NCBI GenBank assembly: GCA_965205485.1
Contig: OZ242180.1
Location: forward strand, 2,080,001-2,144,000
Direction: 5' to 3'
Origin: Candidatus Latescibacterota bacterium
GTDB lineage: Bacteria > Latescibacterota > UBA2968 > GCA-2709665
Length of the DNA: 64,000 nucleotides
The notes under the pieces were generated by a model. That model saw only the letters and a list, made by a program, of their open reading frames with translations, was not told the DNA's origin and did no database searches. Below, in pieces: positions 1-64,000 of the stretch; position 1 is the stretch's first letter; each line of letters starts with the position of its first letter. The translations under genes were made by a program, and so were the position numbers.

Positions 1-558
1 CCCGACAAGGTCTGCGCCCGCGTCCAGCGCAATACTCGCTTCCTCCCTGGTGTGTACTTCCACCAGGGCGTCCAGGTCCGACTCCCTGCAGACTGTGAGC
101 ATCTCCGGAAGTTCACGTTTCGAGAGCGCTGAGACAATCAGCAGAACCGCGGCCGCACCGATTGTCCTGGCTTCGTGGATCTGATACGGATCGATCACAA
201 AATCCTTGCGGAGCACCGGCAGTTGTACGGCTTCGCTTACGGCGCTCAGACTCGCGTCGGAGCCCTGGAAATACTTTTCGTCCGTAAGCACGGAAATTGC
301 CGCCGCGCCGTTCTTCTCGTAGGCCCGGCCGATTGCAACCGGATCGAAATCTTCCCTGATTACCCCTTTCGATGGAGATGCCTTTTTTATTTCCGCTATG
401 AGCGCGATATCCTCCGCGTCGGTCAGGCTTTTCGTCAGGGAGCCCGGCGCCCGCGTCTGGCCCGCCCTTTCCCACAAAACCCCGGGCGAGACCCGTTGTT
501 TTGCCTCGGCCACAACGCGCCGCTTGTATGCGATGATCTCATCCAGGATGGTAGCCAT
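1..558 (-). CDS. trpC: Indole-3-glycerol-phosphate synthase (3' end runs off window)
   Basis: Manual translation from ATG at 558: MATILDEIIAYK...IAEIKKASPSKG...ISVLTDEKYFQGS...LRKDFVIDPYQI; follows trpD. Confidence 0.95.
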   Translation of the reverse strand, partial: MATILDEIIAYKRRVVAEAKQRVSPGVLWERAGQTRAPGSLTKSLTDAEDIALIAEIKKASPSKGVIREDFDPVAIGRAYEKNGAAAISVLTDEKYFQGSDASLSAVSEAVQLPVLRKDFVIDPYQIHEARTIGAAAVLLIVSALSKRELPEMLTVCRESDLDALVEVHTREEASIALDAGADLVG

Positions 559-559
559 T

Positions 560-1573
560 TTATCCGTTCGAAACCAGTTTGAGTTCTTCCAGTTTATCCA
601 TTGCTCGCCCGGAATCCACGGCCTCTCTGGCCAGTTCCATAGCCGCTGGCAGATCATCCGCCGCGCCGCCCGCTGCAATCGCGGCTGCCGCGTTCAACAG
701 AACGATGTCAAGCCGCGGACCGGGCTCGCCGTGCAGCACCCTGCGCAGGATCGCCGCATTGGTCTCGGCGCTTCCTCCCGCCAGGTCGCCTGGCGACGCC
801 CTCGGGATGCCCAGCTCCTCGGGCGTGATTTCGTACGTGGAAACCGTCCCGTCGTTCAGCTCGCTCACCTGCGTCGGTCCGGTCGTGGTGATCTCATCAA
901 GTCCGTCCAGCCCGTGTACCACAAACGCACGTTCCGAATCCAGTGTTCGCAATACCTCCGCCAGCGTGTCGGTCAGAGACCGGCTGTATACCCCGATCAG
1001 GTGCCGGGTGGCGCCTGCCGGATTGGTCAGCGGCCCAAGGGCATTGAAGACCGTGCGCGCGCCAAGCTCGCGTCTGGGTCCGATCGCATACTTCATGGCG
1101 CCGTGCAAAGCCGGAGCAAACAGAAACCCGATGCCCGTCTCGTCCAGACACCGCCCCATCGTCTCCGGCGACGCTTCGATGTTCACCCCCAGTTCCTTCA
1201 GAACGTCGGCGCTTCCACAGAGGCTGGATGCGGCGCGGTTTCCGTGTTTGGCGACGCACAATCCGGCGCCGGCCACGACAAACGCCGCCGCCGTGGAGAT
1301 ATTGAACGTTCCGGAACCGTCTCCACCGGTACCGCATGTATCGACCACCGTCGCGTGCCGCGTGCCGACCCGCGAGGCCTTTTCCCTCATTACCTCGGCG
1401 GCGCCGGCGATCTCCTCCACTGTCTCGCCCTTGACCCGGAGAGCCACAAGGAAAGCGCCAATCTGCGCGTCCGTGGCCCCACCCGACATGATCTGGTTCA
1501 TCGCCCCGATCATCCGGTCGCGCGTCAGGTTCTCACCCTCAATCAGTTTCGCGATCGCATCCTTAATCGACAT
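560..1573 (-). CDS. trpD: Anthranilate phosphoribosyltransferase
   Basis: DTCGTGGDG, NISTAAAF, KHGNRAASS motifs; start moved to MSIKDAI. Confidence 0.96.
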   Translation of the reverse strand: MSIKDAIAKLIEGENLTRDRMIGAMNQIMSGGATDAQIGAFLVALRVKGETVEEIAGAAEVMREKASRVGTRHATVVDTCGTGGDGSGTFNISTAAAFVVAGAGLCVAKHGNRAASSLCGSADVLKELGVNIEASPETMGRCLDETGIGFLFAPALHGAMKYAIGPRRELGARTVFNALGPLTNPAGATRHLIGVYSRSLTDTLAEVLRTLDSERAFVVHGLDGLDEITTTGPTQVSELNDGTVSTYEITPEELGIPRASPGDLAGGSAETNAAILRRVLHGEPGPRLDIVLLNAAAAIAAGGAADDLPAAMELAREAVDSGRAMDKLEELKLVSNG

Positions 1574-1628
1574 AGCCGTCTCCCCATCATGCAAGCTGAG
1601 AATGGGACGGGTTTTCAATCCCTGGAGT

Positions 1629-2192
1629 TCAGCCTTCCAGAAAATTCCTCAACAACACTTTACCCTCGGCCGTCAATATGGACTCGGGATGAAACTGAAC
1701 GCCTTCAACCGGGTAATTCCTGTGCCGCAGACCCATGATTATACCATCGTCTGTCTGCGCGGACACTTCGAGGCAGTCCGGAAGGCTCCCCCTTTCGACC
1801 ATCAGCGAATGGTATCGCGTTGCGATGAAGGGATGGGACATATCACGGAAAATCGTACGTCCGTCGTGATGAATCTCGGACACCTTACCGTGAAGAATTG
1901 CCGGCGCCCTCACAACCTTGCCGCCAAAGGCCTGTCCGATGCACTGGTGCCCGAGACAGACACCCAGCATTGGAATCCGCCCGCTGAATCGCCGGATAAG
2001 ATCCACGGAGACACCCGCCTCGTTCGGTGTGCAGGGACCGGGCGAAATCACCACCTTCTCCGGCTGAGTTGCGTCGATCCGGTCAAGTTCGATCTGATCG
2101 TTCCGAAACACGTCCATCCGTGCGCCCAACTCGCCCAGATACTGGACCAGATTGTACGTGAACGAATCGTAATTGTCGATTACCAGGATCAT
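1629..2192 (-). CDS. trpG: Anthranilate synthase component II (glutamine amidotransferase)
   Basis: [27 protein letters not shown] motifs; lies between trpE and trpD. Confidence 0.93.
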
Positions 2193-2244
2193 GAGTCAAC
2201 CCGACAAAGTAGTTAAGAGTGGCAACGTACAATGCTGACGCTAA

Positions 2245-2343
2245 CAGTCCGTTGAGAAAGTCGCTCTGCAGGCGAGGCCGAGCAACGCAGTATTTCGACC
2301 GCAAGGGCCGGCCGTAGCCCGGTTGGGCTTTTTCAACGGGCTG
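2245..2343. mobile_element. MITE family A, internally deleted copy (99 bp)
   Basis: Terminal inverted repeats CAGTCCGTTGA...TCAACGGGCTG; flanks CTAA/CTAG; interior shared with copies at 14947, 36618 and 55359. Confidence 0.85.
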
Positions 2344-3834
2344 CTAGACCGCACCCTCCGCCAGTTCCACCGCCCTGAACAGCGCCTTCGCCTTGTTTAC
2401 GGTTTCCTGGTGCTCGTTTTCCGGTACGGAATCGAACACAATCCCACCGCCGGCCTGGACGTACGCTTTCCGTCCCTGCAGCACCATCGTACGTATGGCG
2501 ATGCACGTATCCATATTGCCCGAAAAATCTATATAACCCACGGCCCCCGAGTACGGCCCGCGGCGGGTCGGCTCCAGTTCGTCGATAATTTCCATCGCCC
2601 GAATCTTGGGCGCGCCGGAAACCGTACCTGCCGGATAACAGGCATACAGCGCATCCAGTGCATCCACGCCGTCCCTGAGGCGACCCCGAACGTTCGAGAC
2701 GATATGCATCACGTGAGAATAACGCTCAATTGCCATCTGTTCGGTCACACGTACGGTATCGTATCTGGATACCCGACCGACGTCGTTCCGGCCCAGGTCC
2801 AGCAGCATTATATGCTCCGCACGTTCCTTTTCGTCCGCCAGCAGGTCCGCCGCGAGGGTGGAATCCTCCTCCTCCGTAGCCCCTCTCCAGCGTGTGCCCG
2901 CAATGGGACGCACCTGCACGACGCCGTTCTCGACACGCACCAGCAGTTCCGGCGAGGCGCCTACGAGTTGCACGTCCATGAGGTCCAGATGAAACATGTA
3001 CGGCGACGGATTCACCGTGCGCAGCGCACGGTATATGTCCAGAGATCCCACGCTGATCTCGGTCTCGAAGCGCTGTGAGAGTACAACCTGGAAAATATCG
3101 CCCGCGACGATATATTCCTTGCAACGACGCACCTTGTCCAGAAAAACCGACCGTTCCGTGTTCGACCGGATTTCACTCGCCCGGTTGCCGGATGTTACCG
3201 CCGGGACGCCGTTGGCGGGAATCGGCCCCCGCAATGCCGTTTCCAGCGCATCGATTCGCGCTTCCGCCTCCCGGTAATTCTGCTCGATATCTCCCGAGGT
3301 ATGCACATTGGATATCAGATGGATCTTCTGCCTGACGTTGTCGAAGCCAAGTAGCGTATCGTAGAAGAGTAATACGACGTCCGGCAGACCGTGGTCGTCG
3401 CGCGTCCGGTCGGGGATGTTCTCAACCAGCCGGATCGCATCGTAGGCCACGTAACCCACGGCTCCGCCGGTAAACCGGGGCAGTCCCTCCAACTGCGCCG
3501 AACGGAATTTCCCCAGCAGACGCCTGAGCTCGGCGATGGGCGATCCCTCAAACGCCCTCACGCCGCCCCGCTTCAGATCCTCTATCTCAATCCGGGTTTT
3601 CCACGACCGAAAGGCAAGGAACGGCTCCACGCCCAGGAAGGAATAACGGCCGATCTTTTCGCCTCCTTCCACGCTTTCGAAAAGAAAGCTGTAGGGACTC
3701 CCGGACCGCACCTTCAAATAGGCGGAAACCGGGGTTTCGGTATCCCCCAGGATTTCGCGGGAGATTGGGACGATTCCCTGGCCCATGGCCAACGTTTTTG
3801 TCGTCTCCAAATCGGGTGTGTTCACGAATTTCAC
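2344..3834 (-). CDS. trpE: Anthranilate synthase component I (start approximate)
   Basis: LFESVEGGE..GRYSF, GDIFQVVLSQR, NPSPYMF, PIAGTR, GTVSGAPKIRAM motifs. Confidence 0.95.
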   Translation of the reverse strand: MKFVNTPDLETTKTLAMGQGIVPISREILGDTETPVSAYLKVRSGSPYSFLFESVEGGEKIGRYSFLGVEPFLAFRSWKTRIEIEDLKRGGVRAFEGSPIAELRRLLGKFRSAQLEGLPRFTGGAVGYVAYDAIRLVENIPDRTRDDHGLPDVVLLFYDTLLGFDNVRQKIHLISNVHTSGDIEQNYREAEARIDALETALRGPIPANGVPAVTSGNRASEIRSNTERSVFLDKVRRCKEYIVAGDIFQVVLSQRFETEISVGSLDIYRALRTVNPSPYMFHLDLMDVQLVGASPELLVRVENGVVQVRPIAGTRWRGATEEEDSTLAADLLADEKERAEHIMLLDLGRNDVGRVSRYDTVRVTEQMAIERYSHVMHIVSNVRGRLRDGVDALDALYACYPAGTVSGAPKIRAMEIIDELEPTRRGPYSGAVGYIDFSGNMDTCIAIRTMVLQGRKAYVQAGGGIVFDSVPENEHQETVNKAKALFRAVELAEGAV

Positions 3835-3894
3835 CAGGCAGTTGGCCGCTTGTGCCGCTATTTCGCGGTAATGGCGCCCTGAGTCGGCCGAATC

Positions 3895-3923
3895 AAAAAA
3901 AAACCGTGAGCAGATGCCCACGG
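3895..3923 (-). terminator. Attenuator terminator upstream of trpE
   Basis: Minus strand CCGTGGGC-ATCT-GCTCACGG followed by T9. Confidence 0.88.
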
Positions 3924-3948
3924 CCCGGTTTACGTCTTTTTCAGCAGT

Positions 3949-4056
3949 TTACTCGCGTGGGCAGACACAACGATCCGAGGCCTCCCGGTAATACCACCGG
4001 TAGGAGCGATAAAAATATCCACGCAAGGAAAACCCGTCTTGACCACGATCCGTCAC
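3949..4056 (-). CDS. Aromatic-rich leader peptide (35 aa) of the trp operon attenuator
   Basis: GGAGG 7 nt before GTG; MTDRGQDGFSLRGYFYRSYRWYYREASDRCVCPRE; 3' end overlaps the antiterminator segment. Confidence 0.75.
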   Translation of the reverse strand: MTDRGQDGFSLRGYFYRSYRWYYREASDRCVCPRE

Positions 4057-4135
4057 GATCAATCCTCCACAATCCAGTGTCCTGCCGGTTTCGAACCGGG
4101 CGACGGCAAGCAGCCGCTCCGACAGGAACGGTCTA

Positions 4136-4164
4136 ACGTTAAACAATCACATCGAGAGTGTCAA
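4136..4164 (-). promoter_or_regulatory. Putative sigma-70 promoter of the trp leader
   Basis: Minus strand TTGACA-17 nt-TAACGT. Confidence 0.5.
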
Positions 4165-4223
4165 GGAAATTCCATAAACCCGGTCGCGGATCCTCGTCGT
4201 CTTCGAGACATTTCGGTCGTCAT

Positions 4224-4955
4224 TCAACCTCTACCGACATACAGCTGTCCGACGGGCAACACGATCGCCTCCAGCATATTCACGTGGAGCGGCAGCGTCG
4301 CCATGGTTACCGCGGCCTGAGCCAATTCATCCACTGTCATCATCGGTTCGTCGTCCGTGGGCGCGTCCGATTCCTCGCGGCGTTCCACCAGCGTGTTGCC
4401 GGGGTGCAGGCAGGAGCAGACAATCCCGAAGTCCCGTCCGTCCAGCGCGGTAGCATGCGTAAGGCCGGTAATCCCGAATTTGCTGGTGCTGTAGGGAGCG
4501 GAATTCGGGCGGACGCGCTGTGCGGAAATGCTGCCGATGTTGATGATCCGGCCTCCGCCCTGTGCCTTCATAATGCGGAAAGCCGCCCGCGTGCAGAGAA
4601 AGGGTCCGCGCAGGTTCACTGCCATCGCCCAGTCCCATTCTGACAGGGAGAGTTCGTCGATTCGTCCCCCGTCAAAGGCCGCAGCGTTGTTCACCAGCAC
4701 ATCCACCCTCCCGAATCGATCCATCGTCTTCGCGAACACCGCCTGCACCTGCGATTCGTCGGTAACGTCTGCGGGGGCGGCGATCGCCTCCACGCCCTCC
4801 GCCCTTATTTCTTCGGCAGCCGATTCGAGTTTTCCGACCGTTCTGGCCGTCAACACCAGATTCGCGCCGTCTTTGGCCAGCGCGCGCGCAATTCCCTTCC
4901 CGATGCCCTGGTTCCCACCTGTTACCACCGCGACTTTCCCTTCGAGCTTCGACAT
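4224..4955 (-). CDS. SDR family NAD(P)-dependent oxidoreductase
   Basis: TGGNQGIG, VNNAA, YSTSK motifs; start at MSKLEGK. Confidence 0.92.
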   Translation of the reverse strand: MSKLEGKVAVVTGGNQGIGKGIARALAKDGANLVLTARTVGKLESAAEEIRAEGVEAIAAPADVTDESQVQAVFAKTMDRFGRVDVLVNNAAAFDGGRIDELSLSEWDWAMAVNLRGPFLCTRAAFRIMKAQGGGRIINIGSISAQRVRPNSAPYSTSKFGITGLTHATALDGRDFGIVCSCLHPGNTLVERREESDAPTDDEPMMTVDELAQAAVTMATLPLHVNMLEAIVLPVGQLYVGRG

Positions 4956-5260
4956 ATCTAAAGCCTCCCGGCAACCCGACCCGGGTAAATGAACGGAGAT
5001 TGGCCGCCTGTCCCGGGTTTGTGTTCCTGTGTTACATCGGCCCAAGAATGGAGAGGAATTTATGGGACGGAACACCATAATGTCAAGTTGGGTTTGCGCG
5101 GGGTTGATTCAGCCGGAGCATTGGGTATATTCTGTGTGTCCCGCGGTTCAGGCACTGACGGCGTCAGGAGGCGCCGGATCACGCCGGGCGGGGCAGGGCG
5201 GGCGAGGACTGATTCCACACGCCGCCGCCGATCGCGGTCTCATTCATTGAGGGTAAAGGG

Positions 5261-6265
5261 ATGGATACCCCGACACACGGCCTGGTTGGCCGTCTGGTTG
5301 CGCGGTCCGTGTGGCCGCGGAACCGGGGGTTTGTGAATCTGGTTACCGTTACCAGCGTATTGCCGGACCTGGATGTGTTCCTGCCCGGTGACGCACTCGA
5401 AAGCCTGCAGACGCACCGTGGGATGACACATTCGTTTTTCGGCGCCGCAATTGGCGCCGTCGCCGTGGCGGGGGTCGTCCGGCGATTCATACTCAGGGAC
5501 GTCCCGTTTACAAAGCTATATGCGGTCGCCCTTTCCGGGTTGTTGCTGCACATTCTGTTCGACCTGGTGACCTCGTACGGGACGATGGTCTTCATGCCGT
5601 TTTCCAGGTACCGGGCGTTGTTCGACGTGCTGTTCGTTATCGACCCGTACCTGGATCTGATTCTTATCAGCGGACTGGTTCTCGGCTGGAAGGTCTGGCG
5701 GCCGGATGGGTACCGCCTGGGTGTGGCGGCGCTTGTGGCGTACATGACGTTCAATGTCGCCGTTTCGGGTATAACCTACCTGTACCTGGATCGCTGGGCA
5801 TCGGAACGGGGATTGACGCCTGCAGCGGCGGTTCCTGTGCCTTTTTCACCTCTGCATCGGCGTGGAATCGCGGTCGGGGAGGAAGAATGGTACGAGGTGC
5901 CCGTGTCGTTGTATCAAGGGGTTGCAGACTCGCCCAATACCTACCGCTCGGCCCTTGCCGAACCCGGTCTTGAACGCCTGTGGGAACGGCGGGACGGTCG
6001 GATCTATCGCTGGTTCGCGCGTTTCCCCGCACTGGAGAAGTCCGGGGACGACGGGCGGGGGTTTCTGATTCACGATCTGCGGTTCGGGATTCGGTCCGAC
6101 GCGCTGGGATGGCTGGGTTCGCTGGCCTTGCAAACGGCGCTCGATCACAATCCTCAATTCCTGAACCGGCGGGCGTTTACCCTTCGTGTTCAACTTGACG
6201 AACAAAATCGATTGAAGGAAGTGATCTATTCAGGTGGGGCGGTTAATCGCAATCAAAGGGATTGA
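5261..6265 (+). CDS. Membrane-bound metal-dependent hydrolase (YdjM-like)
   Basis: MDxxTH, LPDLD, HRGMTHS, HILFD..TSYGT motifs; hydrophobic segments. Confidence 0.88.
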   Translation: MDTPTHGLVGRLVARSVWPRNRGFVNLVTVTSVLPDLDVFLPGDALESLQTHRGMTHSFFGAAIGAVAVAGVVRRFILRDVPFTKLYAVALSGLLLHILFDLVTSYGTMVFMPFSRYRALFDVLFVIDPYLDLILISGLVLGWKVWRPDGYRLGVAALVAYMTFNVAVSGITYLYLDRWASERGLTPAAAVPVPFSPLHRRGIAVGEEEWYEVPVSLYQGVADSPNTYRSALAEPGLERLWERRDGRIYRWFARFPALEKSGDDGRGFLIHDLRFGIRSDALGWLGSLALQTALDHNPQFLNRRAFTLRVQLDEQNRLKEVIYSGGAVNRNQRD

Positions 6266-6278
6266 GGTACGGAGTCGT

Positions 6279-7085
6279 TCAGGGTGATTCCGGCGAAGGC
6301 AGATTCTCGATTCGTGATACGGGCCGTGCTTCGAGCAGATTGTCCACAATTCGAAAACGGATGGGACGGGTCATCCAGACCGCGACGGGCTTGTCGTTCT
6401 GGAGAGCGGGCTTGAACACAAACTGGTAGACGGCCCCCAGTGCGGAAGCATGAAAGATCCGGGGGCCCTTCTGAACGGAGGCCTCTTTGACTCGCCCGTC
6501 CGTGCCGACCGCGAATTTGACGAACACAACCCCTTCCAGGCCTAAATCGTGGGCGTCCCTGGGATAGATGGGCAGGACCTCGTGCACCAGTACGGGTTCC
6601 TTCGACACGGCCCAGAAATCGACGGCATCCTCGTAGAGCGTCCGGTCCAAATCCCCAAGCGTGTCATCGATTTGAAGATTGGCAAGAAAGTCGATTTCGG
6701 ATGCCTCGTCTTCCACGGTGTCAAGGACGGCTACGCCATCCAGGTCGCCTGCGCCCAGGATTACCTCTTCGGTTTCAGGCAGAGTCGCCTGCCAGGTTTC
6801 GGGAATGTCTTCGAGCGAGATAATCACCGGCGTGGTGTAGGATGGATAGCTGCGAGATTCGAATCCTGGAAAGAGAATGCAGACTAAGGTGAGGAGTATT
6901 GAGGAGAGGACAACCGAAACGCCGAAATTCTTCGGATAGTCGCGTTTCAGGTCCGCTGCGGGGTATTTGAAGCGGACCACGGTGGGGAGGATCCAGGGCG
7001 GCGCAAAAGGGGCCGGATAATGGATACGTGCCCCTAGATGACCGATTCTCGACCGGCGCCTGGATATCGAGGACGCAGTCGCCAT
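6279..7085 (-). CDS. Energy transducer TonB family protein (true start probably downstream of 7085)
   Basis: One TM segment, acidic linker, C-terminal PIYP..A...GLEGVVFVKFAVGTDGRV...FKPALQNDKPV. Confidence 0.85.
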   Translation of the reverse strand: MATASSISRRRSRIGHLGARIHYPAPFAPPWILPTVVRFKYPAADLKRDYPKNFGVSVVLSSILLTLVCILFPGFESRSYPSYTTPVIISLEDIPETWQATLPETEEVILGAGDLDGVAVLDTVEDEASEIDFLANLQIDDTLGDLDRTLYEDAVDFWAVSKEPVLVHEVLPIYPRDAHDLGLEGVVFVKFAVGTDGRVKEASVQKGPRIFHASALGAVYQFVFKPALQNDKPVAVWMTRPIRFRIVDNLLEARPVSRIENLPSPESP

Positions 7086-7233
7086 ACCGATTTCTCAAGA
7101 GAATTAATCCCGGCATGTTCAAATGCGGAACACGGCCGGGATTTTCCCGTCGGCCGTGTTTCCACGGCCCGTCCCGCCTGGGACGTATTGCAACATTCGA
7201 TCCGATAAAATAACGCGTATTTCCAGACGTGCG

Positions 7234-8451
7234 TCAAGGTTTCTCCGGATAACGCCGCACCGTGTCCGGAGGGCGCCTGGCGGGCTCCTCACCGGTGAAG
7301 GGTTGCCCGATATAGGCGTCGGCTTCTTCGTGGACGCCCCAGACGTTTTCATATTTGCGCACGCGGCGGTAATGGCGGACTGCACGTTCGCGGTCGTTGC
7401 GCAGGTCGGCCAGTTTGCCCAGAATCAGATGCGCGGGGCCAAGCAGCCAGCTCTTCTTTGCTGCTTCCTCGGTATAGATTTCCAGACGTTTGATTGCCGC
7501 GTCCGCGTTGCCGGTGAGATAGAGCCCAAAGCCTTCGATAAAGTCCAGCTTGGTACGCGACCAGCGGTTCAGGTTCCAGTTTCGTTCTTCAGTCAGGATA
7601 CGGATCGATCGCGCGGAGTCGATCAGGGCCTGGCGAAAGTCCTTCCTGCCCCGGATAGTGAGCCCGAAGAGCGCATCCAGGTAACGGATGCGGTAATCCA
7701 GGCTGTGGGGATAGCGCTGGTGCAGGTGTGCAAAACGACGCCGCGCGTCGTCATAGTCCTTCTCGTAATAGAGGGCAATGTAGGCACGGCTGGAAACGGC
7801 GTGCCGCTGGGTAAGGATGCCCTCTCTGGCAACGCGCTCCAGGCGTTCGAGACCGCGTTTCCGGTCGCCGTCGGGAAGCGAAAGGAGCCGGCCGACCATC
7901 CTGAGGAAACGGGGCTGGCGGGCGGCCACGTACTCCGCCAGGCCAAGTCCGAAATGGGCGTCAGCGAGGTCTGGGTTCAATCGTATGGTTTCCTCGAGGA
8001 AGTCCCGGCATTTCAGGCCGTGGAGTACGCCGTCCAGGGGACTGCCGTGGATGAGCGCCAGGCCCGCGCGCAGGCCGTAGGCCTTTCCAAGAAGGAAGAC
8101 CATCTCCGCGTCGTTGTTGTCGTTCTTGAGAGCGCGTTCGGAAAGACTGATAGCCCGTCCGGTCAGGCGGTCGACAGAGTCGACAAAGCGTTCGCCGTCC
8201 GCGAGAAGCATGCTTTCGTTCCAGTAAGAAAGCGCCTTGCCCAGATAGCCCTCGGGTCTTTCAGGCTCAACGGAGATGAGTGAATCGAAAACGGCGTGGG
8301 AGCGGGCATAGCGTTCGTCGAGCATGTAGTCGATCCCCTGTCGGACGGCATGCTGCCTGGGGGTATGCGCGCGGGAAGCGTGGACGATGCCGCAGAGATT
8401 GAGAAATAGCATCGTCCATTTCAGAACTCTGAAGACCGGACGCGGAGACAT
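7234..8451 (-). CDS. Exported tetratricopeptide-repeat protein
   Basis: Signal-like N-terminus from MSPRPVF; TPR-like helices (LNPDLADAHFGLG, AHLILGKLADL). Confidence 0.75.
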   Translation of the reverse strand: MSPRPVFRVLKWTMLFLNLCGIVHASRAHTPRQHAVRQGIDYMLDERYARSHAVFDSLISVEPERPEGYLGKALSYWNESMLLADGERFVDSVDRLTGRAISLSERALKNDNNDAEMVFLLGKAYGLRAGLALIHGSPLDGVLHGLKCRDFLEETIRLNPDLADAHFGLGLAEYVAARQPRFLRMVGRLLSLPDGDRKRGLERLERVAREGILTQRHAVSSRAYIALYYEKDYDDARRRFAHLHQRYPHSLDYRIRYLDALFGLTIRGRKDFRQALIDSARSIRILTEERNWNLNRWSRTKLDFIEGFGLYLTGNADAAIKRLEIYTEEAAKKSWLLGPAHLILGKLADLRNDRERAVRHYRRVRKYENVWGVHEEADAYIGQPFTGEEPARRPPDTVRRYPEKP

Positions 8452-8455
8452 AGCG

Positions 8456-9808
8456 CTAATCGGCGGAGAGAATCGACGGGGTGAGGTTCCATTCGAGACG
8501 GGATTCGCACCAGGCTGAGATGGAGAGCAGCCGGCTCTCGGCGAAGGGGCGAGCGACGAGCTGGATGCCGGCGGGCAGTCCGTCGGACGAACAGACGGCC
8601 GGCAGGACGATCGTGGGAAGGCCGGCGTAGCTCCAGGGACTGTTGAAGGCGGGGTTGCCGGTGGATGCCAGTCCCGAAGGCGCCGGCGTTGGCGTTGCAG
8701 GGGTGAGGAGCAGGTCCACGCCTTCGAATGCAGCGAGGATCTCCGACTTGAACGCAATCTGGTGGCGTCGCGCCATGGCGTAGTCGACCGCGCCCGCGGC
8801 ACGCCCCCTCTCCATGATCTCCCGAAGGCCGGTGGGGAAGGCGTCCGGCTGGGCGTCATATCGTTCCCGGTGGACGCTTGCCGCGCCGACGGCGAGCAGC
8901 AGCGCGTGATCGTCGTGTACATCAGCAAAGGATCCGGGCATATGCACGTCGGTGAATTGAGCGCCCGCTGAGGCGAGGCGCTCAATGGCGTCGCCGGTTG
9001 CCTCACGCATGGTTGCGTCGGCTTTATCCGGAAAGTACGTGCGAATGACGCCGACGCGGGGGGGACGCGCCAGGGGTTCGATCCGGCAGGTATCGACAGG
9101 AACGTCGGCGCTTAGCGGGTCCAGCGGGTCTCGTCCCGCCAGGCACTGGAGTATGACGGCAGCATCGGCGACTGAACGTGTGAACGGACCCGGATGGTCC
9201 AGTTCGTAGCTGACGGGCAGGATCCCGCGCAGGCTGATCCTGCCGAATGTGGGCTTGAGTCCCACCAGGCCGCAATACGCGGCGGGCCTGCTGATGGATC
9301 CGCCTGTCTGGGACCCCAGGGCCGCGGGACACATCCTCGCCGCGACGGCGGCGGCCGAACCGCTGCTGGAACCACCGGGCGTATGGTCGGGGTTCCAGGG
9401 GTTCCTGGTTTCCGCCGGATCGAAACACGCAAACGGCGTGGTGACCGTTTTGCCGGGGATGACCGCGCCGGACCTCCGCAGCCGGGCGACCACCGCTGCA
9501 TCTTCATCCGGTACCCGGTTGTAGAGATGGCTTGCTCCAGCGGCCGTGGGCAGGCCCTTCACGTCGATGATGTCCTTTATCCCAACCGGGATTCCGTGCA
9601 GGGGGCCGCGGTATAATCCGCGGGCGAGTTCCTCCTGAAGACCCCGGGCGGAACGCTCGGCGCCTTCCCTGTCTACCTGGACCCAGGCGTGCAGGCTGCT
9701 GTCCAGGGCTTCGATCTGCGAAAAACAGGCGTGAAGAAGATCCACGGGAGAGAGACGGCCGGACCGGATCAGTTCCGCCGCCTGGGTTATGGTAAGCGTA
9801 TGCGGCAT
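8456..9808 (-). CDS. Amidase-signature family protein
   Basis: GPLHGIPVGIKD, PGGSSSGSAAAVAA, GSQTGGSI..PAAYCG..GLKPT. Confidence 0.93.
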   Translation of the reverse strand: MPHTLTITQAAELIRSGRLSPVDLLHACFSQIEALDSSLHAWVQVDREGAERSARGLQEELARGLYRGPLHGIPVGIKDIIDVKGLPTAAGASHLYNRVPDEDAAVVARLRRSGAVIPGKTVTTPFACFDPAETRNPWNPDHTPGGSSSGSAAAVAARMCPAALGSQTGGSISRPAAYCGLVGLKPTFGRISLRGILPVSYELDHPGPFTRSVADAAVILQCLAGRDPLDPLSADVPVDTCRIEPLARPPRVGVIRTYFPDKADATMREATGDAIERLASAGAQFTDVHMPGSFADVHDDHALLLAVGAASVHRERYDAQPDAFPTGLREIMERGRAAGAVDYAMARRHQIAFKSEILAAFEGVDLLLTPATPTPAPSGLASTGNPAFNSPWSYAGLPTIVLPAVCSSDGLPAGIQLVARPFAESRLLSISAWCESRLEWNLTPSILSAD

Positions 9809-9960
9809 GGGTCGACACCGTTGGAAAAAGCAAAACCGCGCGCGGCGAATGGCAGAAGATGCGGATTCCGATGGATCGTCTCACGTAAATCTATATGATG
9901 TATAACATCACCGATGGACCACAAGATAATGTAAAACAGTATATTAGAGCAAACTTCCCC

Positions 9961-9989
9961 TTGACTATAAAAAAACATTGGCTTATCTT
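9961..9989 (+). promoter_or_regulatory. Putative sigma-70 promoter facing a structured non-coding region
   Basis: TTGACT-17 nt-TATCTT in an AT-rich island. Confidence 0.5.
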
Positions 9990-9995
9990 TCAATT

Positions 9996-10238
9996 GCTCT
10001 CAACTGGCATGCGATTGAGACATCCCTTCTTTCGGAACCCCGTGGCCGATACCCCTCCGGCCGTTCTCCGGGGTTGCCGGATCCGGAAATCCTCCGTTCC
10101 CCCGAAACTGCATTTCCTGACAGTTCGGTCCGCATTTAATGAGCCCGGAAACAGGAGACGTGCCCGGCAGCCGGATTCCAGTGGCGGAATCAACTCTCCA
10201 CGGCTGTCGTGTGAACCTGTTTTCCGGGCTCTTTCTTC
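9996..10238 (+). ncRNA. Candidate structured non-coding RNA (family unassigned)
   Basis: Successive hairpins ending in a 91-nt rod (10141-10231) and a pyrimidine tail; no credible ORF. Confidence 0.35.
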
Positions 10239-10306
10239 CGCGGAGTCGCCGGATAAGCGCGCCTTCGGGATTTGCCAGGGTGTTGCGTGACCGGGTGCGG
10301 CAGCGT

Positions 10307-10777
10307 TTACCTGTGATACGGCTCACGTCGCATGATGGTAAACGCTCTGTAGATCTGCTCCAGGAGAACCAGACGCGCGATCTCGTGCGGAAAAGTGAAG
10401 GAAGAGAGCGAAAGACGCCAGTCGGCGCGCCGGATGACCCGGGTGGACAGACCGGATGGACCGCCAACGACGAACGCGATTCGGCCAATGCCTTCCAGGC
10501 CGATTTTCAGGATGCGCCTTGCGAGGCCATCCGAACTGCAGGACTCTCCGTTCGGATCCAGGACGACCATAAATGCGTTTTGCGGAAGGCGCCGGAGGAT
10601 GCGTTCGCCTTCCCTGCAAAGGCTATCGGCAGCGGCGCCCTTACGTGGCGCGGGTTCCTCTCTGACTTCGATATGCTCCAGGCTGGCGTATCTCCGGATG
10701 CGATCGATGTAGTCCGACACCCCTTCCCTCAGGTACGGCTTTCGGCATTTGCCAACCGCCAGCAGCGTGATTTGCAT
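10307..10777 (-). CDS. rlmH: 23S rRNA pseudouridine-1915 N3-methyltransferase
   Basis: MQITLLAVGK...FVVGGPSGL...SLSSFTFPHEIARLVLLEQIYRA...PYHR. Confidence 0.95.
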   Translation of the reverse strand: MQITLLAVGKCRKPYLREGVSDYIDRIRRYASLEHIEVREEPAPRKGAAADSLCREGERILRRLPQNAFMVVLDPNGESCSSDGLARRILKIGLEGIGRIAFVVGGPSGLSTRVIRRADWRLSLSSFTFPHEIARLVLLEQIYRAFTIMRREPYHR

Positions 10778-10817
10778 TGGATAATGATAAGGACAAGTTC
10801 GGATTTGCACAAGGGGC

Positions 10818-10846
10818 TTGTTCCAACCTGCGAAAACGGGTATAAT
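10818..10846 (+). promoter_or_regulatory. Putative sigma-70 promoter for the S55 peptidase operon
   Basis: TTGTTC-17 nt-TATAAT. Confidence 0.55.
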
Positions 10847-10978
10847 ATCCGGGTAGATAAAGCAAGGTCTGATATTGATTTGCAAGTACTTAGAACGTTG
10901 CAGAACTTGACTTTTCCGAGGTCGCGCCGTAGATTTCGTGGCTCCCGTACCGATCGAGGAGAAAGGGTCTGTGTCGTG

Positions 10979-12784
10979 ATGCGTCTGCTGAAAATCTCAC
11001 TGACCGCTCTGTTGTGGTGCACAGTTGCCGGCAATGCCAGGGCGACCGTGGAGACAATGCCCGTCGAGGAACTCCGGAGAGGGATGCGGGGCATCGGCCG
11101 GACGGTCTTCCAGGGTACGCGAATCGATACGTTTCACGTTGAAATCCTGGGCGTACTGCACAACGCGATCGGTCCAGGGAGCGACCTGATTCTGGCCAGG
11201 CTGTCCGGCGGTCCCCTGTCCAGGACTGGAGTGATTTCGGGGATGAGCGGAAGTCCGGTCTATGTCGATGGTAAGCTGATCGGCGCCGTATCGTATCGCA
11301 TTGGCGCTTTTGCCAAGGAACCCATCGCCGGAATTACGCCAATTGCGGCAATGGTTGATCTCTTCAATCGGCCGCCGGCGACGGAAGGCGTCAGTTCGGC
11401 GGCCCGTCTGACGCAAGCCGGCGCACGCCGTCTGATCGATCTCACGGGGATGGATGCGGCTGAGTTGCAGCCGATCAGCCTGCCGATCGTGATTTCCGGT
11501 TTTGCGCCGCAGGCGGTCGCTGATTTCCGACAGGCGTTTTCGAATACAGGTTGGACGCCGGTCCAGGGCGGTGGTGGCGAGGACCCGGGCCTGCCTGCCG
11601 GTACGTTCGAACCGGGCGCCGCGCTTGGCGTGCAGCTGGTACGTGGCGACCTCAGCGTTACGGGAATCGGAACGCTCACCCATCGCGATGGGGACCGGGT
11701 GGTCGGGTTCGGACATTCCATGATTTTTGGCGGTGCTACCGCGCTGCCAATGACGGGAGCCTACATTCACGAGATCTTGCCAAGTCAATTTGCGTCGTTC
11801 AAGCTGGGTGTCGCCGGGCAGACCGTGGGCGCCATCGTTCAGGACCGCGCCCCCGGCATTGCCGGCACCATCGGTCTCGACGTTGACATGATGCCGGTGA
11901 GTATCAACCTGCGTTCTCCGGGGAAGGAGGCGCACTTCGGTATGGAGGTCCTGCGAGACCGCGACCTCAGCCCGACGCTCTTGCGAATCGCGGTTTTCAG
12001 CGCGATGATTTCGTCCGAGAAACTGACGGGAGAGGTAACGGTGAAGTCCCGAGTGAGAATCGACCTGAACGGACGTCCCTCGGTGGAAGCGGAAAACGTC
12101 TATGCCGGCGCGCTTGGGCTGGGCAATGCGGTACTGGGTGTCACCACGCCGTTTGCGAGCCTGATCCGGAATCCGTTCCAGCCAATCAGGATCGAGAAGG
12201 TCACCTTCGACCTGGACGTGGAAGCCGAACGGGCGCATACCGCCCACATCAAGTCCATCGGCTTACAGAAGACTTCGTTTCAGCCTGGCGATACGGTTCG
12301 CGTCACGGTTTCATTAAGGACCTACCGGGGTGGACTGCGGCAGGTGGATGAGGCAATGGTCATACCAAATCAAACGCCGGGCGGCCGGCTGATTCTCCGG
12401 GTTTCCAGCGCATCCGACCACGTGAAGCAGGAGGCCAAGCGGGCGCCGGGTGAATACAACGCCAGAGATCTGGATCATCTCATTCACCTGTTGGGGCGCG
12501 CCGGCCGGAACAACGAAATGGTTGTTGAATTGCTGTCCGGCGCCCCGGGCGTGACAATTGAGGGACGGGAGGTGTCAAGGCTGCCGTCGTCGGTGCTTTC
12601 GGCGCTTCAGTATTCCCGCTCGTCGGATGCGGTAAAACAGGTTCGGCAGACCGTCGTTCAGAGGGCGCGTATTCCGACGGACTTTGTGCTGTCTGGAAGT
12701 CAGATCGTTGTACTGAATGTGAACCGGAAACGGAACGGCGTTATATTCGCCGAGGGTGGGGGCGCAGGCGGAAAGGGGAAGTAG
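10979..12784 (+). CDS. Exported SpoIVB/peptidase S55 domain protein
   Basis: Signal peptide; GxGRTVFQG, GVISGMSGSPVYVDGKLIGAVS, GFGHS motifs. Confidence 0.88.
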   Translation: MRLLKISLTALLWCTVAGNARATVETMPVEELRRGMRGIGRTVFQGTRIDTFHVEILGVLHNAIGPGSDLILARLSGGPLSRTGVISGMSGSPVYVDGKLIGAVSYRIGAFAKEPIAGITPIAAMVDLFNRPPATEGVSSAARLTQAGARRLIDLTGMDAAELQPISLPIVISGFAPQAVADFRQAFSNTGWTPVQGGGGEDPGLPAGTFEPGAALGVQLVRGDLSVTGIGTLTHRDGDRVVGFGHSMIFGGATALPMTGAYIHEILPSQFASFKLGVAGQTVGAIVQDRAPGIAGTIGLDVDMMPVSINLRSPGKEAHFGMEVLRDRDLSPTLLRIAVFSAMISSEKLTGEVTVKSRVRIDLNGRPSVEAENVYAGALGLGNAVLGVTTPFASLIRNPFQPIRIEKVTFDLDVEAERAHTAHIKSIGLQKTSFQPGDTVRVTVSLRTYRGGLRQVDEAMVIPNQTPGGRLILRVSSASDHVKQEAKRAPGEYNARDLDHLIHLLGRAGRNNEMVVELLSGAPGVTIEGREVSRLPSSVLSALQYSRSSDAVKQVRQTVVQRARIPTDFVLSGSQIVVLNVNRKRNGVIFAEGGGAGGKGK

Positions 12785-12876
12785 GCCACCCCAGGCAACG
12801 CCGTCTTCGGACTCCCGGGCGATGGGAATACGTCGTGGAGACGGCGGACGTTCCGAAAGAATAGGAGATCGGGCTG

Positions 12877-14946
12877 TTGGATCGAGAAAACCGACATGCC
12901 GTCTATCGTATATTGCTGATGAGCCTGTGCTTTCTGCTCAACTGCCTTCTGATTCCAGCGGACGGCGTTGAGCCTGTCGTATGGCGCGACCACACGCAGA
13001 AAGCCTTCGCCAGGGGCGAAGCCGACGGTGTCTCAATAACCAGAGACGGCGCCGTGTTGCTGGCGCCCGAGTTGCAGACCTTGGCGAATACGGGAGAAGA
13101 ATTCGTCTGGGCACTCGCGGAGGGACGAGGCGGTCGATTGTATATTGCTACGGGCAATGGCGGAAAGATCTTTGACTTTGATGGCTCGGGAAAGCCGACG
13201 CTCCTCTTCGATTCTCCCGAAGTGGCCATTTTCAGTCTCGCCGTGGGAACGGACGAGACACTCTATGCCGGCTCCTCCCCGGACGGCATTGTATACCGGA
13301 TCGTTCAGGGCAAAGAACCCGAGACGTTTTGTCGAACCGGAGACGAACACGTCTGGGCGCTGGTTGCGGATGGACACGGAGGCCTGTACGCGGCCACCGG
13401 TGGAAGACACGGACGAATCCTGCGTATCTCCGCGGCGGGAGAGGTCGTCGAGATATATAAGAGCGAAGATCAGAATGTGGTATCCCTGATCAGGGACGCC
13501 GGCGGCAGAGTGTATGCCGGCACGGACCAGAGCGGACTTGTCTACCGTGTCAACGCAGCGGGAGGAGTGGAAGTATTGTACGACGCCGCGGAAGATGAAA
13601 TCCACGCTCTGGCGATGGGACCGGACGGAACCCTGTTCGCGGGCGCAATGTCCAAACGTTCTAAGGGGAGCGGAAAGGGCGGATCTCAACAATCCGCCAA
13701 GGGCCAGGGATCCGCTTCCTCCCGGCAGGTTTCCGTGCTGTATGCGGTCCGCCCTTCGGGTGCGGCGGTTCGTCTATGGACGGTCGACGAGCCGATGCTT
13801 CTGGCATTGCATGCGGACGATCGGGAGATTACGGTGCTGACTGGAGACAGGGGGAGCATTTATCGCGTGAACCTGTCTGGCAGGGCGACGCTGCTGACCC
13901 GGCTGAAAGACGTTCAACCATGGGCGTTCTGCCGGTCAAACTCAGGGGACTTCTGGCTGGGAACCGCTGGAGCCGGAAAAGTGTATCGGTTGGGACAGGC
14001 GTTCGCGCGCGAAGGCAGGCTGGAATCCAGGGTCAGAGATTTCCACCTCGTGTCCAGATGGGGTAAAATCAGGTGGAATGCCGAACCTGCCCCGGATGCG
14101 TCCGTTCAATTCCAGACCCGTTCGGGAAACAGCGAGAAACCGGACAACACCTGGAGTGAATGGTCTTCGGTCTCCCAGGGAGGACAGATTTCCAGTCCGC
14201 CGGCGAGATTCCTTCAGTATCGGGCCGAGTTGAGATCCGTGGCGGGTACGACCACACCGACGATTCGCGAAGTGAGTCTGGTGGGACTCCAGGAGAATCT
14301 GGGCCCGCGCATCCTCGCACTCGTCGTCTCGCCCATCGAGGCGCAGGGCAACGGCGCTGCGCCTAAGGACCCCGGAAAGGGCCGAAAGGCGCCAGGTATC
14401 CAGAGGGGTGTCTGGCGGATCTCATGGAAAGCGGAAGACGCGAATAACGACGGGCTGGTGTACGCGTTGTACTATCGGGGTCTGTCCGAGAAGAGATGGA
14501 AACTCCTGGAAGAAAACCTGCGTTCGAATTCCTTCGATTGGCATACGGAGTCCGCGCCCGAGGGTACGATGCTGGTCCGGTTGGTGGCGTCGGACAGGTT
14601 GACCAATCCGGAGGAAACCGCGCTGGCAGGCGAGATGGTCAGCCGGCCGTTCGATCTTGACCACACACCACCCTCCGTCGCGCTGCAGATACGACAGGTT
14701 GCGGGCGGGGTTCGTATCGAGGGATCGCTGAACGACGCCGCGAGCCCGATCTGGAAAGCGGCCTATGCGGTGAATTCAGGAGAGTGGAAGGTGGTCTTTC
14801 CAGTCGATCGTATTTTCGACTCCAGAACGGAATCCTTGCGTTTCGAAATTCAGGATCTTGCGGCGGGGGAATACACGGTCGTCGTCCGTGCGACCGATGC
14901 GCTGGGCAACGTGGGGGTAGGCACAGCGACGGTCGACCTCAATTAA
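12877..14946 (+). CDS. Exported beta-propeller protein with C-terminal FN3/Ig-like domains
   Basis: Repeated VWAL..G..YxATG..GxIxR blades; C-terminal WKAEDANND, DHTPP, VRATDALGN. Confidence 0.75.
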   Translation: MDRENRHAVYRILLMSLCFLLNCLLIPADGVEPVVWRDHTQKAFARGEADGVSITRDGAVLLAPELQTLANTGEEFVWALAEGRGGRLYIATGNGGKIFDFDGSGKPTLLFDSPEVAIFSLAVGTDETLYAGSSPDGIVYRIVQGKEPETFCRTGDEHVWALVADGHGGLYAATGGRHGRILRISAAGEVVEIYKSEDQNVVSLIRDAGGRVYAGTDQSGLVYRVNAAGGVEVLYDAAEDEIHALAMGPDGTLFAGAMSKRSKGSGKGGSQQSAKGQGSASSRQVSVLYAVRPSGAAVRLWTVDEPMLLALHADDREITVLTGDRGSIYRVNLSGRATLLTRLKDVQPWAFCRSNSGDFWLGTAGAGKVYRLGQAFAREGRLESRVRDFHLVSRWGKIRWNAEPAPDASVQFQTRSGNSEKPDNTWSEWSSVSQGGQISSPPARFLQYRAELRSVAGTTTPTIREVSLVGLQENLGPRILALVVSPIEAQGNGAAPKDPGKGRKAPGIQRGVWRISWKAEDANNDGLVYALYYRGLSEKRWKLLEENLRSNSFDWHTESAPEGTMLVRLVASDRLTNPEETALAGEMVSRPFDLDHTPPSVALQIRQVAGGVRIEGSLNDAASPIWKAAYAVNSGEWKVVFPVDRIFDSRTESLRFEIQDLAAGEYTVVVRATDALGNVGVGTATVDLN

Positions 14947-15106
14947 CAGCCCGTTGATAAGGCCCATCCGGGCTACGGCCGGCCCTTGCGGTCGAAATAC
15001 TGCGTTGCGCACCCTCGCCGAATCGCAGGATGGGACTCGGTCGCGCGCCTTGTCTTCGACCACAATGGCTCGGCCTCGCCTGCAGAGCGACTTTTTCAAC
15101 GGACTG
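14947..15106. mobile_element. MITE family A, longest copy (160 bp)
   Basis: CAGCCCGTTGA...TCAACGGACTG; flanks TTAA/CTAA. Confidence 0.88.
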
Positions 15107-15159
15107 CTAAGCCTCGTCCACGCCTGGCCATTCATCTTCCCGGCGATACAGGGCGGTTT

Positions 15160-16260
15160 ATGACGGATGCGGATTATATGCGGCTGGCGTTGTCGCTGGC
15201 CGAGAAGGGACGCGGTCGGGTACGGGACGGTGCGCTTGTGGGTGCGGTGGCGGTTCGGGAGGGCCAGATTATCGGAAAAGGTTACTACCCTGAATCCGGA
15301 ATGCCGCACGCGGAGGTTTACGCGCTTGAAGGAATGGCCGACGGAACCCCAGGCGTAACATTGTACGTGACCCTCGAACCATGCGCACATACCGGCCGTA
15401 CGCCGCCGTGTGTGGATTTGTTGATCAAGAAAGGGGTTGCGCGGGTCGTTTGCGGCATGACGGACCCGGACAGACGGGTTTCCGGTAGAGGCATCGACCG
15501 GTTGCGGGAGGCAGGTGTGCGGGTGGAGGTTGGCGTACTCGAGGAAGAGGCGCGTCGACTGAACGAAATATTCGTAAAACACCGGACCACGGGCCTTCCT
15601 TTCGTCACCCTGAAGCTGGCGCAGACCCTCGACGGCCGCATTGCGACGGCTTCGGGCGAGTCGAGATGGATTTCCTCCCACGCCTCCAGGGTTAAGGCGC
15701 ATGGGCTGCGTGCTGAAGCGTCCGCGGTCATGGTCGGAAGGGGGACTGTAGACGCGGACGATCCGGCGCTGACAGTGCGGCATCTGGACGGTCCGGATCC
15801 GGCCAAGATCGTGCTGGACAGTCGCCTCGAGATATCACGGGACGCAAAGGTATTCAACGGGGCGGCGTTGATTCTCGCCGCAGCGCAAGGCGTCTCAAAA
15901 AAAAAAGTCGAAGCGATGGAGACGCGCGGCGCCCGCGTATGGGTCAGTCCGCCAAAGGATGGAAGGCCCATGCTCCGGGACGTGCTTTTCCGTGCCGGCG
16001 CAGAGGGATTTACCCATGTGTTGATCGAAGGCGGAGGTGCAGTGGCTGCTTCCGCGATGCGCGAGCGGTTGATCGACCGGCTCGCGGTGTTTATCGCGCC
16101 GGCGATTCTGGGAAGAGGGGTTGATTCGGTTGGCGACCTGGGAATTACAAGAATGGCCGATGCGATTCACCTGAATCAGGTCGACGTGGATTGGACCGGC
16201 CCCGACTTGTTCTACACGGCGCGGATGAAGGACGCGGCAGTTCCTGAACGGAAGGCGTGA
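15160..16260 (+). CDS. ribD: Bifunctional riboflavin deaminase/reductase
   Basis: HAE, TLEPCAHTGRTPPC, KLAQTLDGRIA, IEGGG. Confidence 0.95.
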   Translation: MTDADYMRLALSLAEKGRGRVRDGALVGAVAVREGQIIGKGYYPESGMPHAEVYALEGMADGTPGVTLYVTLEPCAHTGRTPPCVDLLIKKGVARVVCGMTDPDRRVSGRGIDRLREAGVRVEVGVLEEEARRLNEIFVKHRTTGLPFVTLKLAQTLDGRIATASGESRWISSHASRVKAHGLRAEASAVMVGRGTVDADDPALTVRHLDGPDPAKIVLDSRLEISRDAKVFNGAALILAAAQGVSKKKVEAMETRGARVWVSPPKDGRPMLRDVLFRAGAEGFTHVLIEGGGAVAASAMRERLIDRLAVFIAPAILGRGVDSVGDLGITRMADAIHLNQVDVDWTGPDLFYTARMKDAAVPERKA

Positions 16261-16325
16261 ACCCGGGACCGGGACGGCGGGTCTCTGATTCTGCATACCG
16301 CGGGGCCCGCGAAAGGATATGCACG

Positions 16326-16982
16326 ATGTTTACGGGGATTGTCGAGGAAGTGGGGCGGGTGCGTGCGATTCAGAGGCGGACGGGGTATCAGCGCACGACG
16401 GTTGAAGCGAAGCGCGTGCTGGAGGATGTCTCTGTTGGTGACAGCATATCTATCGACGGCGCCTGCCACACCGTTGTCGAAGCGGAGCGTCATGCGTTCT
16501 CGTTCGAATCCGTCTCGGAGACCCTTGAACGAACCACCCTTGGGAGACTTGAAACGGGACACAGGGTAAACCTGGAACGTTCGCTGAAGCTGTCGGACCG
16601 CCTTGGCGGCCATCTGGTGGCCGGTCACGTGGATGGGATGGGCAGGGTGATGGAACGCAGGCGATGGGCCGACAACATGACATTCCGGATTGGAATGCCT
16701 GAGGAACTGTCCGCGTATCTGGCCGCCAAGGGATCGATCGCCGTGGACGGGATCAGCCTGACGGTTGTGGCAGCGAGCGCACGAGACTTTACAGTGACGG
16801 TCATTCCGCATACGGCGGAAGCCACGACGATCGGTGAACGCAGGGTCGGCGACGCGGTCAACCTGGAGGTCGACCTGGTGGCGCGGTACCTGGAAAGGCT
16901 GACCGGCGGATGTACGGATAACGGAAATCCGGGGACGTTGCGAAACGTCGGTATTGGAAGTGAAAGAGAAGGGGTTTCGTGA
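16326..16982 (+). CDS. ribE: Riboflavin synthase
   Basis: [31 protein letters not shown]. Confidence 0.95.
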
Positions 16983-17042
16983 GAATCGCGCAAGCCGCGA
17001 TCAGTTCGTTTCAACCCTCCACTTTGCCGGGAGCGGCATCTC

Positions 17043-18317
17043 ATGTCTGAAGTCGACGACGGGCTCCATATCGCGTCCATCGAGGAAGCGCTGAACGACA
17101 TCCGTGCGGGCAAGCTTGTGATCGTCGTGGACGATGAGGATCGGGAAAACGAGGGAGACCTGATCACGGCGGCGGAAAAAGTCACGCCTGAGATCATCAA
17201 CTTCATGGCCCTTCACGGGCGCGGGCTGGTCTGCCTGCCGGCAATGCCGGAACGGTTGCAGGAGTTGGAACTGGAAATGATGGTGGGCAAGAATACCGCG
17301 TTGCATGGAACCCCCTTCACGGTCAGCATCGACGCGGTTGAGGGCACAACAACCGGAATCTCGGCGCAGGATCGTGCGGTTACAATTCAGCGATTTGCGG
17401 ATCCGGACGCCCGCCCCCCCGATTTTGCCAGACCCGGCCACGTCTTTCCTTTATCCGCTCGTCCGGGAGGCGTGTTGCGGCGGGCGGGGCATACGGAGGC
17501 GACAGTGGACCTGGCGCGGCTTGCGGGCCTCTATCCCGCAGGCGTCCTGTGCGAAATCCTGAATCCCGACGGGACGATGGCGCGGCTCCCGCAACTCATG
17601 GAAATGGCCAGGAAGTTCAGTCTGAGGATCATTACGATCCGCGATCTGATCGCGTACCGGCGGCGATCGGAAAAGCTGGTCGAGTGTCTGGAGACGGTCC
17701 GCCTCCCCACCCGGTTCGGGGAGTTCAAGCTTCATCTCTACGACAGCGAAGTCGACAGGCGGGATCACGTGGCGCTGACCAAGGGAGACCTCACGGCCGG
17801 CGATCCGGTGTTGGTGCGAATGCACTCCGAGTGTCTCACGGGCGACGCATTCGGGTCTCTGAGGTGCGACTGCTGCACCAATCTGCATTCGGCGATCGAG
17901 ATGATCGAGCGGGAAGGCCGCGGCGCCGTTGTCTACATGCGGCAGGAGGGCCGCGGCATCGGCTTGCGCGCAAAGATCAACGCCTACCAGCTTCAGGAAG
18001 AAGGCTACGATACGGTAGAGGCGAATCTGAAGCTCGGTTTCAAGATGGACGAGCGGGATTACGGCATCGGCGCGCAGATTCTGTTGGACCTTGGCGTCAG
18101 AAAAGCCCGGCTGATCACCAACAACCCCGCCAAGCGCGTGGGGCTGGAGGCGTACGGAATCGAAATTGTGGAGCGGGTACCCGTCAAGATTGTACCCACG
18201 CCGTGGAATCTCCGGTATCTGCGTACCAAACAAAAGAAGATGGGACACATTTTCGACGATGAAGATCTGAAGCTGGTGGATGGCTCCCCGGAGGAGACGT
18301 ATGGCCAGAGTGATTGA
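17043..18317 (+). CDS. ribBA: DHBP synthase / GTP cyclohydrolase II
   Basis: [41 protein letters not shown]. Confidence 0.96.
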
Positions 18318-18780
18318 AGGTGGACTGCGCGCGGAAGGAAAACGCTTCGGTATCGTGGTAAGTCGATTCAACAGTCCGGTCAGCAAGCAGTTGCTTGATG
18401 GCGCCGAGGATTGCCTGAAACGACATGGAGGCGAACCGGAAGACGTCGATGTGGCCTGGGTTCCGGGTTCGTTCGAGATTCCACTGGTGGCCGATAAGAT
18501 GGCGCGCAGCGGACGTTACGACGCGGTGATCTGCCTGGGGGCCGTGATTCGCGGAAGTACGCCCCACTTCGACTATGTGGCCAACGAAGTCTCCAAGGGG
18601 ATTGCATCGGTCGGACTTGAGTCGGGCGTGCCGTGCCTGTTTGGCGTATTGACAACCGATACGATCGAACAGGCGTTCGAAAGGGCGGGAACCAAGGCCG
18701 GAAACAAGGGATGGGAGGTCGCCCTTGCCGCGGTCGAGATGGTGAATCTGGTGGCATTCCTGGACGCGGAAGAGGCATGA
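18301..18780 (+). CDS. ribH: 6,7-dimethyl-8-ribityllumazine synthase
   Basis: [32 protein letters not shown]. Confidence 0.96.
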
Positions 18781-19205
18781 CGGGTTCGCGACGAAAAGCC
18801 CGCGAAGTTGCGCTTCAGGCGCTGTATTGGAGCGAGAGTTCGGGAGACCCCGTACAGCAGACGCTCCATGCCATGGCGCTTCGCGCCGGTTTGACGGATG
18901 AAGCCGCGGAATTCGCCCACGCGCTTGGTCGGGAAACCTGGACGCGCAAAGACGAACTGGACGGTCTGGTAGAAGGGATTTCACGGAATTGGGCGCTGGA
19001 ACGGATCTCGAGGATCGACCGGATCCTGCTCCGGATGGCGCTTACGGAAATGCTCGCATTCGACAATATTCCGGTCAAGGTATCGATGAACGAAGCGATC
19101 GAGCTCGCCAGGCGGTACAGCGTGGAGAAGGCGCCGACGTTCATCAACGGAATCCTGGATGCGCTGGTCAGACAGAAGGGAATCCTTGCGGAAGCCGCGG
19201 ATTGA
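18777..19205 (+). CDS. nusB: Transcription antitermination factor NusB
   Basis: [37 protein letters not shown]; follows ribH. Confidence 0.95.
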
Positions 19206-19275
19206 CAATGGGTTGAGAGAGCCGATCCGGGACGGGACACTGCCTCGCCGGCAGATCCGCATTGTCAACGGACTG
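19206..19275. mobile_element. Degenerate short MITE family A remnant
   Basis: Right end TCAACGGACTG followed by TTAA; internal GCCTCGCC.GCAGA; decayed left end. Confidence 0.5.
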
Positions 19276-19310
19276 TTAAGGTTTCGGCGATAATCGGTGG
19301 ATACGCGCTT

Positions 19311-22300
19311 ATGATGGGTGTGATCAAGAAAGTATTCGGGACCAAATACGATCGGGATCTGAAGAAACTCTGGCCGACGGTCGAAAGAATAAACGGGCTA
19401 TGCGAGTCGTTAGCGTCGCTTTCCGAAGCGGACCTTCGCGGCAAGACGGCCGAATTCAGGCAGAGGTTGCGGGACGCGACAGCCGAATACACGGAACAGC
19501 TCGATGAGATGCGGGAGGCGCTGAAGAGCGAGGAGGAAATGGACCGCTCCTCGCTGCTGGACGAAATCACGGAACTGGAGGGCGAGGTCAGGGAGGTCGA
19601 GGCGGAGGCTCTGGAGGAGATTCTGCCCGAGGCATACGCGGTCTACAAGGAGACTTGCCGCCGGTTCAAAGCGGAAGGGAAGCAGTGGGAGCGCGCCGGT
19701 GAATCCATCGTGTGGGATATGGTTCCCTACGACGTGCAGTTGCTCGGCGGCATCGTCTTACACCAGGGAAAAATCGCCGAGATGGCCACCGGCGAGGGCA
19801 AGACGCTGGTGGCGGGAATGCCGCTCTATCTGAATGGACTGACGGGACGGGGTGTTCACCTTGTCACGGTGAACTCCTATCTCGCAAAGCGGGACGCCAT
19901 GTGGTTGGGCCCCGTCTATCTCTTTCTCGGGATGAGCGTCGGCATCATCCAGGACCGGTCCATGGAGGCGGAGGCATATCTCCTGGAGGAAGACCGGGAG
20001 GGCGTGTACCGTTTGCGGGAGTGCGATCATCAGGAGGCATACAGGGCCGACGTCGTCTATGGCACGAAGGACCAGTTCGGGTTCGATTATCTCTACGACA
20101 ATATGGCGGTCCGTCCGGACGACCTCATGCAGCGCGAACACTATTTTGCGATCATCGACGAAGCAGACAGCATACTGATCGACGAGGCGAGAACGCCCCT
20201 GATCATTTCCGGCGCGGTGGCGGAAGCCGACAATCAGAGGTACGACGAAATGCGGCCGCTGGTGGAGCGGTTGGTCAGGGCGCAAACCCGGGTGGTCACC
20301 GGGACTTTGAACGAAGCGGAGGATCTCCTCGAAGAGGACGAATACGTGGCGGGTATCCGGCTGCTCCAGGTTCAGCGGGGGATGCCCAAGAACCGCCGGT
20401 TCATGAAATTGCTTCAGGAAGAGGGGACCAAACGTCTGATCGGCCGGGTTGAAGCCGATTACCTGCGCGACAAACGAATGGCCGAGATCGACGAAGACCT
20501 CTACTTCAGCGTGGACGAGAAGAGCCATGTTATCGACCTGACCGACAAGGGGAGGGTTGAGATCAGCCGGAGGCCGGACGATTTCGTGCTGCAGGACCTG
20601 GATGAAGTTCTGCACGAAATCGAAGCGGACGATGCGCTGGCGCCGGACGAAAAGGCCAGGGCCCAGGACGACGCGTACCAGGACTACGCCCGCAAGAGCG
20701 AGGCGATTCACAGCGTGCAACAGCTTCTGGTTGCCCATACACTTTATGAGAAGGACGTAAGGTATATCGTGGACGGCGGCCAGGTGATTATCGTCGACGA
20801 ATTCACGGGGCGTCCCCAGCCGGGTCGGCGATTTGCGGACGGCCTGCACCAGGCTCTGGAAGCAAAAGAGCGCGTCAAGGTGGAACGGGACACCCAGACG
20901 ATTGCCACGATTACGCTGCAGAACTACTTCCGATTATATCACAAGCTGGCGGGGATGACGGGAACCGCCGAAACCGAGGCGGCGGAACTGTTTCAGATCT
21001 ACAAGCTGGACGTTGTCGTAATGCCTACGAACGAACCCGTGCGGCGGGTCGATTCGGAGGATCTGATCTTCAGGACCAAGCGGGAGAAGTACAACGCCAT
21101 CGTGGACGAGATAGAACGGTTGAACGACAGGGGTCTGCCGGTTCTCGTGGGTACCATCAGCGTCGAAGTGTCGGAGTTGCTATCCCGAATGCTGAAGCGG
21201 AAGGGAATTAAACACGCGGTGCTCAACGCGCGTCACAACCAGCAGGAAGCCCAGATCGTTGCCAGGGCCGGACAACCGGGCGCCGTGACCATCGCCACCA
21301 ATATGGCGGGTCGTGGTACGGATATCAAGCTGGGGGACGGGGTTGTCAAAGCGCCGCAGGACCATCAATGCGCGCTGATACCCGGCGCCGACGGCGGTCG
21401 CCCCCAGTGCCCGCACCTGGAGGAATACCGTTGCGAGGAAGAGGTGCCTTGCGGATTGCATATCATCGGTACCGAGCGGCACGAGGCAAGGCGGATAGAC
21501 CGGCAGCTTCGCGGACGGGCCGGCCGGCAGGGCGACCCGGGGAATTCCCGGTTTTTCATCTCACTGGAAGACGATCTCATGCGGCTCTTCGGCTCCGAAA
21601 GGATTGCCCGGATCATGGATCGTCTGGGCGCCGAAGAGGGTGAGGTGATCGAACACCGGATGGTTACCCGATCCATCGAACGGGCCCAGAAACGCGTGGA
21701 AGCCCGGAATTTCGAGGTTCGGAAGCATCTGCTTGAATACGACGACGTGATGAACCAGCAGCGGGAAGTCGTATACGACCGGCGGCGCCACGCGCTGGAA
21801 CAGCACAATATCTACGAGCAGATCGAAGAAGAGATGGAGGAGGTGGTGAACGCTTCGTTCCAGAGCCACCTTCCCGAAGAAGGCACCCAGGAGGACTGGA
21901 ACCTGGACGGACTCTACCGCGACCTGCGACAGATCTTCCTCCAGGTTCCGGAAGTGCCCCCCGAGTCGCTGCCCGAACTGAAAGAGGACGGATTCCGGGA
22001 TGAGTTGTTCGATGGAATCCGGTCAGCCTACAGACGCCGGGAAAGCCTGATTGGCGCGGGAAGGATGCGGGACATCGAGCGAATGGTCTATCTGGGGGTG
22101 ACCGACGAGAAGTGGAAGGATCACCTCAGGGAGATGGACGACCTCAAGGAGGGCATCGGCCTGCGGGGATATGGACAAAAGGACCCGCTGATCGAATACA
22201 AGCGCGAAGGATTTCAGATGTTCGTCGACCTGCTCGACGAGATCAACCGCGAAACATTGAAGACCCTTTTTCGCATTCCTGTGGAAGAGGACCTTTCCGG

Positions 22301-22541
22301 CCCGAGAGGCCGGCAGCCTCAGCGGGTCTCGCTCACGCACCAGGATGCCACCGGCATGGGGTTCGCCCCCGGCGTCGAGGCGTCGCCGACGTCGGAACCG
22401 GTCGCAGCCACTTCGGAAGGTGGGCCGCCCCGGCAGCGCCCGATTCGGGTACAGAAGGTGGGCAGAAACGACCCGTGTCCGTGCGGCAGCGGAAAAAAGT
22501 ACAAGAAATGCCATGGTCTTGCGGGCCGGGTGCCGGCGTGA
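19311..22541 (+). CDS. secA: Preprotein translocase subunit SecA
   Basis: [55 protein letters not shown]. Confidence 0.98.
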
Positions 22542-22604
22542 ACAACCACGCCGGTCGACTCAACGCGAAACCCGGCCAACGCGACGAAAAGGAGTTCCGG
22601 ATTG

Positions 22605-23081
22605 ATGAAATCCCGAGATGACCTCTTGAGTGAGGCCCGCATGGAGATACCGGAGATGAGCGTGCAGGAGGTGCACGATCATCTGGAATGCGGTGCGAGC
22701 CCGGTCCTTTTGGATGTGCGCGAACAGGAAGAATGGGAATCGGGACATCTTCGGGGAGCGGTTCACGTTCCACGCGGCCGCCTCGAAGCTGAGGCTGAAT
22801 CCCGCATTCCGGACAAGTCCCGGGAAGTGGTGGTGTATTGCGCCGGGGGGGTTCGTTCGCTGCTGGCTGCCGACTCATTGAAGGAATTGGGATATGAGCG
22901 GGTGATTTCGATGGCCGGCGGGTACGAAGACTGGGCGGACGCGGACCTGCCTTCGGAACAGCCGCCGCCTCCGGAGGAATCCGACGACCTGGATCGTCCT
23001 GAGCTGTTGGAAGCCGAAATAGAGCACCTGGAGAGTCGGATCACGCGGAAGAAACAGCAATTGAAGCGTTCGAAACAATAG
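22605..23081 (+). CDS. Rhodanese-like domain protein with C-terminal coiled coil
   Basis: LLDVRE..EW..GHL.GA, active-site loop YCAGGVRS. Confidence 0.88.
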   Translation: MKSRDDLLSEARMEIPEMSVQEVHDHLECGASPVLLDVREQEEWESGHLRGAVHVPRGRLEAEAESRIPDKSREVVVYCAGGVRSLLAADSLKELGYERVISMAGGYEDWADADLPSEQPPPPEESDDLDRPELLEAEIEHLESRITRKKQQLKRSKQ

Positions 23082-23130
23082 CCAATAGTCGCGGACGGAA
23101 CACGGGTCGACGCGGTTTATATAGCCGGAG

Positions 23131-23159
23131 GCGCATTACGATTCGTAATGCGCTTTTTT
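23131..23159 (+). terminator. Intrinsic terminator after secA-rhodanese
   Basis: GCGCATTACG/CGTAATGCGC stem followed by T6. Confidence 0.8.
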
Positions 23160-23180
23160 GTCGGATGCCGGAATTTATCC

Positions 23181-23209
23181 TTGCGCCTGGAAGCCAAAGC
23201 TTTTATATT
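23181..23209 (+). promoter_or_regulatory. Sigma-70 promoter of groESL
   Basis: TTGCGC-17 nt-TATATT directly before CIRCE. Confidence 0.6.
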
Positions 23210-23216
23210 GGTCCCG

Positions 23217-23243
23217 TTAGCACTCGATTACAACGAGTGCTAA
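23217..23243 (+). promoter_or_regulatory. CIRCE element (HrcA operator)
   Basis: Perfect TTAGCACTC-N9-GAGTGCTAA. Confidence 0.97.
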
Positions 23244-23309
23244 TTGTCAGATAAAATGTTTATTATTTAACGGGTTAACGTAGAATCCATTCTTTCGAAG
23301 GAGGGGCTT

Positions 23310-23600
23310 ATGACGGTGAAGCCTCTGGCCGACCGGGTTCTTCTCCGGCGGATTGAAGCCGACGATCAGGTCCATGGCGGCATCATCATTCCCGATACCG
23401 CTAAAGAAAAACCTCTGGAAGCCGAAGTCATCGCGGTGGGGCCCGGGAAAGTCAACGACAAGACGGGCGATCCCGTACCGGTGTCTGTAAACGCGGGCAA
23501 CCGCGTTCTGATCGGCCAGTATGCAGGTACAGAGGTCGAGGTCGATGGAGACGAACTGGTGATCGCTTCTGAAGACGACATTCTGGGTATTCTCGAATAA
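23310..23600 (+). CDS. groES: Co-chaperonin GroES
   Basis: [25 protein letters not shown]. Confidence 0.97.
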
Positions 23601-23728
23601 GAGATACTGTACAGTTGGAAGTCGCGATTCAATCCCGTTTCAGGGATGGGCGAAAGCGAACCGGAAACATCGCCCGTGGATCCGGTTCCAACGGGTTTTC
23701 TTTCACTGGGGTTTACAGGAGGACAATT

Positions 23729-25357
23729 ATGCCAGCCAAGCAATTGAGCTACGGGATAGACGCCCGGTCAAAGGTTCTGGACGGCGTGGACATTCTGAGC
23801 AAGGCAGTCAAGGCGACACTGGGACCGCGCGGGCGAAATGTCGTTCTGGGCAAGAAATGGGGTTCGCCCACGGTAACCAAAGACGGGGTAACGGTGGCCA
23901 AAGAGATCGAGCTGCCCGATCCGTACGAGAATATGGGCGCTCAGATGGTGAAGGAGGTCGCCTCCAAGACCTCCGACGTGGCGGGCGACGGCACGACCAC
24001 CGCAACGGTGCTGGCGGAGGCCATCTACCGCGAGGGTCTGAAGAATGTGACCGCCGGCGCCAATCCCATGGATATCAAGCGGGGCATCGATCAGGGTGTG
24101 TCCGCCGTGACCGCGGCTCTGAAGAATCAGTCACAGGAGGTCACGGGCCGCAAGGAGATCGCACAGGTTGCGTCAATCTCGGCCAACAACGACAGCGGGA
24201 TTGGCGATATAATCGCAGATTCCATGGAAAAGGTGGGTAAGGACGGCACCATTACGGTCGAGGAGGCCAAGTCGATCGAGACGACGCTCGACGTTGTGGA
24301 AGGCATGCAGTTCGACCGGGGATATATTTCACCGTACTTCGTGACCGACCAGGACGAAATGGAAGCGAATCTGGAAGATGCCTACCTCCTCATCCACGAG
24401 AAAAAACTGTCCAACATGAAGGATCTGCTCCCCTTGCTGGAGAAAACGGCGCAGACGGGAAAGGCGCTGTTGGTGATCGCCGAAGACGTTGAGGGTGAGG
24501 CGCTGGCGACCTTTGTCGTAAACAAGGTCCGGGGGACCATTAAAGCGGCGGCGGTGAAAGCTCCCGGATACGGAGACCGCCGGAAGGAGATGCTTGAGGA
24601 TATCGCCATTCTCACCGGGGGCAGGGTGATTTCGGAAGATCTGGGCATCAAGCTGGAAAATATCCAGCTCGACGACCTCGGACAGGCCAAGCGGATCGTC
24701 ATCGACAAGGACAATACCACAATCGTGGAAGGCGCCGGCTCTACCGATGACATACAGGGACGCGTCAGCCAGATTCGCATGCAGATCGAGGAAACGACCT
24801 CGGACTACGACAGGGAGAAACTCCAGGAGCGGCTCGCCAAGCTGGCCGGCGGCGTGGCAGTGGTGAACGTCGGCGCCGCAACCGAAACAGAGATGAAGGA
24901 GAAGAAGGCGAGGGTGGAGGACGCCCTGCACGCGACCCGCGCGGCGGTGGAGGAAGGCATCGTCCCTGGCGGCGGCGTGGCCCTCGTGCGGTGTATGGCG
25001 TCGCTGGACACGGTGCGCAGCAGGGTTCGCGGAGATCAGAAGACCGGCGTGGACCTCTTGAACAAGGCACTGGAGGCGCCGCTGAGGAAGATCGCCGACA
25101 ACGCGGGTCACGAAGGCAGCCTGGTCGTTCAGCGGGTGAAAGATGGAGACGGCGCCTTCGGTTTCAACGCGCTTACCGAAACCTACGAAGACCTGATCGA
25201 ATCCGGTGTGGCGGATCCCACGAAGGTCGTGCGTTCCGCAGTTGAAAATGCGGCCAGCATTGCCGGGCTCTTGCTGACAACGGAGACGCTGGTAACGGAA
25301 GTTCCGGAAGAGGAAAAAGAGCCACAGGGTCACGGCCACGGTCACGACCACTATTAG
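23729..25357 (+). CDS. groEL: Chaperonin GroEL with His-rich tail
   Basis: [30 protein letters not shown]; start MPAKQL after AGGAGG. Confidence 0.98.
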
Positions 25358-25382
25358 TGTCCGAAACATCGGCCGGGAGTAC

Positions 25383-25413
25383 AAAGGTCGGCCTTTACTG
25401 GCCGGCCTTTTTT
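25383..25413 (+). terminator. Intrinsic terminator after groEL
   Basis: AAAGGTCGGCC/GGCCGGCCTTT stem with T run. Confidence 0.75.
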
Positions 25414-25544
25414 CGTCTGGTAAATCGTCATCACATTTGCTTATATTAGTGCGTCGTCTTGAAGTTTTCGGACAGGTTCAATGTTGAAACAGGTTGGAGG
25501 CGAAACGACCGTTCGTGTTTCGTCTGCGGCTCGAAGGGAGGTAT

Positions 25545-26585
25545 ATGGACGTTATTCTGGATTCCCCATCCGAGGAGAACGATCAACCCGTCTCCGATGC
25601 CCCGGGCGGGGAGAAGAAGGAAGAAGCAAATGACTCCGAAAGGCGCGTGGTGTCGCGGCGGCCCGCCAGGCGTACCCGGACCGGCAGTAAGAAACCGGCA
25701 GGGACAACTCGAAGCCGGGCTGCATCGGCGGATGAAAAGACGGAGACGCCCGAAGCCGACGCCCCGGAAGATGCAGGTGAGCCAACCGGTAAGACAGCGG
25801 AGGTTCCGGAGAAGCGCGTGGTATCGCGGCGGCCCGCGAAACGGTCACGGGTATCTGCAAAGCCCGGGACGCGCTCGACACGCGCCAAAGCCGGAGACGA
25901 GCAGCAGAATCAGGCCGGGAATGGGGCTGAAAAACCCGCGGATCCGCCAACGACTGCAACAGTAGCGCCCGAGCCGGCGAACGCCGGTGAATCCGCTACG
26001 GAGCCGGTTGCGGAAACCACGGAGGCCGCAAAGGCTTCATCACCCGATACTTCCGCAGGCGCGTCACCGGAAGCAGCGACTGAAAGGACGCAGGGGGCTC
26101 CCGCGAGGGGCACTTCACAGGACCAACGCCGAAATAGACGGCGCCGGCAGCCCCGCCGCCAGAACGACGGCGGGGGTTCGGCCGATAATCGGAATAGGGC
26201 CGACCAGATCCCGCATTCCATTGCGGAAATCCTCTCAGACTCCTGGACCGAAGAAAAAGCCCGTAAATACCTCAGCGAAGGATTCCTTGCGACGCTATCC
26301 ACGCGACTGGTCAGCCGGGGAAAGGTCGAGGAGATAGACGAAGAGGCGCTGAGTGAACGCCTGAAGGTGGTCCGGCGCGTTCTGGCGGACGAGTGTATGG
26401 TGGAGGACGATGCGTCGGATCTCATCCTGCTCGATATGGTTATGAACGCGCTGGCGGACAGGCTTGAAGTCTATCGGTTAACCTCCAGGGGCGCGAGTCC
26501 CGAGAAACTCGTTCAGATTCTCGAACTCCGATACAATGCGGACCGGCGTCTGATCGAGGCTGTGACGGCATTGAAAAATGCCTAG
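25545..26585 (+). CDS. Hypothetical protein: long disordered N-terminus, helical C-terminal domain
   Basis: GGAGG RBS; low-complexity E/A/P/R/T region with duplicated RVVSRRPA. Confidence 0.7.
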   Translation: MDVILDSPSEENDQPVSDAPGGEKKEEANDSERRVVSRRPARRTRTGSKKPAGTTRSRAASADEKTETPEADAPEDAGEPTGKTAEVPEKRVVSRRPAKRSRVSAKPGTRSTRAKAGDEQQNQAGNGAEKPADPPTTATVAPEPANAGESATEPVAETTEAAKASSPDTSAGASPEAATERTQGAPARGTSQDQRRNRRRRQPRRQNDGGGSADNRNRADQIPHSIAEILSDSWTEEKARKYLSEGFLATLSTRLVSRGKVEEIDEEALSERLKVVRRVLADECMVEDDASDLILLDMVMNALADRLEVYRLTSRGASPEKLVQILELRYNADRRLIEAVTALKNA

Positions 26586-27283
26586 TCAGTCCGGGATGAC
26601 GTCCAGTCGATGTCGATCTCGTAAGCCAGAGGATCGACGGCGCGATTGGCGCGAAAGGCGTTGATACGTTCCACGCAGGCGTCGCAGCGGCCGCAGGCGG
26701 GGCGTTTGCCCGCATAGCAGGTGTGGGTCTCGGCGTACGGCACCCCAAGGTTCAGGCCCAGCCTCACGATTTCGTCTTTCCACTTTTCCACGAACGGGGT
26801 GTGGATACGGTAGTCGTTGGGCCGTGTGGCGCCCAGGCACAGGGCCTTCTCCAGCATGTCGTAAAACTCGCGGCGGCAGTCCCGGTAGATCTGAAAGTCG
26901 TCCCGTACAGGCGAGAGAAAGAGATCGCTGCAACCCCTCGCCTCCGCCCAGGCGGCTGCCAGCGTGACGAAGAGCATGTTTCGGAAAGGCACAACGGTCA
27001 GCGCCTGGCGGTCCTGTTCCGCCACCGGAACGGGGTGCGCGATGTCCGTGAGCGGATTCCCGCCGATCTGCCGGAGATCGACTTTGAGGCAGCGGTGGGA
27101 GTCAGCGCCCGCCAGCCGGGAGAGGCGTGAGCTGGATTCGAGTTCAACCGCGTGGCGCTGGCCATAGTCGATCGAAACGGTGTGGATCTCTGAAAGTTCA
27201 CGGTCTCGCATCCACCAGAGCAGCGTGGTGGAATCCATCCCTCCGGAGAGCAGGAGTACGGATTTCCGGGGCGGCGCGGTCAT
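26582..27283 (-). CDS. queC: 7-cyano-7-deazaguanine synthase
   Basis: LSGGMDS, YGQRH, VPFRN, DCR, CYxGxxxxCGxCDAC. Confidence 0.93.
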   Translation of the reverse strand: MTAPPRKSVLLLSGGMDSTTLLWWMRDRELSEIHTVSIDYGQRHAVELESSSRLSRLAGADSHRCLKVDLRQIGGNPLTDIAHPVPVAEQDRQALTVVPFRNMLFVTLAAAWAEARGCSDLFLSPVRDDFQIYRDCRREFYDMLEKALCLGATRPNDYRIHTPFVEKWKDEIVRLGLNLGVPYAETHTCYAGKRPACGRCDACVERINAFRANRAVDPLAYEIDIDWTSSRTD

Positions 27284-27309
27284 ATTCAGGGCGGGACCTT
27301 TCTATACAA

Positions 27310-27346
27310 AAGTCAAGAGGGAGCCGCTAGGCTCCCTCTTGACTTT
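27310..27346. terminator. Hairpin terminator after acs
   Basis: AAAGTCAAGAGGGAGCC/GGCTCCCTCTTGACTTT long inverted repeat. Confidence 0.8.
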
Positions 27347-27365
27347 ACGCAATCGAGTCTGAATT

Positions 27366-29366
<2,001 letters not shown>

Positions 29367-29650
29367 TGAAAACCCCTTCTTTCGGAATTCACCTCAATTC
29401 GAAATAAAACAACCGCTGAATTTACCACAAAAAGCACAAAAGTCACGGAAGGTGTCGGTGCGAAACCGGGCATTGAGGTCGTTCGAATGGATGAAATTTC
29501 CCTTCACGTCCAGTGACCTCAAGTATCCGGGACGCTTGACGCCAATTCGCCCTTGTTCTTCAGTATATATTCGATATTCATGTCCCCGGATAATTGCGAA
29601 TCGAGGTTAAACGGTTGAAAAGGTACGTTCGATGCCGGTAAAAGCCGGTC

Positions 29651-29705
29651 TTGCAATTCCTGGATGGAGCGGCTATAATTATACCACATCAAAAGCGGAT
29701 GTCAA
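29651..29705. promoter_or_regulatory. Overlapping divergent sigma-70 promoters (acs and ECF sigma)
   Basis: Plus TTGCAA-17-TATAAT (29651-29679); minus TTGACA-16-TATAAT (29705-29678). Confidence 0.6.
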
Positions 29706-29758
29706 GCGGAGAAACCGGATCGAAAGCGTGGATACTGGTGCTGATTTTTCGCTTTTCG

Positions 29759-29786
29759 GGAACTTTACTAAGACCAGAGGGTTTAA
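29759..29786 (+). promoter_or_regulatory. Putative ECF (sigmaE-type) autoregulatory promoter
   Basis: GGAACTT-15 nt-GTTTAA upstream of the ECF sigma gene. Confidence 0.45.
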
Positions 29787-29867
29787 TTGGCGTTAGGAGG
29801 TTGTCCGGATTGCGGGTTTCGTATGCCCCATTCCCGAGGATGTAGCAGGTGAAAGGGGGGAAAGACC

Positions 29868-30473
29868 ATGCTCATGGTGAACACGGAAAACGGAGCAGCG
29901 TCGGATGTCGATATTTTGACTGATGTTGCCAACGGCGACATCGAAGCGTATGGAAAGATTGTAAATCGTTACAGAGGAAGGCTTTACAACTTTGTATTTC
30001 GGTTTGTCGGAGACAGGGAAACGGCCGAGGATATCGTTCAGGAGGCTTTTCTCAGGGCGTACAGAAAGCGGAATGAATATCGCGCCATCGCGAATTTTTC
30101 CACCTGGCTGTTTACAATTGCCGGCAACCTGGCGAAAAGTGAGTTAAGACGTCGTAAACGCTGGCGGCTGTTTCCGCTTCACCGGGATGAAGAGAGCGAT
30201 ACGGGGCTGGAATTGCCGGACGAGTCCTACCGGCCCGATAGAATCACGGAATCTGCTATCGCGGATGTACAGATTCATCAGGCGATCATGTCGCTTTCGG
30301 AAAACTACCGGCAGGTCATCCTGCTTCGAGACGTTGAAGGGCTTTCCTACCAGGAAATTGCAGAGATCAGCCGGTGTCCGGTGGGTACGGTCAAGTCTCG
30401 CGTGAACAGGGCCCGCCTGAAACTGCAGCAGAAGCTGAAGAATGAGGGACGAGACGTGGGGCTGGCGATCTGA
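29868..30473 (+). CDS. ECF RNA polymerase sigma factor (RpoE-like)
   Basis: AEDIVQEAF, FSTWLFTIAGN, LSYQEIAEI...VGTVKSRVNRAR. Confidence 0.94.
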   Translation: MLMVNTENGAASDVDILTDVANGDIEAYGKIVNRYRGRLYNFVFRFVGDRETAEDIVQEAFLRAYRKRNEYRAIANFSTWLFTIAGNLAKSELRRRKRWRLFPLHRDEESDTGLELPDESYRPDRITESAIADVQIHQAIMSLSENYRQVILLRDVEGLSYQEIAEISRCPVGTVKSRVNRARLKLQQKLKNEGRDVGLAI

Positions 30474-30540
30474 CAGCGTTACGCCGTCTTGAGGACCACA
30501 CGGGAATTCGCAATTGAAATGGGACCAACGGAGGAGATTC

Positions 30541-31143
30541 ATGGGTAAGGGTCACATAACTTGCGGTGAGTTTGCGGCCCGATTATCGGCCTATCTCGAA
30601 GACGAGGTGGGAGGCGCAAAGAAGGCGCAGATGGATCGCCACATGGAAGAATGCTCCACCTGCGCCAATTCGCTGGAAGGGGTCAGAGGCCTTACGGGGC
30701 GGCTCGCGCGGATGTCGCGTGTACGGCCGTCCGCCGGGTTCGATTTTGCGCTTCGCAGCCGCCTGATGATGGAAGCGGCGCGAAAGACCTCGTTCTGGAA
30801 CAGGCTGCCGGACGTGTTTATCCCGACTCTGCCGAGAGCGTTGGCAACGTGTGCGGCAGTCGTGCTGATCGCGCTGGGCATGACCACGGGGCTGGACGAG
30901 GCGTCTTCAACACGGGCGGTCAACATGGACCGCGTACACCAGATGACGCTCGTTGCGCCGGCGTCTTCGACGTTTCCGGCCGCGGACCTGCGCGGGGCGC
31001 TGAAAATGCTGCCCCGGAATACGTCCTATCCGGTTTCGCACCAGGTCCATCGGGCCGGCCGGGCGGATTCCGCAAAGGCCGCGTCGATGGTTCGCATGCG
31101 CCCGGGCAGGCGCATGGCCAACGTACGCCGGGTGTCCTTTTAG
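30541..31143 (+). CDS. Zinc-finger (ZAS) anti-sigma factor
   Basis: C...LSAYLE...HMEECSTC followed by one TM segment; follows the ECF sigma. Confidence 0.88.
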   Translation: MGKGHITCGEFAARLSAYLEDEVGGAKKAQMDRHMEECSTCANSLEGVRGLTGRLARMSRVRPSAGFDFALRSRLMMEAARKTSFWNRLPDVFIPTLPRALATCAAVVLIALGMTTGLDEASSTRAVNMDRVHQMTLVAPASSTFPAADLRGALKMLPRNTSYPVSHQVHRAGRADSAKAASMVRMRPGRRMANVRRVSF

Positions 31144-31176
31144 TGAATGTAGCGGGAGAGAAAGCCTACGAGAACA

Positions 31177-32349
31177 ATGAGAGCAAAACGGTTTAAAATG
31201 CTGTGGACGCTTCCCATAGCAATGGGGATACTGTTGTCAGTTCCGGGTGCGGCGCATTGTCGTCCAGGGAGCGTACTCAAGGGAATCGAAGAAGAAAGAG
31301 CCGAGATTCTGGAAAAGAACCGGGCCGGCGTTGTCCGCATTCATGCCAGCTATACCCAGACAGGGGCCGTGGATGGGCTTCAGTACGGCAAGGGATTCAT
31401 GCACGGCACCGGATTTGTCCTGGATGACCGGGGCACCATTGTTACCGTCCATCGTGCCGTAAAAGATGCCGAGGAAATCTGGGTAACCCTGCATACGGGA
31501 CATCGTCTCCCTGCCCGTTTCGTCGCTTCGGATCCGGTGTCCGAGGTGGCGGTTATCCGCGTTGAGGCAGAGGGGCTGGAACCGATTGCAATCGGCGATT
31601 CCGACAGGGTTCGCATGGGTCACTATGCGTTTATCCTGGGCAACAGTTTCGGAAACCTGACCCCTTCGTTTGGTGTTGTTTACAAGGTCGACCGCGCCCA
31701 GGACCTGATACACGTTGCGGCCCCTGTGCATCTCAGTTTTGGCGGCGCACCGGTATTCTGCAGTACTGGTAAGATACTTGGCCTGGTCTGGGCGCTGCTC
31801 GATCCATTGTCCGGTATTCTGCCCGAAGGGACTCCGGACACCCGAATGATGCAGGAGACAAACTTCGTATTCGTTGTACCTGTCAACCGCGCAATTCGTG
31901 TTGCCCAACGCCTTCTGGACGGTTCACAGACGGTATACGGATGGCTGGGCGTAACCGGAGAATACGATGCCGATTATCACGGCGTCCGCGTCGATAGCAT
32001 TGCGCCGAACGGCCCCGCGGCGAATAGCGGAATCGTGCGGGGGGATCTGATCATCTCGTTCCAGGAGCAACAGATTCAAAGCGCCGAGCATCTACAGAGC
32101 CTGGTCCTTTCCACAACTCCCGGAACCGAGGTCCGGATGAAGGTCAAACGTGGTGAACAACCGGACACTCCGCGTGTCGAGGTGGGCAAACTCTCTGTTG
32201 AACCCGGTCAATTTCCAGCGGCCGGTTATGACGCGTTTTCAGTCCCGTCACAGCTTTCCATGCAGGATGGCAACCAGGTTCTGTATCGGGAGTTCCTTCG
32301 TCTCCAGCGGGAGATTCAGTTGTTGAAGCAGCAATCGGCAAAGAAATGA
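31177..32349 (+). CDS. HtrA/DegP-like trypsin+PDZ protein, catalytic triad degenerate
   Basis: Signal peptide, GTGFV, IGDSD, GWLGV/PAANSGI..GDLI PDZ; GNSGG replaced by SFGGA. Confidence 0.82.
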   Translation: MRAKRFKMLWTLPIAMGILLSVPGAAHCRPGSVLKGIEEERAEILEKNRAGVVRIHASYTQTGAVDGLQYGKGFMHGTGFVLDDRGTIVTVHRAVKDAEEIWVTLHTGHRLPARFVASDPVSEVAVIRVEAEGLEPIAIGDSDRVRMGHYAFILGNSFGNLTPSFGVVYKVDRAQDLIHVAAPVHLSFGGAPVFCSTGKILGLVWALLDPLSGILPEGTPDTRMMQETNFVFVVPVNRAIRVAQRLLDGSQTVYGWLGVTGEYDADYHGVRVDSIAPNGPAANSGIVRGDLIISFQEQQIQSAEHLQSLVLSTTPGTEVRMKVKRGEQPDTPRVEVGKLSVEPGQFPAAGYDAFSVPSQLSMQDGNQVLYREFLRLQREIQLLKQQSAKK

Positions 32350-32390
32350 GCCGGATTCAGGGAGAGTAAGCGGTTAGATTCCGTACAAAT

Positions 32391-32421
32391 AAAGCGGGCG
32401 GCCATGCAGGCCGCCCGCTTT
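32391..32421. terminator. Bidirectional terminator between convergent genes
   Basis: AAAGCGGGCGGCC/GGCCGCCCGCTTT. Confidence 0.8.
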
Positions 32422-32445
32422 ACTTGTTGGTGCCGCTTTTTCTGT

Positions 32446-33273
32446 CTACGAAATCACGTTTTCCTGTACAAAATTGAGCCGGAGTCTGCCAAGCGCCCTG
32501 TCTTTGAGTTGCCGGACCCGCTCCCTGCTGATCTGCAGGCGCTTCCCGATACGTTCGAGTGGCTCCGGCTTATCCGAGTCAAGACCGAAATACAGACTCA
32601 ATATCCTTGCTTCGCGCTGGGGCAATCGGTTCAGGCATTCCTTGAGCAGCTTCTTGATGCGGGCATCCTCAAACTGCTCGTCCGGGCGGGAATCCTGTGC
32701 CGGAAGCGTATCGGCGTATACTCCCGAGGAACCGTCGTGCGTGGGACTGTCGAGAGAGACGGTGGTTCGGTTGGCCTCGAGGGCGCGTCGCAGCCTTCTT
32801 AGAGGCATGCCGGTTTTCTCAACCAGTTCGCCCAGATCGGGAATCCGGCCCAGCGACTGCGAAAGGGCGTTCTTGGCCCTGTTGATTACGTCGAGATCGT
32901 CGATTTGATTTACAGGGAACACAACCGGATGTACACACCGATTGAGCGCCGACAGAATGGCCTGCCGAATCCACCAGACCGCGTAGGTGATAAATTTGTG
33001 CCCACGCGCAAGATCGAATGTCCGTGTGGCTCGGATCAGGCCCAGATTGCCCTCTGCAATCAGGTCGGACAGTGGCAGCCCCCGTCCGCTGTATTCGCGG
33101 GCGATTCGGACAACGAATCGCAGGTTGGCGGTGATGAGACGATCGAGGGCTCTGCGGTTACCTCTCTGAGCGTCCGCGATCACGTCCGCTTCGTCTTCTT
33201 TGCTCAGCGGCGCGAATTTTCGGATGTCGCGCAGATAGATGTCCGCGTCGCCGTCCGAAATCCTGGCTTTCAT
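32446..33273 (-). CDS. RpoD/RpoS-family sigma-70 factor lacking region 1.1
   Basis: [43 protein letters not shown]. Confidence 0.92.
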
Positions 33274-33566
33274 GTCCCCAGTTCTCCATATGCGATGGTG
33301 TGTGCCTCAGGTACACCCGTTCTCTCAACAGGAAGCCTGTCGATGGTATTCGACGCCGGGAGTCCGCAAATGGGTCGCCCTATACTGCAAAAAAAACAAC
33401 CGCGTCGAGCGGTTAATATAATGCCCATTCGCGCGGCGGTCAATGGAAAACCGTCGCATTTTGCGACAATTCGTCGTGATACGATGAAGTTCCCTTCGGA
33501 TTGCCCGTTTCCTTTCCGGCACCAGGAAATAGATTCAGTTTTCCGCGAACAACAGCCCCATCCTCA

Positions 33567-33776
33567 GAAGCCGTCTTTAAATTCCCAGCGGTCTTCGCGC
33601 GGCTGCAAAGGCGACGGTCAGCGTTGGTCAAACCCACCCATATCGAGAGGTCGAGGCTGCGCTCGCTCGCCTCTCTTGGGCGGGTTTTCCCGTCGGCGCT
33701 GCGCGCCCCTCGCGCCTCATAACCGCCACTTTTTCGCTCCCGCTCGGGAACTCACCGGTAATTTTAAAACGGCTTC
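33567..33776. mobile_element. MITE family B copy with internal insertions (210 bp)
   Basis: GAAGCCGTCTTTAAATT...AATTTTAAAACGGCTTC; 3-bp duplication TCA/TCA. Confidence 0.85.
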
Positions 33777-33911
33777 TCACAACCGAACGGGTGAAAGGAA
33801 CTTCCGGTTGATCAATTCGATGGATTCGCGGTAGTTCCGTCTGCTGCTCTTTGCTGTCTGTCTTTCGTCTTTGATTCAAGCTGATAGCTGTTTTTGCTGC
33901 TTTTCACCAAC

Positions 33912-35081
33912 CTAATGATGGAAGAGCCTGATCCCGGTATTTACCATGACCATGCCGTATTCATCCGCGGCCGCGGTCACGACGTCGTCCTGTACGGAAC
34001 CGCCGGTCTGGATGACGTATTCCACGCCGGTACGGGCGGCGCGGTCGATGTTGTCACGGAAGGGGATATACGCGTCGGAGCCCAGTGTTACACCCCCGAG
34101 ACGCTGCAGCCACTCCCTTCTGGGCGCATCGCCGAAGGGCGGCGGCGCCTTGCGGAACGAAACGCGCCATGCACGTTGTTCTTCGGGAGTCATGTCTCCT
34201 TTGAGATACAGTTCGATGGCGTTTATCTTTTCCGGCCGCCGCGCGCCTTTTCTGAAATCCAGATTCAGCACGGCAGGGTGCTGGCGCAGAAACCAGGCTT
34301 CGGCTTTGCCGGCGGCAATATCCGTACACGCAAGCCGATTCTGCTGCCCGGCCCCCACGCCGATGGCCTGGCCCTGCAATGCGAAACAGATGGAATTCGA
34401 CTGGGTGAACTTGAGCGTTATGGTGGCCACCAGCATATCCCGGGCTTTGTCCGGGGGGATTTCCTTTCGTCGGGTAACGACGTTCCCAAGCATCTCCGGG
34501 CTGGCATCCAGGTCATTGCATTGCTGTTCAAAGGTGAGTCCGAATACCTCACGAGATTCTGTTTCCATGGGCTTGTAATCGGGATCGACTTCAAGGACCG
34601 GGTAGGCGCCTCCTTTTTTCTTTCTCAGTATATCCAGCGCTTCCGGATGATAGCCCGGCGCAATGACCCCGTCGGATACTTCGCGGCGAAGGAGTCTGGC
34701 GGTGGCCACGTCAACCGGGTCGCTCAGGGCCGCCCAATCCCCGTACGAAGAAAGCCGGTCGGCGCCCCTGGCGCGGGCGTACGCGACGGCCAGGGGCGAA
34801 AGGTCCATGCCCTCGACGAAATATGCCATTTTCAGATCGTCGTTCAGAGGCACACCAACCGCGGCGCCTGCGGGACTGACGTGTTTGAACGAAGCCGCGG
34901 CGGGCGTGTCGAGCGTCTCCCTCAGTTCCTTCACAAGCTGCCAGGAATTGAACGCATCCAGCAGATTGATATACCCGGGCGCACCGTTGAGGACGCTGAA
35001 GGGAAGCGGACCGTGCCGGTTGAATATCCTTGCGGGTTTCTGGTGCGGGTTACATCCGTATTTCAGAGCGAGTTCAACCAT
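33912..35081 (-). CDS. AICAR formyltransferase, short form without the IMP-cyclohydrolase domain
   Basis: Starts at LKYGCNPHQ; GYINLLDA, SFKHVSPAG, QSNS, SDAYIPFRDN, QTGGS. Confidence 0.9.
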   Translation of the reverse strand: MVELALKYGCNPHQKPARIFNRHGPLPFSVLNGAPGYINLLDAFNSWQLVKELRETLDTPAAASFKHVSPAGAAVGVPLNDDLKMAYFVEGMDLSPLAVAYARARGADRLSSYGDWAALSDPVDVATARLLRREVSDGVIAPGYHPEALDILRKKKGGAYPVLEVDPDYKPMETESREVFGLTFEQQCNDLDASPEMLGNVVTRRKEIPPDKARDMLVATITLKFTQSNSICFALQGQAIGVGAGQQNRLACTDIAAGKAEAWFLRQHPAVLNLDFRKGARRPEKINAIELYLKGDMTPEEQRAWRVSFRKAPPPFGDAPRREWLQRLGGVTLGSDAYIPFRDNIDRAARTGVEYVIQTGGSVQDDVVTAAADEYGMVMVNTGIRLFHH

Positions 35082-35095
35082 GATGAACGTCCTCG

Positions 35096-35257
35096 GAAGC
35101 TGTCTTAAAATTACCGGTGAGTTCCCGAGCGCGAGCGAAAAAGTGGCGGTCAAGGCGGGAAAATCCGCCCATATTTGTCTATACGGGTGGGTTTGACCAA
35201 CGCCGACCGCCGCTTTTGCAGCCGTGCGAAGACCGCTGGGAATTTTGAGACAGCTTC
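35096..35257. mobile_element. MITE family B copy (162 bp)
   Basis: GAAGCTGTCTTAAAATT...AATTTTGAGACAGCTTC; duplication TCG/TCG. Confidence 0.9.
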
Positions 35258-35320
35258 TCGAATGTCTCCTGAATTCCACGACACTTCGAGTCGGGGAACC
35301 TTAGAGCGTCGAGCCCGGTT

Positions 35321-36574
35321 CTAACCCAATACCCCGTCGGCAAACAGTGAACCCAGATCGGTTTCACCCTGCCATTCGCGCAGCGCGGGATTTTCGGTGC
35401 TTAGGACCATGTCGGTGGCGCCGGTTTCGGTCCTGGAGAAGCAGATGACCTGACTGCCCTCCGCCAGACTCACAATGACGGGCGAGTGCGTGGTCAAGAG
35501 GATCTGGACGTCTTCAACGGACGAGAGCGCCCTGAAAACCGCTTCGAGGGCCCGGGGATGGATTCCGTTTTCAGGCTCTTCAACGAGAAAGGCGCCTCCA
35601 GAGTCAGGCAGGTACGCAGGGAGAGTAAGCGCCATAAGGCGGAGGGTACCGTCTGAAATCTTCCATGAGGGCGCTTCCAGTCCGTTTCGATCCTGGAAAA
35701 CCAGATAACAGTGACGATCTTCAGGTCGTTCCACTGTGCGGATGGATTTCAGGTCGGGTAGAACAGATTGCATGGCTGTGACCCAGGCCGCGAATCGGTC
35801 GGGCGCGCCGGACTGCAGTGAGGAGAGGACCCAGGGCAGATTGGAGCCGTCGGGCTGAAACGCCGCGGGACGACCGGGCGGGCTGGGACGGCGCATGTGG
35901 GCGCTGTTCAGTACCAGGCGCTGGATTCCCTTGTTGAGTACGCCTTTCAGCCAGGTCGCTACCGGATATCGGGTTTCGTCTTCGGGCAGATTGGCCAGAG
36001 CGGACCGCCTGGGACCCAGCATGAACGAGTGGTCCCATCCGGTGCCGGTTTCGTAGTAGAAGTTGTCATTGCTCCCGTGAACCTTGTGTACGATGGTCCT
36101 TGCGCCCCTGAGGCGGGGCAAGGCGAGCGTGTCCGGCATCGGGCGGTCCATGGGGAAGAGCGTCTGCTGTTCGGACTCGGGGTCTCTCCGGGAATCGTCC
36201 GGAAGAAGCAGAACACGTTCGGCGAGAATGGCGGTCTCACCGGTATCGGATGTCGTCCCGATGGTGACTTCGTACCGGCATCGAACGTATTGCCGGTTTT
36301 CGAAAAGGTCTGCCTTCTGCGACGGTATGCTCAGTTCGATGGCGACTTCGAAAGGATCGAACGTACGACGCCAGACCAGATCGCGCAGATCCGCAGCCCG
36401 TTTTCCGACGGCCTCCTCCAGACCGTCGGAAACGAGGTCGCCTAGAAAGGCGATGGCGTCCAGAAAGGTCGTTTTTCCGCTCGCATTGGGTCCAACCAGT
36501 ATGTGGAACGCATCCAGCGGTCGGCTGATGAAGCGCAGGCAGCCGTAGCGGAGGGCTTCGACTTTACGAATCAT
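35321..36574 (-). CDS. AAA_21/AbiEii-like ABC-type ATPase
   Basis: GPNASGKT, ISDGTLR, LVEEPENGIHP, TTHSP. Confidence 0.88.
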   Translation of the reverse strand: MIRKVEALRYGCLRFISRPLDAFHILVGPNASGKTTFLDAIAFLGDLVSDGLEEAVGKRAADLRDLVWRRTFDPFEVAIELSIPSQKADLFENRQYVRCRYEVTIGTTSDTGETAILAERVLLLPDDSRRDPESEQQTLFPMDRPMPDTLALPRLRGARTIVHKVHGSNDNFYYETGTGWDHSFMLGPRRSALANLPEDETRYPVATWLKGVLNKGIQRLVLNSAHMRRPSPPGRPAAFQPDGSNLPWVLSSLQSGAPDRFAAWVTAMQSVLPDLKSIRTVERPEDRHCYLVFQDRNGLEAPSWKISDGTLRLMALTLPAYLPDSGGAFLVEEPENGIHPRALEAVFRALSSVEDVQILLTTHSPVIVSLAEGSQVICFSRTETGATDMVLSTENPALREWQGETDLGSLFADGVLG

Positions 36575-36617
36575 GGCAATGTCGGGTAACCTTGTTGTCC
36601 TTCTTCCCAGGCGTTAG

Positions 36618-36763
36618 CAGTCCGTTGATAAAGTCGCTCTGCAGGCGAGGTCGAAGACAAGGCGCGCGACCGAGTCCCATCCTGCGATTCGGCGAGGGCG
36701 CGCAACGCAGTATATCGACCGCAATGGCCGGCCGTAGCCAGGATGGACTTTTTCAACGGGCTG
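36618..36763. mobile_element. MITE family A copy (146 bp)
   Basis: CAGTCCGTTGA...TCAACGGGCTG; exact duplication TTAG/TTAG. Confidence 0.9.
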
Positions 36764-37486
36764 TTAGAGAGGCGTCTGCCAGACAGCTTTACCAACGAAG
36801 AACGGTCCGAGAGATTGCACGTATTGCGCGGTCTGCCGGGTCTTTCGCATTTCCTGCACGACGTGCGAGAGCGGGTGCAACTCGGGCCCCAGCAGTCCGA
36901 TGACGAAGTCGTTGTCGTTGCGGTCCAGGCCATAGCAGGCCAGGCGGATGTCCTGGGCAAAACCTGCCTCGGCGTAGGCCCGCCCGATTCTGGCATGTTC
37001 ACCCAGAATCCCGCGCAGATCCTCACCAGACAGCAGTCCGAACTCGGGCTTGCGGCGCAGCGGATACCATACGGCCCAGGGCCAGTCCGCGTTAAGGACC
37101 TTACTGCGTGGCTTTCGCAACAACGCTTCCAAGAGATCGGGTTCGTAACCGTGGGCGTAGGTTCTCCCGAACATGGTGAGGTGGGGATTGCGTTGAAGTT
37201 CAGCGAACGGACCGCCGTTCAGCAATGTGCGGATTTGCCCCGCGAACGCATCCGGAGATTCGGATAGCGTAAGAATGCCAACGCCGGATGGATTGTTCAG
37301 GTCCGCGTACAGGACGGCGTCGACCCCGGATTCGCGGAGTGCGTCCGCAAGCGTGTCCGTGCGCGGGCAGTTTTCATAGACGTGCAACTGCATGAAGAGC
37401 CGCCGGTTGCTGGCCTGTATCTGACCCCTAATGGGTTTGCCTCTTTCACGCAGGTCCAGCGTCTGTTCTTTTGAAGCGGGACGCAT
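36764..37486 (-). CDS. Chlorite dismutase / coproheme decarboxylase (ChdC/HemQ-like) family protein
   Basis: WYPLRR, EH..IG..Y, GLD..DNDFVI, MR, GPFFVG. Confidence 0.78.
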   Translation of the reverse strand: MRPASKEQTLDLRERGKPIRGQIQASNRRLFMQLHVYENCPRTDTLADALRESGVDAVLYADLNNPSGVGILTLSESPDAFAGQIRTLLNGGPFAELQRNPHLTMFGRTYAHGYEPDLLEALLRKPRSKVLNADWPWAVWYPLRRKPEFGLLSGEDLRGILGEHARIGRAYAEAGFAQDIRLACYGLDRNDNDFVIGLLGPELHPLSHVVQEMRKTRQTAQYVQSLGPFFVGKAVWQTPL

Positions 37487-37603
37487 CGATGAATCCGTGT
37501 GATGTGAAGATGAGTCTGAGCACGGCGCATTTTCTTCAATATACCACGCACCGGTGCTGTTTCAAGCGAAAGATGTGAACGCATCGAAATTGACGGTACG
37601 GTT

Positions 37604-38359
37604 TCAGTTTTCCAGCCTTGCAAGAGACTCTGCAACCGTGGGTTCAAGACCGGCTTCGACGTCTCTTCGACGCAGGGAATGGAATTCTCCCAGGACGGCG
37701 TTGGCTCTGGCAAGTATGTCGATGCGTGCTGCGTACTGGTTCACCTTGTTGCCGGGCAGTGCCCATATCGCGACGTCGTCCGTGAGGGCATCCAGGTATG
37801 CCCGTGCGCCGCAGCAGCCCAGGCTGAGCGCGGCCCCACCTGTTCTGACGGCATGGGGAACCACTGCGCACGCCGGCCTGCCCATTGCGGGCGGAACGGC
37901 GGGTTCTACCTGCTGGACGGCTTCGGTTATGATCAGGCTCTGCGTGGAATGCGCGAAGAGCAGAACCACGGTCGGTTCGAGTGGCGTTTTACCCAGCGGG
38001 GCGTAAATTACATATCTGGTTTCGTTCTCCAGCACCGGGATCTCCATGACGTCCTGTTCACGAACGTACTCCATGCCGGCCATTGTCTTCAGGACGTCGC
38101 CCAGTTCGACCTGGTACGAAGCAGGAGGGTTGGCCATATGGTGTGTATGTACGCCGATGGCGCACAGTTCGTGGTGCATGGTCCGGGTGGTAAAGGGACC
38201 CTTCGCCGCTTCCTGCCAGAACAGGCAGCCGGCGGGCGCCCGGCCGTCGTATTCGGGCACACCCTCGGGAACCTCGTCCGATATGCAGACGGCAATGGGA
38301 GGCAGGGCAAGGTTGAGTGATTCCTGCAACGCGCCGGCAACGGCCGCATACGATTTCAT
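37604..38359 (-). CDS. DUF169-like protein
   Basis: LNL..PPIA, GCxFW, CAIG, YAPL...P..V, ACA, SLGCCGAR pattern. Confidence 0.7.
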   Translation of the reverse strand: MKSYAAVAGALQESLNLALPPIAVCISDEVPEGVPEYDGRAPAGCLFWQEAAKGPFTTRTMHHELCAIGVHTHHMANPPASYQVELGDVLKTMAGMEYVREQDVMEIPVLENETRYVIYAPLGKTPLEPTVVLLFAHSTQSLIITEAVQQVEPAVPPAMGRPACAVVPHAVRTGGAALSLGCCGARAYLDALTDDVAIWALPGNKVNQYAARIDILARANAVLGEFHSLRRRDVEAGLEPTVAESLARLEN

Positions 38360-38416
38360 GGGATCCCGCCTTTCTGTGTACATATGGGAACAGCCGTGTC
38401 TGCTTCTTCGTGCTTA

Positions 38417-38578
38417 GAAGCTGTTTTAAAATTACCGGTGAGTTCCCGAGCGCGAGCGAAGAAGTGGCGGTCAAGGCGGGAAAATCCGCCCCTATTTGTC
38501 TATACGGGTGGATTTGACCAACGCCGACCGGCGCTTTTGCAGCCGCGCGAAGACCGCTGGGAATTTTAAGACAGCTTC
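38417..38578. mobile_element. MITE family B copy (162 bp)
   Basis: GAAGCTGTTTTAAAATT...AATTTTAAGACAGCTTC; duplication TTA/TTA. Confidence 0.9.
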
Positions 38579-39397
38579 TTACGTCGAGGCTGTCGAGCGA
38601 TTTTTTCGTGAAGCGTTTACGAGCAGGGCGATGCCCAGGATGACAAGGGGGACGCTGAGCCATTGTCCCACGCTGAGCGGGAAGCCGTGGCCGTAAGCGG
38701 CCTGACGGACTTTGACGAATTCGACGGCCACCCGGAACGAGAAGACGGAAACGAGGAACATGCCGAGAAGCAATCCCGATGGCGTCCGGTTGCGCCTTAT
38801 TGACCAGACCGTAAAGAGGAGAAGGAAGATCAGTCCGTAGGCGATGGATTCATAGAGTTGCGCCGGATGCCTGGGGACGGCATCCACGTGTGAAAAGACG
38901 ATTGCCCAGGGCAGGTCGGTCGGGGTGCCGTAAATCTCGGAATTGAAGAAGTTTCCAATTCGGATGAAGAAACCGCCAAGAGCAACCGTAACGACGATGC
39001 GATCGAGGATCCAGAGGTAGGACTGATCCGTCCTGTTTCGGGCGTACAGATAGAGCGCGCCAAAAATGCCGATGGCTGCGCCGTGGCTCGCAAGGCCGCC
39101 TCGCCAGATCTTGAAGATCTCAATCGGGTTTGTCAGGTAGAATTCGGGATCGTAGAACAGACAATGCCCCAGGCGCGCGCCGATGAGGGTGCCGAGAACC
39201 ATATAATTCACCAGGCTGTCGAGGTCCTTCGCGGATTTTCCCTCGAACCGGAACATCCGGCGCATAATGAAGTAGCCGAGGACGAAGGTAACCAGAAAGC
39301 ACAGGCTGTACCAGCGCAGGACGACCGGACCGATACGGAAGATCTCGGGGTCGGCGCTCCAATGGATCTGAGCGATTCCGAACATGGAGGTTTGCAC
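38579..39397 (-). CDS. lgt: Prolipoprotein diacylglyceryl transferase
   Basis: LRWYS, GARLGH, GGLASHG, RIGNFFNSE..G, RHPAQLYE. Confidence 0.96.
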   Translation of the reverse strand: MQTSMFGIAQIHWSADPEIFRIGPVVLRWYSLCFLVTFVLGYFIMRRMFRFEGKSAKDLDSLVNYMVLGTLIGARLGHCLFYDPEFYLTNPIEIFKIWRGGLASHGAAIGIFGALYLYARNRTDQSYLWILDRIVVTVALGGFFIRIGNFFNSEIYGTPTDLPWAIVFSHVDAVPRHPAQLYESIAYGLIFLLLFTVWSIRRNRTPSGLLLGMFLVSVFSFRVAVEFVKVRQAAYGHGFPLSVGQWLSVPLVILGIALLVNASRKNRSTAST

Positions 39398-39660
39398 TAA
39401 CGACTTTGCGGCGGGACGGGATCAATCCCGCCGGGATGGTAGGGATGGCACTTGAGAATTCGCGAGACCGACAGGTAAAGTGCGACCGGAAAGCGATGTT
39501 GTCGAAAGCAATCGCGGGCGTACCTGGCGCAGGTGGGATGAAACCGGCACCCGCTGCCGGGGCCGAATACGACCTGGAGAAACGGAGAGACAAGCACACG
39601 GTATATCCGCAGCAGGACTATTGCTGAACCGGCCAGAGTGCGGTCGATGAAAGAAAGCAT
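39397..39660 (-). CDS. yidD: Membrane protein insertion efficiency factor
   Basis: YR..VSP, CRFHPTC..Y, RILKCHP..PGG.DPVP. Confidence 0.9.
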   Translation of the reverse strand: MLSFIDRTLAGSAIVLLRIYRVLVSPFLQVVFGPGSGCRFHPTCARYARDCFRQHRFPVALYLSVSRILKCHPYHPGGIDPVPPQSR

Positions 39661-39792
39661 GTTCCGCCGAACTTTCGAACGGGAGTCGGGATTCGCTCCA
39701 TTTGCAGATGAGAGAATTTCTTTTAGACAGCTTCCTAGTCCACAACGGCAGGAAAAGATAGCAAAATGAAGCAATCACCGAAAGGAGAATTC

Positions 39793-40149
39793 ATGGCGGA
39801 AGAGACAATCTTCAGCAAGATAATCCGGAAGGAGATCCCTTCGGAAATGACCTACCAGGACGAACTGGTCACAGCGTTTCGAGATATCAACCCTCAGGCG
39901 CCGACTCACATTCTGATCGTGCCCAACAGGGTGATTCCCACCGTCAGCGATGTAACGTGCGAGGACGAGGCCGCGCTCGGCCGGCTGTTTACCGTGGCGG
40001 CCCGGCTCGCGGAAGCCGAAGGGCTTTCCGAGGACGGGTACCGGTTGATCGTGAACTGCCGGGAACACGGCGGTCAGGAGGTCTACCACCTGCATATGCA
40101 TCTGCTCGGCGGACGGCCGCTTGGCCCCATGCTCGCCCGGCGGCGATAA
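39793..40149 (+). CDS. hinT: Histidine triad nucleotide-binding protein
   Basis: [33 protein letters not shown]. Confidence 0.94.
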
Positions 40150-40252
40150 GCGCCGACCGCGGCCCGGCGAGGGCGGGATCGCTGCGCGGCAAGGGTCTCG
40201 CATCCAGTAGGACAGTCCCCGCGGCGCGCTCCCGTTGCCCACCGGATCGCCA

Positions 40253-41092
40253 TTAATTCTGGTCGGGCCACTTGTAGGCCGCCTTCGCGTTCCTCCAGAA
40301 GACTTTCTCGACCGCTTCCTTTCCAATGGCGCCGAAGTACTCCCTGGGGATGCGTTGTACAGTCGCGTAGTCCGCGCCGTGTTCGCATACGGGCCAGTTG
40401 CTGGCATAGATGAGCCGATCCACGCCGAGTATTTCCCAGAGGTGGTCCAGGGTCGGGGCATAGTAGATCAATTCGGGAGGCGCGGGTTCCTGCACGGCGG
40501 TTTCAACCAGGCCGGAGACCTTGCAGTAGATGTTCGGATACCGCGAGACATTGTGCAGGCCGTCGATCCAATCGGGGTCCGGCGTCTTGCCGTCAACGGG
40601 TACATGGATGACATGGTTGAGCACGATGCGCAAGTCCGGCAGCCGGTCGGCAATGCGGACGGCGGAGTGAAGCTGCGCGACGTCGATCAGAAGGTCCAGC
40701 GACAGGTCGGCCTGAGCAAGCAACTCGAGCCTGGAAAACAGCGCGTCGCTGACGTTTTGAACTTCGTTCCTGTGGAGGCGGATGCCGCGGAAGAGGGGAT
40801 TTCCCGCCAGATCCATGAGGTGTTTCTCAAAGTCGTCCGATTCCGGGTCGAGATTACCAACGAAGCCGACGATGAAGGGTTCCGTTTCAGCCAGATCGAG
40901 GATCCAGCGGTTGTCTTCAACCCATTCACTGGCTTCCACGACCACGGTGCCGGTGACGCCCTCGGGAACGGCGACGGCCTTATAATCTTCAGGTAGCACA
41001 CGCCGGTACAGCAGGTTGTCGTCGTGCGGCGGCCAGGGTACCCCTTCGGGGCGGTATGGATCGTAGAAATGGGTATGGGTGTCGATGATCAT
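40253..41092 (-). CDS. Amidohydrolase family protein (lactonase-like)
   Basis: IDTHTH, VLNH, CKVSG, YASNWPV. Confidence 0.88.
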   Translation of the reverse strand: MIIDTHTHFYDPYRPEGVPWPPHDDNLLYRRVLPEDYKAVAVPEGVTGTVVVEASEWVEDNRWILDLAETEPFIVGFVGNLDPESDDFEKHLMDLAGNPLFRGIRLHRNEVQNVSDALFSRLELLAQADLSLDLLIDVAQLHSAVRIADRLPDLRIVLNHVIHVPVDGKTPDPDWIDGLHNVSRYPNIYCKVSGLVETAVQEPAPPELIYYAPTLDHLWEILGVDRLIYASNWPVCEHGADYATVQRIPREYFGAIGKEAVEKVFWRNAKAAYKWPDQN

Positions 41093-41199
41093 CGTCGCAC
41101 TCCTTGTGTTTTTCCAATGCTGAATCCTTGACAGAGAAGGTGGATTGCGTATTTTCTATGGCATTTGTCAGCGATGAGCCGAAAAGAGAGACGAGCATC

Positions 41200-41655
41200 A
41201 TGGCCAGGGGAAAAGGACGGTTTTCGTCCACCAAGACGTTTCACAACCTGCCGTGTTCGCACCGACAGGCGCATCACGACGGGCACTGTCAGTTTATTCA
41301 CGGTTACAACCGGGACATTACGTTCCATTTTACGTGCGACGAGCTGGATGAGAATCACTTTGTGGTGGATTTCGGCAAGCTCAAGGAACTGAAGGCGTGG
41401 CTGGAACACATGTTCGACCACACGATGCTGATCAACGAAAACGACCCCGAGCGAGAGCTGTTCGAGGAGATGCACCGCAGGGGGATCGTAGACTTGCGCG
41501 TGATACCCAACGTCGGGATGGAGGCATCCTCCAAATTCGCGTTCGACTATGCCGATCGGATGATACGCGAGAAGACGGACGGGCGTTGCTGGGTCTACCG
41601 GGTGGAGACGCGGGAGAATATGAACAACTCAGGGGTTTACGAGATTGTGCAATAG
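41200..41655 (+). CDS. queD: 6-carboxytetrahydropterin synthase (PTPS/QueD family)
   Basis: CSHRQ..HDGHC..IHGY, VVDFG.LK, FDH. Confidence 0.8.
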   Translation: MARGKGRFSSTKTFHNLPCSHRQAHHDGHCQFIHGYNRDITFHFTCDELDENHFVVDFGKLKELKAWLEHMFDHTMLINENDPERELFEEMHRRGIVDLRVIPNVGMEASSKFAFDYADRMIREKTDGRCWVYRVETRENMNNSGVYEIVQ

Positions 41656-41711
41656 CCAGAGCCGTGAATACGCTGTAGACTCGCGCGACCGTCTTATGTG
41701 AGCTCGATCCG

Positions 41712-42671
41712 TCAGCCCCGGAACCGCAACCAGAGTCGCACATAGTGCCGCCGCCGCGCAGGGTCGGCATCGTCCTCGAATGCGGTGCGATTGTGAAGTA
41801 TCCAGCGGTTGTTCGTAAAAAGCATCTGTCCGGGTTGCAGACTGAACTCCACCCTGAATTCCGCGCGGCGAAGCAACGCTTCAACAACTTCCAGTGCGCC
41901 TCTCTGTTCGACCGTCAGCGATTTGCCGGCGCGCTCGTGACCCACCTGGATGTAATAGTACAGGTACCGGAGCGTCAATTCACCCCGGCTCCATCGAAAA
42001 ACCGGGAAATAAGACGTGGGTGAGTCCCCGGACCTGAACTGTCCCCGGCGATCGAAATAGAATCGCTGATAGAGGGTTTCGAGGACATCCGGGTGATTTT
42101 CCAGGAGTTCATTGTGGAGGGCGTAACCGCTGATCAGCTGACTCTGTCCACCGGATTTCGCCGTACGCAGGCAGAGCAGTCCCACGATGTCGGGCAGCCG
42201 TGAACCGAAGGCATTGTCATTGTGAAACGTACTCTCCGCATTGGTCACAGAAAACCTGGCTCCCTGTGTCACATTCTTCCCCGTATCACGGACGTCGTAC
42301 AATAGCGTACCCTCTATATTCTGCTCCATAGGGGCGCCAAGGCATTCGCCGGTCATCCAGTACATCGACTGCGCTTCTTCAGGTGCATATCCGTTGACCG
42401 GCACGCGATTGACGATGGCAAATCCACGCCCTGATCTGAGAGCGTCGAGTACCGGTTGAAGGCATTCTCTGCCGTCAGCCAATGACATGCCCTGGCGGGA
42501 AATCTCCGCAATGGGCAGGTCACGACCCCGTACTTCGCGTACGATGCGTTCACAGCCGGAGAGATAATCCCCCGACAGCGGGTAGTTCCAGGCTGCGGAA
42601 TCATCGATACTACCCGCCCGCCAGGCCCGCTCGTCGTTCACTTCCTCGGTCAACATCTGCGGATTGTTCAT
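41712..42671 (-). CDS. TauD/TfdA family Fe(II)/2-oxoglutarate dioxygenase
   Basis: FHND (HxD), GLLCLR.A.SGG.S, NN..ILHNRTAF, RHYVRLW. Confidence 0.88.
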   Translation of the reverse strand: MNNPQMLTEEVNDERAWRAGSIDDSAAWNYPLSGDYLSGCERIVREVRGRDLPIAEISRQGMSLADGRECLQPVLDALRSGRGFAIVNRVPVNGYAPEEAQSMYWMTGECLGAPMEQNIEGTLLYDVRDTGKNVTQGARFSVTNAESTFHNDNAFGSRLPDIVGLLCLRTAKSGGQSQLISGYALHNELLENHPDVLETLYQRFYFDRRGQFRSGDSPTSYFPVFRWSRGELTLRYLYYYIQVGHERAGKSLTVEQRGALEVVEALLRRAEFRVEFSLQPGQMLFTNNRWILHNRTAFEDDADPARRRHYVRLWLRFRG

Positions 42672-42910
42672 TGTCTGGTCTTCTTGCTCCAGGTCGACCA
42701 TGACGCATAAGCCGCCCGGACGCCTCCTTTCTGTCATTTCTCGATCGAAACAAAAACATTAACTGCGGGATCCGGAACACAAGGTAAAGATAGGATTTCG
42801 ACGGTCGCGGGGCAAGCCCTGGAAACGACGGTCGATAATGTACAGGTCCGAGCCGGAGGTGTTCGCGGAACTCCGGCTCGTTTGCAGACGCGACGAAGGA
42901 TGTATATGTC

Positions 42911-43654
42911 ATGACGGGGGATAGGAAAACCGTGCTGATTACCGGCGCCACGGACGGCATCGGCCGCGCGCTTGCGGAAATCTACCACGCGCGCGACGTC
43001 AGGCTGGTACTGGTGGGCAGGCGACCGCTGGATTCGCTCAAAGAAGGACTCTACAGCGAAGAGACGTATTGCGAGGCGGACCTGTCCGGGGAGGATTGCG
43101 CGGATCAGGTGCGATCGTTTTTCAGTTCGCGGGAGATCGTTTCGCTGGACCTCGCGATTCAGAACGCGGCAGTGGGATACTACGGTACCGTGGCCGACCA
43201 GCCCGTCTCCAGCATTCGTGAGATCGTAGCCGTCAATCTTCTGGCGCCGTTGCGACTGACCCATGCGCTGGTACCATATGTGGACAATGCACGAGGCAAA
43301 CACGTACTCATCGGGTCCATCGCCCATGCGTTCCCATGTCCGGAATTCGCCGTATATGCGGCAGCCAAAGATGCGATCGACGTCTTCGGGCGCAATCTGC
43401 GCGTCGAAGGCGACGTGAACGTCCAGGTCATACACCCGGGGGCAACGCAAACGGGCATTCATCGTAAGTCCGGATGGCAGGACGATCGTTCCAGAGCCTT
43501 CCCGCCGGCGGAACGCGTCGCCCGGCGGATTGCGCGGGCGATCGACGGACGTCGACCCGTGGTGACAATCGGCATGAGAAACAGATGGCTGCGGCTCTGC
43601 GGGCGCTATTGCGACGGCGCGATCGAAGCCCTGATGCGATGGCGGGCGAAATGA
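42911..43654 (+). CDS. SDR family oxidoreductase
   Basis: TGATDGIG, QNAAVG, YAAAK. Confidence 0.9.
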   Translation: MTGDRKTVLITGATDGIGRALAEIYHARDVRLVLVGRRPLDSLKEGLYSEETYCEADLSGEDCADQVRSFFSSREIVSLDLAIQNAAVGYYGTVADQPVSSIREIVAVNLLAPLRLTHALVPYVDNARGKHVLIGSIAHAFPCPEFAVYAAAKDAIDVFGRNLRVEGDVNVQVIHPGATQTGIHRKSGWQDDRSRAFPPAERVARRIARAIDGRRPVVTIGMRNRWLRLCGRYCDGAIEALMRWRAK

Positions 43655-44397
43655 AACACGCGGTAATAACGGGCGCGGCCAATGGAATCGGCGAGGCGCT
43701 CGCGCGCAGGCTTGTTCGCGCCGGATATTCCGTAACCGGCGTTGACGTGGATGCAAACCGGGCCGCGGTTCTCGAGCCGGAACTGGGCGCGCGGTTTGTC
43801 ATTGCCGATCTGAGTACCGATTCGGGCGTCGTACGCGTTCACGATCGACTGGCCTCGATGGATACGATCGACGTACTCATTCACAATGCGGGGATCAACG
43901 CCGTGGGACGGTTTCCCCACGTGGGTATGACGGATCAGGAGAAGGTGGTTGCGATAAACTTCCTGGCGCCCATGGTGTTGACGGCGGGGCTGCTGGGGGC
44001 CAACCGCATTGCGCCCGGCGGATCCCTGGTCTTCGTCTCCTCACTCTCGCATTACGTGAGCTATCCAGGGGCAGCGGCGTACGCGGCAACCAAGAGCGGG
44101 CTGGCGTCCTACGCGCGAAGTCTCTCCGTCGCGCTCGCCCCGCGCGAGATTCACGTTATGACGGTCTTTCCGGGTCCCACTCGCACGGCTCATGCCCACC
44201 GGTACAGCCCGGACAACTCGCGAGAGGAAAAACGCATGCCGCCGGAAGACCTGGCCGAGGCCATCTTTCGTGGAATTGGTGAGCGAAAACGTCTGCTCGT
44301 TCCAGGTTTCGGAAACCGAACGGCGGCCTTCCTTGGCGCCTGGTGTCCACGCGTTGTGGAACGGGTGATGCGGCGGGCGATGCTCGGAAGAAACTGA
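43651..44397 (+). CDS. SDR family oxidoreductase
   Basis: TGAANGIG, HNAGI, YAATK; ATGA overlap with the upstream SDR. Confidence 0.9.
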   Translation: MKHAVITGAANGIGEALARRLVRAGYSVTGVDVDANRAAVLEPELGARFVIADLSTDSGVVRVHDRLASMDTIDVLIHNAGINAVGRFPHVGMTDQEKVVAINFLAPMVLTAGLLGANRIAPGGSLVFVSSLSHYVSYPGAAAYAATKSGLASYARSLSVALAPREIHVMTVFPGPTRTAHAHRYSPDNSREEKRMPPEDLAEAIFRGIGERKRLLVPGFGNRTAAFLGAWCPRVVERVMRRAMLGRN

Positions 44398-44421
44398 GGA
44401 TGGGATTGAAGCAGGCAAAGT

Positions 44422-44459
44422 TGCAAGCCCCGGATCGAATTCTGGATCCGGGGCTTGCA
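44422..44459. terminator. Hairpin between convergent genes
   Basis: TGCAAGCCCCGGATC/GATCCGGGGCTTGCA. Confidence 0.6.
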
Positions 44460-44535
44460 GTTGTGCGCAATGAACCATCCCTGGGGAAGACCGCAGGCTA
44501 TCCGCTGGCGCATCGCCGTCGACTCGGGGGGGAAA

Positions 44536-46812
44536 CTAGAAGAAATACATCTTGTAGTTCAGTTTAAGGCTGCGTCCGGTTTCGGGCATTACGGACCGGA
44601 TGCGCGACAGGTGGTTTCGGTATTCCGTGTCGAAGAGATTCTCAAGGGAAAGGATAAAGCTGTGGCGGGCCTGATTTGTGAGGAAATCCCGCTGTAAGTA
44701 AACGCCGAAGACGGAATAACCTGCGGTGGGGTCCTCGTAGGTATCCACGCGTTCCTGACCCGCGGCCCACTCCATGGTCCCTCCCCCGGTAAGCCAGTGG
44801 TGCCTGTAGGTTGCGCTGCCCACAAACTTAAGCGGCGGCATTTCGGGCAGGGGCATGCGGTCGTTCCGGTTTTCGCCGCGCACGTGGCTCAGGTTTATCT
44901 CCAGTTCCAGGCGCGCGTTCGGACGCCATTTCAGGTGGGTCTCCACGCCCGTCATTCTCGCGTCTATACCTTCCGCGGCGTAGATGGGAAGTAGCTGGGC
45001 AAAGTTGATTTCTCCCGTATTTCGCGGCGCGATGTAATTGTCGAATTCGTTCCAGAATCCCGTGAAGACCAGGTCGAATCCCGGCTGCAGATAGTGGAAG
45101 AATGCCTCCGCGCCGAAACTGCGTTCGGCATTGAGTTCCACATTGCCCTTCTCAAAGGTGTAAGCGGCCAGGTGCGGTCCCTCGTTGTAGAGTTCCTCGA
45201 TGGTGGGCGCGCGCTGGGAGCGGCTGAGGTTGAATCCAGCGGTCAACTGGTCGGTAATCGGCACGAGCGGGCTGAATGCCGCGGACCATGTATGGAAGAC
45301 GCGGTCTACGTCCAGGCTCTTGTTGGTGATTGTCTGGAGGCGCGGGTCGAAGGTGGCATAGGCGTACCGGGCCGCGGCCTGTAATTCGATATTGCGCCAG
45401 GTAGTTTCGTGATACAGCCCGAAGTTGACGTCCTGCTTTCGTGTGGGCGGGGTGAAGACAAACGCGCCCAGCTTGAGATTGCGATGGTCGAAGCCGGCGG
45501 TGAGAACAATGTTTTGTTCCTGGTTTCCCGTGTTCAGGTAGAGCTTGAGATCGCCGCTGTAGTCGTGAAAGAGGAATTCGGAACCGATGCTGCCGCTTGA
45601 TTCGTACTCGACGTGGTAGTAATAGGCCTTCGTAAAGCCCGCCTCGATTCGGTCGGCCGTTCCGCCGTCAAACCGATGGACAGCCTTCCCGTCGAAGACC
45701 CGGCGCATGATATCGAGGTCCGCGCCATTGGGATGCGCGCCGATGAAGCCGCCCGGAATGCCGTACTGAGTCTCGAACTGATCGAATGAAGCGCCGACGT
45801 ACCCCCGGTCGCCCGCGTAAGACAGGCCGAGGGCATATGTGCGGGTGTTGATGGGCGTGTTGGCAAGCCGGCCGACCGGGGTCTGGATGTCCCTGGTATC
45901 CCGGTAGGTGGACTCGGCATGCATCGCGAGCGGCCCCAGGGGCGCCGTGAGGGCGGCGGACGAGAAGTAACCCCGGTTCGCAGTCTCTCCGTAGGCGCCC
46001 ACGCTCCCGAAGAAGCGCTCCGGTCGGGTTTCGGGGATCCTGTGCTTGACGATGTTGATTACCCCGCCGCCGGCCGTGGACGTGTGCAGCAACGTGCGGG
46101 GCCCGCGGATGATTTCCAGGCGTTCCGCGTTGAAAGTCTCGACAGTTACCGCATGATCGGCCGAAGTTGCGGAAAGGTCCTGAGACTGAATGCCGTCGAC
46201 GTTGATCTGTACGCGGTCGCCGCTGAGCCCGCGGATGACGGGGCGGGCCGGCGCCGGACCCATGCTCTGGATGGCAACGCCGAGTTCATTCTTCATGGTC
46301 TCGGCCAACGTGATGCTGTATTTCTTCCTGAGTTCGTCGCCCGAAAGCACCCGGGTGGCCTCATGCAGTTCCTCAAATCGGGTTTCAGCGCGTTCGGCCA
46401 CAACGTCAATGGGGTCCAGCAGGTGATCCAGCCGCGTCAGTTCCAGATAAACAACAGGATGCTTGGCACCCGAGATGTTCAGTTGGTGGTTCGTTTCCTG
46501 ATAGCCGACGTGCGTAAGCGAAAGCCGATAGTCACCCGGTGACAGATGGAGTACGAACCGGCCTTTTTCGTCGGTAGACGCGCCCGGGGAGTGATCTGCG
46601 GATTGGACGTTCACGTTCCAGATGGGCAACCCTGTCTCGCTGTCGAAGACGTACCCTTCGATCAACACGGCCTGCGTTGCCGAGCTGATACCCGCCGGAA
46701 AGCCCAGAAACAGCAACGTGAGCGCCGACAGGATGAAGGATATCCGGATGGCGAAACGGTGGCTGGAGCCGTCACCGGGGTGCAGATACGTTAACCTGAA
46801 CAAGTGAGCCAT
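44536..46812 (-). CDS. TonB-dependent receptor, resembling ZnuD-type metal transporters
   Basis: N-terminal carboxypeptidase-regulatory-like domain; plug MGPAPARPVIRGL, SADHAV; GPHLA; NLFD..YRNHLS; C-terminal F. Confidence 0.9.
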   Translation of the reverse strand: MAHLFRLTYLHPGDGSSHRFAIRISFILSALTLLFLGFPAGISSATQAVLIEGYVFDSETGLPIWNVNVQSADHSPGASTDEKGRFVLHLSPGDYRLSLTHVGYQETNHQLNISGAKHPVVYLELTRLDHLLDPIDVVAERAETRFEELHEATRVLSGDELRKKYSITLAETMKNELGVAIQSMGPAPARPVIRGLSGDRVQINVDGIQSQDLSATSADHAVTVETFNAERLEIIRGPRTLLHTSTAGGGVINIVKHRIPETRPERFFGSVGAYGETANRGYFSSAALTAPLGPLAMHAESTYRDTRDIQTPVGRLANTPINTRTYALGLSYAGDRGYVGASFDQFETQYGIPGGFIGAHPNGADLDIMRRVFDGKAVHRFDGGTADRIEAGFTKAYYYHVEYESSGSIGSEFLFHDYSGDLKLYLNTGNQEQNIVLTAGFDHRNLKLGAFVFTPPTRKQDVNFGLYHETTWRNIELQAAARYAYATFDPRLQTITNKSLDVDRVFHTWSAAFSPLVPITDQLTAGFNLSRSQRAPTIEELYNEGPHLAAYTFEKGNVELNAERSFGAEAFFHYLQPGFDLVFTGFWNEFDNYIAPRNTGEINFAQLLPIYAAEGIDARMTGVETHLKWRPNARLELEINLSHVRGENRNDRMPLPEMPPLKFVGSATYRHHWLTGGGTMEWAAGQERVDTYEDPTAGYSVFGVYLQRDFLTNQARHSFILSLENLFDTEYRNHLSRIRSVMPETGRSLKLNYKMYFF

Positions 46813-46877
46813 CTGGAATGTGCTCCGACGTTGCAGATGGCGGGAGGGCGAGAACAACCCTCCCGCCGCGTTTCCTG

Positions 46878-48131
46878 CTACGGTGCGGTGATTGCCACCG
46901 AAATGGGCGCGAATTCGTCTTCCGCCTCGCCGTCGTGGAGAATGGAAAGCGTTATGGTGGTGGTGCCGGCCTTCTTGCCGATGAGTCTGAAGGCCCAGTA
47001 TTCGGGCGCTACCGGCGGATCGATGGCGAGCAACGAGGTGTCGGCCACCGCAATCCCAAGCGTCTCGTCGGGCGCTTCCGGCTGGAATTCCACATCGTGT
47101 TCGTCAAAGAAGAACGCCGCGATGTGGTCGGTTGTATCACCGACGGCGACAGTCAGGGCCTCGGTGGCTTCACCTTCTCCCTTCAGGGGCGCCTGCGTGA
47201 GCAGCTCACCGCTATCTTCCTCTTTGAGCCGAACGCCCACGGGTTCCTCGTGCTGGCCCTCCTGTGACTCCACGTGTACGGGAATAGGCTGTGTGCGGTA
47301 GTCAACGTGCCCTTCGTGTTTGACTTCGAATACAATGGTGGTTTCGCCCTCCTGCAAACCGCGCAGGTGGAAGTCGAAAGAACCCTCGTCTCCCTCGTCC
47401 TGGTGGACTTCGAGTATGTCGGGATCGGCAATGGTCCAGCCGAACGTGAATTCGGGATCGTCCGGCGGGTCTAATTCCTCTCCGTGTTCGTCCAGAAACA
47501 TGATGCGCCAGTGAGGCGTCAGGCCGATCGGGGCCGAGAGTTCCGATACCCGACCTTCGCCGGAGTCGATCTCGCCCTGGAAATACCGGAAGAATCGAAC
47601 GCCGGATTCGATGATGACCAGCCCTTCCGCCTCGAACTCTCCGACCACATGCACCGGGAGCGGCAGCGTGGTGAAGTCCACGTGCCCTTCGTGCGAAATC
47701 TGAAGCCTGATGGTGGTTTCACCATCTTCGAGGCCGCGCAGGGCGAAGACGAATTTACCCGCTTCCCCCGCGTCCTGGACGACTTCCACAATATCTTTAT
47801 CCGCGATTTCCCAAGTGAAACTGAAGCCCTCGCCGGTGGGGGGCGCCATTTCGTTTCCGTCTTTGTCCAGGAAGCGGATGCTCCACTTGCTGGTGACTTC
47901 GCCGTGATGGACTTCCAGGGCTTCCGCCCGGCCGTCGCCCGAGTCGATCCTGCCCTGGAAATAGCGGAAGAACCGCTGGCCTCCGTCGAGGAGGACGAGG
48001 CCTTCGGCTTCGTAATGCTCTTCCTGTGGCGTAACGGGGTCATCTTTTCCACAACCGGACAGGAATACGGCGACAACCGCCGCCGATGCAATCCAGTGAA
48101 GGGATGTTTTCATCTTCAGCATGCTGAACAT
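46878..48131 (-). CDS. Lipoprotein with three ~125-aa beta-rich repeats carrying His motifs
   Basis: Lipobox FLSGC; repeats EAEGLV..RFFRYFQG..HEGHVD(F/Y)..PVHV. Confidence 0.8.
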   Translation of the reverse strand: MFSMLKMKTSLHWIASAAVVAVFLSGCGKDDPVTPQEEHYEAEGLVLLDGGQRFFRYFQGRIDSGDGRAEALEVHHGEVTSKWSIRFLDKDGNEMAPPTGEGFSFTWEIADKDIVEVVQDAGEAGKFVFALRGLEDGETTIRLQISHEGHVDFTTLPLPVHVVGEFEAEGLVIIESGVRFFRYFQGEIDSGEGRVSELSAPIGLTPHWRIMFLDEHGEELDPPDDPEFTFGWTIADPDILEVHQDEGDEGSFDFHLRGLQEGETTIVFEVKHEGHVDYRTQPIPVHVESQEGQHEEPVGVRLKEEDSGELLTQAPLKGEGEATEALTVAVGDTTDHIAAFFFDEHDVEFQPEAPDETLGIAVADTSLLAIDPPVAPEYWAFRLIGKKAGTTTITLSILHDGEAEDEFAPISVAITAP

Positions 48132-48445
48132 TAATGTTCTCCTGTGTACCAGAATGTAACTTCGCCCGATAATCGCATGAACATCCGCCTGTGTGGCGGA
48201 CGAACTGCAGTTGTGCCGGCAAGTTACCGACACGCAAATTCACCGGGCCGGTTATCCGCCTTTGCGGATGCAGCCTGACCCGGAGAGGGGCGGGAATGCG
48301 CGATACGCAGTTCCAAGAGCCTACCCGCATACAGGACCGAGCCACATTTATGCAAGCGCGGATTCTAGCCGGGGCGGACCTGGAACGATCTAGTTGAAAA
48401 ATCCGGAAGTACTGAGGATGTGTCATGAAGACACGTGAGGATGGA

Positions 48446-48721
48446 TCAGAACACAGGAGGGGCGCGTCTTTCAGGCAGAAGGAGGGAAGAGCGCGGGGAA
48501 CGGAACGAGGAGAAACCCCGCCTGAAATGCAGAAAACAAAGTTGCAACACCAGCACTGCCGGCAGACCGATGCTCAGGTTGTTGAACCAGGCGCAGACAG
48601 TACATTGTTGATCGTGATCGTGTCCGGGGAATGCGGCAAGCAGGAAAACCGCGAGGTAGGCCGTGAATATTGCCAGAGCGAAAGTGGCAAAAGGATGAAT
48701 CCGTCTGCAGGAAAAAAACAT
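48446..48721 (-). CDS. DUF2946/CruR-like regulatory uORF (TM-HxH-CxxC-RAPP)
   Basis: Hydrophobic helix, GHDHDQQCTVC, C-terminal RRAPPVF; lies upstream of the lipoprotein and TBDR. Confidence 0.8.
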   Translation of the reverse strand: MFFSCRRIHPFATFALAIFTAYLAVFLLAAFPGHDHDQQCTVCAWFNNLSIGLPAVLVLQLCFLHFRRGFSSFRSPRSSLLLPERRAPPVF

Positions 48722-48847
48722 CCCTACCGTCTCCGGAAGAGTACAGAACTTACCGGGATCCGTACGGAAATATACCGGAAACCATCGGTTTCGTCAAGTG
48801 AACGGAAGGCCGGAAGCAGCCGATGCGAGTCAGGTCTGTGCCGATCG

Positions 48848-51253
48848 TTATTTAACCAGGAGCATGCGATTGGTGAGCGCGCTGCCCGGATGCGCCAGCC
48901 GATAGAAATAAACACCGCTTGAAACGGTACGCCCGAACCCGTCCCGTCCGTCCCACATGACCTCGTACCGGCCCGGACCCTGGTGATCCCGTACCAGAAC
49001 CCGTACCTGTTGACCCAGCACATTGTAGATCGTGAGGTCGACCTGCCCCGGTTCAGGGATCCGGTAAACGATCCGGGTTGAGGGGTTGAACGGGTTGGGT
49101 GTATTCGGATAAAGCGCCAGCGTCTCCGGAGCCAGCGAACTTTCGTCCTCCACGCGGGCGACGCCGCCTACGGGCAGGAGAAGTGTGATTTCCCGCCCGC
49201 CGTTGATCGGCACACTCTCCCATTTGGAAGTCGTATTGCCCGCGATATCCACGGCGCGAACCGCGTAGTAGCCCGAAACGCTTCCGGGGCTGTCAGGTCG
49301 GATTTCTATCGTGGCGCGGCCTTCGGCGTCGGTTGTGCCCCTCCACCTGTACTTCCTCTCCCGGCCGGAAACGGAACGTGAGAATTCGACCCTTGCGTGC
49401 GGTATCGGCCCGCCGTCCCGCGTCAGGAACACGTGTACGACAGAGCGATTCGCGAGGTTCGATTCGTCCGCATGTATCGGTTGCCCGGTGGTTATCCGGC
49501 CCTGTCCACCTACCGGATAGGCCGCCGCCGTGATGCGGCCGTCGAGGCCTTCCCTGATGAAGTTGACAAGCGCCTGCTGGTAGGTTACACCCAGACGTGT
49601 AAAGCGGGCGCCCCGATAGGGGTACTGGTCACCGCCCCTGGCGAGGAAGTCAACTGTTGCCACGTGAATGTCCGGCGCCCCGGATATGACGTTTCCGTTT
49701 CTGACGATACCGGCGCCGGTGTCGAGGGTTATTTCCACAATGCGGCCGCCGCGCCGCGTGACGTTTCCGCGCTCATCCAGTTCCTGAGCGACGCCATCGG
49801 GATTCCAGACCATCGTGAAGCCGGAAATCTGGGCGAACCGGCCCGAGGTGCGTTCTACCTGCGAGACCGCGTTCTCCAAGACTTCCCTGAATTGTGCCGC
49901 AGGAACGGCGGGCACGACGGTTACGAAGTTGGGGAATGGCAGCATATCGAAGGTCGTGAGTTCGGATACCGTGCCCGCGGGAATCTCATTGGCGTTGCGA
50001 ATTCCCCCGCCGTTCGCGATGCCCACGTGTGGAACGGGGACGCCGAACGACGAGGCAAGCTGTGCGCTCTGCCATCGGAGGGCGTCGGCCACCAGGTTGC
50101 CTTCGTTGGTCTCTCCGGTTCGAATTCTGCTTCTCACGCCGTCGAGCACAACTTCCGACGTTCCCACTTGATTTAAAGCCATTGAGGCAAGGGCATCGCT
50201 GACCGGGGCCACGATCCGATTCCGGACCTCTGTGTCGGGAGCCACGGCATCCGGCAGGCCGCCGCCGGCCACCCGCACCGGGCCGCTGGCGTTTCGGTCG
50301 ACTGACGTAATGACGCCGGCAGCGTCGAAGCTCGCAACGAACCGGCCGACGTATCGATAATTCCCTGCGGTGGTGACAACGTGTACGTCGTTTCCGTCAG
50401 CGCCCTGTTCGAGTATGGGGTACGGTCCGGAAATCTCTGCTTCGTCGCCGGGAATCAGGCGCGTGCCGGGATTTGCCAGGAGGTCGTCGCCGCCGCCCGC
50501 AATCACCACGTCCACGCCCCGCAATTCCCGGACGAGCTCCAGGTCGTTGTCAATGGACTGGAGGTGGCTGATCAGGACGATGATTCGCACGCCGCGTAGC
50601 GCCAGCCCGTTCACCTCGGCCTGGATGGCTTCCCGCAGCCGGCGGCCCACTCTCACGTTTCGCGGGCTGGAGATGAACGCCAGGTCCGGTGTGGTCGCGC
50701 CCACAATGCCGATATGTTCGCCGTCGACTCTGACGACCGTGCTCCCGGCAATCCGACCGGAAGTGACGAGAGCTGCCAGTTCCGGTTCGTCCCCGAAGTC
50801 CAGGTTGGCGCTGAGATATGGCGGGCCGGTGAGGCTGTAGCTGGAAATGAACCTGGCCAGGATGTCCGGTCCGAAGTCGAAGTCGTGGTTGCCGATGCAT
50901 ACGGCGTCGTACCCGATCAGGTCCATCGCCAGGGCGTCGTAGAAGGGGGCGGATTCGGGGAGCCCGAGGCTGACGTTGAATTCGGGGCCGGCGAGGAAGT
51001 TGTCGCCCGACGAAACCATGAGTACGCCGCCGTCCATACGCGCTTCCGCTTTGAGCCGATCTGCCAGGGCCTTGAATCGACCCACGCCGCCGAAGTCTTC
51101 CAGGCCCTCTCCGGCATTTATCAGCTGGGACTCGCCGTCGTTATTGTGCAGAATGGTGAGTTTGAACTCGCCGGCGGGCGCGGCGCCGGATACCGTAAAC
51201 AGACAGATCAACAGGAAGACAGTCGGACCCCATAGCTGGATTCGATGAAACAC
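48848..51253 (-). CDS. Secreted 5'-nucleotidase/metallophosphoesterase with FlgD-Ig/T9SS-like C-terminal domain
   Basis: ILHNND, SGDNF, GNHDFD, NGGGIR, GGDQY; PNPFNPST...WDGRD..G..VSSGVYFYRL. Confidence 0.9.
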   Translation of the reverse strand: MFHRIQLWGPTVFLLICLFTVSGAAPAGEFKLTILHNNDGESQLINAGEGLEDFGGVGRFKALADRLKAEARMDGGVLMVSSGDNFLAGPEFNVSLGLPESAPFYDALAMDLIGYDAVCIGNHDFDFGPDILARFISSYSLTGPPYLSANLDFGDEPELAALVTSGRIAGSTVVRVDGEHIGIVGATTPDLAFISSPRNVRVGRRLREAIQAEVNGLALRGVRIIVLISHLQSIDNDLELVRELRGVDVVIAGGGDDLLANPGTRLIPGDEAEISGPYPILEQGADGNDVHVVTTAGNYRYVGRFVASFDAAGVITSVDRNASGPVRVAGGGLPDAVAPDTEVRNRIVAPVSDALASMALNQVGTSEVVLDGVRSRIRTGETNEGNLVADALRWQSAQLASSFGVPVPHVGIANGGGIRNANEIPAGTVSELTTFDMLPFPNFVTVVPAVPAAQFREVLENAVSQVERTSGRFAQISGFTMVWNPDGVAQELDERGNVTRRGGRIVEITLDTGAGIVRNGNVISGAPDIHVATVDFLARGGDQYPYRGARFTRLGVTYQQALVNFIREGLDGRITAAAYPVGGQGRITTGQPIHADESNLANRSVVHVFLTRDGGPIPHARVEFSRSVSGRERKYRWRGTTDAEGRATIEIRPDSPGSVSGYYAVRAVDIAGNTTSKWESVPINGGREITLLLPVGGVARVEDESSLAPETLALYPNTPNPFNPSTRIVYRIPEPGQVDLTIYNVLGQQVRVLVRDHQGPGRYEVMWDGRDGFGRTVSSGVYFYRLAHPGSALTNRMLLVK

Positions 51254-51392
51254 TGGTTCCTCCGTCGGATATCATGGAAAGCGGGCCGCGGGAGTCCGGC
51301 GCTTTCGGGGAATTGACCTTGACACCTGATTTGTACCTGCGTATATCATGTGCTTCCTCGCGTTCATTAATATAGTGACGATGGAGTTGTCG

Positions 51393-52316
51393 ATGTCTCC
51401 TGCCACGCCGGATGAAATCCGGAAACACTACCGGGACGCGCTGTCATCTCTGGTCGGAAAACTCGAAAAGGACCGGACCGTACTCGCTGCGATTCTGTTT
51501 GGCAGTCTGTCCTACGACGAAGTCTGGGTGAACTCGGATATCGATCTGTGGATCATCATGCAGGAGGGGGAGAAAGAAGGACATGTAACGCTCTGTGAAG
51601 ACGATGTCAACATCCAGGCGCAGCGCATTCCCCGCGGCGTCTTCAAGCGCCGGATCGAAGGCGATCTCGGCGGCGGTTGGCTGGACTTTAGTTTTTCGAA
51701 GAGCACCCTTCTTTTCACGAAAGACGATTCCGTGGCGAGATGGTACGACGCCATCGATCACATCGGAGCACGAGACCGGGCATACCAGTTGTTGAGACAC
51801 GCAAGTTTTCTGATACCTTCGCTCAACAAAGCGGAGAAGTACTTCCACCTGAAGGAGGACTTTGAATACAGCTTCTGGTGGCTCATGCAGGTTGTGCGCG
51901 AACTGGCATCGATCCAGGTGATCCTGCACAACGAAGCGCCGGGCCGGGAAGTGGTCCACCAGGCGCTCAACTACAATCCAGCATTGTTCAACGCCATCTA
52001 CACGGACTTTGTTAATCAACCGAAGACTCACGAATCCGTCAAATGCGTACTCGATATGGTCAATCACTTCCTTGAACAGCAGATCCATGTCCTCTTTCGC
52101 CCACTGCTGGACTACCTCGAGGATTCGTCTGAAGTGCGCAAACTCTCGGAAATCAGCGACTATTTCCAGAAAAAGATCCAGGGCGGCGGCCTTGAAGCGG
52201 CCTGTGAATGGCTTGTCCAGCAGGAAGTCGTCCAAAAGCTTTCCAGTCCGATCCACCTGACCGAGAAGAGCCGAATTGAAGTTGAAGAACCCGCGTATTA
52301 TTATGACGGCGAATAG
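51393..52316 (+). CDS. Pol-beta-type nucleotidyltransferase domain protein with helical C-terminal region
   Basis: LFGSLSY..VW.NSDIDL (GS...DxD motif). Confidence 0.75.
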
Positions 52317-52450
52317 ACGAAAAAACGAATAGACGAGAATACGAGAAAACCAGCAGACGAATGATATATTCCCGCTTTTTCGTAGTTTCGTAAATTCGTA
52401 GTCTCGCAGTTTCGTTCTTTCGTAGTTTCGTTCTCTCGTAGTTTCGCTCG
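52317..52450. repeat. Octamer-periodic bipartite repeat element, copy 1
   Basis: About 6 ACGAnnnn units, core TATATTCCCGCTTTT, about 9 TCG(T)nnnn units. Confidence 0.9.
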
Positions 52451-52471
52451 GTTTTTTTTAAAAGGCCATCG

Positions 52472-55345
52472 ATGAGATCGACCATTGAGGTCAAAGGCGC
52501 CCGGGAAAACAACCTGCGGAATATCCATCTGGAAATCCCGCGCGACAAGCTGGTTGTGGTCACCGGCGTGAGCGGTTCCGGGAAATCCTCCCTCGCTTTC
52601 GATACCGTGTACGCCGAAGGACAGCGGCGATTCATGGAGTCGCTTTCCACCTTTGCCCGCCGATTCGTTTCACAACTCAGGAAGCCGGACGTCGACTTCG
52701 TGAATGGTCTCTCTCCGGTCGTCTCGATAGAACAGAAGACCGTGATGAAGAATCCCCGCTCGACCGTGGGGACGATGACGGACCTGTCGGACTATCTGCG
52801 CATGCTTTATGCTAATATCGGGCAGCCTCGTTGCCCGGTCACCGGAGAGAAAGTCAGCGTCTGGACACCGCATCAGATGATGGAACACCTGCTTGCCCTG
52901 CCCGACGGCGCGGAGATCGAAGTTCTGGCGCCGGTACTCAAGATCTACGGCGAAGATTACGCCTACCTCTTCGATGACGTTCGCACCAAGGGATACCGGC
53001 GGGTGCGCATTGACGATACGCCTCACGACCTGGGCGAGGAAATCGAACTCGATGAAGACCAGGACTACCGGATCGAAGTGATCGTGGATCGCTTTGTTGT
53101 CCGCGACGGTCTCGAGAAACAGATCGTGACGTCCCTTACGCACGGCCTCGAGGTCATTGGCGAAGGGTTCCTGAGTTTCCGCATACTCTCCGGTGTCGGC
53201 AAGCCGGGAGTGGATTCTTTCCACCGAAAACTCGGCGCTTCGTCAGCGCGCGTCGTCGCGGGACGTATGCATCACGGGATGTTTACGTTCAATGATCCCG
53301 CCGGGGCCTGCGTGACGTGCTCCGGTCTGGGCACCTATCTGAAAGCGCATCCCGATCTCGTCGCCCCCGACAAGGACCGCAGTCTGCGGGAGGGCGCGTT
53401 CGTGAAGGAAGCGCTGAAATACGATGTCAATACCTGGGGCGGGCGTATCCTCTACAGCCTGTCCAGAAAATACGGTTTTGACCTGGACACCCCCTATAAG
53501 GACCTTTCCGATGGCGTAAGGGACCTCCTTCTGTACGGAACTGGTGGCGAAAAAATCGTCATCGAACAGCCCCCGGACGCCAAGGTCGGCGCAAAATACA
53601 TCGGGCGGGAATTTCGTTACGACGGCGTCATCAATCAGATCGAACGCCAGTACCGACGATACCGACAAAAGGGTGTGGCGCACGGGGGCATGGAAGACTA
53701 TCTGCGCAAGACCATGGTCGAGAACCCCTGTCCGGACTGCGGTGGGGAGCGGTTGAAGAAACAGCGTCTTCTGGTCACGATTGACAGCCACAACATCCAC
53801 AGTCTCGGGGAAATGCATCTCCCTGAGTTGCTCACTTTTCTGAAGGAACTCGCCATCCCTTCGAAACAGAAGGAGGTGGTCTCGCAGATCGTCCACGAGA
53901 TTTCATCCCGCCTCGAACTGTTGATCGGCATCGGCCTCGATTATCTCAACCTCAACCGTCCAACCGGTACGCTCTCCGGCGGCGAGTCCCAGCGCATTCG
54001 CCTTTCCACCCAGATCGGCTCGGGGCTGATGGGCATGCTCTATGTTCTGGATGAACCCAGCATCGGCCTGCACCCCAAAGACAACGTCAAGATGATCGGT
54101 ACCATGAGACGCCTTCGAGACATCGGCAACACGGTCATCGTCGTCGAACACGACGAGGAGACCATCCGCGCTGCGGATCACATCATTGAAATGGGTCCCG
54201 GTCCCGGAGTACACGGGGGCTGCGTTGTCGCGGCAGGTCCTTTCGAGGACGTACTGTCCTGCAGCGAATCGCCGACGGCGCAGTATCTGAGCGGCGCCAG
54301 AACAATCGCCGTTCCCGCTCAACGCCGCGAGAAGAACGCCAGGGCGATTCGCATCACGGGCGCGCGGGCGAACAACCTCAATAACGTCGACGTTGAAATC
54401 CCGCTGGGAATCTTCACATGTATCACCGGCGCGTCCGGTTCGGGCAAAAGCACCCTGATTCACGAAGTACTTTACAAGAAACTATACAATCTGTTTCACG
54501 ACAGCCGGATCTTTTCCGGGGATCATGATGATCTCTCGGGTCACGAACCCGTGGGAGACGTCATCAACATCGACCAGACCGCCATCGGCCGGTCTCCAAG
54601 GTCCAATCCCGCGACGTACATTGGATTCTACGACAATATCCGAAAGTGTTTCGCATCCACCGAAGAAGCCATGGAACGTGGTTATACGGCCTCCCGATTC
54701 AGCTTCAACGTCAAAGGGGGCCGCTGCGAGGAATGCGCCGGCGAAGGCGAGATCAAGACAAGCTTCGCCTTCATGCCCGACGTTTCCATACCTTGTCCCA
54801 CCTGCAAGGGCGCACGCTACAACGACGAGACCTTGGACGTCACCTACCGGGACAAGACCATTGCCGACGTCCTGAACATGTCGATTGAAGAAGGCGTGTT
54901 ATTCTTCAAGGGGAACAACCTGATTGCCCACAAGCTTTCCGTACTCGACAACCTGGGGCTGGGCTACCTGAAAATCGGCCATCCGGCCACCATCCTCTCG
55001 GGCGGAGAGGCGCAGCGCATTAAACTCGCCAATGAACTCGGCAAGATCAAACGCGGCAGGCACAATCTCTACATCCTCGACGAGCCGACCACGGGACTTC
55101 ACCTAGCGGATATCCAGAAACTGCTCGACGCGCTCAACGGCCTCGTCGACGCCGGACACACGGTTGTTGTCATCGAACATCATCTGGATGTGATCAAGAC
55201 CGCCGACTACGTGATCGACCTCGGTCCTGAGGGCGGGCACAACGGGGGAGACGTGATTGCCACGGGTCCGCCCGAGGCGGTGGCCGCTGTCGAGCGGTCG
55301 TATACGGGACAGTTCCTCAAACCGCACCTCGAAGGGAAGTCGTAA
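52472..55345 (+). CDS. uvrA: Excinuclease ABC subunit A (possibly a divergent paralogue)
   Basis: Two ABC domains ([21 protein letters not shown] twice, LDEP twice) and CxxC zinc modules. Confidence 0.92.
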
Positions 55346-55358
55346 CGCTCGCCTTTAG

Positions 55359-55504
55359 CAGCCCGTTGAAAAAGCCCATCCGGTCTACGGCCGGCCCTTG
55401 CGGTCGAAATACTGCGTTGCGCTCCCTCGCCGAATCGAGGGATGGGACTCGGTCGCGCGCCTTGTCTTCGGCCTCGCCTGCAGAGCGACTTTATCAACGG
55501 ACTG
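55359..55504. mobile_element. MITE family A copy (146 bp)
   Basis: CAGCCCGTTGA...TCAACGGACTG; flanks TTAG/TTAT. Confidence 0.9.
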
Positions 55505-55506
55505 TT

Positions 55507-56295
55507 ATGAGACCCCACGAGATTGCGCGACGATTAATGGCGATCAGGCAGAGGGAACTCGATTGCGTTCCACGCGATTCGAGGATCCAGGTACCCTCTG
55601 ATACCGCCGTCGTCACACTCGATCCTCCTTCCGCCTCATTGCCCTATCCATCGGCAAATCGGAATGGCGTAGCATTCTTCGGATGCGGGAGGCGTGTTTC
55701 CAGGTCCGATTTACTGGAAATCCTGGACGTATTCAGCGAATCGAAGGTCCAACGGTTTTTCTTCTGGATGAGTCCGAACCCGCAGGAAGAGGAAATAACC
55801 GGGTGGTTGGGGGACAACGGTCTCAAACCGTTTAAAGGAACCACGTATCCCACGCTGATTCGTCCCGCTGAAAGCGTGGAACCGTTTCCGACCGGCCTGG
55901 CCGTGCGTCGGGTATCAGGACGCGAGGTCGAAAGGCGGAAAGATGCGATTCTCCGCATATTCGAGCCCTGGCCGTGTTCATTCTTCTTCCAATGTGTCGA
56001 TCGGGGCGGATTCGACCATTTCCTGGCATATGACGGCGATACGCCTGTCAGCGCCGCGATACTGGCCCGCCATGGAGATTTCGCCTATCTGGGATGGGCA
56101 GGGACCGCGGAGGCGCACAGAGGAAAGGGCGGCCAGAATGCGCTGATCCGAGCCCGGCTGAATCGCGCCGCGGAACTGGGATGCCGGGTGGCCTGCAGCG
56201 AGACCCTGACGATGCTGAAGACATCGCTTGGAAATCTCGAACGCAACGGATTTGAGATCGCCTACTACAAGAAAGTCTATGTTTGGGAGGGCTGA
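55507..56295 (+). CDS. GNAT family N-acetyltransferase
   Basis: AYLGWAGT..AHRGKGGQNALI..R...A...G acetyl-CoA-binding motif A. Confidence 0.85.
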   Translation: MRPHEIARRLMAIRQRELDCVPRDSRIQVPSDTAVVTLDPPSASLPYPSANRNGVAFFGCGRRVSRSDLLEILDVFSESKVQRFFFWMSPNPQEEEITGWLGDNGLKPFKGTTYPTLIRPAESVEPFPTGLAVRRVSGREVERRKDAILRIFEPWPCSFFFQCVDRGGFDHFLAYDGDTPVSAAILARHGDFAYLGWAGTAEAHRGKGGQNALIRARLNRAAELGCRVACSETLTMLKTSLGNLERNGFEIAYYKKVYVWEG

Positions 56296-56400
56296 AATCC
56301 AGTGTCCCTTCCCGGAAACAGGACACCATTCTTCCAACGATTCATCACGTCACGCTACGTCCAGGTTCGTTCAGCATGTTCTAATTCGCTCCCCGAAACG

Positions 56401-56533
56401 TGGTCATTGAGCTTGTCGAAATGCCCGCGTTTCGTTATCCGTCAGGTGCCAATAGACATCCCTTCACCGACCCTTCGACAAGCTCAGGGAGCGGTTCAGG
56501 GCTCAGGCGCAGGTTCCTGAGCCTATTAGAGGG
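56401..56533. repeat. REP-like palindromic repeat cluster
   Basis: TGAGCTTGTCGAA (56408-56420) inverted with TTCGACAAGCTCA (56474-56486); second hairpin GGCTCAGG/CCTGAGCC. Confidence 0.7.
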
Positions 56534-56605
56534 ATGCCAGCCGGGTACCTCGGCGGCCGAATTCAGGCAATCCATCTGCATAACAGAACGTCCAGGAGGC
56601 CGATT

Positions 56606-57034
56606 ATGTCACAAGCACCCGCGGGTTACCACACAGTTACCCCGTATCTTGTCGTTGACGATATAGAAGCGCTCATTTACTTCCTGAAGGACGCATTCGG
56701 GGCCGAAGAGAGTGAACGCGTTCCCGGTCCGGACGGGGTCACCAGGCATGCCGAGGTCCGAATTGGGGATTCGGTTGTCATGATGGGCGCCGCTCAAGAG
56801 GGGTATCCGGCCATGCCGGCCGCGCTTTATATGTACGTCGAAGATACCGACGCGACCTACGCATCCGCGCTCGGCGCCGGTGCGGAATCAATCATGGAGC
56901 CCGCGGACCAGTTCTACGGGGACCGGAACGCCGGCGTCAGGGACAGCCAGGGCAACACCTGGTGGATCGCCACGCGCGTTGAGGACCTGACCCGCGAGGA
57001 GCTCCGCAAACGGGCGCAGACCGCGCAACACTGA
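56606..57034 (+). CDS. VOC/glyoxalase/bleomycin-resistance family protein (PhnB-like)
   Basis: GYHTVTPYL, HAEVRIGDS.VM, DQFYGDR..GVRD..GN.W. Confidence 0.9.
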   Translation: MSQAPAGYHTVTPYLVVDDIEALIYFLKDAFGAEESERVPGPDGVTRHAEVRIGDSVVMMGAAQEGYPAMPAALYMYVEDTDATYASALGAGAESIMEPADQFYGDRNAGVRDSQGNTWWIATRVEDLTREELRKRAQTAQH

Positions 57035-57042
57035 GTTCGAAG

Positions 57043-59418
57043 ATTCTATACAACTTTCTCAAAGTCGCGGTTCGTAACGCGATCCGCAACAGGACCCACA
57101 CCGCGATCAGCGTTGCCAGTCTGGTGATCGGATTGACCTGTGCCGTGCTCATTGTGGTGTATATCCGCTATGAGATGAGCTACGACGCCTATCGTCCTCA
57201 TGCAGACCGGGTTTTCCGCGTCATGCAAAAGGATGTAGACCAGCGTGGCCGTGTTCGATGGCAGAGCGCGCTGCCGGCAAAGATCGCGGTGAGCCTGCGC
57301 AACGACTATCCCCAGGTGGAGGACGTCGTCCAATACCGCCAGATCAGTTCCTGGTTCCGCGCCGAAGGCCGGATATTTCGCCAGCGGCTCTGTCCCGTCG
57401 ACGGCGACGCTCTCGGCTTTTTCGGGCTCGACGTCATACACGGAGACGCCGCCTCGCTTTCCCGCGAGGACGCCTCCGTCGTGCTGACCAGGAACGTCGC
57501 GGAAAAACTCTTTGGGGACGCGGAGCCCGTGGGCAGGACCGTGGAAGTTCAGCGCGAGACCCACTTTCAGTCGTTCACTGTCATCGCAGTAATGGAGGAT
57601 CTTCCCACCAATACGCGCTTCGAGTTCGACAGCGTCACGCGCTTTGCCTCGGACATCTGGGCGATCCGGGCGGCGCCGATCTTTATTCGTCTGCAACCGG
57701 ACGCGGACGTGGCGACGGTGGAGCGGGCGCTTGCCGCTCAGTTTCCCACGGCTTCCGGCCGCGCGACGTACCGGCTCCAGCCCATGCCGCGCATCCACCT
57801 GTATTCCAAAGTCGACCTGGAGGGTTTCAAGGGAGACTCGGGGATGTTGTACGGCGACGTTCGCGATCTCTATCCGCTATCGGCGCTGGGTCTCGGAATC
57901 CTCATCATCGCGTGTATCAACTTCATGAATCTGGCCACCGCGCGCTCGGCCCTGCGCGCCCGCGAGACCGGCCTGCGCAAAGTCGCCGGCGCCCATCGCG
58001 AAGGCCTGATCAGCCAGTTCCTTTGCGAGTCCCTCCTGGTTACCCTTGTCGCGCTGCCGTTGTCCATCGGATTGACGAGGGCGCTTCTGCCCCAGTTCTC
58101 AGCTCTGATGGGCAAACCGCTTGTCTTCGACGTCGTCGAGCAGATTCACTGGATTCTGGGTGTTGCCGCGATCACCGGCCTTGTGTCCGGAATCTATCCG
58201 GGCTTTTATCTGTCGGCCCAGCAACCGGCAGACGCATTCAGAGGCCTGCGCAAGGGGCTGCCCCGGGATCTCTGGGTGCGCCGGACCCTGGTGATTCTGC
58301 AGTTCGGGGCATCCACAGTCCTCATTGCGACCACGCTCGTCGTCTACCTGCAGATGGACCTCGTGCGGAAGCGAGACCTGGGATTCAGCCGGAACGGGAT
58401 CCTGGTCGTCAAGATCTTCGGACCAGACGCCGAACGACTGCCCCTGAACAGCCGCTACAACACGGTCAAACAGCGGTTTCTGTCTCATCCGGACATCATA
58501 TCGGCGGCCGCGAGCCTGGACCTGCCGGGGCACAGCTGGCCCAAACGACGCTTCGTATCCCCCGTCGATTCGCCCGATCGGGAGTTTGAAGCGCGGGTAT
58601 TTCGAGCGAATGAGGACTTCCTCGATTGTTACGGTATTCCGATACTGGAGGGACGGCCTTTCTCGCGGGATTACGCCGAACGGTCAATTGGCGGTGTCGA
58701 AGGGACGGAGGTTCTGATAAACGAGACGGCGGCGGAGAAATTCGGCTGGATCCGGCCCGTCGGGCAGGCGTTCCTGCTGAACAAGCGAGCCGCAAGGGTC
58801 GTGGGGATGGTCCGGGACTTTCACGTGCGGTCTCTGAGAGAACCCATGGTCCCCCTGGTGATATCGGCGGCGGGATCGAATCTGAAATATCTGCATCTGA
58901 AGATCAAGGAGGATCGAGAGCAGGAAGCGCTTTCGGACATAAGGGAGATCTGGTCTAAACTGGTCCCGACGATCCCTTTCGAGAGCTTCTTCATCGACGA
59001 CTACGTGGAATCAAAGTACAGTCATGAATACCGCCAGGGGACGCTGGTCGTCCGTTCTGCAGTAGTCGCCATCCTCCTGGCGTGTCTGGGAGTCGCCGGG
59101 TTGGCCGCATTCGCCGCCGAGCGGCGCACCCGCGAGATCGCGATTCGCAAAGTGCTGGGCGCTTCGGAAGGCCATCTCCTGCTGCGGGTTGCCAGGGAAT
59201 TCCCGATGCTCGCACTCCTGGCGGGGGCGGCCGCGTGTCCGTTTGCCTACCTGTTGGCACGGGACTGGCTGCGGAATTTTGCATACCGGATCGATCTCAC
59301 GGTCTGGCCGTTCCTTCTCAGTGTGAAGGTCACGCTCCTGATCGCCGTCATAACGGTCGTTCGATTCGCCCGACAGGCGGCCCGTACCAACCCCGTCGAT
59401 GTCTTGAGCCAGGAATAA
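57043..59418 (+). CDS. MacB/FtsX-type ABC transporter permease (probable ATT start)
   Basis: (M)LYNFLKVAVRN..; ACINFMNLATARS..RARE.G.RK..GA; ERRTREIAIRKVLGAS; NPVDVL.QE. Confidence 0.88.
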   Translation: MLYNFLKVAVRNAIRNRTHTAISVASLVIGLTCAVLIVVYIRYEMSYDAYRPHADRVFRVMQKDVDQRGRVRWQSALPAKIAVSLRNDYPQVEDVVQYRQISSWFRAEGRIFRQRLCPVDGDALGFFGLDVIHGDAASLSREDASVVLTRNVAEKLFGDAEPVGRTVEVQRETHFQSFTVIAVMEDLPTNTRFEFDSVTRFASDIWAIRAAPIFIRLQPDADVATVERALAAQFPTASGRATYRLQPMPRIHLYSKVDLEGFKGDSGMLYGDVRDLYPLSALGLGILIIACINFMNLATARSALRARETGLRKVAGAHREGLISQFLCESLLVTLVALPLSIGLTRALLPQFSALMGKPLVFDVVEQIHWILGVAAITGLVSGIYPGFYLSAQQPADAFRGLRKGLPRDLWVRRTLVILQFGASTVLIATTLVVYLQMDLVRKRDLGFSRNGILVVKIFGPDAERLPLNSRYNTVKQRFLSHPDIISAAASLDLPGHSWPKRRFVSPVDSPDREFEARVFRANEDFLDCYGIPILEGRPFSRDYAERSIGGVEGTEVLINETAAEKFGWIRPVGQAFLLNKRAARVVGMVRDFHVRSLREPMVPLVISAAGSNLKYLHLKIKEDREQEALSDIREIWSKLVPTIPFESFFIDDYVESKYSHEYRQGTLVVRSAVVAILLACLGVAGLAAFAAERRTREIAIRKVLGASEGHLLLRVAREFPMLALLAGAAACPFAYLLARDWLRNFAYRIDLTVWPFLLSVKVTLLIAVITVVRFARQAARTNPVDVLSQE

Positions 59419-59421
59419 GGC

Positions 59422-61815
59422 ATTCTACGCAACTTTCTCACAGTCGCCATCCGGCACATCATTCGCCAACGTTTATATACGCTTGCCAATCTCCTCGGAT
59501 TGAGCGTTGGTCTGGCGTGCATGCTCCTGACGTGGCTCTACGTCGTCCACGAAACCAGCTTCGACACGTTTCGCCCCGGGGCCGATCGCACCTATCGGGT
59601 ATTGCGGCAACTGACCACGCCCTACAAAATGGATTTCCAGATTGAGGCTCATGCTGCGCTCACACCCGAAATGGTCGAATCCATCGCCGAAATCGAATCT
59701 GCCAACCGCATACGCCCGGGCCATCGGTGGGTGCAATACCGCCAGTTTGCGCAACGCCGCGCGTTCTGGTATACCGATCCCAACTACCTCGTATTCTGGG
59801 GGATCAAGTTAACGCGTGGCGATCTCCACAAGGCTCTCAGGCAACCCGGCGGTGTGGTCCTCTCGAAAGCGGCCGTTGCCGAATTCTTCCCGACCGGCGA
59901 AGACCCGATGGGCAAGGTGCTCAAAGGTCAGTGGGGCGATTACGTTGTCACCGGAATTCTGGAAGAGCAGCCGCGCAACACGCATTTCAATCCCCACTTT
60001 GTAACCGCAACCCTGCCGGCAAGCGTCCGGGATGCCTGGTCCAACTGGGAACTCCGCACCTCATTTCGGTGGGTACAGACCTTTGTCCGTCTGCAAGAGG
60101 ATGCCGACCCGGAGCGAACCGAACAGAAATTGCGTGCGCTTTCCATACCCGAAGAGAACCCGGAAAACACGACCAGCCATCGCCTTCAATCGCTCTTGCG
60201 TACGCGTCTCTATGGACATGAAGATTTCCCGGAAGGCATCAGTGGTCCGGGCACCGGCATTGGCGCCGGCGATCTCAAGGCGGTTCGCTCCGTCGCGTCC
60301 ATTGGCATGCTCGCCTTATTCGTCGCCTGTATCAACTTCGTCAATCTCTCCACCGCGCGCGCGGCCCTTCGGGCCAGGGAAGTGGGTATGCGAAAGGTCG
60401 TTGGCGCAGGTCAGCGGCAGTTGGCATGCCAATTTCTCCTCGAGTCCGTCCTGCTCACCGTTCTCGCACTGCCCCTGTCCCTTGTTCTCACGGGCATGAC
60501 CGGGCCGTACTGGCAACATATCGTGGGACAAACGGATACGCTCTCTGCATTTTTGGAGCCGCAAATGGCGGTTTTACTCGTGGCCGCAACGGTTCTGGTC
60601 GGTCTGTTCTCGGGCGTCTATCCAGCCTTTCTTCTCAGCCGGGTCTCCCCCATTGCCGCACTGCACAGCCAATCCCCCACGGGGTCAGGCGGTTCGTTGC
60701 CGCGCAGGGTTTTCATGATCCTTCAGTTTGCCGTCTCCGTTTTTCTCGTTTACGTCGCGCTTGTCGCCTTTGTCCAGCTCGACCATGTCCTGAAGAAAGA
60801 TCTGGGGTTCAAAAAAGAAAACATCCTGGCGCTCCGCATCTTCGACGTCGACCGATCGCTGAGAAACTCATACAACGAAGTGAAACAGCGCTTTCTCGAA
60901 CATCCCAATGTGCTCGCGGCAACCGCATCCGCCAGCCTTCCAGGCGAGGGCTGGACGAGCAGAAAAGAAATGGCCGTGGATCCATCGGGCGCTGTCTTTG
61001 AGATACGGCAGTACGCCATTGACGAAGATCTATTCCCCATGATCGGCGTCAGCCTCGTTGCGGGGCGCAATTTTTCCGCTGACATCAAGAGTGATTTTGA
61101 GAGCGCAACTATCCTGAACGAGACAGCGGTGGAGAAACTCGGACTTGAAAATCCGGTTGGAAAACCGTTCAAACTGCTCGATAATGAGGGCTGGATCATC
61201 GGCGTCGTAGAGGACTTTCACATGCGCCGGTTGACCGAAAGACTCCACGCCAATGCCTTTGTTCTGCGCCCGCGTTCCTTTCGGGTGGTCAACCTGCGGC
61301 TCGCCGCCGGAAACATCGGCGAAACCATGCGGGGCCTCGAAGAAATCTGGAAGACCTATATTCCGGTTCGTCCATTCATGTATGCGTTTCTCGATGACCG
61401 GCTGGAGATCAACTACGGCAAATACCTGCGATTCCAACGCATTTTTGCCGTTGGATTCGGAGTCTCGTTTCTCATCGCATCCATCGGCCTGCTTGGCCTT
61501 GCAGCCCACACGTGCGAACGCCGCCGAAAAGAGATTGGCATTCGCAAGGTCTTCGGCGCATCCATTGGCAAAATCGCGATCCTGTTGGGCGCCGAATTCA
61601 CAAAGCTGGTGCTTGTCGCCAATCTCATTGCGTGGCCGTTTGCTTATGTCCTCATGCAAGACTGGCTGCAAGATTTCGCTTATCGAGCGAACATGGGCCC
61701 GTTCCCCTTTCTCTTCACGGCATTGGGATCTGTTATCGCCACGTTGCTGGTTGTCGGATTCCAGTGCTTTAGAGCCTCCAATGCCAATCCCATAGAGGCT
61801 CTGCGCCACGAATAA
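59422..61815 (+). CDS. MacB/FtsX-type ABC transporter permease (probable ATT start)
   Basis: (M)LRNFLTVAIRH..; ACINFVNLSTAR; ERRRKEIGIRKVFGAS; NPIEALRHE. Confidence 0.88.
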   Translation: MLRNFLTVAIRHIIRQRLYTLANLLGLSVGLACMLLTWLYVVHETSFDTFRPGADRTYRVLRQLTTPYKMDFQIEAHAALTPEMVESIAEIESANRIRPGHRWVQYRQFAQRRAFWYTDPNYLVFWGIKLTRGDLHKALRQPGGVVLSKAAVAEFFPTGEDPMGKVLKGQWGDYVVTGILEEQPRNTHFNPHFVTATLPASVRDAWSNWELRTSFRWVQTFVRLQEDADPERTEQKLRALSIPEENPENTTSHRLQSLLRTRLYGHEDFPEGISGPGTGIGAGDLKAVRSVASIGMLALFVACINFVNLSTARAALRAREVGMRKVVGAGQRQLACQFLLESVLLTVLALPLSLVLTGMTGPYWQHIVGQTDTLSAFLEPQMAVLLVAATVLVGLFSGVYPAFLLSRVSPIAALHSQSPTGSGGSLPRRVFMILQFAVSVFLVYVALVAFVQLDHVLKKDLGFKKENILALRIFDVDRSLRNSYNEVKQRFLEHPNVLAATASASLPGEGWTSRKEMAVDPSGAVFEIRQYAIDEDLFPMIGVSLVAGRNFSADIKSDFESATILNETAVEKLGLENPVGKPFKLLDNEGWIIGVVEDFHMRRLTERLHANAFVLRPRSFRVVNLRLAAGNIGETMRGLEEIWKTYIPVRPFMYAFLDDRLEINYGKYLRFQRIFAVGFGVSFLIASIGLLGLAAHTCERRRKEIGIRKVFGASIGKIAILLGAEFTKLVLVANLIAWPFAYVLMQDWLQDFAYRANMGPFPFLFTALGSVIATLLVVGFQCFRASNANPIEALRHE

Positions 61816-61883
61816 CAGTACAGCAGGATTGACCGCAATCCGAAAAAAGACGCCAGTCAAATCGGCCACAAAAGCCTGAATGA

Positions 61884-62089
61884 GGGGAGACGGTAGAGGT
61901 GAGAAAATCGGGTAGAGGGAAGAGGGTAGACGGTAGAAGAAGCCCTTGCCCGCTGTGTTTTTCCTCCTTGCCTTCGGCACGACAAGAAACCTTAATAGGC
62001 AGGTAATCTCTCCCCTCTCCCGTCTTCCCTCTCACCGGGTGGTGGGTCCGGGTGTGGTCCTCTCCCCCTCTCCCGTCTTACGTCTACCC
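61884..62089. repeat. Heptamer-periodic inverted-arm repeat element
   Basis: Purine arm of (G/C)GG(T/G)AGA-like units facing pyrimidine arms of TCT(C/A)CC(C/G)-like units. Confidence 0.8.
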
Positions 62090-62144
62090 GCTTCTGAGGG
62101 GCCGGGATGATCACTCACGGACTTGACGTGGAAGGAGCATAGTC

Positions 62145-62702
62145 ATGTGGATACCTGATGCGAACGTCTCGCGACATCACGCCGACATCCTTACCGTGAT
62201 CAATTACTATCGCATGTTCGCCGGTGGGATGGACGTGGTTCTGTACCCGCCGGTGCGCCTCAATTACGGCGGGAAGTCGGACTGTATGGTCTATCCGAAC
62301 GTGGGCGTGATCGTGCGCAGAAACGGCCCCAGGCAGATCTGCAGAAAAAACCACGATCATCAGGTCTATGAAGGCCCGCCGAATTTCGTGCTGGAGATCG
62401 AGTCCAAGCATGGATTCACGGACCTGGGCAAGAAACGTCAGATCTATGAAGCGTCGGGGGTACAGGAGGGATTGTTCCTGGAAAACGGTAAACCGGCCAC
62501 GTGGTACCAGCTTCGAGGGGGGAAGTTCGAGGTACTCGGTCAGGAGCCGGCCGGCATCGTCGAGAGCAGGGCCCTTCCCGGATTCGTCCTTGACTTCGGT
62601 AAATTCAGGGAACACAGGTGGCTGCAGATGATGGAGGACATCAAGGTGAGTGTCGAGACGACGGATGTGCAGAGAGAGCTTGCGCAGGAATACGGAATGT
62701 GA
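62145..62702 (+). CDS. Uma2 family (PD-(D/E)xK) endonuclease-like protein
   Basis: AAGGAG RBS; P..SRHH, YEGPPNFVLEIES, D..KK..YEASGVQE, ESRALPGF.L. Confidence 0.8.
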   Translation: MWIPDANVSRHHADILTVINYYRMFAGGMDVVLYPPVRLNYGGKSDCMVYPNVGVIVRRNGPRQICRKNHDHQVYEGPPNFVLEIESKHGFTDLGKKRQIYEASGVQEGLFLENGKPATWYQLRGGKFEVLGQEPAGIVESRALPGFVLDFGKFREHRWLQMMEDIKVSVETTDVQRELAQEYGM

Positions 62703-62704
62703 GG

Positions 62705-62974
62705 ACGAGAATACGAATAGGCGAGAATACGAGAATACGAAAAACCAATACACAAGAATACGAGAATATGAGAGAACCAGAAGACGAATGATATATTCCC
62801 GCTTTTTCGTAGTTTCGCTCCTTCGTAGTTTCGTTCTTTCGTAGTCCCGCTTTTTCGTAGTATCGTTCTCTCGTAGTTTCGCCGTTTCGTTCTTTCGTAG
62901 TCTCGCGCTTTCGCCGTTTCGCTTTTTCGTAGTCTCGTTTTCTCGTAGTTTCGTTCCCTCGTAGTTTCGTAAAG
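62705..62974. repeat. Octamer-periodic bipartite repeat element, copy 2 (expanded)
   Basis: About 10 ACGAGAAT-like units, same core as 52317-52450, about 21 TCG(T)nnnn units. Confidence 0.92.
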
Positions 62975-63015
62975 CCCCGAAAAGTGACGAATCAAGGATA
63001 AATGGAGGAACAGCA

Positions 63016-64000
63016 ATGGCCAACAACGGATCGTTTAGGGTCGCCGATCTATGCGAGGCGGCAGCCAGCGGCGACGTGTCGAGGATCAAACGGATACTTG
63101 GCGAACAACCCGATCTGGTAAACGTACACATGGCGGAGAACAACGAACACCGCGCGATTCATTACGCGGTGATGAACCGGCACATCGATGCGGTCCGCAT
63201 TCTCATGGAAGCGGGCGCGGACCACAACTCCGGCATCTATCCCCACCGCGATGCCACCGGCGCGTTTACCATGGCCCGGGAACGCGGCCTGGACGACATC
63301 GTCCACGTGATCAGGGAAGAAGACGAAAGGCGCAAGCTGGCTGCCTGCAAGAATATCACCATCACCGACGAGAACGACGCGCTCTTCGAAGCCGTCAGGG
63401 AGGGTCGAGACGAGGCCGCGCTCGACGCTCTGGATCGGCATCCCGAATTGCTGGATGCCTGTCATCGCAACGGCGGGAGCGTCATTCACGCCGCGGCATC
63501 GCACGGTCGTTATCGACTTGTTCGCGAACTGCTCGATCGCGGCGCCGATATCACCCATCTCACGCCCGAGGGCCAATCGCCCCTCGACGGCGCGGTCCTT
63601 AATGTACGCGGGCGAAACAGGCCGCTCAACGAAGGGTGTCTGATCTGCGCGGGCATCCTGCTCCAGGCGGGATGCGAGCATTCCATCGAATCCGCCGTCG
63701 CCCTGGGGGATTTCGAGTTTGTTCGTGCGTTCGCGAAGGCGCATCCCGAACGCTTTCAGTCCGACGACAGTGAGCACAACGGCCTTCTGACGATCGCGGT
63801 CCAGAATGACAATATCGACATGGTGCGTATGCTGCTCGACCTCGGTCTGCACCCGGACGACAGGCATCAGCTGCACCACTACGAAACCAGGCCGTATTCG
63901 TGGGGCGGGCCCCTGTCCGATGCGGCGGGCAATTCCCGCTATGAAATTGCCGAACTCCTGCTGGAGCGGGGCGCCGATCCCAACGCCAGCATCTATGCCA
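63016..64000 (+). CDS. Ankyrin-repeat protein (runs off window end)
   Basis: GGAGG RBS; manual translation MANNGSF..LCEAAASGD..AIHYAVMNRH.DAVRILMEAGAD..IHAAASHG...LLDRGAD..LLERGADPN. Confidence 0.88.
   Translation, partial: MANNGSFRVADLCEAAASGDVSRIKRILGEQPDLVNVHMAENNEHRAIHYAVMNRHIDAVRILMEAGADHNSGIYPHRDATGAFTMARERGLDDIVHVIREEDERRKLAACKNITITDENDALFEAVREGRDEAALDALDRHPELLDACHRNGGSVIHAAASHGRYRLVRELLDRGADITHLTPEGQSPLDGAVLNVRGRNRPLNEGCLICAGILLQAGCEHSIESAVALGDFEFVRAFAKAHPERFQSDDSEHNGLLTIAVQNDNIDMVRMLLDLGLHPDDRHQLHHYETRPYSWGGPLSDAAGNSRYEIAELLLERGADPNASIYA

Follow-up and report, generated by a model that had tools for sequence, protein, structure and literature searches.

A tyrosine-rich leader before trpE in Candidatus Latescibacterota: a candidate attenuator responding to tyrosine as well as tryptophan

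Known attenuators of aromatic operons

Attenuation by a leader peptide is an established mechanism for Trp, Phe, His, Thr, Leu and the branched-chain amino acids, and includes multivalent forms such as thrL (Thr, Ile) and ilvL (Leu, Ile, Val). Like the element described here, these two combine in one leader the control codons of more than one end product of a branching pathway, albeit a different pathway. The E. coli trpL and Actinobacterial trp attenuators, which we take to be united in the Rfam family named Trp_leader, share with our element a leader before trpE, a ribosome-binding site (RBS), the set of helices and the terminator, as far as the accessible parts of their descriptions extend. 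Those parts give the trpL type a short leader with an RBS, alternative 1:2, 2:3 and 3:4 helices, a U-tract and a stop codon at segment 2 (PMC11802643, PMC1262725), and known trp leaders double or triple UGG codons (PMC1262725). In contrast, among 52 leaders from the order of the genome studied here, none has adjacent Trp codons (WW) and all have more Tyr than Trp codons. Further, unlike that of trpL, the operon includes tyrS, a chorismate mutase gene, aroF and tyrA, and the element has no Rfam match. The trpE leader probably works like trpL but falls outside the tandem-Trp leader family.

Tyrosine, in the accessible parts of the papers reached, is assigned to T-boxes. One of these papers treats the Streptomyces trpS2 and leuS attenuators and E. 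coli pheST, and places tyrosine under T-box control (PMC1262725); another treats the trpL, pheL and pheST leaders (PMC11802643); and the available portion of a third mentions neither tyrosine nor tyrS (PMC2965389). The one tested Tyr-containing leader in these portions, Corynebacterium glutamicum aroR (Phe-Tyr-Phe), precedes aroF; attenuation was shown, and it answers to Phe, with Tyr availability having no effect (Neshat et al. 2014, cited in PMC11802643). Like our element, aroR sets mixed aromatic codons before aromatic pathway genes, but it has a single Tyr codon, whereas the present leader has five with Trp, stands before trpE and has tyrS in its operon. Elsewhere, a Cys upstream ORF (uORFC-8-2) lies in front of Rhodobacterales cysS and a Phe upstream ORF in front of Acholeplasma aroF (PMC8632094, accessible part). 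The synthetase attenuators described in these portions (pheST, trpS2, leuS, cysS) carry codons cognate to their synthetase, as here, with none for tyrosine; what differs here is that the synthetase gene stands sixth in a biosynthetic operon, with which it has one leader in common. The literature searched yielded no aromatic multivalent attenuator for Trp and Tyr, no described Tyr-responsive leader attenuator (subscription comparative surveys and supplements, outside its scope, may list predicted ones) and nothing on this lineage. The mechanism proposed below is that of the textbooks, with a Tyr input that is absent from the papers searched.

Anatomy and conservation of the trpE leader

The window, by which we mean the whole 64,000-nucleotide stretch analysed, begins with trp genes on the minus strand: the 5' part of trpC (1-558), which runs past the window edge, trpD (560-1573), trpG (1629-2192) and trpE (2344-3825), which scores above the TIGR00564 cut-off and whose GTG start at 3825 was placed by comparison with relatives. 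Upstream on the same strand lies a leader ORF of 35 codons (4056-3949), opened by GTG (4056-4054), closed by TAA (3951-3949) and preceded, 7 nt 5' of the GTG, by the Shine-Dalgarno motif GGAGG (4068-4064), with similar sites in most congeners. Still further 5' is a putative promoter, TTGACA (4164-4159) and TAACGT (4141-4136) separated by 17 nt; it scores under the threshold of the promoter scanner, which found none at the leader, and in 87 of the 93 regions compared TTGAC stands 5' of the leader. The peptide has the 5 Tyr, 2 Phe and 1 Trp given in the first-pass annotation, together with 7 Arg, its aromatic block spans codons 14-23, and it has no Pfam hit. Five Tyr in 34 leader codons has a probability of 0.0017 against the operon's own genes; at least five occur in 27 of the genome's 33,425 start-to-stop frames of 30-40 codons, and at least eight aromatic residues in 148 of them. 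Among 78 strong terminators, 15 are directly preceded by an RBS-led short ORF, and the trpE leader is the most aromatic of these.

The RNA elements follow in order along the minus strand. Segment 1 (4019-4027, codons 11-13) pairs with segment 2 (3953-3963), which lies beneath the last codons and forms the 5' strand of the antiterminator; segment 3 (3915-3926) is both the 3' strand of the antiterminator and the 5' arm of the terminator; and segment 4 with the U9 tract (3895-3912) completes an intrinsic terminator of 11 pairs (3926-3901) between leader and trpE. The sequences first proposed for the first three segments, UUGCGUGG (4026-4019), UGCCCACGCGA (3963-3953) and CGUGGGCA (3922-3915), and the U9 tract (3903-3895) were correctly placed. 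Folded in isolation, the 1:2 helix joins 4027-4019 with 3960-3952, and the additional hairpin proposed at 3981-4004, over the codons Tyr19-Arg24, is recovered at -11.8 kcal/mol; it may be a pause hairpin.

For comparison, regions upstream of trpE were taken from four families of one Ca. Latescibacterota class: f1 (22/22) and f2 (31/31, 30 usable), which make up the order of the window genome and its 52 leaders, f3 (3/3), and the sister family f4 (39/76, 38 usable). All 93 usable regions have a leader and terminator before trpE, though the rate of terminator pairing is partly built in because the search pattern demanded it, and all 93 keep both the leader ORF and its aromatic codons, as the original proposal requires. 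Among the 41 nearest genomes the leader was found in 40; the sequence of the other, G036, begins too near trpE to judge. This bears on a highly improbable alternative, in which the terminator is a fixed one, belonging to a small RNA or to the SDR gene upstream, or control rests with a protein or a T-box, and the ORF is incidental. Such a reading could appeal to the fold of the whole region (3890-4130), which is no better than shuffles (z = -0.78), and to second promoter-like sites 3' of the terminator in 5/93 regions. Yet relatives have different genes upstream of the leader but retain the ORF with its RBS, frame and stop position; and nothing in Rfam, T-boxes included, matches the element at E up to 1, the only T-box-like match in the genome lying before pheS.

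The support for the fold is comparative. The single sequence alone is weak evidence: besides the z-score, shuffled versions of segment 2 pair equally well in 236/500 cases for 1:2 and 81/500 for 2:3, and the energies of cognate and non-cognate duplexes do not discriminate for 2:3. Segment 1 and its 1:2 pairing are present as proposed, but the segment is not fixed: most congeners have a 9-bp GCGUGGGUA helix there, other genera use other partner sequences, and the 1:2 helix is lineage-specific and, in 5 of the 8 genera represented, stands out poorly from shuffles. The core pairs of segment 2 are found in 91-93 of 93 regions, a range favoured by the family-specific motifs with which the segment was located. 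Within the order, 97.1% of terminator cells are paired, four pairs show two-sided change, and 0/500 shuffles do as well, a result inflated by relatedness among the genomes; the 2:3 antiterminator is conserved there with zero two-sided changes. Between orders, position 7 of segment 3 shifts between G-C and A-U pairing (20 genomes, with G-U intermediates) and position 9 between A-U and G-C (38/38), each matched in both segment 2 and segment 4. Moreover, genera differ in the reading frame, one of two, in which segment 2 is translated, so the segment is kept as RNA, not as peptide. This comparative evidence supports the proposed attenuator, whose leader overlaps two mutually exclusive helices, as one of the classical four-segment type, and, judged from sequence, the trpE leader is very probably a ribosome-mediated transcription attenuator of that kind.

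On the classical attenuation model, ample charged tRNAs would carry the ribosome to the stop codon, where it would cover segment 2 and let 3:4 form, with termination at U9; a ribosome stalled in codons 14-23 would leave segment 2 free to capture segment 3, allowing read-through into trpEGDCF-tyrS-trpBA and the chorismate mutase gene. The distances are consistent with this: in every family the stop codon lies a median of 10-11 nt past the segment-2 core, in f1 a distance of 26-28 nt separates the last Tyr codon from the start of that core, and in the computed geometry the ribosome covers segment 2 from the stop and uncovers it from the control codons. If the ribosome front is taken as 13 nt, the energy needed to free segment 3 is 3.0 kcal/mol for a ribosome on the stop codon, 5.4-8.4 for one on the aromatic codons and 5.5 when none is present, and the cost at aromatic codons exceeds that at the stop by more than 1 kcal/mol in 88/93 regions. 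In this genome the probability of 2:3 with a ribosome at Tyr14 is ~0.9 in one folding model and 0.2 in the other, and at Trp21 it is low in both; in many genomes the 1:2 helix is not dominant without a ribosome.

Given this dependence on the model, and because codons from about 7 to 28 all give similar results, folding cannot name the signal. The RNA switch itself would not be amino-acid specific, its specificity coming from codon content. This similarity of sequestration energy across codons 7-28 suits a general translation-rate or Arg sensor, in which a stall anywhere in that stretch would open the terminator and much of the signal would come from the seven Arg codons; Arg is also the commonest leader residue (17% over 39 distinct leaders; P 0.02 for its content in this genome), and argS belongs to the cluster in all four families. 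We nonetheless regard such a sensor as very unlikely. Arg content is similar in leaders of the Trp and Tyr types (median 5-6.5 in f1, f2 and f4), Arg residues also border the control codons in the leaders of stand-alone trpS and tyrS, and argS here follows a 645-nt gap with promoter-like sequence.

Leader codons and the synthetase in the operon

The contrast originally drawn, of a leader rich in Tyr and Phe rather than Trp, was overstated and is unsupported as worded: Trp is retained, with at least one Trp codon in 52/52 leaders of the order. In 15 congeners, 72 of the 75 codons at the five Tyr positions encode Tyr and the remaining 3 Phe, with synonymous changes at three of the positions. Among the leaders compared, the Tyr run is either YYY or YYYY, a difference of a whole codon. 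Trp is present at the two Trp positions in 13/15 and 10/15 of the congeners, and no genome lacks both; the window genome has lost the first, by TGG to TTG at codon 11, where 13/15 have Trp. It is quite likely that Tyr is a signal of the leader, and likely that Trp remains one. An attenuator that in practice senses Trp alone, its Tyr codons serving RNA structure (the 4004-3981 hairpin) or stalling the ribosome too briefly, is improbable. The universal retention of Trp in the order and the position of the WYYR codons within a conserved hairpin would fit it, and aroR, in the accessible part of its account, supplies a precedent for a Tyr codon without a Tyr response (PMC11802643). However, the leader has a single Trp, never WW, while the same genomes write WW or WWW before trpS; and the Tyr codons vary synonymously, their run changes by whole codons, and Tyr14 and Tyr16 lie outside the hairpin.

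Past the left edge of the window the cluster continues, in order, with trpF, tyrS, an HMGL-like aldolase gene, trpB, trpA, chorismate mutase, aroF and tyrA, followed by an aroA-like gene, aroE, ubiE, argS, aroK and aroB. The expectation of aro, tyr and phe genes beyond that edge is thereby borne out for aroF, tyrA and other aro genes, whereas pheA lies elsewhere; aroC and a full-scoring aroA are also outside the trp cluster. The gaps from trpE through tyrS are 151, 55, 1, 8 and 23 nt, and terminator-like sites inside the cluster are near chance (21 against 15.3 and 6 against 3.5). We infer co-transcription of trpEGDCF-tyrS-trpBA and chorismate mutase, probably on through aroF-tyrA and beyond. 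Allowing for insertions, and over as much of the cluster as each 20-kb region covers, 19 of 20 relatives share the gene order; in G034 it breaks after trpD.

Across the class, codon content appears to follow the aminoacyl-tRNA synthetase housed in the operon. With synthetase placement read by hand, tyrS is present in the 8 kb downstream of trpE in 48 of the 52 genomes of the order, whose leaders are the Tyr-dominated ones (in three it is on another contig and in one separated). In f4, trpS comes next after trpC and lies within 8 kb of trpE in 35/38 (two on other contigs, one separated), and its leaders have at least two Trp in 38/38, WW in 30/38 and more Tyr than Trp in 2/38; they are Tyr-poor though these operons hold chorismate mutase and tyrA. 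The two f3 genomes with tyrS inside have leaders of 4 Tyr and 1 Trp, and the f3 genome with neither synthetase inside, G041, has a WW leader. This pattern is not a replicated test, because in a TrpD tree of 38 genomes it amounts to one deep split and one further genome, G041. Individual departures also occur: the operon of G071 no longer contains trpS although its leader is still of the WW type, and G034, whose tyrS has moved away, keeps three Tyr. Taken as a whole, the leader is probably a classical attenuator responding to scarce charged tRNA-Tyr as well as tRNA-Trp.

The place of Phe is the weakest part of the proposed response to Tyr and Phe or to all aromatic amino acids, of which the Tyr part is independently backed by the presence of tyrS in the operon and by the synthetase-leader pattern. 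Since the operon includes DAHP synthase and chorismate mutase, a classical attenuator sensing Trp, Tyr and Phe about equally can be proposed; it differs from the reading in which Tyr joins Trp only in the weight of Phe. Every leader of the order has at least one Phe, with medians of 2 in f1 and 4 in f2 against 1 in f4, a family without a cluster DAHP synthase, and in the 15 congeners Phe15 is invariant and all three Tyr losses are to Phe. On the other hand, two Phe in 34 codons is not above the background of this genome (P 0.32), Phe9 varies among the same congeners, pheA is elsewhere, and pheS is preceded by a T-box-like leader of its own, whose specifier is UUC. We consider equal sensing of all three unlikely; Phe as a signal is possible, with slightly less than an even chance.

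Leaders of stand-alone synthetase genes and a possible dominance of Tyr

Synthetase genes outside the operon have leaders of their own. Stand-alone trpS in f1 is preceded by a leader with 2-3 Trp in 13/15 regions; that of this genome has WWW with a hairpin and T-run (G000:C1 ~1326565-1326700, plus strand; L189), as do 12/14 other f1 regions, the terminators having been called by eye in this genome and by script in the others. In f4, a leader with at least two Tyr and a terminator precedes stand-alone tyrS in 19/26 cases. These f4 tyrS leaders (L192, L195, L196, L212-L231), with pure Tyr runs, a GGGG segment 2 and a CCCC...GGGG terminator, are candidate tyrosine attenuators; at the one searched against Rfam, the only match was a sub-threshold Phe_leader (26.4 bits, E 0.78). 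No leader was seen at stand-alone trpB in five f4 genomes, at first-copy trpS in eight f2 genomes, or at f3 trpS or tyrS. The T-box-like element before pheS (RF00230, 80.3 bits, E 2e-17, under the gathering score of 93; G000:C1:4939692-4939987, minus strand; L252 3152-3447) precedes a gene of archaeal length (542 aa), and a T-box in this lineage is notable in itself. Separately, an RBS-led 35-codon ORF and terminator precede an ABC-transporter ATPase gene (G000:C1 ~4969966, minus strand), which may be a leader-controlled transporter.

In the window genome tyrS is single-copy; with amino-acid-specific sensors for each aromatic synthetase, the trpE leader is therefore the only candidate for tyrS. 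We somewhat favour the view that Tyr is its true and dominant input, and that the leader was re-tuned as the resident synthetase changed, with WW accompanying trpS and Tyr runs accompanying tyrS, while the synthetase outside keeps its own single-amino-acid leader. If so, leaders of pure Trp, pure Tyr and mixed type would all occur in the class, on or beside one homologous RNA scaffold, a natural set for asking how attenuators shift specificity and whether Tyr codons can drive attenuation. A tyrS-bearing operon with a Tyr-rich leader, mirrored by a trpS-bearing one with a Trp-rich leader, makes Tyr-driven attenuation, and shifts in attenuator specificity, directly testable with a 180-base reporter.

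Further observations on the gene cluster

Several features of the cluster deserve mention in their own right. Two promoter-like sites lie at the start of trpG (window 2151-2199, minus strand), where an internal promoter is possible; three were found against 1.4 expected in 1-3890. Many f4 genera (L169-L188) have a fused TrpEG-like gene of ~720 aa replacing trpE in place, with the leader kept and trpBA located elsewhere, leaderless in the five genomes checked. The operon-position tyrS of G015, G021, G042 and G043 (L044, L048, L142, L143) is only 28-35% identical to that of this genome, which suggests in-place replacement by another TyrRS subtype. The aroA-like gene of the cluster (G000:C1:2070543-2071847, minus strand) scores 131 bits against a cut-off of 287 and is much shorter in several relatives; with a full-scoring aroA at C1:712604-713827, it may be a degenerate or repurposed paralogue. 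Between it and aroE, a 46-aa membrane-type ORF with no Pfam hit (L052:9310-9450, minus strand) is conserved in most of the class. Finally, a palindromic repeat occurs in two copies with the same inverted ends, one in the gap between tyrS and the aldolase gene (G000:C1:2077660-2077750) and the other between chorismate mutase and aroF (2074100-2074380), and is likely a mobile REP-like insert because the same gaps are short in relatives.
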